A stretch of DNA of 64,000 nucleotides, taken from the NCBI GenBank assembly GCA_965217865.1, contig CBDCJO010000002.1:1952001-2016000 (forward strand), given 5' to 3'. Below are positions 1 to 64,000 of this stretch, piece after piece. The notes beneath the pieces are model-generated. The model was not told the origin of the DNA, made no database searches, and worked only from the letters and a program-made list of their open reading frames with translations. The first letter of the stretch is position 1; each line of letters begins with the position of its first letter. The DNA is from Candidatus Latescibacterota bacterium. GTDB lineage: Bacteria > Latescibacterota > UBA2968 > SICM01. Both the position numbers and the translations under genes were made by a program.

Positions 1-1183
1 GGTAGGGGATTCCGAAGCCGATCTGGAGGTCCTGATCGAAGAACCTTTTAACAAAAATCCCGCCCTTCGACCGGAGCCGGAGGCCGATCTTGTGAAACAG
101 GCCGCCGACCTTCTTGCGAATGCGCAGAAACCCGTCCTCGTGGCCGGCGGAGGCGCGGCGACATCTCAGGCCGGTCCGGAAATTGTGAAGCTGGCCGAGA
201 TGTTATCCATGCCCGTGGCGACCTCCCTCAACGGAAAAGGGATAATCCCTGAGAACCATCCTCTGTCGATCGGAGTCGTCGGCACCTACTCCCGCTCGTG
301 CGGAAACCAGGCTGTGTGCGACGCCGACCTGGTCCTGTTCGTAGGCAGCCAAACGGGGGGGCAGGTAACGCATTTCTGGCAAATACCCCGCCAAGGTACC
401 AGGGTCATTCAGATCGACCTGGACCCGTCCGAACTGGGGCGAAACTACCCGGCGCAGGTTAGCATACTGGGGGATGCGAAAGTCACCCTCCAGCGCTTGA
501 TCGATGCGGTGGAACCCCCAGATTCAAACACCGAATGGAAAGATCACGTCCAACAACTGGTTTCGAAATGGCGCAAGGAGTTTGAGCCCCTTTTAAGCTC
601 GGATGCATCTCCCATGCGTCCCGAGCGCCTCTGTCGGGAGATGACGGATTTCCTTCCCTCCGACGCCGTCCTGGTTTCCGACACCGGTCACTCCGGAATC
701 TGGACAGGCACCATGATCGACCTCACCCAGCCGCACCAGCGATACCTGAGGTGCGCGGGTTCCCTGGGTTGGGGCTTCCCCGCAGCACTCGGGGCAAAGT
801 GCGCCCTGCCCGAGCGACCGGTGATCTGCTTCACGGGGGACGGAGGCTTCTGGTATCACTTTGCAGAACTCGAAACAGCCGTGAGGAGCGGAATCAACAC
901 CGTGACAGTCGTGAACAATAACCATTCCCTGAATCAGGAAAAGGCTGTCGTAGACCGCGCTTACGGCGACAACGTATCCGGGAACCCCGAAGAAATCTGG
1001 GTCTTCCGGGATGTGGACTTCTCCAAAATCACTCAGGACATGGGATGCTTCGGGGTTCGAGTCGAACACCCTGGGGATCTCCGGAGCGCATTTGACCAGG
1101 CCCTGAACGCAGGAGTGCCTGCGGTGGTGGACGTGGTAACCGACATCGAAGCCGTGGCCCCGCTGCCTTACCTACCTGAGTGA
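1..1183 (+). CDS. Thiamine pyrophosphate-binding protein (acetolactate synthase large subunit-like), 5' end probably outside window
   Basis: ORF 92..1183 with TPP motif GDGGF...NN and central AGGG...SLNGKG domain; N-terminal domain is missing. Confidence 0.85.
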   Translation, partial: VGDSEADLEVLIEEPFNKNPALRPEPEADLVKQAADLLANAQKPVLVAGGGAATSQAGPEIVKLAEMLSMPVATSLNGKGIIPENHPLSIGVVGTYSRSCGNQAVCDADLVLFVGSQTGGQVTHFWQIPRQGTRVIQIDLDPSELGRNYPAQVSILGDAKVTLQRLIDAVEPPDSNTEWKDHVQQLVSKWRKEFEPLLSSDASPMRPERLCREMTDFLPSDAVLVSDTGHSGIWTGTMIDLTQPHQRYLRCAGSLGWGFPAALGAKCALPERPVICFTGDGGFWYHFAELETAVRSGINTVTVVNNNHSLNQEKAVVDRAYGDNVSGNPEEIWVFRDVDFSKITQDMGCFGVRVEHPGDLRSAFDQALNAGVPAVVDVVTDIEAVAPLPYLPE

Positions 1184-1406
1184 ATGCCGCCGACCTGTAA
1201 AAAAGAGCTTACCATCCACGATGGCTGAAGCGGGGCCCACATCGAAGACCGCGACTGAGATTCCTGAACCGACAAATCCCCCCCCGGAGATCACCCGACG
1301 GGGATTTTATGTTTAGGACTTTTCTATTGCGTAAGAGAATCCATCTTAAACAAATGGAAAAAAGTGGTAGTCATTGACGAAAGACAACATTCACCCCGGA
1401 GGATAG

Positions 1407-2456
1407 ATGCCCGTTATAGCAGTCAAAACACTTGAGCGGGAATGCGCCCGAATTTTCGTTGGTGGAGGATTATCCGAAGAGGAAGCCCAAACTGTTGCAC
1501 ACTCCCTTGTATTGTCCAACATCCTTGGACACGATTCCCACGGTGTGATCCGGCTTTCCCAATACATGGAGTTCATCCACGCCGGAAAGGTGAAGCCCGG
1601 CAAAAAACTCAACGTGGTTCGGGAAGCGGACGCTTCCGCTGTGGTCGATGGGAGTTGGGGATTCGGCCAATCGATCTGCCGTCAAGCGATGAACCTCGCG
1701 ATGGATAAAGCGAAGGCGCGCTCCATCGCCGCAGTGGAACTGTTTAACTGTTTCCATATCGGTCGACTGGGGGAGTACGTGGAAATTGCGGCGGCGGCCG
1801 GCATGATCGGGATCGTGATGTGCAACAACCACGGGGGCGGCCTGTTGATGCCGCCTTTTGGAGGAATCGATCCGATGATGTCTCCAAACCCCATTGCCGT
1901 TGGATTCCCGACCGGCCGTGACTTTCCGATCGTCGTGGATATGACAACGAGCGTGACAGCGGAGGGGAAAATCCGGGTAAAACGGAATCTGGGTGAAAAA
2001 ATACCGGAGGGGTGGGTCCTCGACTCGGAAGGAAATCCGGTGACGGAAACCGAGAAATTCTACGGCCCGCCCCGCGGGGCCATTCTTCCGTTTGGAGGGA
2101 ACATGGCGCATAAAGGCTCCGCCCTGGGCGTGATGGTCGATATCCTCTCCGGGGCTCTGGGAGGATGCGGGTGCAGTCGCGGGCTAACAGACATAACCGG
2201 AAACGGGGTTTTTCTGATGGCGATCGATATCCAGGCATTCACCCCACCGGATCGATTCCGCGAGGAGGTGGGATCATTTATCGAATATCTGAAGAGTTCC
2301 CGCCTGATGGAAGGATTTGACGAGATCCTGGTTCCGGGCGAAGTCGAACACCGAATGAGGGTAAAGCGTCAGAAGGAAGGGGTTGTCGTCGATGATCAGA
2401 CATGGGATCAGTTATGTGAAGCGGGACGGGAGGTAGGAGTCAAGGTTGAAGTTTGA
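1407..2456 (+). CDS. Ldh_2 family (malate/L-lactate/sulfolactate dehydrogenase-like) oxidoreductase
   Basis: GHDSHG, HIGRLG, PNPIA, DMTTS, GHKGS-like and PGE motifs; GGAGG RBS. Confidence 0.9.
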   Translation: MPVIAVKTLERECARIFVGGGLSEEEAQTVAHSLVLSNILGHDSHGVIRLSQYMEFIHAGKVKPGKKLNVVREADASAVVDGSWGFGQSICRQAMNLAMDKAKARSIAAVELFNCFHIGRLGEYVEIAAAAGMIGIVMCNNHGGGLLMPPFGGIDPMMSPNPIAVGFPTGRDFPIVVDMTTSVTAEGKIRVKRNLGEKIPEGWVLDSEGNPVTETEKFYGPPRGAILPFGGNMAHKGSALGVMVDILSGALGGCGCSRGLTDITGNGVFLMAIDIQAFTPPDRFREEVGSFIEYLKSSRLMEGFDEILVPGEVEHRMRVKRQKEGVVVDDQTWDQLCEAGREVGVKVEV

Positions 2457-2646
2457 ATTACGAATATTCGTATGAGAGCTTCCTTGCTGCCTTCTTCGAT
2501 GAAATCACCTACACGGATGCGATCTTCCGTTTCACGATTTGACGTTTCACGTTTGAGGTCTTTCAATCTTCAATCTCACCTGGCCTCTGACTTGCTTTAC
2601 CTGCCACTGCCGCTGTTACTGTATTTGCTGTCTCACGTCTCACTTT

Positions 2647-3003
2647 ATGACTCGAAAACAGTTCGAGAAACTCGTCCTCGACGCTCTAAAGGATCTCCCT
2701 GAGGAATTCCGCTCCCGACTCGATAATGTGGAGATCGTGATCGAGGGTGAACCGACTCGCGAAGATCTGAAATCAGTTGGACTGACCGAAGATGATCTTC
2801 TCCTAGGCCTCTACCACGGGACCCCCCTCACCCAGCGGACGAGCGACTACGCGATGGCACTACCGGACCGGATCGTCCTGTATCAATCAGACATCGAAGA
2901 CTGCTGCGATACGCGGGAGCAGATCGCGGAGGAGGTTCGGAAGACCGTCATCCACGAGATCGCTCATTTCTTCGGATTGGAAGAGGACGAATTGCCATAC
3001 TGA
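2647..3003 (+). CDS. Zincin-like metallopeptidase family protein
   Basis: LLGLYHG...PDRIVLY...HEIAHFFG (HExxH). Confidence 0.88.
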   Translation: MTRKQFEKLVLDALKDLPEEFRSRLDNVEIVIEGEPTREDLKSVGLTEDDLLLGLYHGTPLTQRTSDYAMALPDRIVLYQSDIEDCCDTREQIAEEVRKTVIHEIAHFFGLEEDELPY

Positions 3004-3151
3004 AAACCGGTCGTTCATTCCCCTTGTGTGGAGGGTGGAGTGATATACGAAGCCCTCCGGGACCCCGACTTGTCCCTGACCCTGAGAAGATGAGGGGTCG
3101 TCCCATTTTTCATCTTGCGAAACAGGGGGGGTTTGAGTAGTTTAAATTCAA

Positions 3152-3329
3152 CAAGGGTAGAGGCGCAGTCCTTCATCAGTACCCGGCAGAGGAGGCGGTC
3201 CAATCTGCCGTGAGAAAGGGAGGGATTGCCGAAGCCTGACGTCCATTCCGCCGCGACGCATCAGGCTGGGCCAGCGGATAAGATTCGCTGGACTGTCACA
3301 GGGTAAAAGTCCTGTGGAGCGCTCTCTTG
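3152..3329 (+). promoter_or_regulatory. Lysine riboswitch aptamer
   Basis: Conserved blocks GTAGAGGCGC, AGTA, GAAAGG, GCCGAA, CTGGGCC, GGACTGTCAC, GTGGAGCGCT in canonical order, directly upstream of asd. Confidence 0.9.
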
Positions 3330-3355
3330 TAGTTCGACAAACGCCGTTATTGAAG

Positions 3356-3400
3356 GCAGCCGGCGGAGTCCCTACCCTTGGACATCCCGGCTGTTTTTTT
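3356..3400 (+). terminator. Intrinsic terminator of the riboswitch expression platform
   Basis: GCAGCCGG/CCGGCTGT stem followed by a T run; encloses CTACCCTTG, the complement of aptamer 5' P1 strand CAAGGGTAG. Confidence 0.75.
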
Positions 3401-3430
3401 GCATCATGATGATACGAGGAGGGCCTTCTG

Positions 3431-4513
3431 ATGAATAAATTACGTGTCGGAGTGCTCGGCGGGACCGGCATGGTGGGCCAGCAGTTTATCACGCTCCTTG
3501 CCGATCACCCATGGTTTGACGTGACCACCGTCGCAGCCAGTCATCGGTCTGCCGGCAAAACCTATCGAGAGGCCGTGGCTGGTCGGTGGGTCATGACAAA
3601 AGATATCCCCTCAAGCGTCGGGGACACGGTGGTCAAAAATGTTACAGAGTTCGACCGCATCGAAAACGAGGTGGATTTTGTCTTTTCCGCCCTGGACATG
3701 GACAAAGAAGAGATCCGGTCCATGGAGGACACATATGCCAAACTCGAGATACCCGTCGTGTCCAACAACTCCGCTCATCGTTGGACCCCGGATGTCCCAA
3801 TGATCATCCCGGAGATCAATCCCGACCATATCGACATCATCCCTTCCCAGCGGAAGCGTCTGGGAACGCAACGCGGATTTATCGCCGTCAAGCCCAACTG
3901 TTCCCTCCAGCCCTATGTCCCCCCCCTCCACGCCCTGCGTGAGTTCAGGGTGACCCAGGCCACGGTTTGTACCTACCAGGCCCTGTCGGGCGCTGGAAAG
4001 ACCTTCGACACATGGCCTGAGATGGTGGACAACATCATTCCGTTCATCGGGGGAGAGGAGGACAAGAGCGTCCGAGAACCCCTGAAGATATGGGGTAAGA
4101 TCGAAGGAGACCGGATCGTTAACACGGACGAACCGGTGATCTCCGCCCAGTGCGTTCGTGTCCCCGTATCCGACGGACACATGGCGGCCACTTCCGTCTC
4201 GTTCGAGAAAACCCCCGCAATCGATGAAATTCTGGATCGATGGAGATCTTTTGAGGGAAAACCCCAGAAGATGAAACTACCGTCCGCACCCAACCCGTTT
4301 TTGAACTATCACGAAGTGGACGATCGGCCGCAAACACGCCTCGACCGCGACGCCGGGGGTGGAATGGGGGTCGTCATCGGAAGGCTCCGTGAGGACAGCA
4401 TCTTCGATTTCAAGTTCGTATCCCTCAGCCATAACACCGTTCGCGGCGCAGCTGGCGGGGGGATCCTCACCGCGGAGCTTCTGAAGGCGGAGGGTTATCT
4501 GGTCGAAAGGTGA
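3431..4513 (+). CDS. asd: Aspartate-semialdehyde dehydrogenase
   Basis: GxTGMVGQ, SNNSAHR, KPNCS, QALSGAG, RVPVSDGH, HNTVRGAAGG. Confidence 0.96.
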   Translation: MNKLRVGVLGGTGMVGQQFITLLADHPWFDVTTVAASHRSAGKTYREAVAGRWVMTKDIPSSVGDTVVKNVTEFDRIENEVDFVFSALDMDKEEIRSMEDTYAKLEIPVVSNNSAHRWTPDVPMIIPEINPDHIDIIPSQRKRLGTQRGFIAVKPNCSLQPYVPPLHALREFRVTQATVCTYQALSGAGKTFDTWPEMVDNIIPFIGGEEDKSVREPLKIWGKIEGDRIVNTDEPVISAQCVRVPVSDGHMAATSVSFEKTPAIDEILDRWRSFEGKPQKMKLPSAPNPFLNYHEVDDRPQTRLDRDAGGGMGVVIGRLREDSIFDFKFVSLSHNTVRGAAGGGILTAELLKAEGYLVER

Positions 4514-4539
4514 CTCTGAACATTTCAAGGAAGTCTCGA

Positions 4540-6480
4540 ATGAACTTCAATGGCATGCGCGTCGTCTCGTTCGAGAGTCGACGGGCCTCCGAGATGGCGG
4601 ACCTGATCCGGCGCTTCGGCGGGAGCCCCTTGAGCGCCCCCACCGTGCGGGAAGTTCCGCTTGAAGAGAACTCCGAAGCGCTGCGGTTCGCGGACCGTCT
4701 TTTTGACGGCGGGTTCGACATCGTCATCCTGCTCACAGGCGTTGGGACACGCATGCTCGCAAGGGCGGTTGAGATGAAATATCCACGGGAACGATTCATC
4801 CAGGCATTGAGCGAGGTCACGACCGTCGCCCGGGGTCCCAAACCCGTCGCCGCGCTGAAGGAAATGGACCTGACGCCGACCATCCAGATTCCGGAACCGA
4901 GCACGTGGCGGGATATTCTCGTGACCCTGGACGAGAAGAGCCCCGTGAACGGAAAACGTGTCGCCGCACAGGAATACGGTCGTCCGAGACCCGAACTTGC
5001 CGAGGGCCTGCGCAAGAGAGGGGCAGAATTAATGTGCGTCCCCGTTTACCGCTGGGCGTTGCCCGAAGACCTGTCGCCCCTGCGAAAGGCGATCCGTGAA
5101 ATCGTCGAAGGGCAAATAGACTGTGCGCTTTTCACGAGTGAAACCCAGGTGCTTCACCTTTTTCAGGTCGCGACGGAAGACGGGATCGCATCCCGATTGC
5201 AGGACGGGTTCAAGCGCATCTGCATCGGATCCATCGGACCGATCGCCACAGGCGCCGTCTCTGAAAAGGAGATGAAAGTCGACCACGAACCCGAGTCGCC
5301 GAAGATGGAGGAGCTGGTCTCCGACATGGCACGACGGAGTCGCGATCTGCTCCTCCGGAAACGAACGGCCGCTGCCAACGGCGTCGACACCCATCGATGG
5401 CGTCGAATCGACATGGCGTGGAAGACCTCCCAGGATGAAGACCGCGCTTCACGGACGGCCGATTCTGCGTTCATGAAGGCGTGTCGGCTCGAGAGGACCG
5501 ACTACACGCCGATCTGGCTGATGAGACAAGCCGGTCGCTATCAGCGCGAGTACCGGCAGTTGCGCGCCGACGTCCCCTTTCTCCAATTGTGCAAGACACC
5601 GGACCTCGCCGCGGAAGTCACCCTGATGGCAGTAGACCGTCTCGGCCCCGATGCCGCGATCATCTTTGCCGATATCCTCCTCGTCCTCGAACCCATGGGG
5701 ATCGGCCTGGAGTTTTCGAAAGGCGAAGGACCCGTCATCCGAAACCCCGTCCGCACAGCCCGCGACGTGGACGGAATTCGAGACGCAAACCCGGACGACC
5801 TCGGTTATGTGTTCGACGCGATCAAAATTACACGCCGCGCCCTGCATCCCGACATCCCCCTGATCGGCTTTGCCGGGGGACCCTTCACCGTCGCATCGTA
5901 TGCGGTTGAAGGCGGGGGCTCCCGCCACTACCAGAACACAAAGATGCTCATGCATCGGGACCGGGGGGCTTGGCGCGCGCTTATGGACCGGTTGACCCGG
6001 ACACTCACCGAATACCTCAACGGGCAGATCTCCGCCGGCGTGGATGTCGTTCAGCTTTTCGACAGCTGGGTCGGATGCCTCTCGCCCGATGACTACCGGG
6101 AATTCGTCCTGCCCCACGTAAAGCAACTCATACAAGGCCTGACCCCCGCCGTTCCGGTCATCCACTTTGCGACAAATAACGCGTCCTTACTCGGGTTGAT
6201 GAAGCAGGCCGGCGGTGACGTGATCGGATTGGATTGGCGGGTGGACCTGGAGGAAGCATGGTCCAGGTTGGGTGAAGACGTGGCCGTCATGGGAAATCTC
6301 GATCCGGTCGTACTATTCGCTTCCCCGGACGAAATCAGATCCCAGACGAAACGGATCCTTGACAAGGCCGCCGGCCGGCCGGGACATATTTTCAACCTCG
6401 GCCACGGCATCCTTCCCGGCACCCCTCCGAAAAACGCCGCTGCACTGATCGACGCCGTTCACGAGCTATCCGCAAGGTGA
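4540..6480 (+). CDS. hemE: Fusion of uroporphyrinogen-III synthase (HemD-like) and uroporphyrinogen decarboxylase (HemE)
   Basis: N-terminal half: FESRR, ARGPKP, VYRW, IGP (HemD-like). C-terminal half: PIWLMRQAGRY, QLFDSW, GNLDP, FNLGHG (HemE). Start could be 4510, 4540 or 4555. Confidence 0.9.
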   Translation: MNFNGMRVVSFESRRASEMADLIRRFGGSPLSAPTVREVPLEENSEALRFADRLFDGGFDIVILLTGVGTRMLARAVEMKYPRERFIQALSEVTTVARGPKPVAALKEMDLTPTIQIPEPSTWRDILVTLDEKSPVNGKRVAAQEYGRPRPELAEGLRKRGAELMCVPVYRWALPEDLSPLRKAIREIVEGQIDCALFTSETQVLHLFQVATEDGIASRLQDGFKRICIGSIGPIATGAVSEKEMKVDHEPESPKMEELVSDMARRSRDLLLRKRTAAANGVDTHRWRRIDMAWKTSQDEDRASRTADSAFMKACRLERTDYTPIWLMRQAGRYQREYRQLRADVPFLQLCKTPDLAAEVTLMAVDRLGPDAAIIFADILLVLEPMGIGLEFSKGEGPVIRNPVRTARDVDGIRDANPDDLGYVFDAIKITRRALHPDIPLIGFAGGPFTVASYAVEGGGSRHYQNTKMLMHRDRGAWRALMDRLTRTLTEYLNGQISAGVDVVQLFDSWVGCLSPDDYREFVLPHVKQLIQGLTPAVPVIHFATNNASLLGLMKQAGGDVIGLDWRVDLEEAWSRLGEDVAVMGNLDPVVLFASPDEIRSQTKRILDKAAGRPGHIFNLGHGILPGTPPKNAAALIDAVHELSAR

Positions 6481-6852
6481 CAAAGGCAGGGGCCAGATGT
6501 CGGAGGTCAGAGATCGGAAGCCAGAGGTCAGGGAAAATTGGTGTGGGGCACGGCATGCCGTGCCCCTACCTATTCAGGATGGTCTTGACGAAAATATTCA
6601 AATCGATCGGGTGTCAAACCCCCTGCGCCCCCTTCCCTAAAGGGAAGGGGGATGTCGCCTTTCACCCTCCATTGTCTCCGAGCTGAAACGCTACTGGGTT
6701 GGTTCAACGCCCTCATACCCTGTATCCCCTTCTCCCGTCCTTCGACGAGCTCAGGACAGGCTCCGCAGGAGAAGGGGACGACGACATTCATTTTCTACAT
6801 ATCAAAAACCTCTCCTTTCTCTTCATCAAACAAATAGATCATTTCGAATTTG

Positions 6853-6911
6853 CCCTCTCCCGGCACCCGGGAGAGGGGTGCCGAGCTTTGCGAGGCGGGG
6901 TGAGGGAGCTT
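6853..6911 (-). repeat. ~58 bp REP-like palindromic element, copy 1 of 3
   Basis: Reverse complement of the element at 14666-14722 and 40904-40961 (GCTCCCTCACCCCGCCTCGC..GCTCGGCACCCCTCTCCCGGGTG.CGGGAGAGGG). Confidence 0.85.
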
Positions 6912-6993
6912 GACGGCAAGCCAAAATGTCATAGCGCCTTCCGGACCCATATCCCCGGATTGTCGATCCTATGGCCACTCCTTTTAGACGAAT

Positions 6994-7908
6994 ATGAATA
7001 CCGACGCCGTCCTCATGATCGGATTCGGGGGGCCTGAACGTCCGGAGGATATCCATCCCTTTCTGGAAAACGTCAGCCGGGGCCGTCGGATCCCTGAAGA
7101 ACGCCTGAAAGCGGTCGCACGCCAATATGAAATCATCGGTGGAAAATCACCGATGAACGAACTCACGTTCCGACAGGCGAATGCGTTAACTGCAAAGCTG
7201 GAAGGCACCCTGAATGTCTATGTCGGGATGCGCAACTGGAATCCCTTGCTCATCGATACCATCCGTCAAATGGCAGGGGACGACGTTAAGAACGCGGTCG
7301 GTGTGATCATGGCCCCCCAGGAGAGCGACTCGGGCTGGGATCAGTACCAAAGAAACGTTGCCGAGGCCGTCGCTCAGGCCGGCGTCACGATGTCGGTCGA
7401 CTATCCTCCACCCGTATTCGATCATCCCCTCTTCATCGAAGCGGTTTCTAATCGGGTCCGGGAATGCCTTTTGCAGATTCCCGATCCGAATCGAAGACAG
7501 GCCACGATCGTCTTCACCGCACACAGCATCCCGACAAGCGATCCCCTCAGGCAGCGTTACGTTCACCAGCTGAACCTCGCCGCAAAACGGGTAACGGAGA
7601 GACTGGATCATCCAGTTTGGCTCCTGTCCTACCAGAGCCGCAGCGGGCGACCTCAGGATCCCTGGCTAGAGCCCGACGTCAACGACACGCTTCGAAGCAT
7701 TTCCTCCAGGGGAGAGCGTCACGTCATCCTCGTGCCCATCGGGTTTCTGTGCGATCACGCGGAAGTCCTTTACGATCTGGATTATCAGGCCGCGCAGACG
7801 GCTCGTGAACTCGGAATCACCTTGTTCCGCGCGAAGACGGTAAACGACGACGATCTTTTTATCCAGGCTCTTGCCGAACGGGTGAGGGGGGCGACGCATG
7901 GCGGATGA
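6994..7908 (+). CDS. hemH: Ferrochelatase
   Basis: GFGGP, GGKSP, GMRNWNP, FTAHSIP, YQSRSG, WLEPD, GFLCDHAEVLYDLD. Confidence 0.95.
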   Translation: MNTDAVLMIGFGGPERPEDIHPFLENVSRGRRIPEERLKAVARQYEIIGGKSPMNELTFRQANALTAKLEGTLNVYVGMRNWNPLLIDTIRQMAGDDVKNAVGVIMAPQESDSGWDQYQRNVAEAVAQAGVTMSVDYPPPVFDHPLFIEAVSNRVRECLLQIPDPNRRQATIVFTAHSIPTSDPLRQRYVHQLNLAAKRVTERLDHPVWLLSYQSRSGRPQDPWLEPDVNDTLRSISSRGERHVILVPIGFLCDHAEVLYDLDYQAAQTARELGITLFRAKTVNDDDLFIQALAERVRGATHGG

Positions 7909-9385
7909 ACCTCAAAAGTTCAGGATCGCCGTCATCGGAGGCGGAATCACCGGCCTGAGCGTAGCGCACCGGCTGATCGAATGCAGCGAAGGCATCCCGA
8001 TGGAAGTGACCCTCCTGGAGGGGGGTGATCGTCTCGGGGGAGGGATTCGGACGATTCGTCGGGACGGCTACCTGATCGAAGCCGGACCCGACAACTTCAT
8101 CACCACAAAGCCGTGGGGATTGAACCTGTGCAAACGGATCGGGCTGGCGGACCGGTTGATCCAGACCAACGATTCTCACCGGCGCGCTTTCCTGGTTCAT
8201 CGAGACGAACTGCATCCCCTTCCCGACGGATTCCTGATGCTCGCCCCTACGCGAATCCGGTCTCTGGTGACCTCGAGGCTGTTCTCCTGGCGGGGAAAGC
8301 TCCGGATGGCCGTCGAACCGCTCATCCCAAGGAAAAAAGATGATGAAGACGAATCCCTGGCCTCTTTCGTCACCCGTCGCCTGGGCAGGGAGGCCCTCCA
8401 GCGGGCGGCCCAGCCGCTAGTGAGCGGAATCTATACCTCCGATCCGGAGACCCTCAGCCTGCGCGCAACCATGCCGAGATTTCTGGAAATGGAGAAGGAG
8501 TGTGGAAGCATCATTCGGGGGATGAGGCGTGAACAGCGGAGAAAGAAGAAAGCGGGAAACGGGGGACGGTCCGGTGAAAGCGGAGCCCGTTACAGCATGT
8601 TCGTCACGCTCGACAACGGACTCCAGGTACTGATCGACAGCCTCACTTCACGTTTGCCCCCGGGCGTGGTACGGCTCAACCGGCGTGTCGCGGGGATCAC
8701 ACCCATCCCAAACGCCGAAGACGCAGGGGCAAAACCCAGATGGAAGATTTCTCTACAGGACGGAAACGGGATGGAAGTTCACGGGATCATCATCGCGGTT
8801 CCCGCATACCGGGCGGCGAAATTCGTGGAAGGATTCGATCCTGAGTTGGGACAACAGATCGGATCGATCGAATACGCTTCTTCCGCAGTCGTAAATCTGG
8901 CCTATCGCCGGGACGACGTACCCCACCCCCTCAACGGCTTCGGTTTCATCGTCCCAGCGATCGAAAAAAGGGACATCATCGCCTGCACCTTCAGCAGCGT
9001 AAAATACTCGGGCAGGGCCCCCGAGGGCGGTCTGCTATTGCGCTGCTTTCTGGGCGGGGCCATACAACCACACATCTATGAATGGGAAGACGACGAGATG
9101 ATCCGCGCGGTACGGCGGGAGATGCGCGACCTCCTCGGAATTCAGGAAAGCCCCAAGTTCAGCCTCGTCCACCGACATCCCCAGGCCATGCCGCAATATC
9201 GCGTCGGTCACCTCCGTCACGTCTCCGGCATCCAGGACCAACTCCGCCGCCACCCGGGCCTGATCCTCGCCGGAAACGCCTATCACGGCGTCGGCATCCC
9301 GGACTGCATCCACAGCGGCGAAGAAGCGGCGGAAAACTTGGTGAAGGCACTGGGTTCGGCCTCGAATGCCGATCGTGATTCGTGA
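7898..9385 (+). CDS. hemG: Protoporphyrinogen/coproporphyrinogen oxidase (HemY type)
   Basis: IGGGITGL FAD motif, EAGPDNF, AMPQY, GVGIPDCI; the stop codon lies inside the heptamer array. Confidence 0.93.
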   Translation: MADEPQKFRIAVIGGGITGLSVAHRLIECSEGIPMEVTLLEGGDRLGGGIRTIRRDGYLIEAGPDNFITTKPWGLNLCKRIGLADRLIQTNDSHRRAFLVHRDELHPLPDGFLMLAPTRIRSLVTSRLFSWRGKLRMAVEPLIPRKKDDEDESLASFVTRRLGREALQRAAQPLVSGIYTSDPETLSLRATMPRFLEMEKECGSIIRGMRREQRRKKKAGNGGRSGESGARYSMFVTLDNGLQVLIDSLTSRLPPGVVRLNRRVAGITPIPNAEDAGAKPRWKISLQDGNGMEVHGIIIAVPAYRAAKFVEGFDPELGQQIGSIEYASSAVVNLAYRRDDVPHPLNGFGFIVPAIEKRDIIACTFSSVKYSGRAPEGGLLLRCFLGGAIQPHIYEWEDDEMIRAVRREMRDLLGIQESPKFSLVHRHPQAMPQYRVGHLRHVSGIQDQLRRHPGLILAGNAYHGVGIPDCIHSGEEAAENLVKALGSASNADRDS

Positions 9386-9593
9386 TTCGTGATTCGTGAT
9401 TCGTGATTCGTGATTCGTGATTCGTGATTCGTGATTCGTGATTCGTGATTCGTGATTCGTGATTCGTGATTCGTGATTCGTGATTCGTGATTCGTGATTC
9501 GTGATTCGTGATTCGTGATTCGTGATTCGTGATTCGTGATTCGTGATTCGTGATTCGTGATTCGTGATTCGTGATTCGTGATTCGTGATTCGT
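9373..9593. repeat. Perfect heptamer tandem repeat (TCGTGAT)x31 plus a partial unit
   Basis: Read and counted directly. Confidence 0.97.
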
Positions 9594-9832
9594 TAAGAAT
9601 CGATGCGAATAATTGGAGGAACGGCAAAGGATTTTTATCGATAGGATTCGGTTTTTCCCGAGTCACGAGTCACGAGTCACGATCCACGGACCCCGGGTTT
9701 TCCGATCCACGAACCACGATCCACGGCCTTTCCGATCCACGGACCCCGGCTTTTTCGGCCCCTGGCCCCTTCCTTTGCTTTTTCCTGCCACTGCCACCTG
9801 CTACTGCCTTTTGCCGTCTCACCTCTCACGTT

Positions 9833-10849
9833 TCACGTTTCACGTTTGGCAGTTTTCCCCCGACCTCTGGCCTCCGACCCCTGACTTTCCATTTTCCATT
9901 TTGCTATTTCTTCCCCGAGGGATGCCCTCCGGATCTCATCAAGCTCATCTGCGCTGAACATCCCCGCCTTGAAAAGGCTCAGGTATTCCTCGGACACGCT
10001 CTGCCCGAAAATCATCAGGTCATCCGAATTGATCGTGACCTGCACGCCGTGGTCGTAAAGCGTTCGAATCGGGTGATCGGAAAGGGTGGATACGCCGTCG
10101 AGCATAACGTTGCTCGTAGGGCAGACGTGTAACCTGACCCCGTTGTCGCGCAGCCATGTCATCACCTCGGCCGACTCCGAGGCACCGATCCCGTGTTGAA
10201 CCTCATCCAGTTCCAGGATTTCAATAGTACGCCTCACCTCTTCCGCGTCTCCGAACTCCCCCACGTGTGCCTTTAATTTCATCCCCGCTGAACGGGCTTC
10301 CGCAAACAGGGACTTCACGTCTTCAGGCTCGCACGCCTCCTGATGGCTGTACAAATCGATCGATTTGAACGATCCGGACCGGATGGCCTCGCGGGCGATG
10401 TCGAGGGCCTCGGGGTCCTTACCCTCCTCCCGCATAATCCCGAGTTCCGGACGTAGATTCACCCGATCCTGATACTCGGTCACCAGGGAGTCAACAAAGG
10501 CCGCCAAGCCCACGGCACGGTCCGGATAGAATTTAACCGCCCGGTTCCCGAAACTCATCTCAAGCAACTGAACACCGTCCTCGATTTCTGCCGATATCGA
10601 GGACCTCGCCGTGAACTCGAAGCCATCCCGACTGTTGATATGAGGGTACAGAATCTCAGATACGTACGCCATCATCCCGTGGAGCCCTTTCATCTTGGAA
10701 GGCGCCCTCGCCATGGGACACCCTGCCCACCCCTCTACCTGCTCAATTCGGGTTGAAAAAAAAGAGTGACAGTGCAGGTCGGCCTTCGGAGCATCCTTAA
10801 GGTCATCCAGGTTCTTTCGCGACAGGGCTTCGGCGAAGTCACTTCCCAT
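9833..10849 (-). CDS. Adenosine deaminase family protein
   Basis: DLHCH, KAHVGE, QHG, VCPTSN, INSDD; ATG at 10849 is the likely start; C-terminus runs into repeat-derived sequence. Confidence 0.85.
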   Translation of the reverse strand: MGSDFAEALSRKNLDDLKDAPKADLHCHSFFSTRIEQVEGWAGCPMARAPSKMKGLHGMMAYVSEILYPHINSRDGFEFTARSSISAEIEDGVQLLEMSFGNRAVKFYPDRAVGLAAFVDSLVTEYQDRVNLRPELGIMREEGKDPEALDIAREAIRSGSFKSIDLYSHQEACEPEDVKSLFAEARSAGMKLKAHVGEFGDAEEVRRTIEILELDEVQHGIGASESAEVMTWLRDNGVRLHVCPTSNVMLDGVSTLSDHPIRTLYDHGVQVTINSDDLMIFGQSVSEEYLSLFKAGMFSADELDEIRRASLGEEIAKWKMESQGSEARGRGKTAKRET

Positions 10850-10959
10850 AAGGTTCGGCTTCCTTCTGTGATAGTTAGTCAGCCACGGGACACCGTTTAC
10901 ACGTTCGGAATCACCTTTAAAAGGCCGTGTCGGGAGAAGAGGAGTTCGAATGAATGTCC

Positions 10960-11484
10960 TTAAAATTCTACAGCCGGAAGAGAGATCGTGTCTCCGATCG
11001 CAGGGGGAGTGAAAGAGTTGAAACCCCCGCCACTCCTGGCCTCGAACCACCTCAGGGACGGATCTTCGAGCGGAACTGCAAATGTGAAAGACACCTCCAA
11101 CGGGCGGCCTCCGGAGGTTACATCCATGATGGTGATCGACATTCCGGAAAGATCAATCCTTTCTCCTTGCACAAAGGGATAGCTCGTATCCCTGAATACC
11201 CCGTCCAAAAGTGTCGCGAGATATTCCGCCCGGATGGACAGGGTGTGCGCGTCCGTACGGGTGATCCGGACGGCCGCCGCTCCCCCGTCGAGGAAGTCGA
11301 AGAGATTAAATGGCGAAACAGTCTTGCCCATGGGGTCCTCGTGACCCAACAGGATGAGGCGGTGGTTGAGATCGTCCTGCTGCCAGCCGGTGTTGAGAGA
11401 CGGCAGACAAAGCGCGAGGGACAGAACCACGAGCACAACCGGCAGGAGCCGGCGGGTCAGCAGAACTTCGAGTCGTTCACGCAT
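10960..11484 (-). pseudogene. Probable internally deleted membrane protein gene
   Basis: N-terminal TM segment with xxDD motif joined abruptly to a soluble C-terminal region (FLDG|GAAAVRITR). Confidence 0.45.
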
Positions 11485-11561
11485 AGTGTGTTTCCTGGTC
11501 GGTCACCTGCTTCACACAAATCCCCTTTACCCTACACTCAATTTCCAATTTTTTATCACCT

Positions 11562-11840
11562 TCAAAACCCGATGCGGCTTAGACCCTTCGAAGTCATCAC
11601 GAACGTGCCGGTCACGAGGATCAGAAGGGCCCAGGAAGCCACGAGCCTGGCCACGTCCATACGGACACCAAGACCTCCCATAACGGCCGGTGGGGCGCAG
11701 AGAAATCCGATGTTTGAGATGGACACCGTCGCTTCCTGGCCTCCGTGTGTAGAGAGAACGTGCACCCACGGTGGGAACAGCGTCACGAACGCAATCAGCG
11801 CAATGCCGATCCACAGAAAACCCTTTTGTCTCGTATTCAT
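11562..11840 (-). CDS. Small membrane protein (two TM segments)
   Basis: GGAGG RBS before MNTRQK; hydrophobic segments with LFPPW. Confidence 0.6.
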   Translation of the reverse strand: MNTRQKGFLWIGIALIAFVTLFPPWVHVLSTHGGQEATVSISNIGFLCAPPAVMGGLGVRMDVARLVASWALLILVTGTFVMTSKGLSRIGF

Positions 11841-11920
11841 ACTGCTGCCTCCTTCAATGGAAGGACCTTTATCCCCTATTTGCCGAGAAAAAGGCGCCAC
11901 CCGCTTTGCGCCCGGTTACT

Positions 11921-12736
11921 CTATGTAAAATCCTTAGTCGCTTTCAGACTGAACGACAAAGGCGTCCGGTACTCGGGCAGGTACCACCAGCCCTCTTCGT
12001 CCTTGACCATGTTCGGGAAGCCCTTGTAGAAAAGTCGGTCGAATTCGTGAACGAAGTCGATTCGCAGACCGGCAGCGATGAGTGCATTAATCACATCGCC
12101 CATTCCCCAGGTCCATTCGAAGGTGGGTGTTTCGCTCTGATAAGAGCTAGCATAATCGGAGCCACCTTCCCACCTCGCCGGACACCCTTCTCCAAAGTAC
12201 GAATACCTCACTTCCAAAGGACCCGATTTATCGTTATCGAAAATCATTGAAAACGGGTGGCCGTCCATGATATAGAAGAAACCCCCGGGTTTGACAAAGC
12301 CTGAAACGATCTCCGACCACCGTGTGAGATCCCTGAGCCAGCACAAAACCCCCTGCGAAGTATAGACGATGTCGAACGAACCATTCAACAGTTCGGGAAG
12401 ATCATAGACGTTGCTCTGGATAAAACCGGCGTTCAGGCCAAGCTCCGCTCGTAATGTTTCTGCCACCTTGATCGATTCCCCCGAAAAATCGATGCCCGTT
12501 ACCTGGGCGCCTAACCGCGCCCACGACAACGTATCGTGACCGATGTGGCACTGAAGGTGAAGCATCGACTTACCCCGGACGTCTCCCACCTCCTTTACCT
12601 GGATCTCGTCCAGACTGATCCCCCCATCGCGCAAACCCTTGAGATCGTAGGCCCGGTAGTGAACGTGCGCAAGTTCATCCCAGTATTTCTGGTTGAATTT
12701 CTCAGCCTCTAATCCATCCATATCCTGACAGTTCAT
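11921..12736 (-). CDS. Class I SAM-dependent methyltransferase
   Basis: LHLQCHIGHDT, GIDFS, FDIVYTS, KPGG. Confidence 0.92.
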   Translation of the reverse strand: MNCQDMDGLEAEKFNQKYWDELAHVHYRAYDLKGLRDGGISLDEIQVKEVGDVRGKSMLHLQCHIGHDTLSWARLGAQVTGIDFSGESIKVAETLRAELGLNAGFIQSNVYDLPELLNGSFDIVYTSQGVLCWLRDLTRWSEIVSGFVKPGGFFYIMDGHPFSMIFDNDKSGPLEVRYSYFGEGCPARWEGGSDYASSYQSETPTFEWTWGMGDVINALIAAGLRIDFVHEFDRLFYKGFPNMVKDEEGWWYLPEYRTPLSFSLKATKDFT

Positions 12737-12784
12737 TCTAGAAAATGACGCTCTATGTATATGTTCGTGGGATTCTGAAGTCGA

Positions 12785-13726
12785 TCACGCCTTCAACCAC
12801 TTATCGATCTCGGCCTGATATCCTTCGCGGCAGGTGGGATAATCGGGGTGCCAATTCAGCAGGTTCTTAATTTTGTCATTCTTACATTGAACGGAGGACA
12901 GAAGCGTATTCACCGTATGCGACCCGAGAAACAACTTTGCTAAAAACGACGGAATCCTCCCCGGCTTTTTTGCCCCGAGCCGTTCGGAAACATAGTCCGC
13001 AAGCGCTCGATAGGTCACGGGTTCATCATCACAGACATTAAAGATGTGACCTGTGCTGGTGTGACAATCTTCGACGGCCTTAATCACCGCATTCGCCGCG
13101 TCGTCCACCTGAATCACGTTCCAGTATCCACTGCCATTGCCGATCACCGGGAAGCGGCCATTTTGCAACATCTCAAACATGGTCTGAGTTTGGACTGAAT
13201 CATAACAATAGAATGCGCCGAATCTCAAAATAACGGCAGGCAATTGATGTTGTTTTATGGCATCCTCCACGATATGCTCCATGTCAACAGCGGATTGAAG
13301 GATACTTATTTGACGACTCGGGATAGAAGCCGTCTCATCGACCCAGGCGCTGTTTCGATCCCCGTAGATGAACGTGATACTTTGTTGAACATAGAGCTTG
13401 CAGTTGTGATGCAACGCTGCTTCGACAAGATTCTTTGTCCCATCACGACGAATGCGATCGTTAACCGACCAGTCCTTCACCGTCGTTCTCGTCTTGTTCG
13501 GGATCGAAGTTGCGAGGTGTAAGAAAACATCGCAGCCAGAGGAAAGATCAATCAGTTGATCCGGATTGAACAGGTCTCCCTCGCGAGGCTCTGCTTCGTT
13601 CTGTTTTAACCAGTCAGAATTCTTTTTGGAGCGGCTCAGTCCGATAACCTGATGGCCTCCCGCAACCAGCCTTTTCACCACGCGTCGCCCTAAAACCCCT
13701 GTGGCACCCGCAATAAAAACGCTCAT
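12785..13726 (-). CDS. NAD-dependent epimerase/dehydratase
   Basis: IAGATGVLG, LRFGAFY, NVCDDEP. Confidence 0.9.
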   Translation of the reverse strand: MSVFIAGATGVLGRRVVKRLVAGGHQVIGLSRSKKNSDWLKQNEAEPREGDLFNPDQLIDLSSGCDVFLHLATSIPNKTRTTVKDWSVNDRIRRDGTKNLVEAALHHNCKLYVQQSITFIYGDRNSAWVDETASIPSRQISILQSAVDMEHIVEDAIKQHQLPAVILRFGAFYCYDSVQTQTMFEMLQNGRFPVIGNGSGYWNVIQVDDAANAVIKAVEDCHTSTGHIFNVCDDEPVTYRALADYVSERLGAKKPGRIPSFLAKLFLGSHTVNTLLSSVQCKNDKIKNLLNWHPDYPTCREGYQAEIDKWLKA

Positions 13727-14556
13727 TCGTCTACTTTAAATTCTGGAGGCAAGTTAATTCCGATCCGTCCAAGGATCCCTTTGACTGTAACCTCGAGCTG
13801 ACTCCCCTCTGAATAATCCGCAGGCGCTACGAAGTGGACCCTGTCCTCGGAAATCAACCGATAGATCTTTTCCGTCGGCTTTTTGCCGGGATCGAACACC
13901 GCAATCGAGTGACCGCCCTGGTGGCGCACCATCTTCATCGACGGAATGTCCGTTTCCCCGTCCCCGATGAAAATGATCCGTTCGAACGGAACCGGCCTCT
14001 CCTTCATCGGAATCCATCGGTTGATACGCTCATTGTCCCAGTAGTTATCGATACCCTTGTTGATCCGGAATAGAAACTGCGTTTTGGTCGTGTAGTTGAT
14101 CGCGACGCCCGGCCAGACCGCTTCGCCATTCTTGTCGTAGATATACTTCGAAGCGAAAACCTTGTCGAAGTGTTCGAAAAGCGGACAACCGCAAATCATT
14201 TCGAAAATACCCGACGAAATCACGAAGTGTTTCGTGTCGAGGTTATTGGCGGCCCCAAACCCGTCGATCCGATCGAACCAGGTCGAGAGACCGTCAAACA
14301 GAGGCACTTCCCTTCCGTGTTTGCGCAGCGCCTCGCGGGTGATCGGAGTCGACTTCTCCTTCGCCAATTCGAGCATCTTCCACATGTAGGTCAGAATATC
14401 GTCGGCATCGTGATGCTTCGCCTCCTCGTTAACCTCCCGCCAGAATCGTTCTGGTTCAGTGCCAAGGGACGGAATCAGACTGTGCTCCTGGATATTCCCG
14501 CGGGCAAGCGTACCGTCAAAGTCGTAGATAATCGCTGCGGTGGCTGAGCGCTTCAT
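13723..14556 (-). CDS. HAD-like hydrolase
   Basis: YDFDGTL, ISSG, INYTTKTQFLFRINKG, GDGETDIP. Confidence 0.9.
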   Translation of the reverse strand: MKRSATAAIIYDFDGTLARGNIQEHSLIPSLGTEPERFWREVNEEAKHHDADDILTYMWKMLELAKEKSTPITREALRKHGREVPLFDGLSTWFDRIDGFGAANNLDTKHFVISSGIFEMICGCPLFEHFDKVFASKYIYDKNGEAVWPGVAINYTTKTQFLFRINKGIDNYWDNERINRWIPMKERPVPFERIIFIGDGETDIPSMKMVRHQGGHSIAVFDPGKKPTEKIYRLISEDRVHFVAPADYSEGSQLEVTVKGILGRIGINLPPEFKVDE

Positions 14557-14665
14557 GGATGCGGCCCTCGGTTTGATTTTTATTCGTCAGGAAAAAGTCG
14601 GTTTCCAACGCCGATCGTTTTTATCTCGATCCGGAAAGCGCTATGACATTTTGGAACGCCGTCGT

Positions 14666-14722
14666 GCTCCCTCACCCCGCCTCGCGTAGCTCGGCACCCC
14701 TCTCCCGGGTGTCGGGAGAGGG
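14666..14722 (+). repeat. REP-like palindromic element, copy 2 of 3
   Basis: Near-identical to 40904-40961. Confidence 0.85.
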
Positions 14723-14816
14723 GGAGGTTCGGTTGAATGTCATAACGCCTATCCGGGCTTCTCTACGCTCAGCCGCAACACAAAATTATGTGCGCATTTT
14801 GCGTAAAGGCATCGCC

Positions 14817-16046
14817 TTAGCCCACGGGCTTCAGCTCCAGGGACTGGGCGTATCGGGCAAGGGCGCTCCTCGCCGCTTCTCCATCCCGGGCATCGGCGAG
14901 ATGTGCATTGCCCGTTCCCTCGAACCGGCAAGAAAGGACCCGCAAAACGCCCGCCTTCCGCTCCGCCTTCAGGTCGAAGCGCGCCACGAGCCGCTCGCCT
15001 GCGAGCACAGGCAGGCAGTAGTATCCGTAGATGCGTTTCGGGGACGGCTTGAAGATCTCCAGAACCTGGTCGAAGCCGAAAAGGCGTCTGACGCGGGATC
15101 GGTCCCAAAGCAGGGGATCGAACGGAGACAACAGCACACCTCGATCGGATCTCGGCCGCACGGACCTCAGGCGGGCGACAAGTTCTCGATCCTCCTGCCG
15201 AATCCACCCCCGCGTGGGACGCCCATCCGGATTCTCGAGGGCACAGGGAGCGATAATGCCTTTCCGGTTTAGCCGATCCAGGGAATCAGCGATCTCCTTC
15301 CTTCGATTGGTCAGCCGCCACGTCGAGGCGATCGTTCCGGAGGTCGCCCACCCGTGGCCGTCGAGCGCCTTGACCAGCAGGGCCTCCATGGCTTCCCGCT
15401 TCGGAAGCGGCCGGCACCTCACCTCCTCGGGGATAACGCGCTTTGCGAGGTCGTAACTCCGCTGGAAGTTTCTTCGCTCGCGGATCGCGAGCTCCCCGGC
15501 GGACCAGAGCGCACGGGCCACCCGCTTCGCGATCTTCAGGTCCCACCACCCACGGCTCCCCCGTCCTTCCATGTCCACAGAACGAATGGGCCCCGCCTCG
15601 CGAATGCGCCGACGGAGGTTTCGCGTCACATCGGGATGCCTCTCCACGAGAGTGCTCCACCGAGGGTGGCTGCGGTATTCGCGCCGACGGAACTCGAACA
15701 CAGGATAGAGCTCGAGCGGAATCCAGCTCGCCTCGTGGCCCCAGTACTCGAAAAGCGGCGCGCCCGGGTGGAGGAGCTTCTCGCCAGCCGCGGGATTAAA
15801 TCCGTCAAGCCTCGACAGAAGGACGATCGTGTGGCTCCGTGCCCCTGCGATCGACACCGTGTCGAGCTGGAGATATCCGAAACGCCGGATGACGGAAACC
15901 GCAGCCTCCTTCCACCGCTTCCCCCGACCATTCACCGGAAACCCGGTCCACGCGGGCTTCAGGAGACCCGCCCGAGCAAGGGCAAGCCTGCGAGCTTCGG
16001 AAACCGTCAACGTCTCCATAATATCATCAATGTCTCGTGCGAACAC
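14817..16046 (-). CDS. YcaQ/AlkZ-like winged-helix DNA crosslink glycosylase
   Basis: LQLDT, FEYWGHEAS, LLSPFDPLLWDR, YGYYCLPVL. Confidence 0.9.
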   Translation of the reverse strand: MFARDIDDIMETLTVSEARRLALARAGLLKPAWTGFPVNGRGKRWKEAAVSVIRRFGYLQLDTVSIAGARSHTIVLLSRLDGFNPAAGEKLLHPGAPLFEYWGHEASWIPLELYPVFEFRRREYRSHPRWSTLVERHPDVTRNLRRRIREAGPIRSVDMEGRGSRGWWDLKIAKRVARALWSAGELAIRERRNFQRSYDLAKRVIPEEVRCRPLPKREAMEALLVKALDGHGWATSGTIASTWRLTNRRKEIADSLDRLNRKGIIAPCALENPDGRPTRGWIRQEDRELVARLRSVRPRSDRGVLLSPFDPLLWDRSRVRRLFGFDQVLEIFKPSPKRIYGYYCLPVLAGERLVARFDLKAERKAGVLRVLSCRFEGTGNAHLADARDGEAARSALARYAQSLELKPVG

Positions 16047-16141
16047 TGCATCGCATGCTCTGGCCCAAGTCGACGCTGATCAGCATCATTTTTGATCAGG
16101 AAATTCGTTATCGCCTCTCCCGACTTTCCGACCCTAGCAAT

Positions 16142-16989
16142 TCAACCCAGTTCCCATCGGCTGGGATCGATCCCCGGCGCCTCGTCCCGCATGTCCGAAG
16201 GGACGTTCGTACCTTCGTATTTCCAGATGCGTGCATTCCGGTCCTTCATCACGGCGCGCACCTGAGGCGAAACCTTTGCGAGCTTCTCGGGATCCCACTG
16301 CTTGACATCGCGAAGGGGCCGGCCCACGACGGCCGGTACGCGATGCCGAGCAATTCCCGGGGTTGATCGCCCCGGTTGGGATAGTTGCCGTGGAACACAT
16401 TCTGGTTGATCAGCGCGGCGGAACCGGCTTTGCACGTGACCATGACCTGTTCGGGATGTCCCGTGTAACGCAGGTACGGGTTGGCGTCGTTATGAAAGCT
16501 CAGATGAGACCGCGGGACCACTCGAAACGGTGCGGCCTCCGGGGTGAGATCCTGAAGATAATAAAGCACGCGCACCAGTTTCGGACAGCTCTGTTCTGGG
16601 CCGAAAATCCTGGATCCCCAGGGTTGACCGTCGCAATGCAGGTTTATGGCGGGGCAGCCGGGTTCGGAACGCGAGTAATCGTAAGTCATCATGATGACAT
16701 CGTCGCCGAAGAGCTGCTTCAGAAAATCGATCGTCGGCTTGTGTCCGATCAGCTCCGTGATGGCCCCACCCGCCCACTCGATATCATTGTGAGTCTGCTT
16801 CCTGTCCGTGTAATCCGCTCCCCGGGTCTCGATCTCCGACAGTTCTTTATTCAACTGCGCAACGTGCTCGGGGCTAAGCATATCGGGAAGCACGACATAG
16901 CCTTCGACCTCCAGGTGCCTGATCCGCTCTCCGAGCGTAAGGCTTGCCCAATCTGTTTCGATGATTATGTCTTTTGCTGCAGCGGCCAT
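16142..16989 (-). CDS. Phytanoyl-CoA dioxygenase family protein, frameshifted near 16315
   Basis: HCD...VLYYLQD...HG...R motifs; the natural C-terminus (DVKQWDPEKL...PSRWELG) continues in another frame after a C-run. Confidence 0.8.
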
Positions 16990-17099
16990 TGTTTCGATCC
17001 CTTCAAGATATTCCCCTTTTCGTGATCATGGAGTCTTTCTGCTTCACAGAGGCTGGGTTTCTAAAGGTCCTATCAAACCATCACATCAAACTCATCCCC

Positions 17100-17570
17100 T
17101 TATATTCTACAGCGCATTCGTCCCTGCTTTTCCATATACTGCTGGTGATAATCTTCCGCCGGGTAGAACTCCGGTGCGGGCGTAATCTCCGTCACGATCG
17201 GATCGCGGTAATGGCCGCTGTTCTGAAGCTTCTCCTTCGATGTCGCGGCAGCTGATTCCTGTTCCGAATCGTGATAAAATATTGCGGACCTGTACTGCGA
17301 GCCGAAGTCCGGCCCTTGCCGGTTCAGCGTCGTCGGGTCGTGAGTTTTCCAAAACAGATTGAGAAGCTCATCGTATGAAACCCTGGACGGATCGTATTCT
17401 ACCTCCACTGCTTCTGCGTGACCGGTTTTTCCCGAGCACACATCTTTGTAGGTCGGGTTTTCTAAAGACCCTCCGATGTACCCGACCGACGTGGCCAGAA
17501 CCCCCTCAACCTGACGAAACGCCGCTTCAACGCCCCAGAAGCACCCTGCACCGAAAGTCGCCTTTTTCAT
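17100..17570 (-). CDS. msrA: Peptide-methionine (S)-S-oxide reductase
   Basis: [32 protein letters not shown]. Confidence 0.97.
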
Positions 17571-17607
17571 AGGTATTTACCTCCATGAGATACGTTTCCC
17601 TTTCTTT

Positions 17608-18348
17608 TTATCCTTTCCCAACAATCAATTCTCCCAGGTCATCCGGCGAATGGGCGATAGCACACTCCCCGGCCGTGCGAATGTTTTCCTCCGAGCGAAA
17701 TCCCCAAGTCACACCTACAGGAGACATATGAGCTGCGAGGGCCGTCTGAATATCCATTGGACTGTCTCCGACCAGCGCCGTCTCGGACGCCGGGATAGAA
17801 AGCTTTTTCGATATGAGCAGGGCCGACGTCGGATCCGGTTTAAGGGGCATTCCGTCGCCGTGACCCAGTACGACACGAAACGGATGGGACGGAAAGTATG
17901 ATGCGATGCACTTAACCGTGTGGTCGTGTGGTTTATTCGACAAGACTGCGGTCAGGATTCCTTTCTCTTGAAGCAAATCGAGCAGGCCGGAAATACCGGG
18001 GTAGGGCCGGGTTTTATTGCAGTTGTTCTCAAGATAGACATCCTCGAATTCCCGGATCAGCTTATCCATAAATTCATCCGAACAGCGCGCTTCCGGGAGG
18101 GTCGCCTTCAACAGATTTCGAATACCGTTTCCCACCACCCCCCGATAGTAATCTACGGAAAATTCCGGAAGCTCATTTTGAAGGAATACGGCATTGGATG
18201 AATCCGCAATGTCTTCTATCGTGTCCAGGAGTGTGCCATCGAGATCGAAGATCACGGCCTTAATAACCGTCGATCGTGGTTCGTGATTCGTGATCCGGAG
18301 ATTCTCAGACCCCGTCGCGTCTCTGGTATGCCTAGATTTTGTACTTTC
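17608..18348 (-). CDS. HAD family phosphatase (phosphoglycolate phosphatase-like); start uncertain
   Basis: IFDLDGTLLDT, SNK, KPDP, GDS..D; upstream residues are repeat-derived. Confidence 0.85.
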   Translation of the reverse strand, partial: ESTKSRHTRDATGSENLRITNHEPRSTVIKAVIFDLDGTLLDTIEDIADSSNAVFLQNELPEFSVDYYRGVVGNGIRNLLKATLPEARCSDEFMDKLIREFEDVYLENNCNKTRPYPGISGLLDLLQEKGILTAVLSNKPHDHTVKCIASYFPSHPFRVVLGHGDGMPLKPDPTSALLISKKLSIPASETALVGDSPMDIQTALAAHMSPVGVTWGFRSEENIRTAGECAIAHSPDDLGELIVGKG

Positions 18349-18427
18349 CATTTTGCACTTTTCACCTTGCAATTTCATTTTGGGACCCCTCCCCCGGCCC
18401 CTCCCGAAACGGGGAGGGGAGATCATG

Positions 18428-19944
18428 AAGAACTACCTTTCAACGCACATAAACGGAAAAGACGCCTGGAGTGCGGGTCAGATAAATCAAGGTAAGGAGA
18501 TTGAGCAGGAGACGCTGATAAGAGGTTAAAAAGGTGACCGAGGGCAGCAAACGTGATTGTAGGACGAGCAGTAGACGCTGCAAGGCCTTGGCCAGGTCCT
18601 GGAGGGCCTTCGGAGTACCTACGCCCATCACTTTGCGCATGAGCAGAGCCAGGTTGCAGCCCCCGATGTGGATCAGCAAACGCTTGAGGATATTGCCGCG
18701 GTCTCTCAAGTGCAACCTGCGCATGCCACCGGTATCATATGTGTGAGCGATGGTTCTTTCCACCCGTTCTGCACGACTTCGGCGCAAGGCCTTGCCGCGA
18801 TCTCCCTTGATCCGGCGTCGATTCGCATATACCGCGGCCTGCTCATCTCGTCGGCCGTTCCACTTGCGGCGTCCCCGATCCGGTTCTGAAATGTAACTCC
18901 GGATGCCGCCTTGCTTCAGACTGGTCAATACATCGTTGCTATGATATCCTTTGTCCGCAACCACCTCCCGTATACGCTGTCTGTGCAAACGCTTAGCAGC
19001 TTTTTCGTCCTTCGCGACCTGCTTGAGATTGAGCTGCGCCTCGAGCAGCGTCCAGGACAACGACTCGGTATCTCCTTCATCTGCTCCCGACAACGCCACT
19101 GCCACAATGGCATTGGTGTCCAGATCCACCGCGTGCTCCACCTTGTGCGCCATGTGCGTGCGACCGTCCTTCATCTTAGCGATCTTGGCATCCGGGTCGT
19201 GCGGGTGCTCCCAGTCCTGGTTCGATCCCTTCTTCGGTCGCTTCTTATCGATCTTGGACAAGTCCTCGCGGGTAGGCGTTTCAATGCCCGAGGCCTTGGC
19301 CAGATTCTCAAGGAATGCCTGGTAGCCTTCACCCGTGTCACGGCGTACAATGCTGCGCATCGCGGCGTTGGCCTCCAGTGTCGTAGCATCCACGCCCAAC
19401 GTCTTCCCCTTCACCAGACCCGCTTTGCACAAGACCCTCAGGATCCACTTGAAAACCGCTTCGTGAACTTCCAAGGGAAGCCGATGCCGGATGCGAGACA
19501 GGCTGGAATGATCCGGGGTCTGTTCGTCAAGGGCATACCCCAAAAACCGGCGCAACGTCAGCGAGTCAGATACACGCCATTCGATCCCACGTTCCGAATC
19601 AAGTCCCTCGAAATACCCAATCAAAAGCATCCGAAAATAAACCCCGGGCGGAATGCCCTTGCGACCCATATGAGGAGCGTAATACCGCTGGCAAAGCCCT
19701 TCGACGAACTCGTCGAACCCGTTCGCCTCCAATACCTGATTCAGCTTCTCGTAGAACGGATGACCCAGAGATTTCACCAAAGTGTTCGATGCGATGAACA
19801 CGTTTTCCTGTCTCTGTCGGCCTCGTTTTCCCATTGCCATTTGCTCGTCCTCCCTTCTCAGTTTGAACCTGATATATCATAGGACCAAACCACAAGGAAA
19901 GACAACAGTCATCTTGGCATAAACGCACTTTTTCAACAGGCTGC
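18428..19944 (-). mobile_element. IS1182/IS5-like insertion sequence, copy 1 (one IR truncated); transposase 18440..19840
   Basis: PDHSSLSR, VDATTLEANA, ADKGY, ERxxAH DDE motifs; near-identical to 24322-25849. Confidence 0.92.
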
Positions 19945-20395
19945 TAAGAAGGGTTACAAAAGGTCCGACTACAGGGATGAGCGTTGTGCCTGCGAACTCG
20001 TCGTCCATTACAAGAGAACCGACAAGTGTCGCTGACATCATTGATACGGGACCCCATTTAGCAATCTGTCTGTGAACTGTGTTTGCATTGGAGGGGTGAA
20101 CGCCTACGGGCGCTTTTCCAATCCTTTCCACGTCATCCATTTCATAGACGAATACGCTTCCGTCACTGGTGCGAATCTTGACCGTCGAGCCCGGGTACCA
20201 ATCAACAACTGTACCTCGTATGACACTTCCATTCTTTAGGTACACCACATCTGCGTCCGACAACTGAGCCGAAAGATCGAGAGTTTTATTGTCGCTCTCC
20301 AGCGCAGTTTTGGAACTCGTCGGATTCGCTATCAAGAGTACAAGAACAGCAGAGCACAGCAGTCGTAGCAAGCTTGCAGCAGCTCGTTTCATCAC
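19945..20395 (-). pseudogene. Secreted/membrane hypothetical protein truncated at its 3' end by the IS
   Basis: Signal peptide and DVVYLKNGSVIRG motif; reading frame runs into the IS end. Confidence 0.65.
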
Positions 20396-20554
20396 GCGAT
20401 TCTCCTTTCTGTCTGAAAGTGGCCGTGTTCGCTGAAATCGAACCTATCTCGAATTGATGGGATCGGCTCTTGTATTCAGCAGGCCACCCGACATGGGGGT
20501 TCTGCCTGAGTGTTGACGTGGAAGAAAGTTAAATAAAAATCGAGGATTTTCAAA

Positions 20555-20630
20555 GTGAATCTCCCCGTCCAAAGGGCGGGGCTTCTAACTGCTTAAACCA
20601 AACAGATCAAGCTGTTGAGGATCTTTTCTT
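20555..20630 (-). mobile_element. IS200/IS605 right-end remnant
   Basis: Minus strand: KDPQQLDLFGLSS* (TnpA-like tail) followed by the hairpin end GAAGCCCCGCCCTTTGGACGGGGAGATTCAC. Confidence 0.6.
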
Positions 20631-20710
20631 CTCTTGACGAGCTCTCGTCAAGAGGTGTGTAAAAAAGGTCAGGCGGCCAGCTTCTTCCCCGAGTCGAAGG
20701 GGAGCTCTCT

Positions 20711-20903
20711 GGTCTATCCCCGCGTGTGCGGGGGAACCATTAGGCCAGGAATATCGTCAGTAACTCGCCCGCCTCTATCCCCGCGTGTGCGGGGGAACCT
20801 TCCACTGAGACCTCATCACCTTCGCATCGTAGGGTCTATCCCCGCGTGTGCGGGGGAACCTTGACAAAAAAGTAACCCGGGGATTTATCATGGGGTCTAT
20901 CCC
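20711..20903 (-). CRISPR. Type I-E mini CRISPR array: 3 repeats, 1 truncated repeat, 3 spacers of 33 nt
   Basis: GGTCTATCCCCGCGTGTGCGGGGGAACC at 20711, 20772 (CC variant) and 20833; partial GGTCTATCCC at 20894; 61-bp period. Confidence 0.93.
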
Positions 20904-21335
20904 AGGGCCGAGGCTCTTTCACGCGGCAACAGCAAGACCGAAGGTTTCACATCCCGCGTCGTGCCGGTGCCGGAAAGGGCAGTGTCGCTGTTTTCGTCGG
21001 TAACCGCCGCGACACTATCCAAGGCGCAGATGGATGAGATCAAAGGGTTCGACGCGGCGTTAAGGAACGCGCTTGCGTTGATGGCTGCGGGCGGTGAACG
21101 AGATGCTGTCAAGAAGGACCATTATGCTCATGCCGCCCCGGCGTGTACGCGATTCGACCGCGCCGCAGACCGGCTATTCTTCCCCAGCCTGTGGCGGCGA
21201 TTCACGGTTGATTCGCAAGGCGACGACGCGGTTTTCAAGGCCAAATACACCTTCCTCGACGATTTAATGAAAGCGGCACGGGCAGAGTTGAAAGCCGCCC
21301 TGCCCGCAATTCCCTGCACCGCCATTCACCGGCCG
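20904..21335 (+). pseudogene. casA: C-terminal fragment of Cse1/CasA (Cas8e)
   Basis: EALSRGNSKTEGFTSRVVPVP...LRNALA...FDRAADRLFFPSLW, recalled as a Cse1 C-terminus; abuts an I-E array. Confidence 0.7.
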
Positions 21336-21509
21336 GCTTTCCGCCTATCGGATCTGGCGGTTCATCCAGGTCAATCACGGCCTCGACTCCCAGGGCGCGC
21401 TGATCGAAACCAGCGGGCAAGGCGCGTAGATCCCCTCAAAGAGTGAAGGTTCTCAGGTGTCTCCAGTGTTTTGTCGGAAAGTCGAAGAAGGTGAGCATTC
21501 GATCCCAGT

Positions 21510-21877
21510 CTCGATCGGCCCTCATCCCCGAGGAGGGGCTTTGCCCGGGAAGCTACGGCCTGTCCGATCCGGCCGAATCCGTAAAGTCCAAGAGAAGACC
21601 CCTTCGCTTCATAGGTCCGTATGAGGGAGTAGTCGCCGCTGTGTGACATCCGGTTCAGGGTATATACCCGCTTCATCGTGGCCATCCACTGGGCGATGGC
21701 ATATTCGGCGACCGTATCCATGTGCTCCGAAGAGACGGTGACGATGACGCCGTGCTGCGTGGCCACGTCCAGGTTGACTTTTTCGTAACCGACCCCCCAG
21801 CGGGCAATGATTCTGAGGTCCTTCCCTTCCTCGTAAAATTCGGGGTGGATGAGCGCGGAGTTGGCGATTACCCCCAC
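21510..21877 (-). pseudogene. D-2-hydroxyacid dehydrogenase fragment
   Basis: IARWGVGYEKV, VAEY, GLYGFGRIG; truncated at both ends. Confidence 0.75.
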
Positions 21878-22139
21878 AACCCCTTTGGGCCATCTTACCT
21901 GTCAACTCGGTGTCGTATGGCTCCAGGTCGGCGAGCGTTTGGAGTTCGTCAAGGCCCTTTTGACGGTGCTCTGAGTCGAATCGGGGGTTTTTGAATACAA
22001 ACGTATACTACTAACGATCTTTGCTTGATTAACCGGACAACCCCCTTAAGCTCTGAATAATAATGCTTCAGGGTTGGTGTTAGTATTGCCGGGGTTAAGC
22101 CGCTTTGCTGAACCTGATCTCCGCTTCGATATTCCCTCA

Positions 22140-22285
22140 CCACCCTTTAAATTTGTTCCGTTTCTGGTGAAACCGATCATAAGCTCAACTCGTCCGGGAC
22201 GAACAGAAAGATCAGGACCCAGCAAGCCGCCAATCCGGATATGTTAATTATTGAATAAACCTTATGCCTGAGTTCGTATAGCGAC
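22140..22285 (-). pseudogene. MacB-type ABC permease N-terminal remnant
   Basis: RHKVYSIINISGLA...DELS/YDRFH, with frameshift and stops. Confidence 0.55.
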
Positions 22286-22297
22286 TGTGAGTGGTTC

Positions 22298-22993
22298 TTA
22301 AACACCAGCCCGGCCCTTTATACTCTCCGTCACGATATGTCCATCGAATAGATGAACTATGCGATGGGAATAATCCGCATAAGGTGGCGAGTGGGTTACC
22401 ATAACAATCGTGGTGCCTGCTTCATTCAGGCCGTTCAACAACCTCATAACTTCATCCCCGTGTGTGGAATCCAGATTGCCGGTAGGCTCGTCTGCAAGTA
22501 TCAGCTTAGGATTACCGACAATCGCCCTCGCCACGGCCACGCGCTGTTGCTGCCCCCCAGAGAGTTGCTGGGGGAAATGGTTGCTCCTAGGAGTAATCTG
22601 CATCTGCCCCAAGATCTCTTCTACTCGGTTCTTGCGTTCTTTTCCACGAACGCCTATATAAAGAAGGGGCAGTTCCACATTTTCATACACAGTCAACTCG
22701 TCGATCAGGTTGAAACTCTGGAATACAAAGCCGATGTTTCCCTTTCTCAAGTTCGCCCGCTGCCTCTCGGAGTATTTCGACACCTCCTCCCCCAAAAAGT
22801 AATGCTCCCCGTCCGTGGGATTATCGAGCATGCCCAGAAGGTTAAGCAGTGTTGATTTCCCGCACCCGGAGGGCCCCATGATCGCGACGTATTCCCCCTT
22901 ATTGACTTGGAAATTAACGTTGTTCAACGCCGTGGTCTCCACCTCTTCAGTGGTGTATATCTTCTTCAGATTGGTCGTTTTGATCATTTTCAT
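22298..22993 (-). CDS. ABC transporter ATP-binding protein (LolD/MacB-like)
   Basis: GPSGCGKS, LSGGQQQR, ADEPTGNLD. Confidence 0.95.
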   Translation of the reverse strand: MKMIKTTNLKKIYTTEEVETTALNNVNFQVNKGEYVAIMGPSGCGKSTLLNLLGMLDNPTDGEHYFLGEEVSKYSERQRANLRKGNIGFVFQSFNLIDELTVYENVELPLLYIGVRGKERKNRVEEILGQMQITPRSNHFPQQLSGGQQQRVAVARAIVGNPKLILADEPTGNLDSTHGDEVMRLLNGLNEAGTTIVMVTHSPPYADYSHRIVHLFDGHIVTESIKGRAGV

Positions 22994-23007
22994 TTCCCCT
23001 TCTCCTG

Positions 23008-23735
23008 TTACATATTCTTCTTCAGAATCAGCTCATCCATATCCCCGAACCCTTCATAGTTCGACGTAATCACCTTCTCCCCTGGCTCCAATCCTTCGAG
23101 CACCTCGAAAACGTGAGGGTTCTGTCTGCCCAGTCGAATCTGTCTTTTAAAAGCAGATGTGCCTGTTTCATTCAGTACATAAGCCCAGCGGCCACCGGTC
23201 TCCTGGTAGAAACCGCCTCTGGCCAATAGAACCGCTTCCGAAAGGTCACCTAACTCAAGCCTGATCTGGAACGTTTGTCCGCGTCTGATTCCTTCCGGTT
23301 CCGCACCATCAAATTCCATGTCCACGTCGAACCTTCCATCTCGCACCTCTGGATAGATCTTCTTTACAGAAAGCCTGTACGTTTTTTCTGAGAAGTTAAA
23401 TTCTCCGATCTGCCCGACGTCGATTCGAGTGATATAGTATTCATCAATCGCCACACCGACTTTGAATCCCTCCAGGACATCGATATGTCCCAAGCGCTCT
23501 CTGGGAGACTTCGATTGGCCGATCTCCGCGTCCAATGAGGTTAGCTGACCCGATATGGGGGCTTTAATGAGAAGATTATCTATGTTATTCTTAACTATCT
23601 CCAGGTTAGCCTCCATCCGCTTCACGGCGGCCGCCAGCTGTTCAAGCTGGATCTTCCGGAGAAGTGAATCCTGTTTCTGAGTTTCGAGGGTTAATTCCCT
23701 GAGGTTCAAGAAATATTCATACTCGTCCTTTACTT
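23008..23735 (-). pseudogene. Efflux periplasmic adaptor subunit, 5'-truncated
   Basis: IKAPISGQL, IYPEV, EVLEGLEPGEKVITS; lacks the N-terminal half. Confidence 0.8.
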
Positions 23736-23737
23736 CA

Positions 23738-24318
23738 TCATATTCCTAATGCGAATTCCTTAGACAACTGTAGAACAATGCGACAAACCGTCGCTCCCAG
23801 AACCTTACGGATGCCAATTTCTTTGATTCGCTGGTTCGTCGTGAAGGATACTAGACCAAACAAACCCAAACTTGCCTCAAAAATGGCAAAAAGAGTAAAA
23901 AGGCCGAACATTTTGCCCAGGCGGTATTCAGCCCGATGGAGTTTATCAAAAACATCATTTAAAAAGGAATATTCAAACGGCACGTTCGGGGCAAATTCCT
24001 GCCACCGCTCTTTCAGATACGCCAGTGTACCAAAAACATCACTAGGGGCAATCCGAATTGAACAATAGTCGGTCCAACCACCACCAGCCATAATCACTAG
24101 AGGCTCAATTTCATGATGAAGGGACCGATAATGAAAATCCCTGACAAGACCAACAACATCCCCTACAACTTCAATCTTCAGACCACCATCCTCTGGATAA
24201 ACACTTTGGAGCTCTTTGCCAGCAAACGAGACCCATCCCAATTTTCGCATAGCGGACTCATTGAGGATAAGTTCCGCCTTGCTATCACTCGATAGACTCT
24301 TTGAAAAGAACTGTCCCT
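23738..24318 (-). pseudogene. ABC permease (FtsX domain) internal fragment, interrupted by the IS
   Basis: VGLVRDFHYRSLH, LGLFGL, KEIGIRKVLGA. Confidence 0.8.
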
Positions 24319-24321
24319 CTA

Positions 24322-25849
24322 ACAGCCCGTTGAAGAACTACCTTTCAACGCACATAAACGGAAAAGACGCCTGGAGTGCGGGTCAGATAAATCAAGGTAA
24401 GGAGATTGAGCAGGAGACGCTGATAAGAGGTTAAAAAGGTGACCGAGGGCAGCAAACGTGATTGTAGGACGAGCAGTAGACGCTGCAAGGCCTTGGCCAG
24501 GTCCTGGAGGGCCTTCGGAGTACCTACGCCCATCACTTTGCGCATGAGCAGAGCCAGGTTGCAGCCCCCGATGTGGATCAGCAAACGCTTGAGGATATTG
24601 CCGCGGTCTCTCAAGTGCAACCTGCGCATGCCACCGGTATCATATGTGTGAGCGATGGTTCTTTCCACCCGTTCTGCACGACTTCGGCGCAAGGCCTTGC
24701 CGCGATCTCCCTTGATCCGGCGTCGATTCGCATATACCGCGGCCTGCTCATCTCGTCGGCCGTTCCACTTGCGGCGTCCCCGATCCGGTTCTGAAATGTA
24801 ACTCCGGATGCCGCCTTGCTTCAGACTGGTCAATACATCGTTGCTATGATATCCTTTGTCCGCAACCACCTCCCGTATACGCTGTCTGTGCAAACGTTTG
24901 GCAGCTTTTTCGTCCTTCGCGACCTGCTTGAGATTGAGCTGCGCCTCGAGCAGCGTCCAGGGCAACGACTCGGTATCTCCTTCATCTGCTCCCGACAACG
25001 CCACTGCCACAATGGCATTGGTGTCCAGATCCACCGCGTGCTCCACCTTGTGCGCCATGTGCGTGCGACCGTCCTTCATCTTAGCGATCTTGGCATCCGG
25101 GTCGTGCGGGTGCTCCCAGTCCTGGTTCGATCCCTTCTTCGGTCGCTTCTTATCGATCTTGGACAAGTCCTCGCGGGTAGGCGTTTCAATGCCCGAGGCC
25201 TTGGCCAGATTCTCAAGGAATGCCTGGTAGCCTTCACCCGTGTCACGGCGTACAATGCTGCGCATCGCGGCGTTGGCCTCCAGTGTCGTAGCATCCACGC
25301 CCAACGTCTTCCCCTTCACCAGACCCGCTTTGCACAAGACCCTCAGGATCCACTTGAAAACCGCTTCGTGAACTTCCAAGGGAAGCCGATGCCGGATGCG
25401 AGACAGGCTGGAATGATCCGGGGTCTGTTCGTCAAGGGCATACCCCAAAAACCGGCGCAACGTCAGCGAGTCAGATACACGCCATTCGATCCCACGTTCC
25501 GAATCAAGTCCCTCGAAATACCCAATCAAAAGCATCCGAAAATAAACCCCGGGCGGAATGCCCTTGCGACCCATATGAGGAGCGTAATACCGCTGGCAAA
25601 GCCCCTCGACGAACTCGTCGAAGCCGTTCGCCCCCAATACCTGATTCAGCTTCTCGTAGAACGGATGACCCGGAGATTTCACCAAAGTGTTCGATGCGAT
25701 GAACAGGTTTTCCTGTCTCTGTCGTCCTCGTTTTCCCATTGCCATTTGCTCGTCCTCCCTTCTCAGTTTGAACCTGATATATCATAGGACCAAACCACAA
25801 GGAAAGACAACAGTCATCTTGGCATAAACGCACTTTTTCAACAGGCTGC
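24322..25849 (-). mobile_element. IS1182/IS5-like insertion sequence, copy 2 (complete); transposase 24345..25745
   Basis: IRs CAGCCCGTTGAAGAACT / CAGCCTGTTGAAAAAGT, flanked by CTAA/CTAG. Confidence 0.93.
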
Positions 25850-25853
25850 TAGA

Positions 25854-27684
25854 CCTAAAATAAGCGAATAGGCTTGTTGAGCGGTGTGTTATACAAGATT
25901 TCGGAGCATTTCAGACTTGTGACTTGGTGGAGATGATGTCTGGGCTGTTTTTGTGATTGTTTCGGCATGCGATTGTCTAATTAACTGAGTTTGCGGACGT
26001 GTTTTAGCCGGGGTGGACGGACTTGTCCCTGTGATGTTACGACGACAGGTGCTGACATGGCAGTCAGGCCGGTTTGAGCCATCTGATTCTGTTCCAGGCC
26101 GGGAAGAAGTCAGTCATCCACCGGTTGTAGCCCAAGACACGATAGATGATCTGTCTTCCCCGGGTCACGATCTGGCAAGGGATCCAGATCAGATTCTGGA
26201 GGAAGGCGCGAAACTCCATTCTCAGAAGTTGATCGCGACGCTCACGCTTTCGGATCATCAACGCGAACCAGGCTTTGAGGTTCCACGCCAGGGCGGTCAT
26301 GACCATGTAAGCCCAGTTGCTCATCAGGTTGTCGACGGGCATCCGCATGGCGTTGACCCCGTTCTTGAGTTGTTCAATCACGTTTTCCTGATCGCACCGT
26401 CCATTGGCCAGCCTCACGATTTCCGCGGCCGTAAGATCTTTTCGGGTGGTAATGTAGAAGAAACAGCGCTTGTCATCGAACAGGGCGTTTTCGCCGCGTT
26501 CGACGCTCAGGTTCTTTTCGAGGATCACGAGTCGACAGGTCTTCCTGCATCGAGCAGGACGATACGAAACCCCGGCAACACGTTCACTGGCAAGTCGGAT
26601 GTTTTTGAAGCCGCGCTCCCGGATGATCCGGGCTTTCACGTTCTCGCGTTTCTGTCTCTGGGAGGTCTTGACCTGGTATTTGGGTTGTCGTTCAAAGGGC
26701 TCCCAATCGCTCTGTGACAGGGATTTGGCGATCTTGACCAATCCCCGGTAAGCATCCATGCCGAAGACGAAGTCGACCTTTTCCGACCAACGATCGAAGT
26801 GCCGGGTGAGTGAGAAGCCGGTGTCTCCGCGCAGGCAGATGCGTTTGGCGAAAGGGGCGACCAGCGCGATGGCGCGATCGATCCACTTTACGGCACCGTC
26901 GTGGCTGGGCACATTGCCGGGTCGATTCACAAGAAACAACACCTCCCTGGTGTTCGCCAGAGAGACCACGAGAGGATGGTATCCCCAGATACCGTTGTAT
27001 GACAGGGCCATGCCCTGCTTGCGTTCTCCGAGGGTGGTGGCCAGGGTGCCGTCGATGTCGATGAGGGCTTCTTTGAGTTCGCCCCTGGCGCGCTTTTTCC
27101 AGATCCGGGTGCGCACCCGGTTGATGCAATCCATCAACGTCTCGATATCCGATGGCCGGAAACGACGTGTAAAGTCGCCTGCTGTGGTCGGATCCGGGAG
27201 ACGCTGAGCGCCCAAAGCGTTCAGGAACGTGGCATCCTGCCGGCGCAGCTCAATGTCTTCAAGGCGTTGACCACCAACCAGCGCATTGTAGGCGATGTTC
27301 AGAACGTGGTCTGATTCGTGACAGGGCAAATGCACTTTCAAAAGATGAAGATGACGGTCAATCTCTTTCACCAGCCCAACCCTGCGGACCATGTGGTGAA
27401 ACGCGCCGATCCCCCCACACGTGATCGCCTCGGCCTTCCCACTTATCTCGTAGTGGATGTTTCCCCCAGACATCATAGGCTTGACCTGACTGCACCACTG
27501 CTTCCGACGCAAACGACGGACAATTCGTGCTTCCCTGTTCCGAAGAATCTTCCTGTATTCTCTCATCTGAAATGCCCCTTTTGATGGCCTCTTTTTGTCT
27601 TTCATACTACAACTATAGGCCTGAAAACTGGGGCATTTCAACTTTTTTCTACTAAAACCAAGAAAAATTCACGCTTGTATAGGG
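25854..27684 (-). mobile_element. IS1380-family insertion sequence; transposase 26064..27566
   Basis: PDPTTAGDFTRRF, IDIDGT, LRGDTGF, RCDQENVIEQLK, NWAYM; imperfect IRs CCTAAAATAAGCG / CCTATACAAGCG. Confidence 0.88.
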
Positions 27685-27830
27685 ACTAGAAACTAGACAA
27701 AGCCCTTTGTCCAAATGGCAGACTCATCTATTCAAGTATCAAGGTTAAAGCGAAATGTGGCCATCCCTGGCCGCCTCGTAGACCATTAGGGAAGGATAGC
27801 AATAGCAAGCCGTACCGGAGAGGAAGAGCC

Positions 27831-30062
27831 ATGGATCAGCATCACGAAAAACAGGAACAACTTCGAATACAAAGGTTAGAGATGCTCGCTGACGTCTGGG
27901 GCAGGATTTACCTTTTTCACCCGAGCATCGTGCGCAGCGAAATAAATATCGATTGGTACCGAACTCTGATCGAGGTTATTCCAAGGGTGGAAAATGCAGA
28001 AGATACGGAGGAATTAGTTGGGGTTTTGAACGATATTTTCCTCAAGCCCTTGAACGATCCATTTACGCTTGCGCTGAGATCCGAGGAAAGCAATTCGTCG
28101 GCGGAACATCGTACCCAGCAGAAATTGAGTTATAAGAGGCTGACAGATTCACTGGGTCATATTTCCATATCGAACCCAATGATCGCTGAAGATCCCAATA
28201 GCCTGAATGAGTTCCAGGAAGCTGTCAAGGACATGGAATCTGCTGAAGCACTCATACTGGATTTACGCTGCCACGGCAATATGCCCTTTTCCTCCTACTA
28301 TGATGTCTTCCTACACTTTTTCGTTGACGTACCGATTCACACTGGCTCACGTTTGTCACGTGTTCGTCAGGGTTGGAGCGAAACGGAAGGAGGCGGCGTT
28401 TATGATCAGAGATGGGATATTCAGAATGGCGTCGTTTTGGATCCGATCCAAAAGGTTGAGCGGTTGGCAAATCGACACACAAAAACAGAATTAGAGAAGT
28501 TGGTAACAGTCCGTAAGCCAACAGTTTTTATTGTGAACAATGCTTCCTGCTTTCATCTTTACCATAGTTTGGATGCATTGCAAGCAAAGCCTGAATTCGC
28601 CGTAATTTGGGAGAAGAAGGGGCGCTTGGCGACCTCTGGAATTGGCATGTTGAAATATCCTGAAGGCGTTGAGGTTTACCTGAATAGTGAACTCCTCATT
28701 TCTCACACTAATGAATTGGGCTTCAAGCCGGATTTCACCACGGAGGATCCAATCAGTGAAGTGGAGCTCCCCGAACTAGCAAGGCGGATTTTGGTAAATA
28801 AGAGCCAGAAGGCGAACTCAGAAGGATCACCGCTTTCTTATCAGATGCAGTTTCCATTGCCTGATTCGGTTTCTACAGAGCCTATTACGCGGGGAAAACG
28901 GCTTCTGGGCCTGTTCAAAATCTGGAACGTCCTCAAATACTTTTACCCGCATCTGGAATTTGTCGACATCGTCTGGGCAGAGATGCTGAAGGAATGGATC
29001 CCCAGAGTTGAATCCACCGAAAGCTTAAAAGACTATTATCTCTCCATCGAAAACCTGGCGGCAAAATTGAACGACAGCCATGTAAGGGTCTCGCACGAGA
29101 GTATACGAGGCCCTTCGAGTGGCTTCCTCCCAGTTCGATTGGCACGCGTGGAGGAAAAGGTAGTCGTAGTTGAAGTCAAGAGGGAGTCACCAGTGAAGCT
29201 TGGCGACGAAATCCTTGAAATGAACGGTAAAACCACACAGGAGATTGAAGATCTCTGGCGATCGCGAATCTCTGCTTCTACGAAGCAGGCATTTTATCGT
29301 GATGTTTACCGCTCATGTTTAGCCGGTGAGATAGATAAAGAGGTCAGATTGACTGTCAGACGAGAGGGCACTATAAAAACCATTTCCATCAAACGGCGGG
29401 GGTTTGACCCGCCAAAGGCAAGAGAGGGTTCCAAGCGCCTTCCACAGAAAATCGGCTACATCAACCTGGAAGTCATTTCCAACAATGAAGCCTTAGATGA
29501 GGCTTTTGACAATCTCAAAGATACCGATGGCTTAATTCTGGATGTGCGTGGCTATCCAAACCTTTTTGTTCAGGTTGAAGTAATAAGCCGCGTGTGTGAT
29601 CGTCCTGTCCGATCAATGATCTGGGAAATTCCACTTGTGAGAAATCCTGGTTGGCCCCTGGAATGGTTAGAGACCACTTGGTCAAAGGGACAGGCTCTTG
29701 TCGAACCCCATGAGAGAATGAACTATGCAAACCCTATTGTGGCTCTGATTGACGAACGCACACAGAGTAAGGCAGAAGATTTTTGTATTTACCTCACCAA
29801 TGCCAGGCGCGCCACATTCGTGGGTTCAGGCACAGCGGGTACGGATGGAGATGTGACGCTTCTCCAATTGCCAGAAGGTGGTGTTTTTCGGTTTACAGGA
29901 ATGAGAGTCCTATTTGATGATGGCAAACGCTTTCAAAATATCGGCATTGTCCCTGACGTGCAAGCCACGCCAACCGTTCAGGGCATAATTGAGGGGCGTG
30001 ATGAAGTCCTTGAAAAAGGAATCGAAGCGTTAAGGGAGTTGATTCAGAAAAATCTGAAATGA
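27831..30062 (+). CDS. S41 family peptidase
   Basis: PDZ-like region, IGYI, LILDVRGYP, TQSKAED, TAGTDG, GIVPDV. Confidence 0.88.
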   Translation: MDQHHEKQEQLRIQRLEMLADVWGRIYLFHPSIVRSEINIDWYRTLIEVIPRVENAEDTEELVGVLNDIFLKPLNDPFTLALRSEESNSSAEHRTQQKLSYKRLTDSLGHISISNPMIAEDPNSLNEFQEAVKDMESAEALILDLRCHGNMPFSSYYDVFLHFFVDVPIHTGSRLSRVRQGWSETEGGGVYDQRWDIQNGVVLDPIQKVERLANRHTKTELEKLVTVRKPTVFIVNNASCFHLYHSLDALQAKPEFAVIWEKKGRLATSGIGMLKYPEGVEVYLNSELLISHTNELGFKPDFTTEDPISEVELPELARRILVNKSQKANSEGSPLSYQMQFPLPDSVSTEPITRGKRLLGLFKIWNVLKYFYPHLEFVDIVWAEMLKEWIPRVESTESLKDYYLSIENLAAKLNDSHVRVSHESIRGPSSGFLPVRLARVEEKVVVVEVKRESPVKLGDEILEMNGKTTQEIEDLWRSRISASTKQAFYRDVYRSCLAGEIDKEVRLTVRREGTIKTISIKRRGFDPPKAREGSKRLPQKIGYINLEVISNNEALDEAFDNLKDTDGLILDVRGYPNLFVQVEVISRVCDRPVRSMIWEIPLVRNPGWPLEWLETTWSKGQALVEPHERMNYANPIVALIDERTQSKAEDFCIYLTNARRATFVGSGTAGTDGDVTLLQLPEGGVFRFTGMRVLFDDGKRFQNIGIVPDVQATPTVQGIIEGRDEVLEKGIEALRELIQKNLK

Positions 30063-30210
30063 CAGAAACCATTAGTAGAAGATTACCAGAAGCACCATCA
30101 CCGAATTCACCGAAGTTTACAACGAAACCGCTCACCCTTTCGAGTGGAAAGCCACAGAAATCCGGCCGAAAACCCTCAAGAGTAAATACACTGATTTATG
30201 CAATTAAGTA

Positions 30211-30311
30211 CTAGTACCAACCTGCGGAAATTCGCGCAATCTGATTTCGCAAGCAAAAACAGGATGTTAAGGGCGGATTCGCACGCAGAAACTTGCGCAG
30301 CTAAGTACTAG
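30211..30311. mobile_element. ~100 bp MITE-like element
   Basis: Imperfect terminal IRs CTAGTACCAACCTGCGGAAATT / CTAGTACTTAGCTGCGCAAGTT. Confidence 0.5.
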
Positions 30312-30583
30312 AAAGGATCTCCACGGAGGTAGGTGGCCGGCATCGAGATGGGCAGATTTTCCTCCCAAGTGCATTCAAGAGCTACGTAACGTCACGGCCC
30401 CGTTGGAAAGGTTGTTCGATGGGAGGGATGAGACGATCGCCTCATAACGATGCGCATTCAGGGTGTTATACTTGAAGAGGGAAGACAAAGAGGTAATGTA
30501 GTCCTCGCTGTATTTTGAGGGCTGATTTCAAACCGTCACAAGCAAATGACAGCATATTTTGTAATAAGACCTGGAGCCAAAAC

Positions 30584-30764
30584 CTGGATAGCTTGATGTT
30601 ACCGTCAAAGGGGAGTTCGTCTTAAAATCGATTTCTCCTATAGCAAGAAATCTACGAACATATTCGGGTTACTTCCTCGTGGGGTGGTATCTGCGAAGTG
30701 CGGGAGATATACTGAATATGGTGGAATCTGCGTAATGGTTCGGGGATTCCGTAAGTTATGCGCC
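30584..30764 (+). promoter_or_regulatory. attI-like leader A (ends at core site GTTATGC, 30755-30761)
   Basis: Homologous to the reverse complement of 38088-38265; homology ends at GTTRRRY-like core. Confidence 0.7.
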
Positions 30765-30791
30765 AGTTCTCATCAAGATAAACAACTGACT

Positions 30792-31169
30792 ATGGAATCC
30801 GAGACACGTCTTCGTGCGATTCTACGGTTTGTAAAACGTGTCGCTCTATTTGAGGTCGCTCTGCTCGCGCTGCTTGGCTTTGTATGTTGGGCCGCAGGAT
30901 GGAACTCTCTGAACCAATACAGTGCCGTTGTCTTTTGGGTAGGGATTCTAATTTTCATCATCGGAACATTGGGCGTCACAGGTAGGTTGGGCGCGACTGG
31001 TGACTTCAAGTATCAGTATAGTCAAACTGCAAGCCACCAGAGTTCAACCGAGAGAGCCCAGCAGGACGTGGCGGATCAAATTCATAGCGGGAGGGCACAT
31101 GCAGTCATATTTACTGTCGGGACTCTCGCCGTCATAGTTGGCTCAGTGATTCCACTAATTGCTGGGTGA
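30792..31169 (+). CDS. Cassette-borne membrane protein (three TM segments)
   Basis: Single ORF between GTTATGCGCC (30755) and its complement GGCGCATAAC (31183-31192). Confidence 0.7.
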   Translation: MESETRLRAILRFVKRVALFEVALLALLGFVCWAAGWNSLNQYSAVVFWVGILIFIIGTLGVTGRLGATGDFKYQYSQTASHQSSTERAQQDVADQIHSGRAHAVIFTVGTLAVIVGSVIPLIAG

Positions 31170-31185
31170 ACAGAGGGGAACCGGC

Positions 31186-32951
31186 GCATAACACATATTA
31201 AAGGCCCCGGGTCAAGAAAAAAAGACTCCTCCATCACGATTTTCACCGTTTTTTTGCGACCCTAACGTTCGGGGCGTGCAATGAGCCGATCCGAAGAGGT
31301 TTGGCGATGTTCGGATCTTTGTCAGTCGTCGGTCTGACTTGATTTTCACAAACCGGGCTAGATGTGAGCCATCTGCACCAAACACGTATCGGGAATCAAG
31401 CGCCTCTCACGGTATACTGTGGAGCGCCCTGGGAGAGGCATTGTCCTCTCCCTCCAGAAAATAATCGGTACCCCTTGAGTCCCAATCAAGAAGGATGGCT
31501 GTTCTCCCCTTTTATGAGGGGGAACGCCAGTTAGGTTCGGGTTCATCGCGGGGGCAGACGGACTGACTGTCTCAGATCCGCTCATCTATGTTCTAAATAA
31601 GGGGTGAAGGCGGCTTCCCAATCAAGCCGATGAGCTGGGCTATTGTCCGGACGTTGCCCTGCCAGTTAGGCGCCGGGTTAACCGCCCCACCCATTATGCT
31701 ACAAACCGTTTCTCGTCGAATGCCTGGCCGTTTTTGAGCATTTGGTAGGCGGCCACGCCGAATTTGTGAGCGATGACGCTCTTGGCTTTTCCCGGACCTT
31801 GTTTGCTTTTGAGCTTCTCGTAGTATCTATTGATCGGTTCTGACCATCGCTGGGCGACGAGGATGATTTCTGAGAAGGCCCACTTTAGGTGTGGGTTGCC
31901 GATTTTGTTATTCCCGTCCTTTGTCTTCTTTCCAGCGGACTCTCTCTCGACTTTGATCAGCCGGCTGTAGGAGGAGAAGGCTGAAGCGGATTTGAACCGT
32001 TCAATCGTGTGGATTTCATACAGGATGGTCATGGCCAACATCTCCCCAAGTCCGGGAACCGTCATCAGGATAGACAGGACATTGCGATCGTGATGTTTGG
32101 CCTGTGCCAAGACTTGCTTCTCGACTTTGTAGATCATTTTGTCCAGGGAGTCAACCAGGTCCAGATCGCAGTCCACAGACATACTCAGATCTGGGTCGGC
32201 CAGACGTTCGCACAGCTTTCTCCTGTTGCTCTTCTTTTTGACCTGGTCGCTGAGAGGATCCAGGATAGCTTGCTGAGAGAAGGTGTTCTGGATGTGGGTG
32301 TAACACTCAGCCCGTAAGGCCACAAACCGGTGTCTTCGCCGGAGCAGGTCCCGGGTTGCCCGCATCTCTTGCGGATAGGCATAGGCCATCGGGAACAGGT
32401 TGCAGCGCATCAGCTCAGCCAGCATTCTGGAATCGAGACGGTCGTTCTTTTTCTTGCCCCCATGGATCGCCTTCATATACAGGGCGTGTCCCAGGTAGAA
32501 TGGAATCCCGGCCTTGTGACACCCGTCAGCCAGCCAGTACCAGTTGAAGGTTGACTCCACCCCGACGGCGATGCTACCGAGGTGAGTTTCCAGCACCTGC
32601 AGCAGGAGCTTGAAGTCGTTTTTCAGGTTGCGCTGGAACACAATCTCTCCCATCTTGTCCATGATGCAGACAAACATCGTTCTGGCGTGGAGATCGATGC
32701 CACAGAAATAGTTCGAGTCGATCCTTGCGTATTGCATAAGGCCCTCCTGTGGGAGAAAGGTGATTGAGATATCCGGATCTCAATTATAACCTCTCCTGAC
32801 AACGAGGGCCTTTATATTAATATCACGGCACCCCCGGCTCCGGCGCATTCGTGCCGTCGCCAAACCTGCCTTTCGCGGACACGGCGCTTGCTTTAAGGAC
32901 AAAATCTGGCGCAACCGCCGCGCCGCTCGGCAGGTTCGTGGGTGCCGAGAA
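31186..32951 (+). other. attC-like site split by an IS110 insertion (31186-31196 plus 32824-32951)
   Basis: GCATAAC box; rejoined sequence gives a CGGCACCC...GGGTGCCG stem. Confidence 0.65.
31197..32821 (-). mobile_element. IS110-family (IS1111-type) element A; recombinase 31694..32737, ~490 bp 3' non-coding end
   Basis: GIDLH, VEST, KNDRLDS, VPGLG, ESAGK, GNPHLKW; subterminal IR TAAAGGCCC; AT repeated at both junctions. Confidence 0.9.
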
Positions 32952-33488
32952 CTACATGCGGAATGTCAAGAGCAAGGTTGACGATTTCGAGGTTGGATGA
33001 GATTTTTTATGCCGGTTTTCTCAGCGTCAAGGGGTGTAAAGTGGACATTCTTACTATGTTCGGAGCGCAGTTCGCCCTTATGGTGCAGGACCGGTCTTTG
33101 AAGAGGGGCGAAGCTCCCGTGTGGGGGGTGGTGTCTTCCGATACCAACTTACATCCGCGGCCGGCACTCTTGTTTGTGTGAGTAGGTGTGCCGGTCTTCG
33201 CGCATTTTCTAATCCGATCCAGGAAGACGGGGAGGCCTGCGGATCTGTTAGCCGAAGCGACTCCTATCGGAGCCCTCCTCTCAAGCCAGTTCTGCAGGCC
33301 GCCCCCGGCCGCCTTGTTCAGGCGGCACTCTTGTGTAACCGATCGGAGACCCGCAGAAACGCCGAGTGCGATCATCGTCCTCATCTGTCCTTGAGCAACT
33401 TCGAGCAGATGAGCGCATTGTTCGGGTGTGAGCCAGGGCGGTACTTTTTTCGGAAGTTTAAAGCGAACGAAGCCTAATCCGCATGGCA
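32952..33488 (-). mobile_element. Transposase-less mini-element sharing the 3' non-coding end of IS110 element B
   Basis: 32952-33345 is the near-exact reverse complement of ~36885-37275; CATGCGGA inverted at both ends. Confidence 0.75.
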
Positions 33489-33614
33489 GTTAACGCCCCG
33501 GCATCCCCGAACCTGCGTCTTATCCTCCGAAGCTCCGACCCTGTCCTTCCGAAGCTCCGAAGGAGCGAAGGAGGGGAGGGCTGTCAGGCCTGAGCTGGGG
33601 GTGCTGTGTTAGGC
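33489..33614 (-). other. attC-like site
   Basis: Minus strand: GCCTAAC ACAGCACCCCC...GGGGATGCCGGGGC GTTAAC imperfect palindrome. Confidence 0.65.
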
Positions 33615-33688
33615 GGGCCGAAGGCCGAGCGAAGCGAGCGTTTGCAGGGTGGACCTATTTCGCCAGAATGGGAACTCGTATCGGCGAT

Positions 33689-34114
33689 CTATCCTAACAA
33701 ATGAACTTCAGCTGCTGTCACAAATGCATCTTCAGGTTTTCCGAGGAAGTTTCCGTCCGGATACACAGACGGCTGGTACTTTTCATTCGAGTAGCTGAAG
33801 AATCCGAAACCCCACTGGTCCTGTCCGAAATAACGGAGGCGGCATAGGTGGATAGGTGTCTTCCTAAGCTTTTCGATGTATTCTTGTCGGTTAACCTTCC
33901 AGCTTTTCGGTGGCCAACTTTTAGGCAGATTCGGTTCACAGAATACATCTATGTATCAGAACTGTGAGCGAAACCGAATCTCGAGACGTTCATACTTCCC
34001 TTCAAAATGCTTCTGTGCCACCTTCAGGATGCGACGTTCGACATCGGCTTTCACAGGGGTTGGAATCTTGACGCCGCCGGAGTCAGGGACAAATCCAAAA
34101 TCCACCGGAACCAT
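33689..34114 (-). pseudogene. Hypothetical protein, frameshifted near 33955
   Basis: PDSGGVKIP...RLEIRFRSQF / YIDVFCEP...PIHLCRLRYFG...YSNEKYQP in two frames; missed by the ORF track. Confidence 0.65.
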
Positions 34115-34251
34115 GACTTCTCTCCAAGGGTTTCGTCCACGCGCGCGCGTTAGTCTCGAGATTCGATCGGCAAGGTTAGGAATTGAAAACCAGGCTCAAA
34201 TTTCCGTCTCACGGTGTTGACACGCATTGTGTGTTTCCGTTCAGTCTTAAG

Positions 34252-34767
34252 CTAAGAGGGCTGACTCACCAAAGCATGTTTTTCCAGACTCGCTTTCACC
34301 TCCTGATTCACGACATAGGACGGCATCTCAAGTTTGATTTGCCTTCTCTCCGCGTCTTTGAGGGAAATCACCACAGCATTAGGCTGTAGATCGATTGACG
34401 AGATCTCCTCCCATTCGGCTGCACAGGTTTTCCGGAAAGGACTGGGCATAATCTCCACACCTTTGTCATCGATTGTGATGCGGGGCCTTCTATGGGGAGA
34501 AGCGAGAACTGTCACGGCCAGGATCAAAACAAAGAGCATCAGAGCGGCAACGGTCAAAGTTACTATAGAGAAGGTCTTAAGCTCAGGAACGGATAGGCCC
34601 TTCACACCCTGTAGTACAATTAGGATTAGGTACGCCGTGAGGAAGAACCAGAACAGCTTGCTTCTCCTAATGTCGCTTTTGTCTGGAAAGATGGTTTTGG
34701 CCTCCATCTTTGCCTCCAGATTTGGGGTTTGACACCGCATGCCAATGCCCGTAACGTACAGGCTCAT
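34252..34767 (-). CDS. Hypothetical membrane protein (two TM segments plus PH-like domain)
   Basis: Two hydrophobic helices then ITIDDKGV...WEEISSI; start may be the internal Met near 34707. Confidence 0.6.
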   Translation of the reverse strand: MSLYVTGIGMRCQTPNLEAKMEAKTIFPDKSDIRRSKLFWFFLTAYLILIVLQGVKGLSVPELKTFSIVTLTVAALMLFVLILAVTVLASPHRRPRITIDDKGVEIMPSPFRKTCAAEWEEISSIDLQPNAVVISLKDAERRQIKLEMPSYVVNQEVKASLEKHALVSQPS

Positions 34768-34827
34768 GAAATAGCTACAATAACCTGAAAGATAGATTGT
34801 CTTCTTGGTCTTCGTGTGGACGATTGG

Positions 34828-35301
34828 TTAGCTCCTGCGCCATATTTGATAGGTGTAATCAATATTCGATTGAAATTCTTGAGTAAACACCAGGGAGAAC
34901 CCATCCGGTATATCTGGAAAAAACACGTCGCCATCAACCTCGCAATGTACAGTAGATACATGTAATGTATCTGCCTTGTGAATCATGCTATGGTAGACTT
35001 GCCCACCACCAGCTACAATCAGATGATCTGTAAGGGTTGACATTGCACTGAGCGCATCGTCAATCGATGAGAAAGCCCGGATTCTATTCGATTCCTGCAA
35101 CGCATCCGAATTTGTCAGGACTGCATATTTCCTGTTTGGAAGTGTTCCCATTGACTCAAAAGTCTTGCGTCCGACCAACAACCATTGGTTATAAGTCAGG
35201 GCTTTAAAAAAGAGCTGCTCACCCTTTGCCTTCCATGGAATGTTCGGCCCAGCGCCGATAACCCGATTATCGGATTTTGCTCCAATGAGTGAGATAATCA
35301 T
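34828..35301 (-). CDS. dfrA: DfrA-clade dihydrofolate reductase (candidate trimethoprim resistance)
   Basis: 157 aa with [49 protein letters not shown]; preceded by core site GTTAGGC (35360-35354). Confidence 0.88.
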
Positions 35302-35353
35302 TTGTGGAAAACCTCAAGATGGGTTGGTTGGGTTTTGCTTTTAAGCCAGTTTC

Positions 35354-37338
35354 GCCTAACGATTTCTATATTGAGTAAAGGAGGAAAAAACAGCGTTGAG
35401 GGGCTGAATCTTCCCTTGCAAGGCAAGGTGTCTTAAGATTCGGCAAGCGCAAGCAAACTCAACCCTCAACGCTGGAGGTATACGATGAAGTCGAAAATCT
35501 TCCACCTTAAACGACAGGCCATCTCCCAGAATTTCGTCCTCGGGATCGATCCGGGCAAGGAAAAACACAGCGGGTCGGTGCTCGATCCCTCCGGACTTCA
35601 GCAAGGCGGGGCCTTCTCATTCCCCGTGACGCGAGCGGGATATGACCATACCCTCTGGCAGCATCTGGAGCGACGCATCAAAGATTGCGGGCCGGATCGG
35701 ATGGTGGTGGCCATCGAGACGTCCTGCAATCTGTGGGTTACCCTGGCCCACTACCTCCAGGGGAAGGGGTATCGCGTGCTGCTGGTGAGCCCCCTCACGA
35801 CGTATCACGCAAGACCGATGATGCACCGCGATTTCTCCAAGTCGGATCCCAGGGATGCCTTTCTGGTGGCCGACAGCGCACAGAAGGGAAGCTATGATCT
35901 CTTCAGGACGTTCGAGCCTCACATGGAGGCCGCGCACCAGCTCTCAATCGCCTACGACAAGCTCCGGAAGGACCTCACAAAGTCCCTGCTCCGCACCCGG
36001 TCTCTGATGGAACGCGTCTTCCCGGAGTTCCTCCACGCGGTCAACATTCGTACGAAGACCTCCCGCTACCTGTTGGAGCGATATTTCTTGCCCCGCCACT
36101 TCGAGGAAATTGACATCGAAGAGGAGGGCCGCCAGATCCATCGGATCTCAAGAGGCAGTTACGGGGTGGCGACGCTGCAGAAGCTGAAGGAGGAGGCCCG
36201 GACCTCCATCGGGATCCCGGTCGAGGGCCAGGAAGATGTCCTCCGCATCATCCTGAATGGCTGGATCGAGGCGCTCCGGCGGACCGAGACGCAACTCAAA
36301 GCTGTGGAGCAGGCGATGATCGCCCGCACTCAGCAGGATCCGACTTTCCAAATCGTCGACTCGATCTCCAACATCAACAAAAACCTGGCTGCCCAATTTA
36401 CCGCGGAGACGCGAGGGGCCACCCGCTTCACCCACTTCAAACAGATCGAGAAGCTCGCCGGCACGAACGTGCGCATCGCCGACTCCGGAAAGTACAAAGG
36501 CAAAAGGCGGATGAGCAAGATCGGCAATCCCCGGCTGCGGCGAATCATCTACCAGATGACCGAACAGACCGCCCGGGTCGTGCCCCAGGTCCGCCGCCGC
36601 TTCCTCGAACGCGAGCTCAGGAAGAAGTGCTACCGCAAGAATATCGTGGCCGCCTCGTCCCAGCTCCTACGGCTCATCGTAGCCCTGCTCAGAGAAAATC
36701 GTCTCTACGAGGAGAGAGACCACCCCGCGGCATCCCTCAAAACGCTCGAGAGGCGCTACATGAAGCGCTACAAGAAAAAGCAGCATCCCCGACGGCGCGC
36801 TCGCGCCGCCGCCTGACCGCTGCCGCGGTCACACTCGCTCTTTGACATCGCTGCTCGATTCACATCCGGTGCAGTCTCCTGCCGGACCGGTTACACAAGC
36901 TGCCGCCTTCCAAGGCGGCCAGGGGCGGCCTGCAGAACTGGCTTGAGAGGAGGGCTCCGATAGGAGTCGCTTCGGCTAACAGATCCGCAGGCCTCCCCGT
37001 CTTCCTGGATCGGATTAGAAAATGCGCGAAGACCGGCACACCTACTCACACAAACAAGAGTGCCGGCCGCGGATGTAAGTTGGTATCGGAAGACACCACC
37101 CCCCACACGGGAGCTTCGCCCCTCTTCAAAGACCGGTCCTGCACCATAAGGGCGAACTGCGCTCCGAACATAGTAAGAATGTCCACTTTACACCCCTTGA
37201 CGCTGAGAAAACCGGCATAAAAAATCTCATCCAACCTCGAAATCGTCAACTTTGCTCTTGACTTTCCGCATGTAGTTCAGCTGGCCCCGACGCCGCCGTA
37301 AGGCGGTGTTTGGATTTTCCGGGGCCAGCGTGTTAAGC
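35354..37338 (-). other. attC-like site split by IS110 element B (37338-37276 plus 35366-35354)
   Basis: Rejoined: GCTTAAC AC GCTGGCCCCG...CGGGGCCAGCT GAA ATC GTTAGGC. Confidence 0.7.
35367..37275 (+). mobile_element. IS110-family element B; recombinase 35485..36816, ~460 bp 3' non-coding end
   Basis: GIDPGK, IET, KSDPRDA, DSGKYKG, SKIGNPRLR; TTC repeated at both junctions; imperfect IRs. Confidence 0.9.
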
Positions 37339-37403
37339 GCCGTGTTGCGATCAGAGAGAATTGACGAGCAAGGCCTGGGTTCTCGCTCAGTAACAAAAAG
37401 GTT

Positions 37404-38000
37404 CTACTGCTTTTCAAAGTCTAGTCCTACAGGTTGTCTTGGGTACTTAAACCGTCTTACGTCAGTGTTAGGTACTTCGCTACCAACCACCTCGAACTTT
37501 ATATCATCGATCCAGGCTTGGCCTGGACCATCGAGCAAAATGCCAAAAACGAGATTGGTACTGCTGAGAGGAACATCCAAGACAATCTCATATGCCTTCC
37601 AATCAATTGTGCCTTTGAGCGGCCTATCCTGCATGTTGTCAAAACTAAGAAATCCTTTTCCTGGGGCGTCTACACGCATCCACATTCCTACCCAATTCTG
37701 AACATCCTTTACTTTGATGTATCCGGTCATGCGAACACGTTCGCCATAGAAACCGGCAGCTCCACATACTTGCATCAACGTGCCGAAGCCGCTTGGTGGG
37801 GAAACTTTCGACTTGATCATTCCGCTGAATTGCCCCCCGCGATGCACTTTGTCATCTAGTCGCATATCATAGTCGCCAGGTGACTTACCTGCTTTGATCC
37901 AACCTTCGGGCAATCTGCCCTCCTCTGCTACAGCTACTCCTGTTCCCACAAAGATGGTCAAGAAGAGAACAATCAGAGTAGAGATCTTCTTAGGCATCAT
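37404..38000 (-). CDS. Cassette-borne secreted protein (FGTLMQ...WMRVD carbohydrate-binding-like domain)
   Basis: Signal peptide; bounded by GTTAAGCGCC (38097) and its complement GGCGCTTAAC (37341-37332) on the minus strand. Confidence 0.75.
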   Translation of the reverse strand: MMPKKISTLIVLFLTIFVGTGVAVAEEGRLPEGWIKAGKSPGDYDMRLDDKVHRGGQFSGMIKSKVSPPSGFGTLMQVCGAAGFYGERVRMTGYIKVKDVQNWVGMWMRVDAPGKGFLSFDNMQDRPLKGTIDWKAYEIVLDVPLSSTNLVFGILLDGPGQAWIDDIKFEVVGSEVPNTDVRRFKYPRQPVGLDFEKQ

Positions 38001-38087
38001 GTGCAAATCCTTCCCCGTCAAGTGTCACGGCAATAGAATGTTATTGGAAGTCAACTGACCCGCTTCTCAATCATACAGCAGCAACAT

Positions 38088-38265
38088 GGCGCTTAACTTA
38101 CGAAATCCCTGAACTCCTACGTAGATTTCATAATTTCGGCATAACTCCCGCCCTGCGCAGATACCTCCCACGAAGAAGTAACCGGTATATGTTCGTAGAT
38201 CCCTTGCTATAGGAGAAATCGTTTTAGGATGAACTCACCTTTGACGGTCACATCAAACTATCCAG
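38088..38265 (-). promoter_or_regulatory. attI-like leader B (ends at core site GTTAAGC)
   Basis: Inverted homolog of 30584-30764. Confidence 0.7.
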
Positions 38266-38430
38266 ACTCTGAATCTTTGCGATATCTCGGGTTGTGACCC
38301 TTACAGTCTTTTCTACTCCTGCCTTTACATATGCCCGTTCGAATTTCTTTTGCACAGAACGCTCATGGAGGTGTTATCCTGGACGTCGTATTTCCTCTTT
38401 TGGCTGGCAACGGTCAGCCCGGTTACTGTG
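38248..38430 (-). pseudogene. Gutted tyrosine recombinase (integron integrase/XerD-like) remnant
   Basis: KEEIRR-PG*HLHERSVQKKFERAYVKAGVEKTVRV-TTRDIAKIQSLDSLM*; the HxLRH...Y catalytic block is absent. Confidence 0.65.
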
Positions 38431-38571
38431 TCCAAAAAGTGTGCAATAGAAGGTCTCGTTTGGTGCGCGTTCCTCTCAATTGATGTTAGTATATATCACA
38501 CCAAAGCCAAACAAAAACAGAGGGGTTACCACCAAAACCCGCGTCAGTATTGGGATTGGCGATAACCCCTT

Positions 38572-39459
38572 TCAGCTTTCTGTTTGAAATGAAAAGTTGG
38601 AACAGATGGCCCCGTGGAGATAACACGTGTAACATGCCCGGTGCCGGAGGGGGTAGGGAATCATCGCCTCATCAAGGGTTTTGCCGAGCATCGCGTCCGG
38701 TGAATCGATCAGGATGGGGCACACCCAGACACCCCTGTCGGTCACGATTCGGCTGTTTGCACAAAGAAGATTATCCTGGTTGTAGTCCCGCATCATCTCA
38801 CGAGTGATCTGCTCGTGATCCGTGTAACCTCGGGATCGAACGACTTCCCGTCCGAGCTTCAGGGAGGGAAGAAATTTCAGGCGGGGTCGATCATAACCGA
38901 TGGCCTTGAGCGCAGCCACGAAGCCCCGCCGAACATCGGGTTCTTCAACATCGTCCCAGACCCGGGCTGCGGTAATAATCGGCAGGAAGTCATACCCGAG
39001 GAGAAGCCGAACACCAGCCATGGCCCTTTCAAAGGTGCCCTCGCCACGGATCGGGTCATTTGTCTCCGGTGTGTAGCCGTCGATACTGATCCGGAATTCC
39101 AGAGAGTAGAGCGACGACTTTTCGATCTCTGCGAGGCGTTGAACATCCTCATCCCGGAACACCGTCCCGTTCGTCAGAACCGTCGCAGGTCCGATCGACA
39201 GGGTTTCAGCCAGAATGTCTACAATTTTTGAATTCATGAACGGTTCGCCACCGGTAAAATAGTACTCCTTGACCCCAAGGCGTTGAGACTGTCTCAGGGA
39301 CCTCCGGACCTGCTCGAGCGACAAGAATTCAAAGCTGTGATTGTCCGGGCTGCAACTGATGAAGCAGTGGTCACACCAGAGATTGCAGACCGTCCCGGAC
39401 ACCTGAAACCAGAGATTGTCAAGGTCTTTTGGAACGACTTCGGGCGCGGATGATTTCAT
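38572..39459 (-). CDS. Radical SAM protein
   Basis: CNLWCDHC, FTGGEPF, LTNG; additional C-terminal cysteines. Confidence 0.92.
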   Translation of the reverse strand: MKSSAPEVVPKDLDNLWFQVSGTVCNLWCDHCFISCSPDNHSFEFLSLEQVRRSLRQSQRLGVKEYYFTGGEPFMNSKIVDILAETLSIGPATVLTNGTVFRDEDVQRLAEIEKSSLYSLEFRISIDGYTPETNDPIRGEGTFERAMAGVRLLLGYDFLPIITAARVWDDVEEPDVRRGFVAALKAIGYDRPRLKFLPSLKLGREVVRSRGYTDHEQITREMMRDYNQDNLLCANSRIVTDRGVWVCPILIDSPDAMLGKTLDEAMIPYPLRHRACYTCYLHGAICSNFSFQTES

Positions 39460-40730
39460 ATTTTTTTCGCCTGGGATTCGAGCTCGCAGGTTGAATACAG
39501 ATCTAACTCCGGATTCCCCGTGATGAGGGTGAAGACATCTCGGATTTGTTCGAGCCCCATGCGGATCAGGAAAGTCGAATTTCGGCCATAGCTTTTGGCC
39601 CCGACGATGTAGAAGTCGGGTTCCGGATTTTTTAAGACTTCCGGACCTGCGCTGGTCTGTGCGAGGCAGTCTGAGTTTGAGGACCCGGAGAGCAACGACG
39701 CAGCCAGTTCAATCGGACCGGAGGTGGCATAGCATTCGTGGACTTGAAGCTCCCGGTAAATCGAGTTATCCGGAAGGTAGCCCACGTTCCCGATGATCCG
39801 GTCCACCTCCACCGCGCGCACGTCGTTTTTTTGGCGAAACACGACGGAACGGCTTTTCCCATCGTCCGAAGACCGGATCGATTCAACGCCCGCTGAGGCG
39901 TAAAACGAGATGGCGTCACAACTCCCCGATGCAATCCGATTTGCGCTGGCAATCAGGGCCGATCGTCTCGGCAGCGGATCGTTCGGAATGGGCTGATAGG
40001 GGACGTCGGCCTCGCCCGCGGAAATCCAGAGAAGCGATGTGACGGGTGATTCCCCGGAAAGCTGCTCGAAAGCCAGGGCGGTCGTAGCCGCCGAAAACCC
40101 CACTCCGATCAAGAGCGTCCGCATCCCGGCATAATCTGACCGCTGCCCCCCCAGGATGTCTTCCAGTTGGTAGCGGATCCATGGGGCGCTCTCCCTTTCA
40201 CCCGGGGCCGGTATCCCACCGCTCCCGATCCAGCCGTGATTCCCGTAAGTGCCCGTTGCGTCGATCACGATGTCCGCCAGATGGACCCGCTCTGAGCCGC
40301 TTCCCTCGTGGACTAGAATGCGGAAAGGATGGCCGGACCGACCGTCGTCTTCAGGTAAGTCTTTTTTAAGAAGACCTTCCCGACCCAGGGCGATCACCTC
40401 TGTGTCGGTCAGGATGCGATCTCGCAGGGCGGGGAGACGGCTCAGGGGGTGCAAATAATTCTCGACGTATTCCCGCCCTGTCCGGAGCGTGCCGTTTTCG
40501 GGGAGGGTCCAGCCTGGGTCGAAACCCGATAGGGACTCCATACCCAGAGACGAGCCGTTGATAGACCAGGGTGAGAACAGCTCCACGAAACCCCAGTCAA
40601 GAACGTGGGCCCCGATACCATCCCGTTCGAACACCGTCACCTCATAGCCCAGTGTAGCAGCGTAGAGGGCGGCCTCCAGGCCGATCGGCCCTGCACCAAT
40701 GACGGCGATCCGCCGTTGAATGTCCCCCAT
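39456..40730 (-). CDS. FAD/NAD(P)-dependent oxidoreductase (flavoprotein monooxygenase-like)
   Basis: IGAGPIGLEAA, DATGTY, LQVHECYA, GAKSYGR. Confidence 0.88.
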   Translation of the reverse strand: MGDIQRRIAVIGAGPIGLEAALYAATLGYEVTVFERDGIGAHVLDWGFVELFSPWSINGSSLGMESLSGFDPGWTLPENGTLRTGREYVENYLHPLSRLPALRDRILTDTEVIALGREGLLKKDLPEDDGRSGHPFRILVHEGSGSERVHLADIVIDATGTYGNHGWIGSGGIPAPGERESAPWIRYQLEDILGGQRSDYAGMRTLLIGVGFSAATTALAFEQLSGESPVTSLLWISAGEADVPYQPIPNDPLPRRSALIASANRIASGSCDAISFYASAGVESIRSSDDGKSRSVVFRQKNDVRAVEVDRIIGNVGYLPDNSIYRELQVHECYATSGPIELAASLLSGSSNSDCLAQTSAGPEVLKNPEPDFYIVGAKSYGRNSTFLIRMGLEQIRDVFTLITGNPELDLYSTCELESQAKKI

Positions 40731-40903
40731 ATAAATACCGTATCTCGTATCTCGTGAAGCGGAAGAGCAAAATCCTGGGCTCTTACGAGATGCGCTTCAC
40801 GCTTCATCGTGGTTCGTGATCCGAGGATCAGAAAACCCGGGTTCGTGGATCGTGACTCGGGGGTTGAGGTTTCAATCCGAAACCAACGAATCGGAAATCC
40901 GCG

Positions 40904-40961
40904 AAGCTCCCTCACCCCGCCTCGCAAGCTCGGCACCCCTCTCCCGGGTGCCGGGAGAGGG
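40904..40961 (+). repeat. REP-like palindromic element, copy 3 of 3
   Basis: See 6853 and 14666. Confidence 0.85.
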
Positions 40962-41352
40962 GAAGATTATTGACTTACGAAAATAATTTATGGCCGGAGC
41001 CACCTGCTGGCGGCGAAAAACCTATCCCCGTCCTTCGACTACGCAGCGCTTACGCGCTGCTCCGCTCAGGAGGTTGTCTTTATGGATAGGAGAGATCTTA
41101 GGTTTGACATTTGGCAAAATCAAGGCGACATCCCCCTTCCCGTTTCGGGAAGCCACGTCCTGAGCGGAACGAAGTGGAGTCGAAGGAGGGGCGCAGGGGG
41201 TTAGGACTGACCGCTGACCGAAGTTTGTATGTTCGTCAAGGTCACCTGAACGTTTCACGGTTTTTCTTTCCCCTGCTCCCTGACTACCGGTTTTGACCTC
41301 CCCTGACCTCCGGCCCCTGCATTTTCCATTTCGCACCTTGCAGTTTACATTT

Positions 41353-42597
41353 TCATCCCCACTCCTCGAGCAGGATCACATCCACCTCTTCTCCGGGGTT
41401 TAACCTTGCGACATCTGCATCCACGACGAAAAGGCTGTTCGATCTCGCGAGCGATAAAAGGTCCGCCGATCCGCTGTGACCCACCCATCGGGTATGCCAT
41501 CTTCCGTCCCGAAACTTGCTCTCAGAGGGCGCATACTGCTTCCGGCCGGGTTTTTGTTCGAAGCCTCCGTCGAGAATTGCCCTCACCGTCGACCGATGGA
41601 CGTTTGACATCCTCTGCATCTTTCGTAAGGCCGGGCGAACAAGGAATTCGATGCCCACAACGGCAGACAGGGGATTGCCCGGAAGGCCGAATACCAGTTT
41701 CTGGCCGACCGTTCCGAAGGTGAGGGGACGACCTGGCTTGATCCGGATTCGCTCAAAGTGCAGTTGGATCCCGAACTCGGCCAAGAGGGGCTTTACCAGA
41801 TCGTATTCCCCCATCGAAACCCCGCCGGAAAGCAGAACGATATCCGCGCTCCCGATGGCGGTCCCAATTTTGGCCGTCAGCTCCTCCCGATTGTCCCCCG
41901 CGATGCCCAGGTAGTCCACCTTCGCGCCTGCAGATGATATCTGCGCGCACATCGTGGGGCCGTTGCTGTTCCGGATTTGTCCCGGCTGCAGGGGGTCGGA
42001 TGCCTCCACGATCTCCTCCCCGGTGGGGATGACCGCCACCCTCGGTTCTCGATAGACCTCCGGTTTGACTGCCCCGACCGAAGCCAGCACCCCGATCTCA
42101 GGAGGCCGGAGAAGCGTCCCGGGGGAGAGAACGACCTGACCGATCTGAATGTCCTCTCCTTGGAGACATATGTTTGATCCATTTTCTGTCTTAGTTAAAA
42201 TCTCGACGTACGCGCCTCCGTCCTTTGTCTCCGTATCTTCGACCATGACCACCGTGTCGGCCCCCTTTGGGACGGGTGCTCCGGTCATGATCTTCGCGGC
42301 CTGACCCCGACCTATCGGTTTTAATGGAACCGCACCCGCCTGAATCTCCTCGACAACTTCCAGGGTCACGGGATGCCCCTTCGACACGCCGCAGACATCC
42401 GCACCGACGACGGCATAACCGTCCATGGCTGATTTGTCGAAAGGTGGCATGTTCAGGTCGGACCGTACCTCGGAAGCCAGGACCCTGCCCAGGGCATCTT
42501 GAAAGTCGATTCTCTCGACTTCGATAGTCGGCGTATGGTCAAGGACGATCTGGATGGCTTCTTCCATCGAAATCATTGGAGGGGGGCGAACGCCCAT
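41353..42597 (-). CDS. moeA: Molybdopterin molybdotransferase
   Basis: PPFDKSAMDGYAV, IMTGAP, SGGVSMG, KPGRP, LPGNP. Confidence 0.95.
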   Translation of the reverse strand: MGVRPPPMISMEEAIQIVLDHTPTIEVERIDFQDALGRVLASEVRSDLNMPPFDKSAMDGYAVVGADVCGVSKGHPVTLEVVEEIQAGAVPLKPIGRGQAAKIMTGAPVPKGADTVVMVEDTETKDGGAYVEILTKTENGSNICLQGEDIQIGQVVLSPGTLLRPPEIGVLASVGAVKPEVYREPRVAVIPTGEEIVEASDPLQPGQIRNSNGPTMCAQISSAGAKVDYLGIAGDNREELTAKIGTAIGSADIVLLSGGVSMGEYDLVKPLLAEFGIQLHFERIRIKPGRPLTFGTVGQKLVFGLPGNPLSAVVGIEFLVRPALRKMQRMSNVHRSTVRAILDGGFEQKPGRKQYAPSESKFRDGRWHTRWVGHSGSADLLSLARSNSLFVVDADVARLNPGEEVDVILLEEWG

Positions 42598-42919
42598 GGT
42601 TCACTTACTCCTGTTTGAAAAATCTTCCTAGTTTTGGCGGAAAGTGAGGTAATGTGAAGCGACGTATCAGCGGGCCAACGACCCGTGATTCCTTGGCCCA
42701 GTCCACCGGGCTGGGTTTGAATGTGGGGGGATTCGAGCGGGCGAACAGTCCGCGATCAGGATGCGGGTCAGGGATTGGGGCATGTCGATGTGAAATTATC
42801 GCGGCCCTTCAGGCCGCACGACGCTAATATATTTCCCCCCCCAGGGCTTTCCCTGGGTTAAGGAACAACGCGCCGTTGGCGCTGAAAGAAGGCCTCAACT
42901 TTAGTCTCGGCTTCGTGAT

Positions 42920-44074
42920 TCAAATCTCCAGAGTCTTGGGGCAGGTTGTTAAGTTTCGATACCCATCCTCCGTCACGACGACCAGGTCCTCGATCCGAAC
43001 CGCACCCACTCCGGGATAATAGAGGCCGGGCTCCACAGTGACAACGTGTCCCGTCCTTAAGACATCTCCCCGTTTGCTGATGCGCGGGGGCTCGTGGATA
43101 TCCAGCCCCACGCCGTGGCCCGTTCCGTGAAAGAACCCCTGCATCCTTCCGTCCGCTTGACCTGATTTAAAGCCCTGTTGTTCGAAATGGGCTGTGACGG
43201 CGTGATGGATTTCAGTGCCATCCGCCCCCGCCTTCAACCGATCGAAGACGATCGCCTGCCCCTCGGCAACGGTCTCGTAGATCTTCCTGACAGAGCCTGA
43301 AGCCTGTCCCTTCACCACCGTCCGCGTCAGGTCGCCGTAGAAGCCCGAGTCGGACGATCGTGGAAAGATGTCGATAATGATCGTGCGGTTTGCCATCAGC
43401 GGACCGGCCCCCTTGTTGTGGGGATCGCAGCCCTGGTCCCCGCAAGCGACGATCGTGTCTTTGCCGATGCAATCCCGTTCCAAAAGGTCGAACGCCACGA
43501 TGCGTTTTAGGGCCTCAGCGGTCAGCGGTTGCCCCTCACGGTAGAGCGTGTCCCCCCTCACATCCGACTCCCGGATCGCCTCTATTGCGCGTTCCATCGC
43601 CGCCTCGGTGTTCTTCTGGACACCCCGAATCTTCTCTACCTCCTCCTCGGACTTCGTCTCTCTTTCCGGAAGGATCGACCCCTTTCTAAAATCCAGGCGA
43701 AAACCTTTCCCCCGAAGAAAATCAGCGGCCTGAATCGGAAAGGTTCTGGGGACCAGCAGACTCCGAATGCCACGATCCCGCAGAGCGAGTTCGAGGGCGT
43801 CCAGCGCAGTCGGCGCTACGTTTCCGGCCTTCTGCGCATCCTCCTCATACTTCGACAGCGACAGGACGAGGTCGACACGTGATTCGGAACGGGCGCGATC
43901 GATCTCCAGATCGCTCAAAAGGAGAGCCTTTTGATCACGGGTCTCGAAGTAGACGAAGTCGTCAGGAGCGAGGAAACCCGAAGCATAAAAAAGGTCGGGG
44001 TCGTTATCGGAAGCGGCGATCATAAGGAGGGCGTCGTGGCCGTCCAGGTGAGGCATAAATTCTCTCTTTGGCAA
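42920..44074 (-). CDS. Xaa-Pro aminopeptidase (M24 family)
   Basis: DIFP, GDLTRT, HGTGHGVGLDIHE, TVEPGLY, RIED. Confidence 0.93.
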   Translation of the reverse strand: MPKREFMPHLDGHDALLMIAASDNDPDLFYASGFLAPDDFVYFETRDQKALLLSDLEIDRARSESRVDLVLSLSKYEEDAQKAGNVAPTALDALELALRDRGIRSLLVPRTFPIQAADFLRGKGFRLDFRKGSILPERETKSEEEVEKIRGVQKNTEAAMERAIEAIRESDVRGDTLYREGQPLTAEALKRIVAFDLLERDCIGKDTIVACGDQGCDPHNKGAGPLMANRTIIIDIFPRSSDSGFYGDLTRTVVKGQASGSVRKIYETVAEGQAIVFDRLKAGADGTEIHHAVTAHFEQQGFKSGQADGRMQGFFHGTGHGVGLDIHEPPRISKRGDVLRTGHVVTVEPGLYYPGVGAVRIEDLVVVTEDGYRNLTTCPKTLEI

Positions 44075-44083
44075 AAGTCGATC

Positions 44084-45610
44084 TTACTCGTGGTCTCTGA
44101 TCTTGCGGTAGAGCGTCCGTTCCCCAATCCCCAGGATCTTGGCGGCCTGCCTTCTGTTTCCTCCAACCGACTGCAGCACACGCCGTATATGCTTCCATTC
44201 AACCTCGTTTATAGATTCCATAGAGTAATCATCTTCGCCTTCCTCAGATTCGGTGACCGCGGCTTCCGCTACCTGAATTTCACCCCCGGCCAGAGGTAAG
44301 GCGGAACCCGGGTATCGGATGGACTCAGGATCGATATGATCGTTTCCCATCACCCGAGATTTAATTTCGGCGATCTCCTTCTGAAGGGAGAGCAAAGCCC
44401 AGTATATCAGATCCAGTTGCGCTTTATCTGGCGATTTGTGAAGCGGCACGGGCAAATTCCGTTCATGCGAAGCGGCATCTTCGGAAAAGCCCATGTGGGT
44501 TATGATATCCCGGGCGGTCAGGCGAGACCCTTTCGAAAGCACGATCAACCGTTCGACAAGATTCTTGAGTTCTCGAACGTTGCCGGGCCACGAATACTGG
44601 CTGAGGGCCTTAATGGCTTCATCATCGAAACGAGGCGGTATGATCCCGTGGGTCTTTGCAAAATCCTCCGTGAAGGCCTCTACATACTCGGGGATATCTT
44701 CCGGTCTATCACGAAGGCTGGGCATCTTTATTTCGACGACGTTCAGCCGGTAGTAAAGATCACGCCTGAACTCCCCCCCCTGGACGGCACGTCCGAGGTC
44801 CTTGTTCGTAGCCGCCAGGATCCGAACGTCCACCGAAATCGGATTCGCGCTGCCCAGACGTGTGACCTCTCGTTCTTCGAGCACCCGGAGCAACTTGACC
44901 TGCGCGGAAACGGACATCTCCCCGATTTCATCGAGGAAGACGGTACCCCCGTTTGCGGACTCGAAGTGGCCCTTTCTCTGGGATCTGGCGTCTGTGAAAG
45001 CACCCCGTTCGTGGCCGAACAGCTCGCTCTCCAAGAGTGTCTCGGGAATCGCCCCGCAGTTTACGACCAGAAAGGGTTTGCTCGACCGCCTGCCCAGTCG
45101 GTGGATTGCGCTTGCGACGAGGTCTTTTCCAGTACCGCTCTCCCCTGTGATCAAAACACCGACATCGGTCGGGGCGATCTGTTCCACCTTCTCTCGGACC
45201 TCCCGCATCCGATTCGAATGTCCCAACAATTGGCTCTTTTGGAGAAGCTTTCCGCGGGATTCCATCCGCGACACCAGATCTTGAAGCCGTCCCACATCCG
45301 GAGGGCGTCCCAAGATGCCATCGACCTCAAGCTTTACGGGCAGGTGATCGACATCGGACATTGCGAATATGGAAGTCCTGAAACCGGAGGCCCTGGCCTC
45401 ACGGATCAGATGGTGGAGTCCCTCCGCTGGAAAAACGCCGTCGACCAACAGAATGTCGATCCTCCCTTGAGACAGATGTCTCAATCCATTCCGCAGCCCT
45501 TCTGAAACGATCACGCGCCTCCCTTCGCCCTTCAACGCAGGGAGGACAACCTCCTGAATGTCCGGATCCTCGGAAACAAAAAGGATTGTCAGTTCGTTGG
45601 TCATAACCAA
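44084..45610 (-). CDS. Sigma-54-dependent transcriptional regulator (receiver-like, AAA+, Fis HTH)
   Basis: GESGTGK, GAFTDA, FLDEIG, WPGNVREL, LGIGERTLYRK. Confidence 0.93.
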   Translation of the reverse strand: MVMTNELTILFVSEDPDIQEVVLPALKGEGRRVIVSEGLRNGLRHLSQGRIDILLVDGVFPAEGLHHLIREARASGFRTSIFAMSDVDHLPVKLEVDGILGRPPDVGRLQDLVSRMESRGKLLQKSQLLGHSNRMREVREKVEQIAPTDVGVLITGESGTGKDLVASAIHRLGRRSSKPFLVVNCGAIPETLLESELFGHERGAFTDARSQRKGHFESANGGTVFLDEIGEMSVSAQVKLLRVLEEREVTRLGSANPISVDVRILAATNKDLGRAVQGGEFRRDLYYRLNVVEIKMPSLRDRPEDIPEYVEAFTEDFAKTHGIIPPRFDDEAIKALSQYSWPGNVRELKNLVERLIVLSKGSRLTARDIITHMGFSEDAASHERNLPVPLHKSPDKAQLDLIYWALLSLQKEIAEIKSRVMGNDHIDPESIRYPGSALPLAGGEIQVAEAAVTESEEGEDDYSMESINEVEWKHIRRVLQSVGGNRRQAAKILGIGERTLYRKIRDHE

Positions 45611-45709
45611 AAATTACCGGGAAGATTTACATTCTCCCCGGTTCTGAATATCGGCCAACCTCTCTCAACCACGCTACCCGGAACCCTGATTTCTGACTTC
45701 GGCAGGGCG

Positions 45710-46408
45710 TCATCCTCCGACCCCGATAACACGGCTTAGGACTTTGAAGACAATTCTTCCTTCAGGATAATCATATCCCGGCCGCTCGAAATTAATGTAT
45801 CCCTGTTTCTCCAGGCGTTTGAGGATGCGGGTAACGGTTTCCCGAGTGGTTCCCGACATGTTGGCCAGGTCCTGATGCGTAGGTCGATTCCGGATATGTA
45901 CGCCCTTCTCGGTATAGACTCCCTGGTCCTCGGCCAACTGCAGGAGGGTCTGTGTTATCCTTCCCGTTACATCGGAAAGGGCAAGTCCTTCAATTTTTCG
46001 GTCGGTCTTCCGAAGTCGGCCGGCCAGCACGGCCAGGAGCTTGATTGCGATTTGAGGGATGTTCTTGATCAGATGAAGAAAATCCCCCCTGCGTAACATC
46101 AAAAGCTCCGTCTCTTCCATAGCCGTAACGTTCGCGGAACGGGGTTTGCTATCCAAAAGCGACATGTCTCCGAAGAAATCGCCTTCCCCGAGGGTGGAGA
46201 GAATAACCTCCCGCCCGTCTTCGCTCACGATGCTGACCTTCACACGCCCTCGCTGTATAACGAAAAGAGTATCCCCCTGCTCTTCTGCAAGAATGATAAC
46301 GTTATCTTTAGGGAAAGTGCGCAACACAGTCGAGGAGTCCAGGGCGGTCAGTTCGTTTTCGTCTAATCCCTCGAACAGGGAGACCTTCTTTAGAAGCTTT
46401 ACGGACAT
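45710..46408 (-). CDS. Crp/Fnr family regulator (possible frameshift near 45795)
   Basis: GDFFGDMSLL...PRSANV, GTTRETVTR; alternative frame gives SSGRDMIILKEE. Confidence 0.9.
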   Translation of the reverse strand: MSVKLLKKVSLFEGLDENELTALDSSTVLRTFPKDNVIILAEEQGDTLFVIQRGRVKVSIVSEDGREVILSTLGEGDFFGDMSLLDSKPRSANVTAMEETELLMLRRGDFLHLIKNIPQIAIKLLAVLAGRLRKTDRKIEGLALSDVTGRITQTLLQLAEDQGVYTEKGVHIRNRPTHQDLANMSGTTRETVTRILKRLEKQGYINFERPGYDYPEGRIVFKVLSRVIGVGG

Positions 46409-46695
46409 GGCAGACCTCCTCGAATTCCTGCGACCATCTCCAATTTCTGAATCCCCGACTGAAAGGACCCATCAAGTGATGCTAAACTATTATTTTTTCA
46501 AGCTCCCGTCAATCTTTTTTTTTAATTGCGGAACTCTGGGGAATCGGGATCATCGGATCGGCGGAAGAGCGATAAACACGCAAATCTGGCAGGTTCAAAA
46601 ATCCGGCTTGTTAAAACACTTTTCAGATCTCTTCAGCCATGGTTTTCTGAATTCATAACTTGACACATATAACCCCATAGAATACTTTGAGACCC

Positions 46696-47580
46696 ATGAA
46701 GGCATTCAGGAGGGTCGATGCCCACGCCAAACTGAACTTGGGTTTAAAGATACTCCGTCGCCGTCCAGACGGCTACCACGACATCCTGTCAGTTATGCAG
46801 ACTGTCGACCTCTCGGACCATCTCCGTTTTGAGGAAATCGAACTCGGACAAATCGAAATCGTCTGCTCTGACCCCGCCGTTCCGACGGGTCCGGAAAACC
46901 TGGTCCACCGTGCCGTAGAAGCCTTTCGAAAAAAAACCCGTATCCACAAAGGTGTGCGTGTCTTTCTCAATAAGGGAATCCCTGTGGGTGCGGGCCTCGG
47001 AGGAGGAAGCGCGGATGCGGCAGCGGTATTGCGAGTTTTAAACGAAACCTGGGGAACGGGTTTGTCTGATGCCCAACTTGGGAAAATCTCCTTAGAGGTT
47101 GGCTCTGACGTCGGGTTTTCAATCAGATTTGGGACTGCCGTCGCTTCGGGACGCGGAGAAATCCTTCGCTACGTGCCTTGGACATTCCAGGTCCAATACA
47201 TCCTTGTCCACCCCCCCATTTCAGTGTCGACAGATTGGGCTTACCGACAGGCCTCGAAGCGGTTAAGTTTGCCCTTGACAGTTCGATCGAATTATGTTAA
47301 TTTCGTTAACTCTATAGAAAATCGACCCATACAGGTCCGTGAACTCTTCGCCTGTGTGGAGAATGATTTTGAAGACCTGGTCGTGGAAAATTGGCCGCTC
47401 CTCAAGGACATCCGTCGCGCCCTAAGAGGAAAGAGTCCGGATGTGTGTAGCCTGAGCGGATCGGGATCGGTTCTTTTTGGTGGTTTCTTCGACTTCGCTG
47501 CTGCAGAACGTGCGGCAACTTTCCTTCGAGGGGAAGGGTATCAGGTTTTCTCTTGCAAGCCATTGATTGTGGATCCTTAA
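46696..47580 (+). CDS. ispE: 4-diphosphocytidyl-2-C-methyl-D-erythritol kinase
   Basis: AKLNLGL, DGYH, IPVGAGLGGGSADAA, GSDV, LSGSGS. Confidence 0.94.
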   Translation: MKAFRRVDAHAKLNLGLKILRRRPDGYHDILSVMQTVDLSDHLRFEEIELGQIEIVCSDPAVPTGPENLVHRAVEAFRKKTRIHKGVRVFLNKGIPVGAGLGGGSADAAAVLRVLNETWGTGLSDAQLGKISLEVGSDVGFSIRFGTAVASGRGEILRYVPWTFQVQYILVHPPISVSTDWAYRQASKRLSLPLTVRSNYVNFVNSIENRPIQVRELFACVENDFEDLVVENWPLLKDIRRALRGKSPDVCSLSGSGSVLFGGFFDFAAAERAATFLRGEGYQVFSCKPLIVDP

Positions 47581-47612
47581 AAACGGCGGCCTCAGACCGG
47601 GTCCGCCCCCCC

Positions 47613-47686
47613 TGCCGGGTCGTCTAACGGCAAGACTGCGGCCTTTGGAGCCGCCTATCGAGGTTCGAATCCTCGCCCGGCAACCA
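47613..47686 (+). tRNA. tRNA-Gln(TTG)
   Basis: Acceptor TGCCGGG/CCCGGCA, anticodon arm GCGGC-CTTTGGA-GCCGC, GGTTCGAATCC T-loop, encoded CCA. Confidence 0.96.
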
Positions 47687-47713
47687 AGAGAAATTTCATC
47701 AGCAGAAGGCCTT

Positions 47714-48394
47714 ATGGCTCAAATCACCCTGAAGGGTGAACGTCGCACCCAAAAGGGAACCCAGGCCGCGAAAAAGCTCAGGAACGACGGTCTCCTTCCC
47801 GGGGTCGTTTACGGGACAGGAGAGCCGCCAATTCCCGTAGTCGTACCCGCCCGGGAATTTGAGACCCTTCTACACAACGAAGGCCGCAATGCCATCGTAT
47901 CTCTCATCCTGGATGGAGAGGATGACGAAGGGCAGATCACTTTGATGAAGGAGATACAACATCATCCTCTTAATGATTGTCTCCTCCACGTTGATTTCCA
48001 GCGAATTGCCTTAACCCAGAAGATCATCCGTGAGATACCTGTGGTGAGTGATGGAATAGCTATTGGGGTTAGAAGTGAGATGGGGGTTCTCCAACATTCC
48101 CTCCATGCCGTAGAGGTAGAATGCCTCGCTTCGGAAATCCCGGATCAGATCAGCGTTGACGTTTCTGAGTTGGCGGTCAATGCCTCCATCCACGTCCGTG
48201 AGCTTCTAAGCCTAGACAGCCGGATTGTGACAGATCCGGATCGCCTGGTGTTTCTCGTCGCCCCTCCCACTGTTGAGAAGGAGCCCGTGGAAGACGAAGA
48301 AGCGGAGATCGTCGAGGAAGAGGAACCAGCGGAACCCGAACTCAGCGTGGAGCGCGGGAAGAAAGAGGAAGAAGAGGCCAAGGAGGAGAAATAA
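47714..48394 (+). CDS. rplY: 50S ribosomal protein L25 (Ctc form)
   Basis: LPGVVYG, QHHP, LHVDF, acidic tail; the true ATG is at 47714. Confidence 0.93.
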   Translation: MAQITLKGERRTQKGTQAAKKLRNDGLLPGVVYGTGEPPIPVVVPAREFETLLHNEGRNAIVSLILDGEDDEGQITLMKEIQHHPLNDCLLHVDFQRIALTQKIIREIPVVSDGIAIGVRSEMGVLQHSLHAVEVECLASEIPDQISVDVSELAVNASIHVRELLSLDSRIVTDPDRLVFLVAPPTVEKEPVEDEEAEIVEEEEPAEPELSVERGKKEEEEAKEEK

Positions 48395-48397
48395 GCC

Positions 48398-48958
48398 GTG
48401 TGGGTGGTCGTCGGCCTTGGCAACCCCGGGCAACGATATTCCGCGACTCGCCACAATCTGGGATTTCGCGTCGTCGATAAGATCGCCGGAACGTTCAGAA
48501 AATCCTGGTCCGAAGACCAGAGCGGCGGCTATTCTATCGCAACGGGTGATGATCCGGCGATCGTTCTCGTCAAACCGACGACCTACATGAACGCCAGCGG
48601 CTTTGCAGTTCGGAAGTCCATCGCCCGTTTAGGTTCTTCGCCCGGAGATCTCCTGGTCGTTCTTGACGACGTAAACCTGCCCCTCGGGGGTGTCCGCATC
48701 CGTCGCAAAGGGAGCGATGGAGGACATCGAGGCCTGCTCTCCGTCGTTCAAGATCTTGGTACAATGGAATTTCCCCGTCTCCGGATGGGTGTTGGACCCC
48801 CTTCCAACGATATCGGTATAGCCGATTTCGTGTTAGGGGATTTTTCTGCGAAGGAACACGCCATCGCTGAAGAAATGGTCGACCGCGCGGCACACGCCGT
48901 GCATGTCATCCTGACGCAGGGCCTTGATACCGCTATGAATCAGTTCAATTCCGGCTGA
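48398..48958 (+). CDS. pth: Peptidyl-tRNA hydrolase
   Basis: VGLGNPG, TRHNLGF, KPTTYMNASG, GGHRGL. Confidence 0.96.
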   Translation: MWVVVGLGNPGQRYSATRHNLGFRVVDKIAGTFRKSWSEDQSGGYSIATGDDPAIVLVKPTTYMNASGFAVRKSIARLGSSPGDLLVVLDDVNLPLGGVRIRRKGSDGGHRGLLSVVQDLGTMEFPRLRMGVGPPSNDIGIADFVLGDFSAKEHAIAEEMVDRAAHAVHVILTQGLDTAMNQFNSG

Positions 48959-49039
48959 AAGGATTCGCTTTTTTCCTTTTTTTAACCTTCCCGCCCATAT
49001 CAAAAACATCAACGGAAGACCCATAAACGGAGTTCACGC

Positions 49040-49468
49040 GTGAGAAAATACGAATTGACGTTGATCCTGGATTCTCAGTCGGCAGAAGACCAGATCGAAA
49101 CCATAATAAAGAAAACGTCTGATGTCCTCGTGTCCAATGGGGCCGAGATAATCCAGGTTGAACGATGGGGAATCAGAAAACTGGCTTATGAAATTAAGAA
49201 GCACCAACAGGGTTTCTATACCTTAATCCAGTTCACCTCTGAGGGAAACGTCATCCCGGCGGTTGAACAGGTGTGTCACCTGGAAGAAGGAATCCTGAGA
49301 AACATGATCGTAGTGAGAAAACAGTTAACAAGTCGCGAGGAGGCCACTCGACAGGAGGTCGGAGGGGGGCTTCCGAAACCCCCCGCACCGGTTAAAAAGG
49401 ATGAGTCCGTAGGTGTCCCGTCGGAGACACCTGAGACCCAGGTCGTCGAACAGAAAGAGGAGGTATAA
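49040..49468 (+). CDS. rpsF: 30S ribosomal protein S6
   Basis: [17 protein letters not shown]. Confidence 0.95.
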
Positions 49469-49476
49469 AACAGGGT

Positions 49477-49710
49477 ATGGAGGATAGAGGTCCACGCCGG
49501 GCGAAGACATGCCGTTTTTGTGAAGATAAAAATGAGCGGATCGATTACAAAGATGAGCGGAGACTGAAGCGGTTTATTACTGAGCGGGGAAAGATCATTC
49601 CCAGGCGGATCTCAGGGTCATGTGCCCGTCACCAGCGGGCGCTTGCACGGGCTATCGCACAGGCCCGACATATCGCCCTTCTCCCGTTTTCTTCTGAGGC
49701 CGTGAAGTAA
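49477..49710 (+). CDS. rpsR: 30S ribosomal protein S18
   Basis: [21 protein letters not shown]. Confidence 0.96.
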
Positions 49711-49732
49711 CTCTTTGTGCCTGAAAGTATTT

Positions 49733-50176
49733 ATGAAAATCATACTTAAAGAAGAAATTGAACGCCTCGGAAAACCCGGTGAGATTGTCAGCGTGGCCGA
49801 TGGATATGCCCGGAACTACTTGATGCCCAAGGGGCTTGCCCTTCGGGTTACCAAGTCGAACATGGCCATCTATGAAGCGGAGAAACTTCAGAAAGAAATC
49901 ATTCAGAACAAGGCCAAACGCACCGCCGAGCTACTTGCCGTAGACCTTGAAAAGGTTTCTTGCACTGCGGTCGTCCCCGTTGGAGAAGATGACAGGATTT
50001 TCGGGTCGGTCACCAACCAAAACGTCGCCGATCTCCTGACGGAAAAAGGTTATAACATCGACCGGAGGAACATCCTTCTCGATGAACCCATCAAGGCTCT
50101 CGGCGTCTACACGGTCGGCATTCGGCTCCATCCAGAAGTGGAAGGAAAGGTGAAGGTTTGGGTGGTCAAAGAATAA
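49733..50176 (+). CDS. rplI: 50S ribosomal protein L9
   Basis: MKIIL, GYARNYL, IFGSVT, IKALG. Confidence 0.96.
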   Translation: MKIILKEEIERLGKPGEIVSVADGYARNYLMPKGLALRVTKSNMAIYEAEKLQKEIIQNKAKRTAELLAVDLEKVSCTAVVPVGEDDRIFGSVTNQNVADLLTEKGYNIDRRNILLDEPIKALGVYTVGIRLHPEVEGKVKVWVVKE

Positions 50177-50253
50177 CGAGTTGAACGCTCAGATAGATTG
50201 CGTGATCAGAATGGCGTGGAGATGATATCCACGCCATTTTTTTAGAGTGCCCA

Positions 50254-51138
50254 ATGAGACAGACCAAAAAGCTAAAGATTGGGCTTGTCCAGATGACCTG
50301 CGGTGTGGACCCCGAGGGAAATTTGAAAAAAGCCGCCAGCGAAATCCGGGGGGCGGTTCAGCAGGGGGCCCAAATCATCTGCCTCCAGGAGCTGTTCAGA
50401 ACCCCCTACTTTTGCAGGGAGGAGGACGAAACCCAATTCGACTTAGCGGAACCAATCCCGGGTCCGACGACGGATCGCCTATCGGACGTAGCCAGGGAGA
50501 CAGGCGCGGTGGTGATCGCATCGCTGTTCGAGAGGAGAACCGCCGGGATTTATCACAATACGGCGGTCGTGATCGACGATAACGGATCGCTCTTGGGAAT
50601 CTACCGGAAAACCCACATCCCGGATGATCCGTTGTACTATGAAAAATTTTACTTCACACCGGGAGACCTAGGGTTCCGGGTGTTCGATACCAAGCTCGGA
50701 CGGATCGGGGTTCTGGTATGCTGGGATCAATGGTACCCCGAAGCGGCGCGACTCACCGCTCTGAAGGGGGCCGAGATCCTCTTCTATCCCACGGCCATCG
50801 GTTGGCATCCGAAAGAAAAAAAAGATCACGGGGATTCACAATTCGACGCATGGCAGACGATCCAGCGATCCCACGCCATCGCAAATGGTGTTTATGTGGC
50901 ATCAGTCAATCGGGTGGGATTGGAGGGGGCCGGGGGAAGACGTGTTGAATTCTGGGGAGGATCGTTTGTCTGCGATCCCTTCGGAAGGATGTTAGGCCAA
51001 GCAGCTCACGACCGTGAAGAAACCCTCGTCGTGGAGTGCGATCTTCAAGAACTGGAGACGATCCGAAGAAACTGGCCTTTTTTGCGCGACCGGCGCATCG
51101 ACATGTACGAAGGCATCACGAGAAGGCTAATTGATTGA
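50254..51138 (+). CDS. aguB: N-carbamoylputrescine amidase (carbon-nitrogen hydrolase)
   Basis: LQELF, YRKTHIPDDP.YYEKFYF, VCWDQWYPE; adjacent to agmatine deiminase. Confidence 0.88.
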   Translation: MRQTKKLKIGLVQMTCGVDPEGNLKKAASEIRGAVQQGAQIICLQELFRTPYFCREEDETQFDLAEPIPGPTTDRLSDVARETGAVVIASLFERRTAGIYHNTAVVIDDNGSLLGIYRKTHIPDDPLYYEKFYFTPGDLGFRVFDTKLGRIGVLVCWDQWYPEAARLTALKGAEILFYPTAIGWHPKEKKDHGDSQFDAWQTIQRSHAIANGVYVASVNRVGLEGAGGRRVEFWGGSFVCDPFGRMLGQAAHDREETLVVECDLQELETIRRNWPFLRDRRIDMYEGITRRLID

Positions 51139-51139
51139 T

Positions 51140-52192
51140 ATGGCTTCTCCGAAGGGCTTTAGGATGCCCGCCGAGTGGGAACCCCACACGGCCACCTGGA
51201 TTGCCTGGCCGCATAATCGGGACGACTGGCCTGGAACGTTCAGGGCAATCCCCTCGGTATTTACCGAGATTGTCCGACATCTCCATCAAGTTGAGAGAGT
51301 CCGAATCCTGGTTTCGGACGAGAAGATGGAGCGCCGGGCGTCATCAACGCTCGTCCGCAGCAACGTCGATTTGACCCGGGTCGACTTCTATCGGTTCCCC
51401 ACGGACCGTTCCTGGACACGAGACTTCGGTCCGATCTTCGTAAAGCGGGGGGCGGAAATCGCTGCTACAAACTGGAAGTTCAATGCCTGGTCCCGCTACA
51501 GCGACTGGCGAAGAGACGATCGCGTTTCAGATAGGATTAGCAAAACCACAGGAATTCGACAGTCCAAGCCCGTTGCAACCGTAAAAACCCGGCAAATGCG
51601 TCTTGTGCTCGAGGGAGGAAGCATCGATGTGAATGGCAGGGGCACCCTGCTCACAACGGAAGAGTGTCTCCTGAGCTCTGTGCAGGAGAGGAACCCGGGT
51701 TTGGCTCGGGAGGAATTGGAACATGTCTTTGCGGAATATCTCGGCATCCGTAAGGTGCTCTGGCTGAGGAGAGGGATTGCCGGGGACGATACGCACGGTC
51801 ACGTCGATGACATTGCGAGGTTCGTGGCCCCGGGAACCGTCGTAGCAGCCGAAGAGGACGATCCTACGGATGAGAACTACGGGGTTTTGCGGGAAAATAT
51901 CAAACTTCTGAAAGCAACGACGGACCAGGATGGAAAACGGCTCCGTATCGTATCCCTGCCTATGCCCGAACCGGTGTTCTTCGACGGACACCGCCTCCCC
52001 GCGAGCTACGCCAACTTTTACATAGCCAACGGCCTTGTCCTTGTCCCCACATTCAACGATCCGAAAGACCGCAGGGCCTTATCCACCTTTTCTGCCCTGT
52101 TTCCGGACAGAAAGGTCGTGGGCATTCACGCCGTGGATCTGGTATGGGGCCTGGGGGCCCTGCACTGCGTGACGCTGCAGCAGCCCGCGTAA
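51140..52192 (+). CDS. aguA: Agmatine deiminase
   Basis: MPAEWEPH, WTRDFGP, EGGSID, DDTHGHVD, ASYANF, GALHCVT. Confidence 0.92.
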   Translation: MASPKGFRMPAEWEPHTATWIAWPHNRDDWPGTFRAIPSVFTEIVRHLHQVERVRILVSDEKMERRASSTLVRSNVDLTRVDFYRFPTDRSWTRDFGPIFVKRGAEIAATNWKFNAWSRYSDWRRDDRVSDRISKTTGIRQSKPVATVKTRQMRLVLEGGSIDVNGRGTLLTTEECLLSSVQERNPGLAREELEHVFAEYLGIRKVLWLRRGIAGDDTHGHVDDIARFVAPGTVVAAEEDDPTDENYGVLRENIKLLKATTDQDGKRLRIVSLPMPEPVFFDGHRLPASYANFYIANGLVLVPTFNDPKDRRALSTFSALFPDRKVVGIHAVDLVWGLGALHCVTLQQPA

Positions 52193-52249
52193 ACCCCCCG
52201 AGATGACTCTCCGATTTACCTTTGGGCGCGATTCGATTTCTCTTCGTCT

Positions 52250-52810
52250 TTGAGACAACTCAAAATCAAAAAAAGTCATCCTGAGTCCCTTCACTGCTTC
52301 AGGACAAACTCGGATGAAGCCGGATGAGTTTCGCGGTTTTTGCCGCGGAGTCGTAAGGAGGGGGATCTCGTTTTTCGGATCCCTCTGAAACAGTTTAAGA
52401 ACGAGGTTCTTTTCCCGTCGAGATCCCCCCGACTTCGTTCCGCAAAAACCGCGGAACTCCGGAGGGCAGGCTTCGCTATCGCTCATGATGACATTATGTC
52501 TCGTGATATTGGATCGACTTTAAAGCAAGCTTGTACATGAGCCCTTTATCAATTTCTCTTCCTCTATTTAGACTATTGACACCAAATATGTCATCCGCAG
52601 CCCCTTCGACAAGCTCAGGGTAAACTCCGTGGCCGATCCTTGGCCACAGAGTCGAAGGGAATCTCGTTTTTCGGAAAACGAAATATCAAGAGGTATAACG
52701 ATTTCTGTTCGTCTATTAGACAATTCAAACCAAATATGTCATTCTGAGCCCCTTCGACAAGCTCAGGACATGCTCCGGCGAAGAATCTCTGTTTTCGGTT
52801 ATCTCTGAAG
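52250..52810. repeat. Cluster of REP-like palindromic repeats (GTCAT.CTGAG...CCCTTCGACAAGCTCAGG...ATCTC family)
   Basis: Three related units at ~52275, ~52590 and ~52738; relatives at ~6740, ~41030-41185 and ~56205-56280. Confidence 0.75.
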
Positions 52811-52926
52811 GCTACAAAAGATGCGGACATCTTAGGGTTTCTTTGCATTTTCCATTTTTAACTTTCCATTTTCCATTTCCATGCTGGTCTAATTCTGTTA
52901 CGCCATAATAAACAAGGAAAAAGACC

Positions 52927-53670
52927 ATGAGGCTTCACGAAAAGGTAATCGTCATCACCGGAGGGGCATCCGGAATCGGTGGGGCGACGGCCGTCGTCTG
53001 TGCCCAAGAGGGGGCGAGAGTGGTGATTGGAGACATCAATATCGCGGACGGCAGTGAGATCGTCAAGAAGATCATCGGAGGAGGAGGCCAGGCGAAATTT
53101 GTGCAGACAGACGTGACACAAGATTCGGATGCCGGACGCCTGATCGAACAGGCCGAATCGTCCTTCGGCAGCCTCGATGTTTTGATCACCTGCGCGGGCA
53201 TCCTTCAGGGGGCGATGGTGCCGGTCGAAAATTTTGATGAGACCACCTGGGACCGCGTTCTCGGCGTAAACCTAAGGGGAACCTTGCTGTGTACAAAGCA
53301 CGCCGTTCCGGCCATCAAGCGGGCGGGAGGTGGCGTCATTCTATTCGTATCTTCAGTCGCGGGAGTGATAGGAGGAAGCTCATCAGTCGCCTACGGCGCC
53401 AGTAAGGGGGGCGTTCACGGGTTTGGACTTACCCTGATGGACCTCGCGGGTGAAAGCATCCGTGTGAATGTCGTGTGTCCCGGAAGCATCGATACTCCGT
53501 TGAAGCGGACCGCGATCGCCGATATCGCGGAGATGGCCGGGGAATCCGGTGAGGACGCCGTTTCATCCGCGCGCCCCGGCCTCGGAGATCCCGAAGGCGC
53601 CGGAAAGATCCTTGCGTTCCTCGCGTCCGATGACGCGGACTTCGTGCGCGGGACCGTGTTCACTCGCTAG
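52927..53670 (+). CDS. SDR family oxidoreductase
   Basis: ITGGASGIG, YGASK, VCPGSIDT. Confidence 0.93.
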   Translation: MRLHEKVIVITGGASGIGGATAVVCAQEGARVVIGDINIADGSEIVKKIIGGGGQAKFVQTDVTQDSDAGRLIEQAESSFGSLDVLITCAGILQGAMVPVENFDETTWDRVLGVNLRGTLLCTKHAVPAIKRAGGGVILFVSSVAGVIGGSSSVAYGASKGGVHGFGLTLMDLAGESIRVNVVCPGSIDTPLKRTAIADIAEMAGESGEDAVSSARPGLGDPEGAGKILAFLASDDADFVRGTVFTR

Positions 53671-53823
53671 GGACCCCCTAGCCCCCGACCGTCCCTTCAT
53701 TGAATATTGAATATTGGAACAACCAAGGACTTTCTTGTGGCCATCGTCTATGGTCCATCGTCTCTTTTTCCATTTTCCATTTTCCATTTTGCACCTTGCA
53801 TTTCCCTCCCGCCTCTGCCCCCT

Positions 53824-54226
53824 ATCTTCTCATCTAGTGAAATTCTACCCGGACCAATCAACAGAAGACTGAAAAACAGAATCGCTGCTTCAAGGGCGTG
53901 GGAGAACTTTTGAAATGGATCACCGCTATTCACGTGCATAAGCGTGGCTACAACCATCGTGCACAATAGCAAGAAGCACGCTGGGCGGGTAACAGCCCAA
54001 GCAGGAGCAGCAAACCACCTCCAAATTCAGAGATAGCTGCCATAAAGCCCATGAAGGTATGGGCAGAGTTTATACCTATGGCCGATAATGCGCCACCAAC
54101 CTTTGTCCATGCTTCCGGGCCTCCTGTCAGCTTAGGAAAACCATGAAGCATAAACATGATACCGATGCCGATCCTTAAAACAAGAAGGCCCTCATTGCGA
54201 TATTTATCAAGTTGACGAAATATCAT
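53824..54226 (-). pseudogene. DoxX family protein, frameshifted near 53990
   Basis: LRIGIG..FMLHGFPKL...EFGGG, then TRPACFLL...GPGRISLD in another frame. Confidence 0.8.
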
Positions 54227-54987
54227 TTCAACTCCTTTGATCTCTCAGCAATTGTTCGATTTCCCTTTCACACACTTCTCATAAAAATCGATTAGGGACT
54301 GGCCGTTCATGACTATAAGATATAGAATTTAGCCTTAGATCGAAAACGATTAAGCCGATTCTCAATCCGCTCGGGAGCGAATTCCCGCGCTACCTAAAAA
54401 AATCCGCCTAAGGCGGACTCTCCTGCCTTCTCCGACATCCGATCTTTGCCTTTTGCACTTTCCATTTTGCACCTTGCATTTTCCTTCCCCACTCCCTTTC
54501 CAATTTTGCGCGCGCGCGCAGAATTCGAGAAGCCCTGTGCGATTTCATAGCGTAAGACACTGTAATTATTTCTAATAGGGCGTGCCGCGACGTGGATCAG
54601 GGTTCGCACCATCGGACGTTCAATGGATTTCTTTCCGCGAGCGGTCAGTTGAACAAAAAATGTCGGCGAACCTCCCTACCGGGCTTAATCCGGTTTCCAC
54701 CTTACCTTGAAAACCTACCTGCCTGAAGAAGGTTCAATCGCCCAAGTCTGATATGTTTCCTTTTGAGTCTTCTTATCAAAATTCATAGCTCATAATCATC
54801 TCACTCTGGTGTCCGCGAATTAGCTTGAGCCCAGGTATTCTCTCGCGTCCGAATAGTATCTAAGCCGCTTCAGGCCCTGACTCCTGCCTTTGCTCTTCCT
54901 GCCACTGCCACCTGCTACTGCTTCCCTTACCTCTGACCTCCAACCCTTGTCTTTTCCTGACCTTCGACCTCCGATAAACGTCTTAAT

Positions 54988-55463
54988 TAATTGCGCATAA
55001 ATACCGGTAGAATATCGCTTAAACTGGCCTGCTCCTTTCCTAAAGCCAATGCCTGGACCGTCTCACGATTTCACGGTTTTTCTTTCCCCCGACCTCTGGC
55101 CTCCGACCCTCGGTTTTTCCCGACCGTGGCTTTCGGAGACGAAAACCCGGTTACGGAAACATCCGCTGGCACTGTCGGACTCCGAGGGCCATATCCCACC
55201 GCTGCCGGATAAATGCTGCCACGGTCTTTCCGTCCAGGCATTACTGATCACGCTGAAGTCCTTGCAAATCTTCCTCAAGGGAGCATCGATCTGCGCAAAT
55301 TGCTCTTCGCTCAGCCACCGTGGAGGCCCTCCCCTCAACGAGCTAGGACATGGGGCACTGTTCGAACATCTGCCCCGGTAGGCTACGGTTCGAGGCCCAT
55401 CGCCAGGAAGTCGGACAACCTCTCGACCGCTGTTCCGTCCGGAGACCGCTATATACGCAATTA
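54988..55463 (-). mobile_element. Degenerate IS630-like remnant
   Basis: IRs TAATTGCG(C/T)ATA; decayed HTH peptide DGKTVAAFIRQRWDMALGVRQCQRMF. Confidence 0.5.
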
Positions 55464-56574
55464 TTTATGACGTAAAAACTCAGCAAGCGCCTAGCGTAGT
55501 TTAAATCCGTGATATCCTTCCTGAAGGAGCTTTGAATTTCTTAGGACGAGCGTCCGACACTGATGTCTCGAATGTCGTATCAGAGTACAATCTTACTTCT
55601 CCGAGTTTCATTCGCTCCTCGTATCAGACCTCTGACCCCTGCCTAACTTGCTTAACGCACTCCGCTAGGAGAGATTCGGTCTGAATTTGGATGCCGGTTT
55701 CCGGCAGCTTAAACTTAGTCTATCTGCTTTCTTTGAAAAGAGATACAGGTCAGCTTCCGTTGGAGTTTTCATCAGCTTCGGTAGTGTATCCAGATCAATT
55801 TTGAACGCGCGTTCAAAATTGGAACGCTAAGACTTCTGGCCACTGTCCCTGGCTTTTCCCGACCTTTGGCCTTTGGCTCTTCCCAGCCCTTGCATTTGCC
55901 TTCCCACTACCACTTGTTACTGCCTTCCCTTAGCTCTTCCTGACCCATGACCAGCTCTTCCCGTCTACTTCAACTTTATCTATCTGCTTTTATTCCAAAT
56001 AGATGTCGGTTGGCTTCCTTCGAGATTTTCATCAACTTTCGATAACGCGAAAGGTTAATTCTGCGCGCGCGCGCAGAATTGGAAAGGACTGGTGAAACCG
56101 AGGGGATTCATACAATCCTCACGCTGATTCCTACCACCTTGGCCAGCCGGGGGGGACCTGTTCTCCGCCTTCCGACTCGTCCTGCAGTCACTCGAGAAGC
56201 AGGGCTAAGAATCTCGGTTTTTGATTGGCTGATACCTTTAGATGGACAACCGAGATTCTTCGCTAGCGCTCAGAATGACACATAATGCTACCCATTCTGT
56301 GTTCTGACTTCCTGTATTCTGTATTCCAATTTCGAGGACCGGGATGGGCTTGGGGGAGTCCGCCTGCGGCGGACTTCATATGCGTAGCACGGGAATTCAT
56401 TCCCGTGCGAGACACCATCCAAAACCAAGACCTGCTGCTTCTCATTCTGTATTCTGTATTCTATCTTCCGGGGGGATGGGCGGAAGGGCCCTACTCTACT
56501 GATTTTATCTTGACATCTCAACGGCTTTGGGCCATTCATGTCGGGTAAACCTCTCTGGGGAAAACGATGTCGAC

Positions 56575-57801
56575 ATGCTGAAAAATCCACCGCGGGAAAA
56601 AGAATGGGTGTCCTGGTTGTTCGTCGGTCTCTGGACACTCATTATCTTCCTGACCATTCCTTTCGCCCGCGCCATCCAGAAATTCGTCTATCTCCATTGG
56701 GGTCGCGAGACCTTTGCCTACGCTGTAATCGGCGTTGTTGTGGCCGCCTGTGCCGCCGGCGTTATCTACCTTCTTCGCACGAGAATGACCCTGCGCAGCT
56801 ATGTATGGCTGCTGGTCATATCGGCGATCTTTGTCAAGTATACGATTGAACTCACAAGCCCCGAAGAGTCCCTTCACTTTATCGAGTACGGCCTCCTCGG
56901 GTTTCTGGCCTATCGTGCGATTTTACATCGCATCAGAGATGTAAGTATCTATTTCGTTTGTGCGATCCTTTGCACCACCATTGGGACGATCGATGAACTG
57001 GTACAGTGGTTAACCCCGGAGAGATATTGGGGACTCAGGGATATATGGTTGAACGGATTTGCAGGCGCCCTCTCACAAGTCGCGATAGCGAAAGGCTTGA
57101 GACCGACTTTGATATCGAGGAGCCTGAGCGCCGTCGGCATCCGATGGCTTTGTCGGGTTTCCGGGATCGCGGTGATATTGCTCGTTGTCTCCTTCCTCAA
57201 CACACCGGATCGGATCGCAACCTATTCCGAGCGTTATCCTTTTCTGGCACACCTGAAAAACCAGCAGAGCATGATGTTCGAATACGGCTATCTTTACGAC
57301 GATCCTGACACCGGGATTTTTCGCTCCCGCCTTTCCCCCGAGGAGCTCCATCGAAACGACTCAGAACGAGGCGCTGAGGCCGCTCGGGTCCTTGACCGCT
57401 TTCACGATAATGCTTCATATGAGTCGTTTCTTAAGCGATATTCACCGGTCACCGATCCCTTCATACACGAGGCGAGAGTCCACGTGTTCAGGAGAGACGC
57501 CTATCTGATAAATTCCGAAAAACACACGAATGACGAAATTAATTACCGGACTCACCTCACCGTGGCCTACCGAGAAAACAGAATCTTGGAGAAATACTTT
57601 AAAAATACCCTTGCCCAATCCAGCTACGTCCTGTCGCCAGAGCAAATCGATATGTTGGAAGAGAACTTGATAACCGACCACAAATATGAAAGTCCCGTCA
57701 GCAAAGGCCTGGTCACAGGCGTGAGGGAATGGCAGGTCATAGGTCTTCTGGTTGTTGTGCTGTTGGGCTTGGCTTTTGTGGATATTAAACAGCGCAACTG
57801 A
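56575..57801 (+). CDS. VanZ-family membrane protein with C-terminal extension
   Basis: HFIEYGLLG, DELVQW..P.RY...RD...N; start uncertain. Confidence 0.8.
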   Translation: MLKNPPREKEWVSWLFVGLWTLIIFLTIPFARAIQKFVYLHWGRETFAYAVIGVVVAACAAGVIYLLRTRMTLRSYVWLLVISAIFVKYTIELTSPEESLHFIEYGLLGFLAYRAILHRIRDVSIYFVCAILCTTIGTIDELVQWLTPERYWGLRDIWLNGFAGALSQVAIAKGLRPTLISRSLSAVGIRWLCRVSGIAVILLVVSFLNTPDRIATYSERYPFLAHLKNQQSMMFEYGYLYDDPDTGIFRSRLSPEELHRNDSERGAEAARVLDRFHDNASYESFLKRYSPVTDPFIHEARVHVFRRDAYLINSEKHTNDEINYRTHLTVAYRENRILEKYFKNTLAQSSYVLSPEQIDMLEENLITDHKYESPVSKGLVTGVREWQVIGLLVVVLLGLAFVDIKQRN

Positions 57802-58075
57802 ACGAAGGCCTCGATAGGTAATGGGATAGCCCCTTAAATTTGTGGGACCCGACTCCAGTCGGGGAAGCCGGGGTTCGCGGATCGTGACTCGGAAAAGGCC
57901 GTATCTTATCGATTAAAACCCTTGACCGTTCCTAAATTTTTCGGATTCATTACGAATCACGATAAAGTGGTCCTGCCCCTACAGAGCCAGGTTCCCAGTG
58001 GAGACCCGTCCCACAACTTGTGGCCATATAAGGCCAGGGGGTTTAACTGGGGCTGAGCGCAGTGAGCCTTGAAAT

Positions 58076-59041
58076 ATGAAATTCAACCCATTTTCCCCTC
58101 TCCCGACCCGTTTTCGGTTGACCCGCAGGCATTTCCTGAAGTCGATGGCGGCTGGCGGAACGTCCCTCCTGGCGAGCGGACCTTTCCGATCTGCCTGGAG
58201 CGCGAGCGGATCCACAGAGGGATCGGTCCGGCTCGTCTTCTACACGGATATCCACGCCCGGACCGAATGGGACACACCACAAGCCATGGAACGAGCCGCG
58301 AACGCGATCAACGGACAGGGAGCGGACCTGGCCATTGCGGGCGGAGACCTGATTACCGACGGCTTCCAGTCTTCCGCAGAAACCGTGGCACCCAGGTGGG
58401 ACGCTTACCTGGCTTTCCATCGCCGAGTTCACGGTGATATTTATCCGGTCATCGGCAATCACGACCTGGTTGCCGCGATCCCTGAAGATGGAACCCAACC
58501 CAGTCCGGATCCCCGGGGGATCTTTCGCAAAAAATTAGGCCTCGATTCCACATATTACGCCTTCGATGCCGTGGGCTATCACTTCGTGGTCCTGGACGCC
58601 ATCCTGGTAACAGGTGGAAAATTGAAATACAACGGGTTGATCACGCCCGAACAGTTGGAATGGTTAAGGGGAGATCTTGCCCTGGTCTCCAGGGATACTC
58701 CGATCGTACTCGTCTCGCATATCCCGCTTCTCACGGCCTTTTTCGCAGCCACAGAAGGTTCGACGACCGCAGGTCCGAAGAACCGCGTATTGGTCAACAA
58801 CACCCAGGTCCTGGATCTCTTTCAGGATCACAACCTGATCCTTGTCCTCCAGGGCCATCTCCACGTCAGTGAGCTCCTACGATGGCGAAACACCACCTTC
58901 TTGACAGGGGGTGCGATCTGTGGGAAGTGGTGGCGCGGCCCCTGGTACGGTACCGAGGAGGGATTCTGCGTGATGGACCTCACCGGCGATCACATCGAAT
59001 GGAATTACATCGATTATGGATGGGAAGCCCGCCGTCCATAG
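58076..59041 (+). CDS. Tat-exported metallophosphoesterase
   Basis: TRRHFLK signal; TDIH, GGDL, GNHD, SHIP, GHLH. Confidence 0.9.
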   Translation: MKFNPFSPLPTRFRLTRRHFLKSMAAGGTSLLASGPFRSAWSASGSTEGSVRLVFYTDIHARTEWDTPQAMERAANAINGQGADLAIAGGDLITDGFQSSAETVAPRWDAYLAFHRRVHGDIYPVIGNHDLVAAIPEDGTQPSPDPRGIFRKKLGLDSTYYAFDAVGYHFVVLDAILVTGGKLKYNGLITPEQLEWLRGDLALVSRDTPIVLVSHIPLLTAFFAATEGSTTAGPKNRVLVNNTQVLDLFQDHNLILVLQGHLHVSELLRWRNTTFLTGGAICGKWWRGPWYGTEEGFCVMDLTGDHIEWNYIDYGWEARRP

Positions 59042-59070
59042 ATCTAAGAGGAGTTGCTTTGAATTTTCCG

Positions 59071-60270
59071 ATGCACGCAGGGTATAGCCGATTGGTGGAT
59101 GTGGCCGTTGAAAGTCACAAGGGCGGCCGGAGAACCGATAATATCTATGAAAAGGACATCGATCTGGCGCGTCTTTACAGCTACGGCTTCCGGATCCATA
59201 CGATCGGGACTTTTCACGCCACCAGGCTCGCGATCGAGTCCTTTAGGGCGGACGACACGGCCGCTCAAACCCAACTTCTCCGTGCCCGTGAACAACTTCT
59301 AGACCTGATCAATCAGGGACTGGAACCCGTGCCTGACGATTTTCGGGTTGTAATCTCGACCCTCTACAGATATGACCGGGGTGTGCGCCGGGTAATGGAT
59401 GCCCTGGAGGGTGCCCACCTCGCTTTGAACGACGCGAGGTTGGAGCACATCGCCAAACGTTTTGCAGAAGTCGTGGGGGAGATCACTTCCCGGAACGGAA
59501 TCCACCTGACCCTCGACACAGAAGCTCCCGAACAGGCGTCTTTTATCGTTCCGAACCTGGGGATCACCATCGTCCCGCTGATCTACGGCGATCATCACTC
59601 GTGGAATCTGGCATTTCTGCACCCGGATATGCTGGACGTCCCCATGCATCGACACCACTACGGGGTCGAGATCCACCTGGGCTTCGACCCCCTCGAGGGA
59701 TACATGGTCCTGGGCGATTGCAAAGCCCCGGTATCGGAGGGTTACGCCCTGCCGATTCCGCCGATGACCCGCCACGGATGGTCCAACACCTCCGGTCAAG
59801 TCCATCACGTCCCGTTCATCTTCGGCTCCCTCAAACACGCAGGTTGGGGGATATACTTCGATGTCGATCCCCATCCGAAGCCGCTTAATGCGCTTCGACC
59901 CGTGGACCGCGCGGGTTGGCAGATGGGCCCAACCGTGTTCCTGGAGCGGGAAATTGAATCCGCTGCGCGGATGAGCGCCTCGCGGCGTCGCGTCATTGTT
60001 CCGGCCCCGTCCATGGACCGAAACGGAAGCGGGGGCCTGGAATTGGCCGTGTCCAGGGCCAACGAGTCGGGCTTGACTTTTCCGGTCAGCGACTACCGAA
60101 TCGTTTCCGTTGTTCGCGGAAAGGGTGTTGCCCGAATTGGGCCCGTGGAACGCCTGGCCCATTCTCACCATCACCTCGGGATCCCCCCAGGCATGTCCGC
60201 CATCTTTTGTCAGGAAGGACCGGACCCCCTGGTGCTCCTCGACGCCCTAATTGTCGGATCCGGGCGTTAA
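59071..60270 (+). CDS. Hypothetical cupin-like protein
   Basis: HRHHYGVEIH...IPPMTRHGW cupin-type metal motif; start uncertain (59059 or 59071). Confidence 0.65.
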   Translation: MHAGYSRLVDVAVESHKGGRRTDNIYEKDIDLARLYSYGFRIHTIGTFHATRLAIESFRADDTAAQTQLLRAREQLLDLINQGLEPVPDDFRVVISTLYRYDRGVRRVMDALEGAHLALNDARLEHIAKRFAEVVGEITSRNGIHLTLDTEAPEQASFIVPNLGITIVPLIYGDHHSWNLAFLHPDMLDVPMHRHHYGVEIHLGFDPLEGYMVLGDCKAPVSEGYALPIPPMTRHGWSNTSGQVHHVPFIFGSLKHAGWGIYFDVDPHPKPLNALRPVDRAGWQMGPTVFLEREIESAARMSASRRRVIVPAPSMDRNGSGGLELAVSRANESGLTFPVSDYRIVSVVRGKGVARIGPVERLAHSHHHLGIPPGMSAIFCQEGPDPLVLLDALIVGSGR

Positions 60271-60351
60271 CGCCGAGAACTTCCAAACCTGGTATCGTGT
60301 CCCTTTAGACGCGATATTTGCATTTTCCATTTCCACAAGGAGTCGTGAATT

Positions 60352-61683
60352 ATGGCGACCGAGGCGCAGAAGAAGACAGTCACAAAGATCATCGATGAAA
60401 TGGAGGACGAGATCGTCCAGACGATCAGTGAGTTGGTCAAGATTCGGAGTGTGAATCCGGGTTATCCCGGGGTCGATGTCGAAAAGGAACTCGGCGGAGA
60501 AACCGAGGCGAACAACTACCTCAAACCGAGATATGAAAAATTAGGTTTGGAAGTGGACATGTGGGAAGAGGTTCCGGGCCGGGCGAATTTGGTCGGCGTG
60601 TGGAAAGGCACGGGGGGCGGGAAGTCCCTCATCCATAATGGCCATATCGACACCGTTCCTCCCGGCCTCACCGAGAACTGGAAATCAGGCGATCCCCTCA
60701 GCGGGAAGGTGCAGGACGGCCGGATCTGCGGCCGGGGTTCGTGCGATATGAAGGGCCCGGTGGTCTCTCAAACCATGGCGATCGCGGCAATACAACGCGC
60801 GGGCCTGCAGCTCAAAGGGAATGTGATCCTGGAAAGCACGGTGGGTGAGGAGAACATGGAAAGCGCGGAAATCGGGGCCGGCATCACCGTCCAGCGCGGC
60901 TATAAGGCGGATGCGGCCATTGTCTCCGAACCCTCGGCACCCCCCCATCCCCTGGCCGTCGTCCCGGTTTCACCCGGCCTCTTGTGGGCCGGGGTTTCAG
61001 TTGAGGGTAAAGCCAGCCATGCCTCGATGCGTGGAGAGACATTCCGTGCCGGCGGGCTGGGTGCAAAGGTGGCGGTAAACGCGATCGACAAGGGGATCTT
61101 TCTCGTCAACGCGATCCGGAAGCTAGAGGACGAATGGGGCCTCACCAAACAACACCCCCTGTTCAAACCCGGTCAGTTCTCGATACTGCCGGGGGTGATT
61201 TCCGGGGCCCCTCACGGTGTGCAGGTGCCATTTTTTGTTTCCGATTACTGCAATATCGAATATTGCATCTGGTTCCATCCCGACGAAGATCCCGAAAACG
61301 TAAAGGAAGAATTCGAAACGTATATCCACCACGCCTCACAGCTGGATGAGTGGCTCCGAGAGCACCCCCCCAAGGTGGAATGGAAGATCGTTTGGCCCGC
61401 ATTTGTCGTAGATGAGGATCATCCGATCTGCAGATCCGTGGGCGACGCCCACGAGGAGGCCGCGCAAGGCACCCGATTTGAGGGACCTGCAAAAGTTGCC
61501 GGGTGGTATGCGGTAAGCGACGCAGCCTTTCTGAACCCCCAGGGGGTGCCCAGCATCGTCTACGGACCCGGCAGCCTGCTGGTTGCCCACGCCCCGGATG
61601 AGTACATCGAAATCGATGAGCTGATGGTGGCAACCAAAACTTACGCCCTGGTCACGATGGAATGGTGCGAAGTGAGCGGTTGA
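60352..61683 (+). CDS. ArgE/DapE family (M20) deacylase
   Basis: NGHIDTV, GRGSCDMKG, GEE, SEP, AHAPDE. Confidence 0.92.
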   Translation: MATEAQKKTVTKIIDEMEDEIVQTISELVKIRSVNPGYPGVDVEKELGGETEANNYLKPRYEKLGLEVDMWEEVPGRANLVGVWKGTGGGKSLIHNGHIDTVPPGLTENWKSGDPLSGKVQDGRICGRGSCDMKGPVVSQTMAIAAIQRAGLQLKGNVILESTVGEENMESAEIGAGITVQRGYKADAAIVSEPSAPPHPLAVVPVSPGLLWAGVSVEGKASHASMRGETFRAGGLGAKVAVNAIDKGIFLVNAIRKLEDEWGLTKQHPLFKPGQFSILPGVISGAPHGVQVPFFVSDYCNIEYCIWFHPDEDPENVKEEFETYIHHASQLDEWLREHPPKVEWKIVWPAFVVDEDHPICRSVGDAHEEAAQGTRFEGPAKVAGWYAVSDAAFLNPQGVPSIVYGPGSLLVAHAPDEYIEIDELMVATKTYALVTMEWCEVSG

Positions 61684-61713
61684 TTCTGGCAGGACGAAAC
61701 AGGAGGCAGCTTC

Positions 61714-63661
61714 ATGGCGAACCTTCTTTCAACATCCGGCAGGTCACTCAAATTATGGACGGCAGTGATCTTCATAGTGTCAGGAATCCTGGCTGTGGTC
61801 CTGAACGCCTCGGCTCAATCGATGAAACATCCGATGGACCCGCTGACCGCCGAAGAGTACTCCGCGGCCGTGAAAGTGTTGAAGACCGAAAAAAAGGTCG
61901 ATGATGAGACCCGCTTTTCACTGATCACCCTCCTCGAACCTCCGAAATCCACGGTGTTGGCATGGAAACCCGGCACCCCTGTGTCCAGGAAAGCCTTCGC
62001 CAGCGTGAAAAAAGGTCCTGATATATTCGAGGCGATTGTTGATATAACAGGAGAAGCGGTTGCCTCCTGGAAGCGGATCACCGGGGTCCAGCCGGGGGTG
62101 TTGACCGAAGAATGGACATCCGCCCAGGAAATCGTCCGGTCGGATCCGGCCTGGCAGGCCGCCGTCCGAAAAAGAGGAATCACCGATTTCGAAAACGTGG
62201 TCTGCCTCCCCCTGACCGTAGGCTACTTCGGAATCGCCGAGGAAGAAGGGCGACGCCTGTTCAAGGTTGCGAGTTTCGATTCTCGGGGAACCCGGAACTT
62301 CTGGGCCCGCCCGATCGAAGGCCTCACGGCCGTGGTGGACATCGAGAAGGGAGAAGTGATCAAGCTGATCGACACCGGCGTCTTGCCTATCCCTGAGGGG
62401 ACCGCCGATCTCGATGAGGTGTCAGCCGGTCCACTTCGAGAAGCGCCGAATCCCATATCGATGGTCCAGCCCGAAGGTCCAAGTTTCAAGGTAGACAACA
62501 ACCAGGTAAGCTGGCAAAACTGGAACTTTCATTTTCGGATCGATCCCCGGCTCGGTCCTGTATCAGGGCGCTATATCAGAGCTCTTCGTCCCCTACATGG
62601 ATCCTGACGTCGGATGGTACTTCCGGACCTACATGGATGCAGGCGAATACGGAGTGGGCAAGCTCGCAGCGCCTCTGGAGCCTGGGCTGGACTGCCCTGA
62701 AAACGCTCTGTTTTTCGACGCCGTCTTCGCAGACGATCTGGGAAAACCCTACACCCAGAAGCGGGCGGCCTGCCTCTTTGAACGCTACACCGCGGACATC
62801 GCCTGGCGTCACTATGAAGGTGTCAACGGGGCCAGTGAAGTCCGCAGGAAAACCGACCTCGTCTTTCGCTTTATCTCTGCCATCGGCAATTACGACTACC
62901 TCCTCGACTGGGTCTTCCGTCAGGACGGGTCGATTAAGGTTGCCCTGGGCGCCAGCGGAATCGAACAGGTCAAGGCCGTGAAAAGCCGGACGGCCTTAGA
63001 TGATAGGGAGGGGATCGAAACACGGTACGGGCACATGGTTGCGGAGCACACCGCGGCGATCAACCACGATCACTTCTTCTGTTTTCGGCTCGATCTTGAT
63101 GTCGACGGACCGAAGAACAGCTTTCTCCGTGACAAACTCAAAACCGTGCGTCTCGAAAAAGGACCCAGGAAAAGCGTCTGGATTGTCGAACCGGATATGG
63201 CCGAGACGGAGCAGGATGCAAAACTCCGGATCAACATCGAGAAACCCTCGCTCTGGCGGGTCATCAATCCCGATGTCAGCGGACCGCTCGGCTATCCTGT
63301 CAGCTACCGGCTCAAGTTCAAGACCAACGCCGTTTCACTCCTGACGCCGGATGACTTCCCTCAGCGTCGAGCCGGCTTCACGGACTACCACCTCTGGGTC
63401 ACCCCCTACAATCCCGATGAACAATATGCGGGTGGGACCTATCCGAATCAGAGCAAAGGCGGCGACGGACTCCCCGCCTGGACCAAGGGCAATCGTACGA
63501 TAGAAAATACCGACATCGTGCTCTGGTACACCCTCGGGTTTCACCACGTGGTCCGGGCGGAGGATTGGCCGGTTTTGCCAACCTCTTGGCATGAATTCGA
63601 GCTTCATCCATTCGACTTCTTTGAACGAAATCCCGCCCTCGACTTGCCGAAAGGCCGTTAA
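61714..63661 (+). pseudogene. tynA: Copper amine oxidase, split by a short deletion/frameshift near 62560
   Basis: HPMDPLT, ELFVPYMDP, GNYDY (TPQ consensus), HDHFF, HHVVRAEDWP. Confidence 0.85.
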
Positions 63662-63699
63662 TTCGTCGACGCTTCCAAAACCCCTAAGGAGGTGGTGAC

Positions 63700-63985
63700 T
63701 TGTCTGAACACCAACGAATAGACGTTTGTCCTGTACTTGCCGTGTTTGACGTCGAAGAAAGCATTCAATACTACGAAGATGTCCTTGGATTTCCCGGTCA
63801 CTGGAGCGAAGGCCCCCCCCGATTGGGGAGGTGTTTCCGGCGTCGTAATGAATTTAAATCCGGAACTGGCGAAAAAGGCCAGGGGATCTCAGTTTCTGGT
63901 CCAGGTCGACGATATTGAGGAATCATTCAACCGGCACAAGTCGAAAGGGGCCAAAATCATAAAGGAAATTTCAGAAACCCACTAG
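63700..63985 (+). pseudogene. VOC/glyoxalase family protein, frameshifted at a C-run
   Basis: PVLAVFDVEESIQYY..VLGF, then PPDWGGV...VDDIE...GAKII in another frame. Confidence 0.6.
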
Positions 63986-64000
63986 GGACAGTCGGGAATA

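Follow-up and report, generated by a model that had tools for sequence, protein, structure and literature searches.

A probable three-part guide RNA in the 3' non-coding end of an IS1111-group element inserted at attC-type sites

In this Latescibacterota genome, the non-coding 3' end of an element of the IS1111 group likely encodes a three-part guide RNA of the bridge/seek type, composed of a target loop, a donor domain and a second target-like loop (module 2) that is nested in the donor domain. We put the probability of this reading at roughly 0.7. The kind of RNA has been known since 2024 under the names seekRNA and bridge RNA, attC-targeting members included, and the lineage described here differs from the known kind by its insertion point and by the nested extra loop. 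RNA-guided IS110/IS1111 recombinases are under development as genome-editing tools.

All positions refer to the window, i.e. the whole stretch of 64,000 nucleotides that was analysed, in which the element is encoded on the minus strand. For comparison, relatives were collected from genomes and metagenomes, with transposase identities of 34-73% among the matches listed. Matches are estimated to be present in 920 stretches from genomes and 3300 from metagenomes; the comparison covers the matches listed, and among these 51 relatives have a readable right end.

The element, its copies and its insertion sites

The element and its immediate surroundings comprise the following features.

31192 to 32825, minus strand: complete element of the IS1111 group, with the TG core of both junctions counted in, delimited by the junctions of genomic copies
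32825-32824 and 31193-31192, minus strand: TG core at the element junctions
32806 to 32823, minus strand: left end ATATTAATATAAAGGCCC with a subterminal inverted repeat, inverse to GGGCCTTTAATAT of the right end
31694 to 32737, minus strand: gene for a DEDD transposase/recombinase of 347 amino acids (PF01548 and PF02371, NF033542)
31194 to 31215, minus strand: right end, consisting of TTGAC (31215-31211) and then the subterminal repeat GGGGCCTTTAATATG
31181 to 31191, minus strand: right flank of the target, TTATGCGCCGG, to which the module 1 guide fits at 11 of 12 positions

The transposase contains the domains PF01548 (E=4.7e-17) and PF02371 (E=4.9e-19), and it reaches 188.7 bits against NF033542, the NCBIfam model of IS110-family RNA-guided transposases (cut-off 140). 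About 86 nt separate the left end from the start codon, and the longer non-coding region is located downstream of the gene, with about 500 nt between the stop at 31694 and the right end at 31194; the non-coding 3' end as a whole measures 507 nt. The proposal, made in a preliminary description of this DNA, that the stretch is an IS1111-type non-coding end is supported. A 75-aa frame at 31585-31358 was considered as a gene and rejected, as it is broken by 1-nt indels between the two subfamilies of the element defined below.

The 1.63-kb unit is present in the genome in seven full copies at 99.3-100% identity, two full copies at about 94.6% and five partial copies. In the following, subfamily A refers to the near-identical copies and subfamily B to the copies at about 95% in the same genome. 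Alignment of the junctions gives TG-ATATTAATATAAAGGCCC as the left end and GGGGCCTTTAATATG-TG as the right end, with the subterminal inverted repeats TAAAGGCCC and GGGCCTTTA a few bases inside both ends. All genomic copies have the same ends, and their flanks have ..GCCN-TG / TTAGGCG in common. This flank pattern is shared by 11 right and 11 left junctions in the genome, as expected of insertion in one orientation into a specific target, and the target is not duplicated beyond the shared core. An empty paralogous site reads ...GCGC-TG-TTATATG, and thus the TG is common to target and element, comparable to the core dinucleotide of IS621. One copy, c370k, carries an extra TG at its right junction. 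Plasmid-borne named relatives were not found above 47% identity.

A TTGAC box is located 16-21 nt inside the right end in this element and, at constant distance, in about 40 relatives among the matches listed. It is likely the -35 box of a junction promoter, with a putative -10 box in the left end, by analogy with the role assigned to such a promoter in the sections on ISEc11 in PMC11187229.

The right end, ...TTTAATATG-TG, runs straight into TTATGCGCCGG (31191-31181), and the element therefore abuts the box, which is split as G|TTATGC on the element's strand. The preliminary description had placed the element a few bases from GCATAAC; this is accurate and can be sharpened, because the element directly adjoins the box, as GCATAA|C on the plus strand. 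Together with the core G, TTATGCGCCGG reads GTTATGC, an attC R'-type box. The genomic sites have left flanks of the form ...AGCCG-N5-GCCN in common, while their right flanks are TTAGGCG-like. As the right side including the core G reads GTTRRRY, the element is positioned at G|TT, and its insertion position corresponds to TG|TTRRRY of attC-like sites.

The surroundings of several sites resemble gene cassettes. GGCGCATAAC, the exact inverse of the target's right flank TTATGCGCCGG, is found 427 nt downstream in a cassette-boundary-like arrangement (31192 versus 30755), and an exact inverse of the first 10 flank bases is present 427-809 nt downstream at three of the 11 sites, which is a gene-cassette signature. 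Both attC boxes are present at the sites of the relatives L051, L054 and L058. An integron integrase above the cut-off of 265 was not detected in the genome, the best match being one 352-aa frame in two pieces (117.7 and 105.4 bits) about 300 kb from the window. For this reason, we refer to the targets as attC-type and not as proven attC.

Target loop and donor domain

Two short sequences are doubled on the minus strand of the non-coding end: CCTAACTGGC occurs at 31670-31661 and 31535-31526, and CTTGATTGGG at 31626-31617 and 31490-31481. The combination CCTAACTGGC-N30-40-CTTGATTGGG has two matches in the 64-kb window, which are precisely modules 1 and 2, and none of 100 dinucleotide-preserving shuffles contained even two matches. 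RNA folding predicts a separate hairpin in each module, and the interiors of the two modules are unlike each other. The doubled CCTAACTGGC-hairpin-CTTGATTGGG arrangement followed by CTTGATTCCC, from which the preliminary description had started, was recovered in full and in place. Module 1 is defined by three features.

31601 to 31692, minus strand: module 1, an outer stem and an internal loop around a hairpin, from the fold and from homologous loops in relatives
31665 to 31672, minus strand: module 1 5' guide CGCCUAAC, complementary to the core G and TTAGGCG of the right flank
31621 to 31628, minus strand: module 1 3' guide GGCU-UG-AU, corresponding to left flank, TG core and 2-nt handshake

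The two strands of this loop match opposite target strands across the insertion point, which is the layout of a guide RNA of this kind. CGCCUAAC matches 6-8 of 8 bases at the seven subfamily A sites, and the handshake AU of the 3' guide repeats the two bases with which the left end begins. In subfamily B, the 5' guide reads CAGCUAAC, and the B sites have ..TG at positions 7-8, where the A sites have ..CG; the 3' guide reads CGCUG-UG-AU, and one B site has the left flank GCTG. The module 1 guides thus changed together with the sites between the two subfamilies, which provides a natural experiment within one genome.

The relatives point in the same direction. Among the matches listed, their 5' guide pairs with a mean of 7.1 consecutive bases from the core G, compared with 1.35 for targets of other groups, both means being approximate because the position cut-off mis-sorted L044, L122 and L171. 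For the present element, the guide-pairing count with this cut-off returned a spurious hit at -300. The 3' guide of the relatives differs from the left flank, the TG and the first two end bases by a mean of 1.04 mismatches in 9 positions (n=25, among the matches listed; left-flank counts leave out L013, whose left end was mis-set by the repeat search). The handshake of module 1 tracks the left end, with AU for AT, AC for AC and AG for AG (among the matches listed). On the strength of these sequence matches, module 1 is assigned as the predicted target-binding loop.

The second part of the RNA, the donor domain, contains the following elements.

31554 to 31561, minus strand: 5' strand of the closing helix, CCGUCUGC, which pairs with 31376-31369 and covaries in relatives
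31457 to 31466, minus strand: candidate right-donor guide GAUUAUUUUC, opposite G+ATATTAAT in the left end
31391 to 31400, minus strand: third CTTGATT motif CUUGAUUCCC (the CTTGATTCCC of the preliminary description), immediately 5' of the donor guide
31381 to 31389, minus strand: left-donor guide AUACG, core UG and handshake UU, which copies the right end ATATG-TG and then the TT of the target
31369 to 31376, minus strand: 3' strand of the closing helix, GCAGAUGG, from the minimum-energy fold and covarying in relatives

AUACG-UG-UU is followed by the conserved UGGUGCAG (31389-31373). The donor guide AUACG contains one mismatch to the right end ATATG (C for T), which is also seen in L093. In 51 relatives among the matches listed, the seven bases that precede the handshake are found again at the right terminus, downstream of the TTGAC box, and these copies follow the right end of their own element, as illustrated by TTGGGTG in L060 and TTGGTTG in L084. 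Of 39 non-redundant cases, 33 have a donor handshake that is the same as the first two target bases, and in the other six one of the two bases agrees (among the matches listed). The third motif, in the form CUUGAUCC(C/U)G, is found in many relatives among the matches listed, but not in all. The preliminary description had identified a third module as the donor part; this was roughly in place, with the right-end copy itself (31389-31381) located just 3' of that module.

The closing helix is present in the minimum-energy fold of 31566-31362 (z -3.2). At least seven consecutive pairs are formed in 21 of 34 relatives, compared with 18% of cross-comparisons, and the sequence of the helix varies in relatives while the pairing is kept (both among the matches listed). 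Its duplex energy in comparison to shuffles is weak (median z -0.6), and the case for the helix therefore rests on the anchored pair count and its cross-control. For the candidate right-donor guide GAUUAUUUUC, 7 of 10 positions pair in this element and 9 of 10 in L117. Its own score exceeds the cross score weakly (5.0 versus 4.14 of 7), with L057 and L123 mis-picked and the left end of L170 probably mis-set, and this difference is too small for the guide to be put forward as a claim.

A search of Rfam over 30500-33500 at E<=1 returned no family match, and neither a promoter nor a terminator was predicted inside the region on its strand. The RNA libraries X1-X4 contain contigs of relatives at 95-97% identity over parts of the gene, and X3 contains such contigs over 31191-31539, all at a depth of 1-5. 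These contigs may be DNA carry-over and are taken as evidence neither of transcription nor of RNA ends.

The analogy with IS621 and ISEc11 suggests that the transposase would hold the target by module 1 and the circularised element by the downstream domain. Target and circular DNA would then be exchanged at the shared TG, and the element would thereby come to lie precisely at G|TT of the attC-type GTTRRRY box. According to the transposition experiments on ISEc11 in PMC11187229, transposition already took place with a short RNA that consisted of nothing but the target loop, which makes the need for a donor domain in this family less secure.

The nested second loop

Module 2 is located between the two strands of the closing helix.

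31471 to 31553, minus strand: module 2, the conserved target-like loop inside the donor domain, found clade-wide and with covarying stems
31535-31530, minus strand: module 2 5' strand CCUAAC
31490-31485, minus strand: module 2 3' strand CUUGAU
31257 to 31266, minus strand: GUUAGGGUCG, complementary to the module 2 5' strand CGAACCUAAC at 9 of 10 positions

In every target group examined among the matches listed, a second loop of the same build lies between module 1 and the donor guide, and the outer stems of module 2 show compensatory changes in five of eight pairs. The two modules had been described as tandemly duplicated in this element. Most of the 51 relatives (among the matches listed) possess the second loop, and the three-part layout of module 1, module 2 and donor part is a clade-wide property and not a duplication in this element. 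In most relatives among the matches listed, module 2 is unlike module 1 outside the last 4-6 guide letters. We read module 2 as an old paralogue of the target loop that forms an arm inside the donor domain, and not as a recent duplication. Module 2 was also considered as an ordinary donor loop; this was rejected, as its 5' strand has no match to the left end in a consistent register.

The 5' strand of module 2 is related to the target. Of 37 non-redundant guide pairs, 28 show pairing of this strand over at least four bases counted from the core G, and its mean pairing is 5.75, compared with 1.42 in the cross-group control (all among the matches listed; both means are approximate owing to the mis-sorting of L044, L122 and L171). 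The correspondence between right flanks and 5'-strand letters is as follows.

Right flank TTA: module 2 5'-strand letters UAAC
Right flank ACCCC: module 2 5'-strand letters GGGGU
Right flank GCACC: module 2 5'-strand letters GGUGC
Right flank TCCCC: module 2 5'-strand letters GGGGA
Right flank GCATC: module 2 5'-strand letters GAUGC

The 5' strand of module 2 thus still appears to read the core G and the first 4-6 bases of the right flank. It is conceivable that the middle loop is no relic but serves as a functional third reader of DNA, specific for core and right flank, with a full second address copy in the present element, but we consider this rather doubtful.

The 3' strand and the behaviour of module 2 upon target changes bear on a reading already contained in the preliminary description, which had assumed two target loops plus one donor loop. 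As anatomy, this count is retained, and as multiplexed targeting it is not. If module 2 were a second working target loop, the RNA would be naturally multiplexed, either with two addresses or with one strict and one relaxed address. The module 2 of this element has indeed every formal feature of a target loop, i.e. the same 6-nt guide, the UG and the handshake AU, which equals the left end here and in the similar L095. In addition, the 5' strand tracks the right flank in several independent target groups (among the matches listed), and in the L051/L060 group the left flank is resembled by the module 2 3' strand as well, 1-2 of 9 positions being mismatched. However, subfamilies A and B do not differ in module 2, although module 1 has changed in both strands, and when fit to the genomic sites is compared over 8 bases, module 1 fits better at 9 of 11 sites and module 2 at none. 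The 3' strand of module 2 differs from the left flank by a mean of 3.24 mismatches in 9 positions, versus 1.04 for module 1, and its handshake place (AG, UG, UU or UC) matches neither partner in most relatives (both among the matches listed). In L145, L057 and L118, module 2 kept its old letters, while module 1 and the donor handshake followed the change of target. The nesting of module 2 in the donor domain also argues against a second target loop. Since module 2 remained unchanged upon retargeting of module 1 and since no site fits it better, multiplexed targeting is unsupported, and we regard it as unlikely. The same applies to the suggestion that module 2 broadens the range of attC variants or engages the other attC arm: module 2 stayed the same while module 1 was retargeted, module 1 fits each of the 11 sites no worse than module 2 does, the 3' strand of module 2 fits the left flank poorly and the loop lies inside the donor-closing helix. 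Module 2 alone probably does not choose insertion sites.

Alternatively, module 2 could read the right junction, such that the donor domain would hold the right end, the TG and the right flank for excision or for capture of the product. Module 2 and the right-end copy are part of the same closed domain, and the strand of module 2 that corresponds to the right flank is well kept, while the strand that corresponds to the left flank is not. A need for such a function would be in line with the account of IS621 excision by Hiraizumi et al. 2026 (PMC13626964), in which the excision substrates have to stretch across both loops as an awkward X and excision has a low efficiency, and with the excision experiments on ISEc11 in PMC11187229, in which target flanks were required. 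The argument is nevertheless purely inferential, a matching extra reader for the left junction is absent, and ISEc11 moves with the short RNA alone. This role is therefore even less probable than a second address.

The preliminary description had treated CCTAAC as a guide sequence and had named its invariance in homologues with non-attC targets as the finding that would speak for a scaffold. In homologues with other targets, different letters occupy this place, which supports a guide. CCUAAC itself is also present in module 2 of L120, and about five letters of module 2 differ in comparison to L013 and L093. Two of these differences are matched by changes in the GUUAGGGUCG segment, and in L013, L093 and L096 GUUAUUUGUG is found opposite (C/A)..AAAUAAC. 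In an energy test over 37 relatives among the matches listed, pairing between the module 2 5' strand and the downstream segment gave a z near 0. A module 2 that merely serves as a scaffold for protein binding or folding, with structural guide-like letters, is highly improbable: its stems are conserved and covary, YUUGA.UGG is present in every module and the 5' strand can pair downstream with matching changes relative to L013, L093 and L096, but for the clade as a whole the downstream pairing lacks significance, and the 5'-strand letters vary by target group and match the element's own module 1 guide over 8-10 nt (both among the matches listed), as would not be expected of a pure scaffold.

Relation to known systems and significance

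The three-part RNA proposed here is closest to the seekRNAs of ISKpn4, ISPst6 and ISPa25, as they are presented in the sections of PMC11187229 on these elements. In both cases, a DEDD transposase gene is followed by a long 3' non-coding region, and attC-type targets are combined with subterminal inverted repeats. As in the IS1111 seekRNAs described there, the loop has its top-strand match 5' of its bottom-strand match. The position within attC is not the same, however. Table 1 of the review PMC13604230 gives the insertion point of ISKpn4, ISPst6 and ISPa25 as TTGAA*CG, about 11 bases before GTTAG, whereas the element described here is inserted at TG|TTRRRY, the cassette crossover position. The non-coding region of ISKpn4, inspected by eye in the supplement of PMC11187229, contains a right-end copy and, in the part from the target loop to this copy, no second target-like loop. 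The Discussion of Siddiquee et al. 2024 (PMC11187229) states that the role of the longer seekRNA form "remains to be established".

The comparison with the bridge RNA of IS621 reveals both common and divergent properties. As in the IS621/IS110 bridge RNA treated in PMC11208160, the loop strands read both DNA strands beside a shared core dinucleotide, and as in the IS621 complexes of PMC13626964, a separate donor loop and 2-nt handshake guides that match the partner DNA are present. In contrast to IS621, the RNA is located 3' and not 5' of the gene, the guide strands follow each other in reverse order, TG and not CT forms the core, the subterminal repeats are long and the donor domain contains an extra target-like loop. 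In the part of their study that concerns IS1111 members, Durrant et al. 2024 (PMC11208160) placed the donor-binding bases of many of them in a multi-loop, which agrees with the location of the donor guides in a multi-branched domain here. The guide letters of the target loop and the sites differ in step, as described in the retargeting sections of PMC11187229 for ISEc11 and ISXne4; different from these cases, the retargeting occurs within one genome, concerns 2-5 letters and leaves the second loop fixed. A text search of the literature found no paper with a "second target-binding loop", although PMC11208160 (Fig. 6d; Extended Data Fig. 10c) and supplementary figures 6-7 of PMC11187229 may draw one for IS1111 members.

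For integron biology, the relevant feature is the insertion exactly at G|TT, where cassettes are joined, and an element at this position is able to split cassette arrays at their recombination points. Together with its relatives, the element constitutes a readable natural data set that includes retargeting within a genome, a handshake that follows the target and a conserved extra loop. If the extra loop has a job of its own, such as reading the right junction for excision, this would be a step beyond the two-loop model of IS621. If the middle loop is a third reader, the same RNA could bind the circular donor in one case and the right junction of the integrated element in the other, and the labour would be naturally divided between an address loop and a junction loop. 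This would account for efficient excision by this IS1111 clade, and it would offer a three-loop design for programmable recombinases.

Pairing potential downstream of module 2

In the segment downstream of module 2 (31553-31471), the target-like loop nested in the donor domain, the sequence GUUAGGGUCG at window positions 31257-31266 can pair with the 5' strand of module 2, CGAACCUAAC, at 9 of 10 positions. The homologous place in the relatives L013, L093 and L096 holds GUUAUUUGUG facing AAAUAAC. Across the whole clade, this pairing reached no significance; the segment could mimic the target or engage in long-range pairing.

Relatives and copies at other sites

L096, a 73% identical relative on a metagenome contig, has an insertion that interrupts module 1, the target-binding loop, and its non-coding region carries a palindromic insert in place of the donor-guide region; L096 is probably a decayed copy. 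A contig from an RNA-library run (X3) contains a 95%-similar copy of window positions 31191-31539, followed by a different flank (G+TTACC...), which would be a further insertion site, occupied by a relative from another community. Within the genome that contains the window, the subfamily B copy c370k (contig C2, ~372334) displays an additional TG at its right junction (..ATATGTG-TG-TTATATG), and an empty paralogue of its site is present at C2:4225710, 0.9 kb from a different copy.

Sequences neighbouring the insertion

Three units of the window are considered here:
32950-33200, minus strand: repeated unit of about 250 bp, adjoining the target site on its upstream side
30755-31192: cassette-like unit
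37332-38097: cassette-like unit

The repeated unit occurs at no fewer than nine further genome locations with 99-100% identity, and it may be longer than the length given because the query began at 33200. It terminates in ...CTCTTGACATTCCGCATGTAGT, a sequence that resembles either a solo end or the right end of a different IS1111-type element.

Each cassette-like unit has, at its two boundaries, 9-10-mers of the GTTA..GCGC type that are exact inverse copies of each other, and in the boundary pair of 30755-31192 the match extends to 15 of 16 bases. The best integron-integrase-like frame of the genome, at a distance of ~300 kb, is one of 352 aa at C2:1657178-1657988 (L173/L174). Two separate pieces of this frame match TIGR02249, at 117.7 and 105.4 bits, while the middle part between them has no match, and the frame stays under the TIGR02249 cut-off. 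The two units look like integron gene cassettes that are clustered without a nearby integrase.
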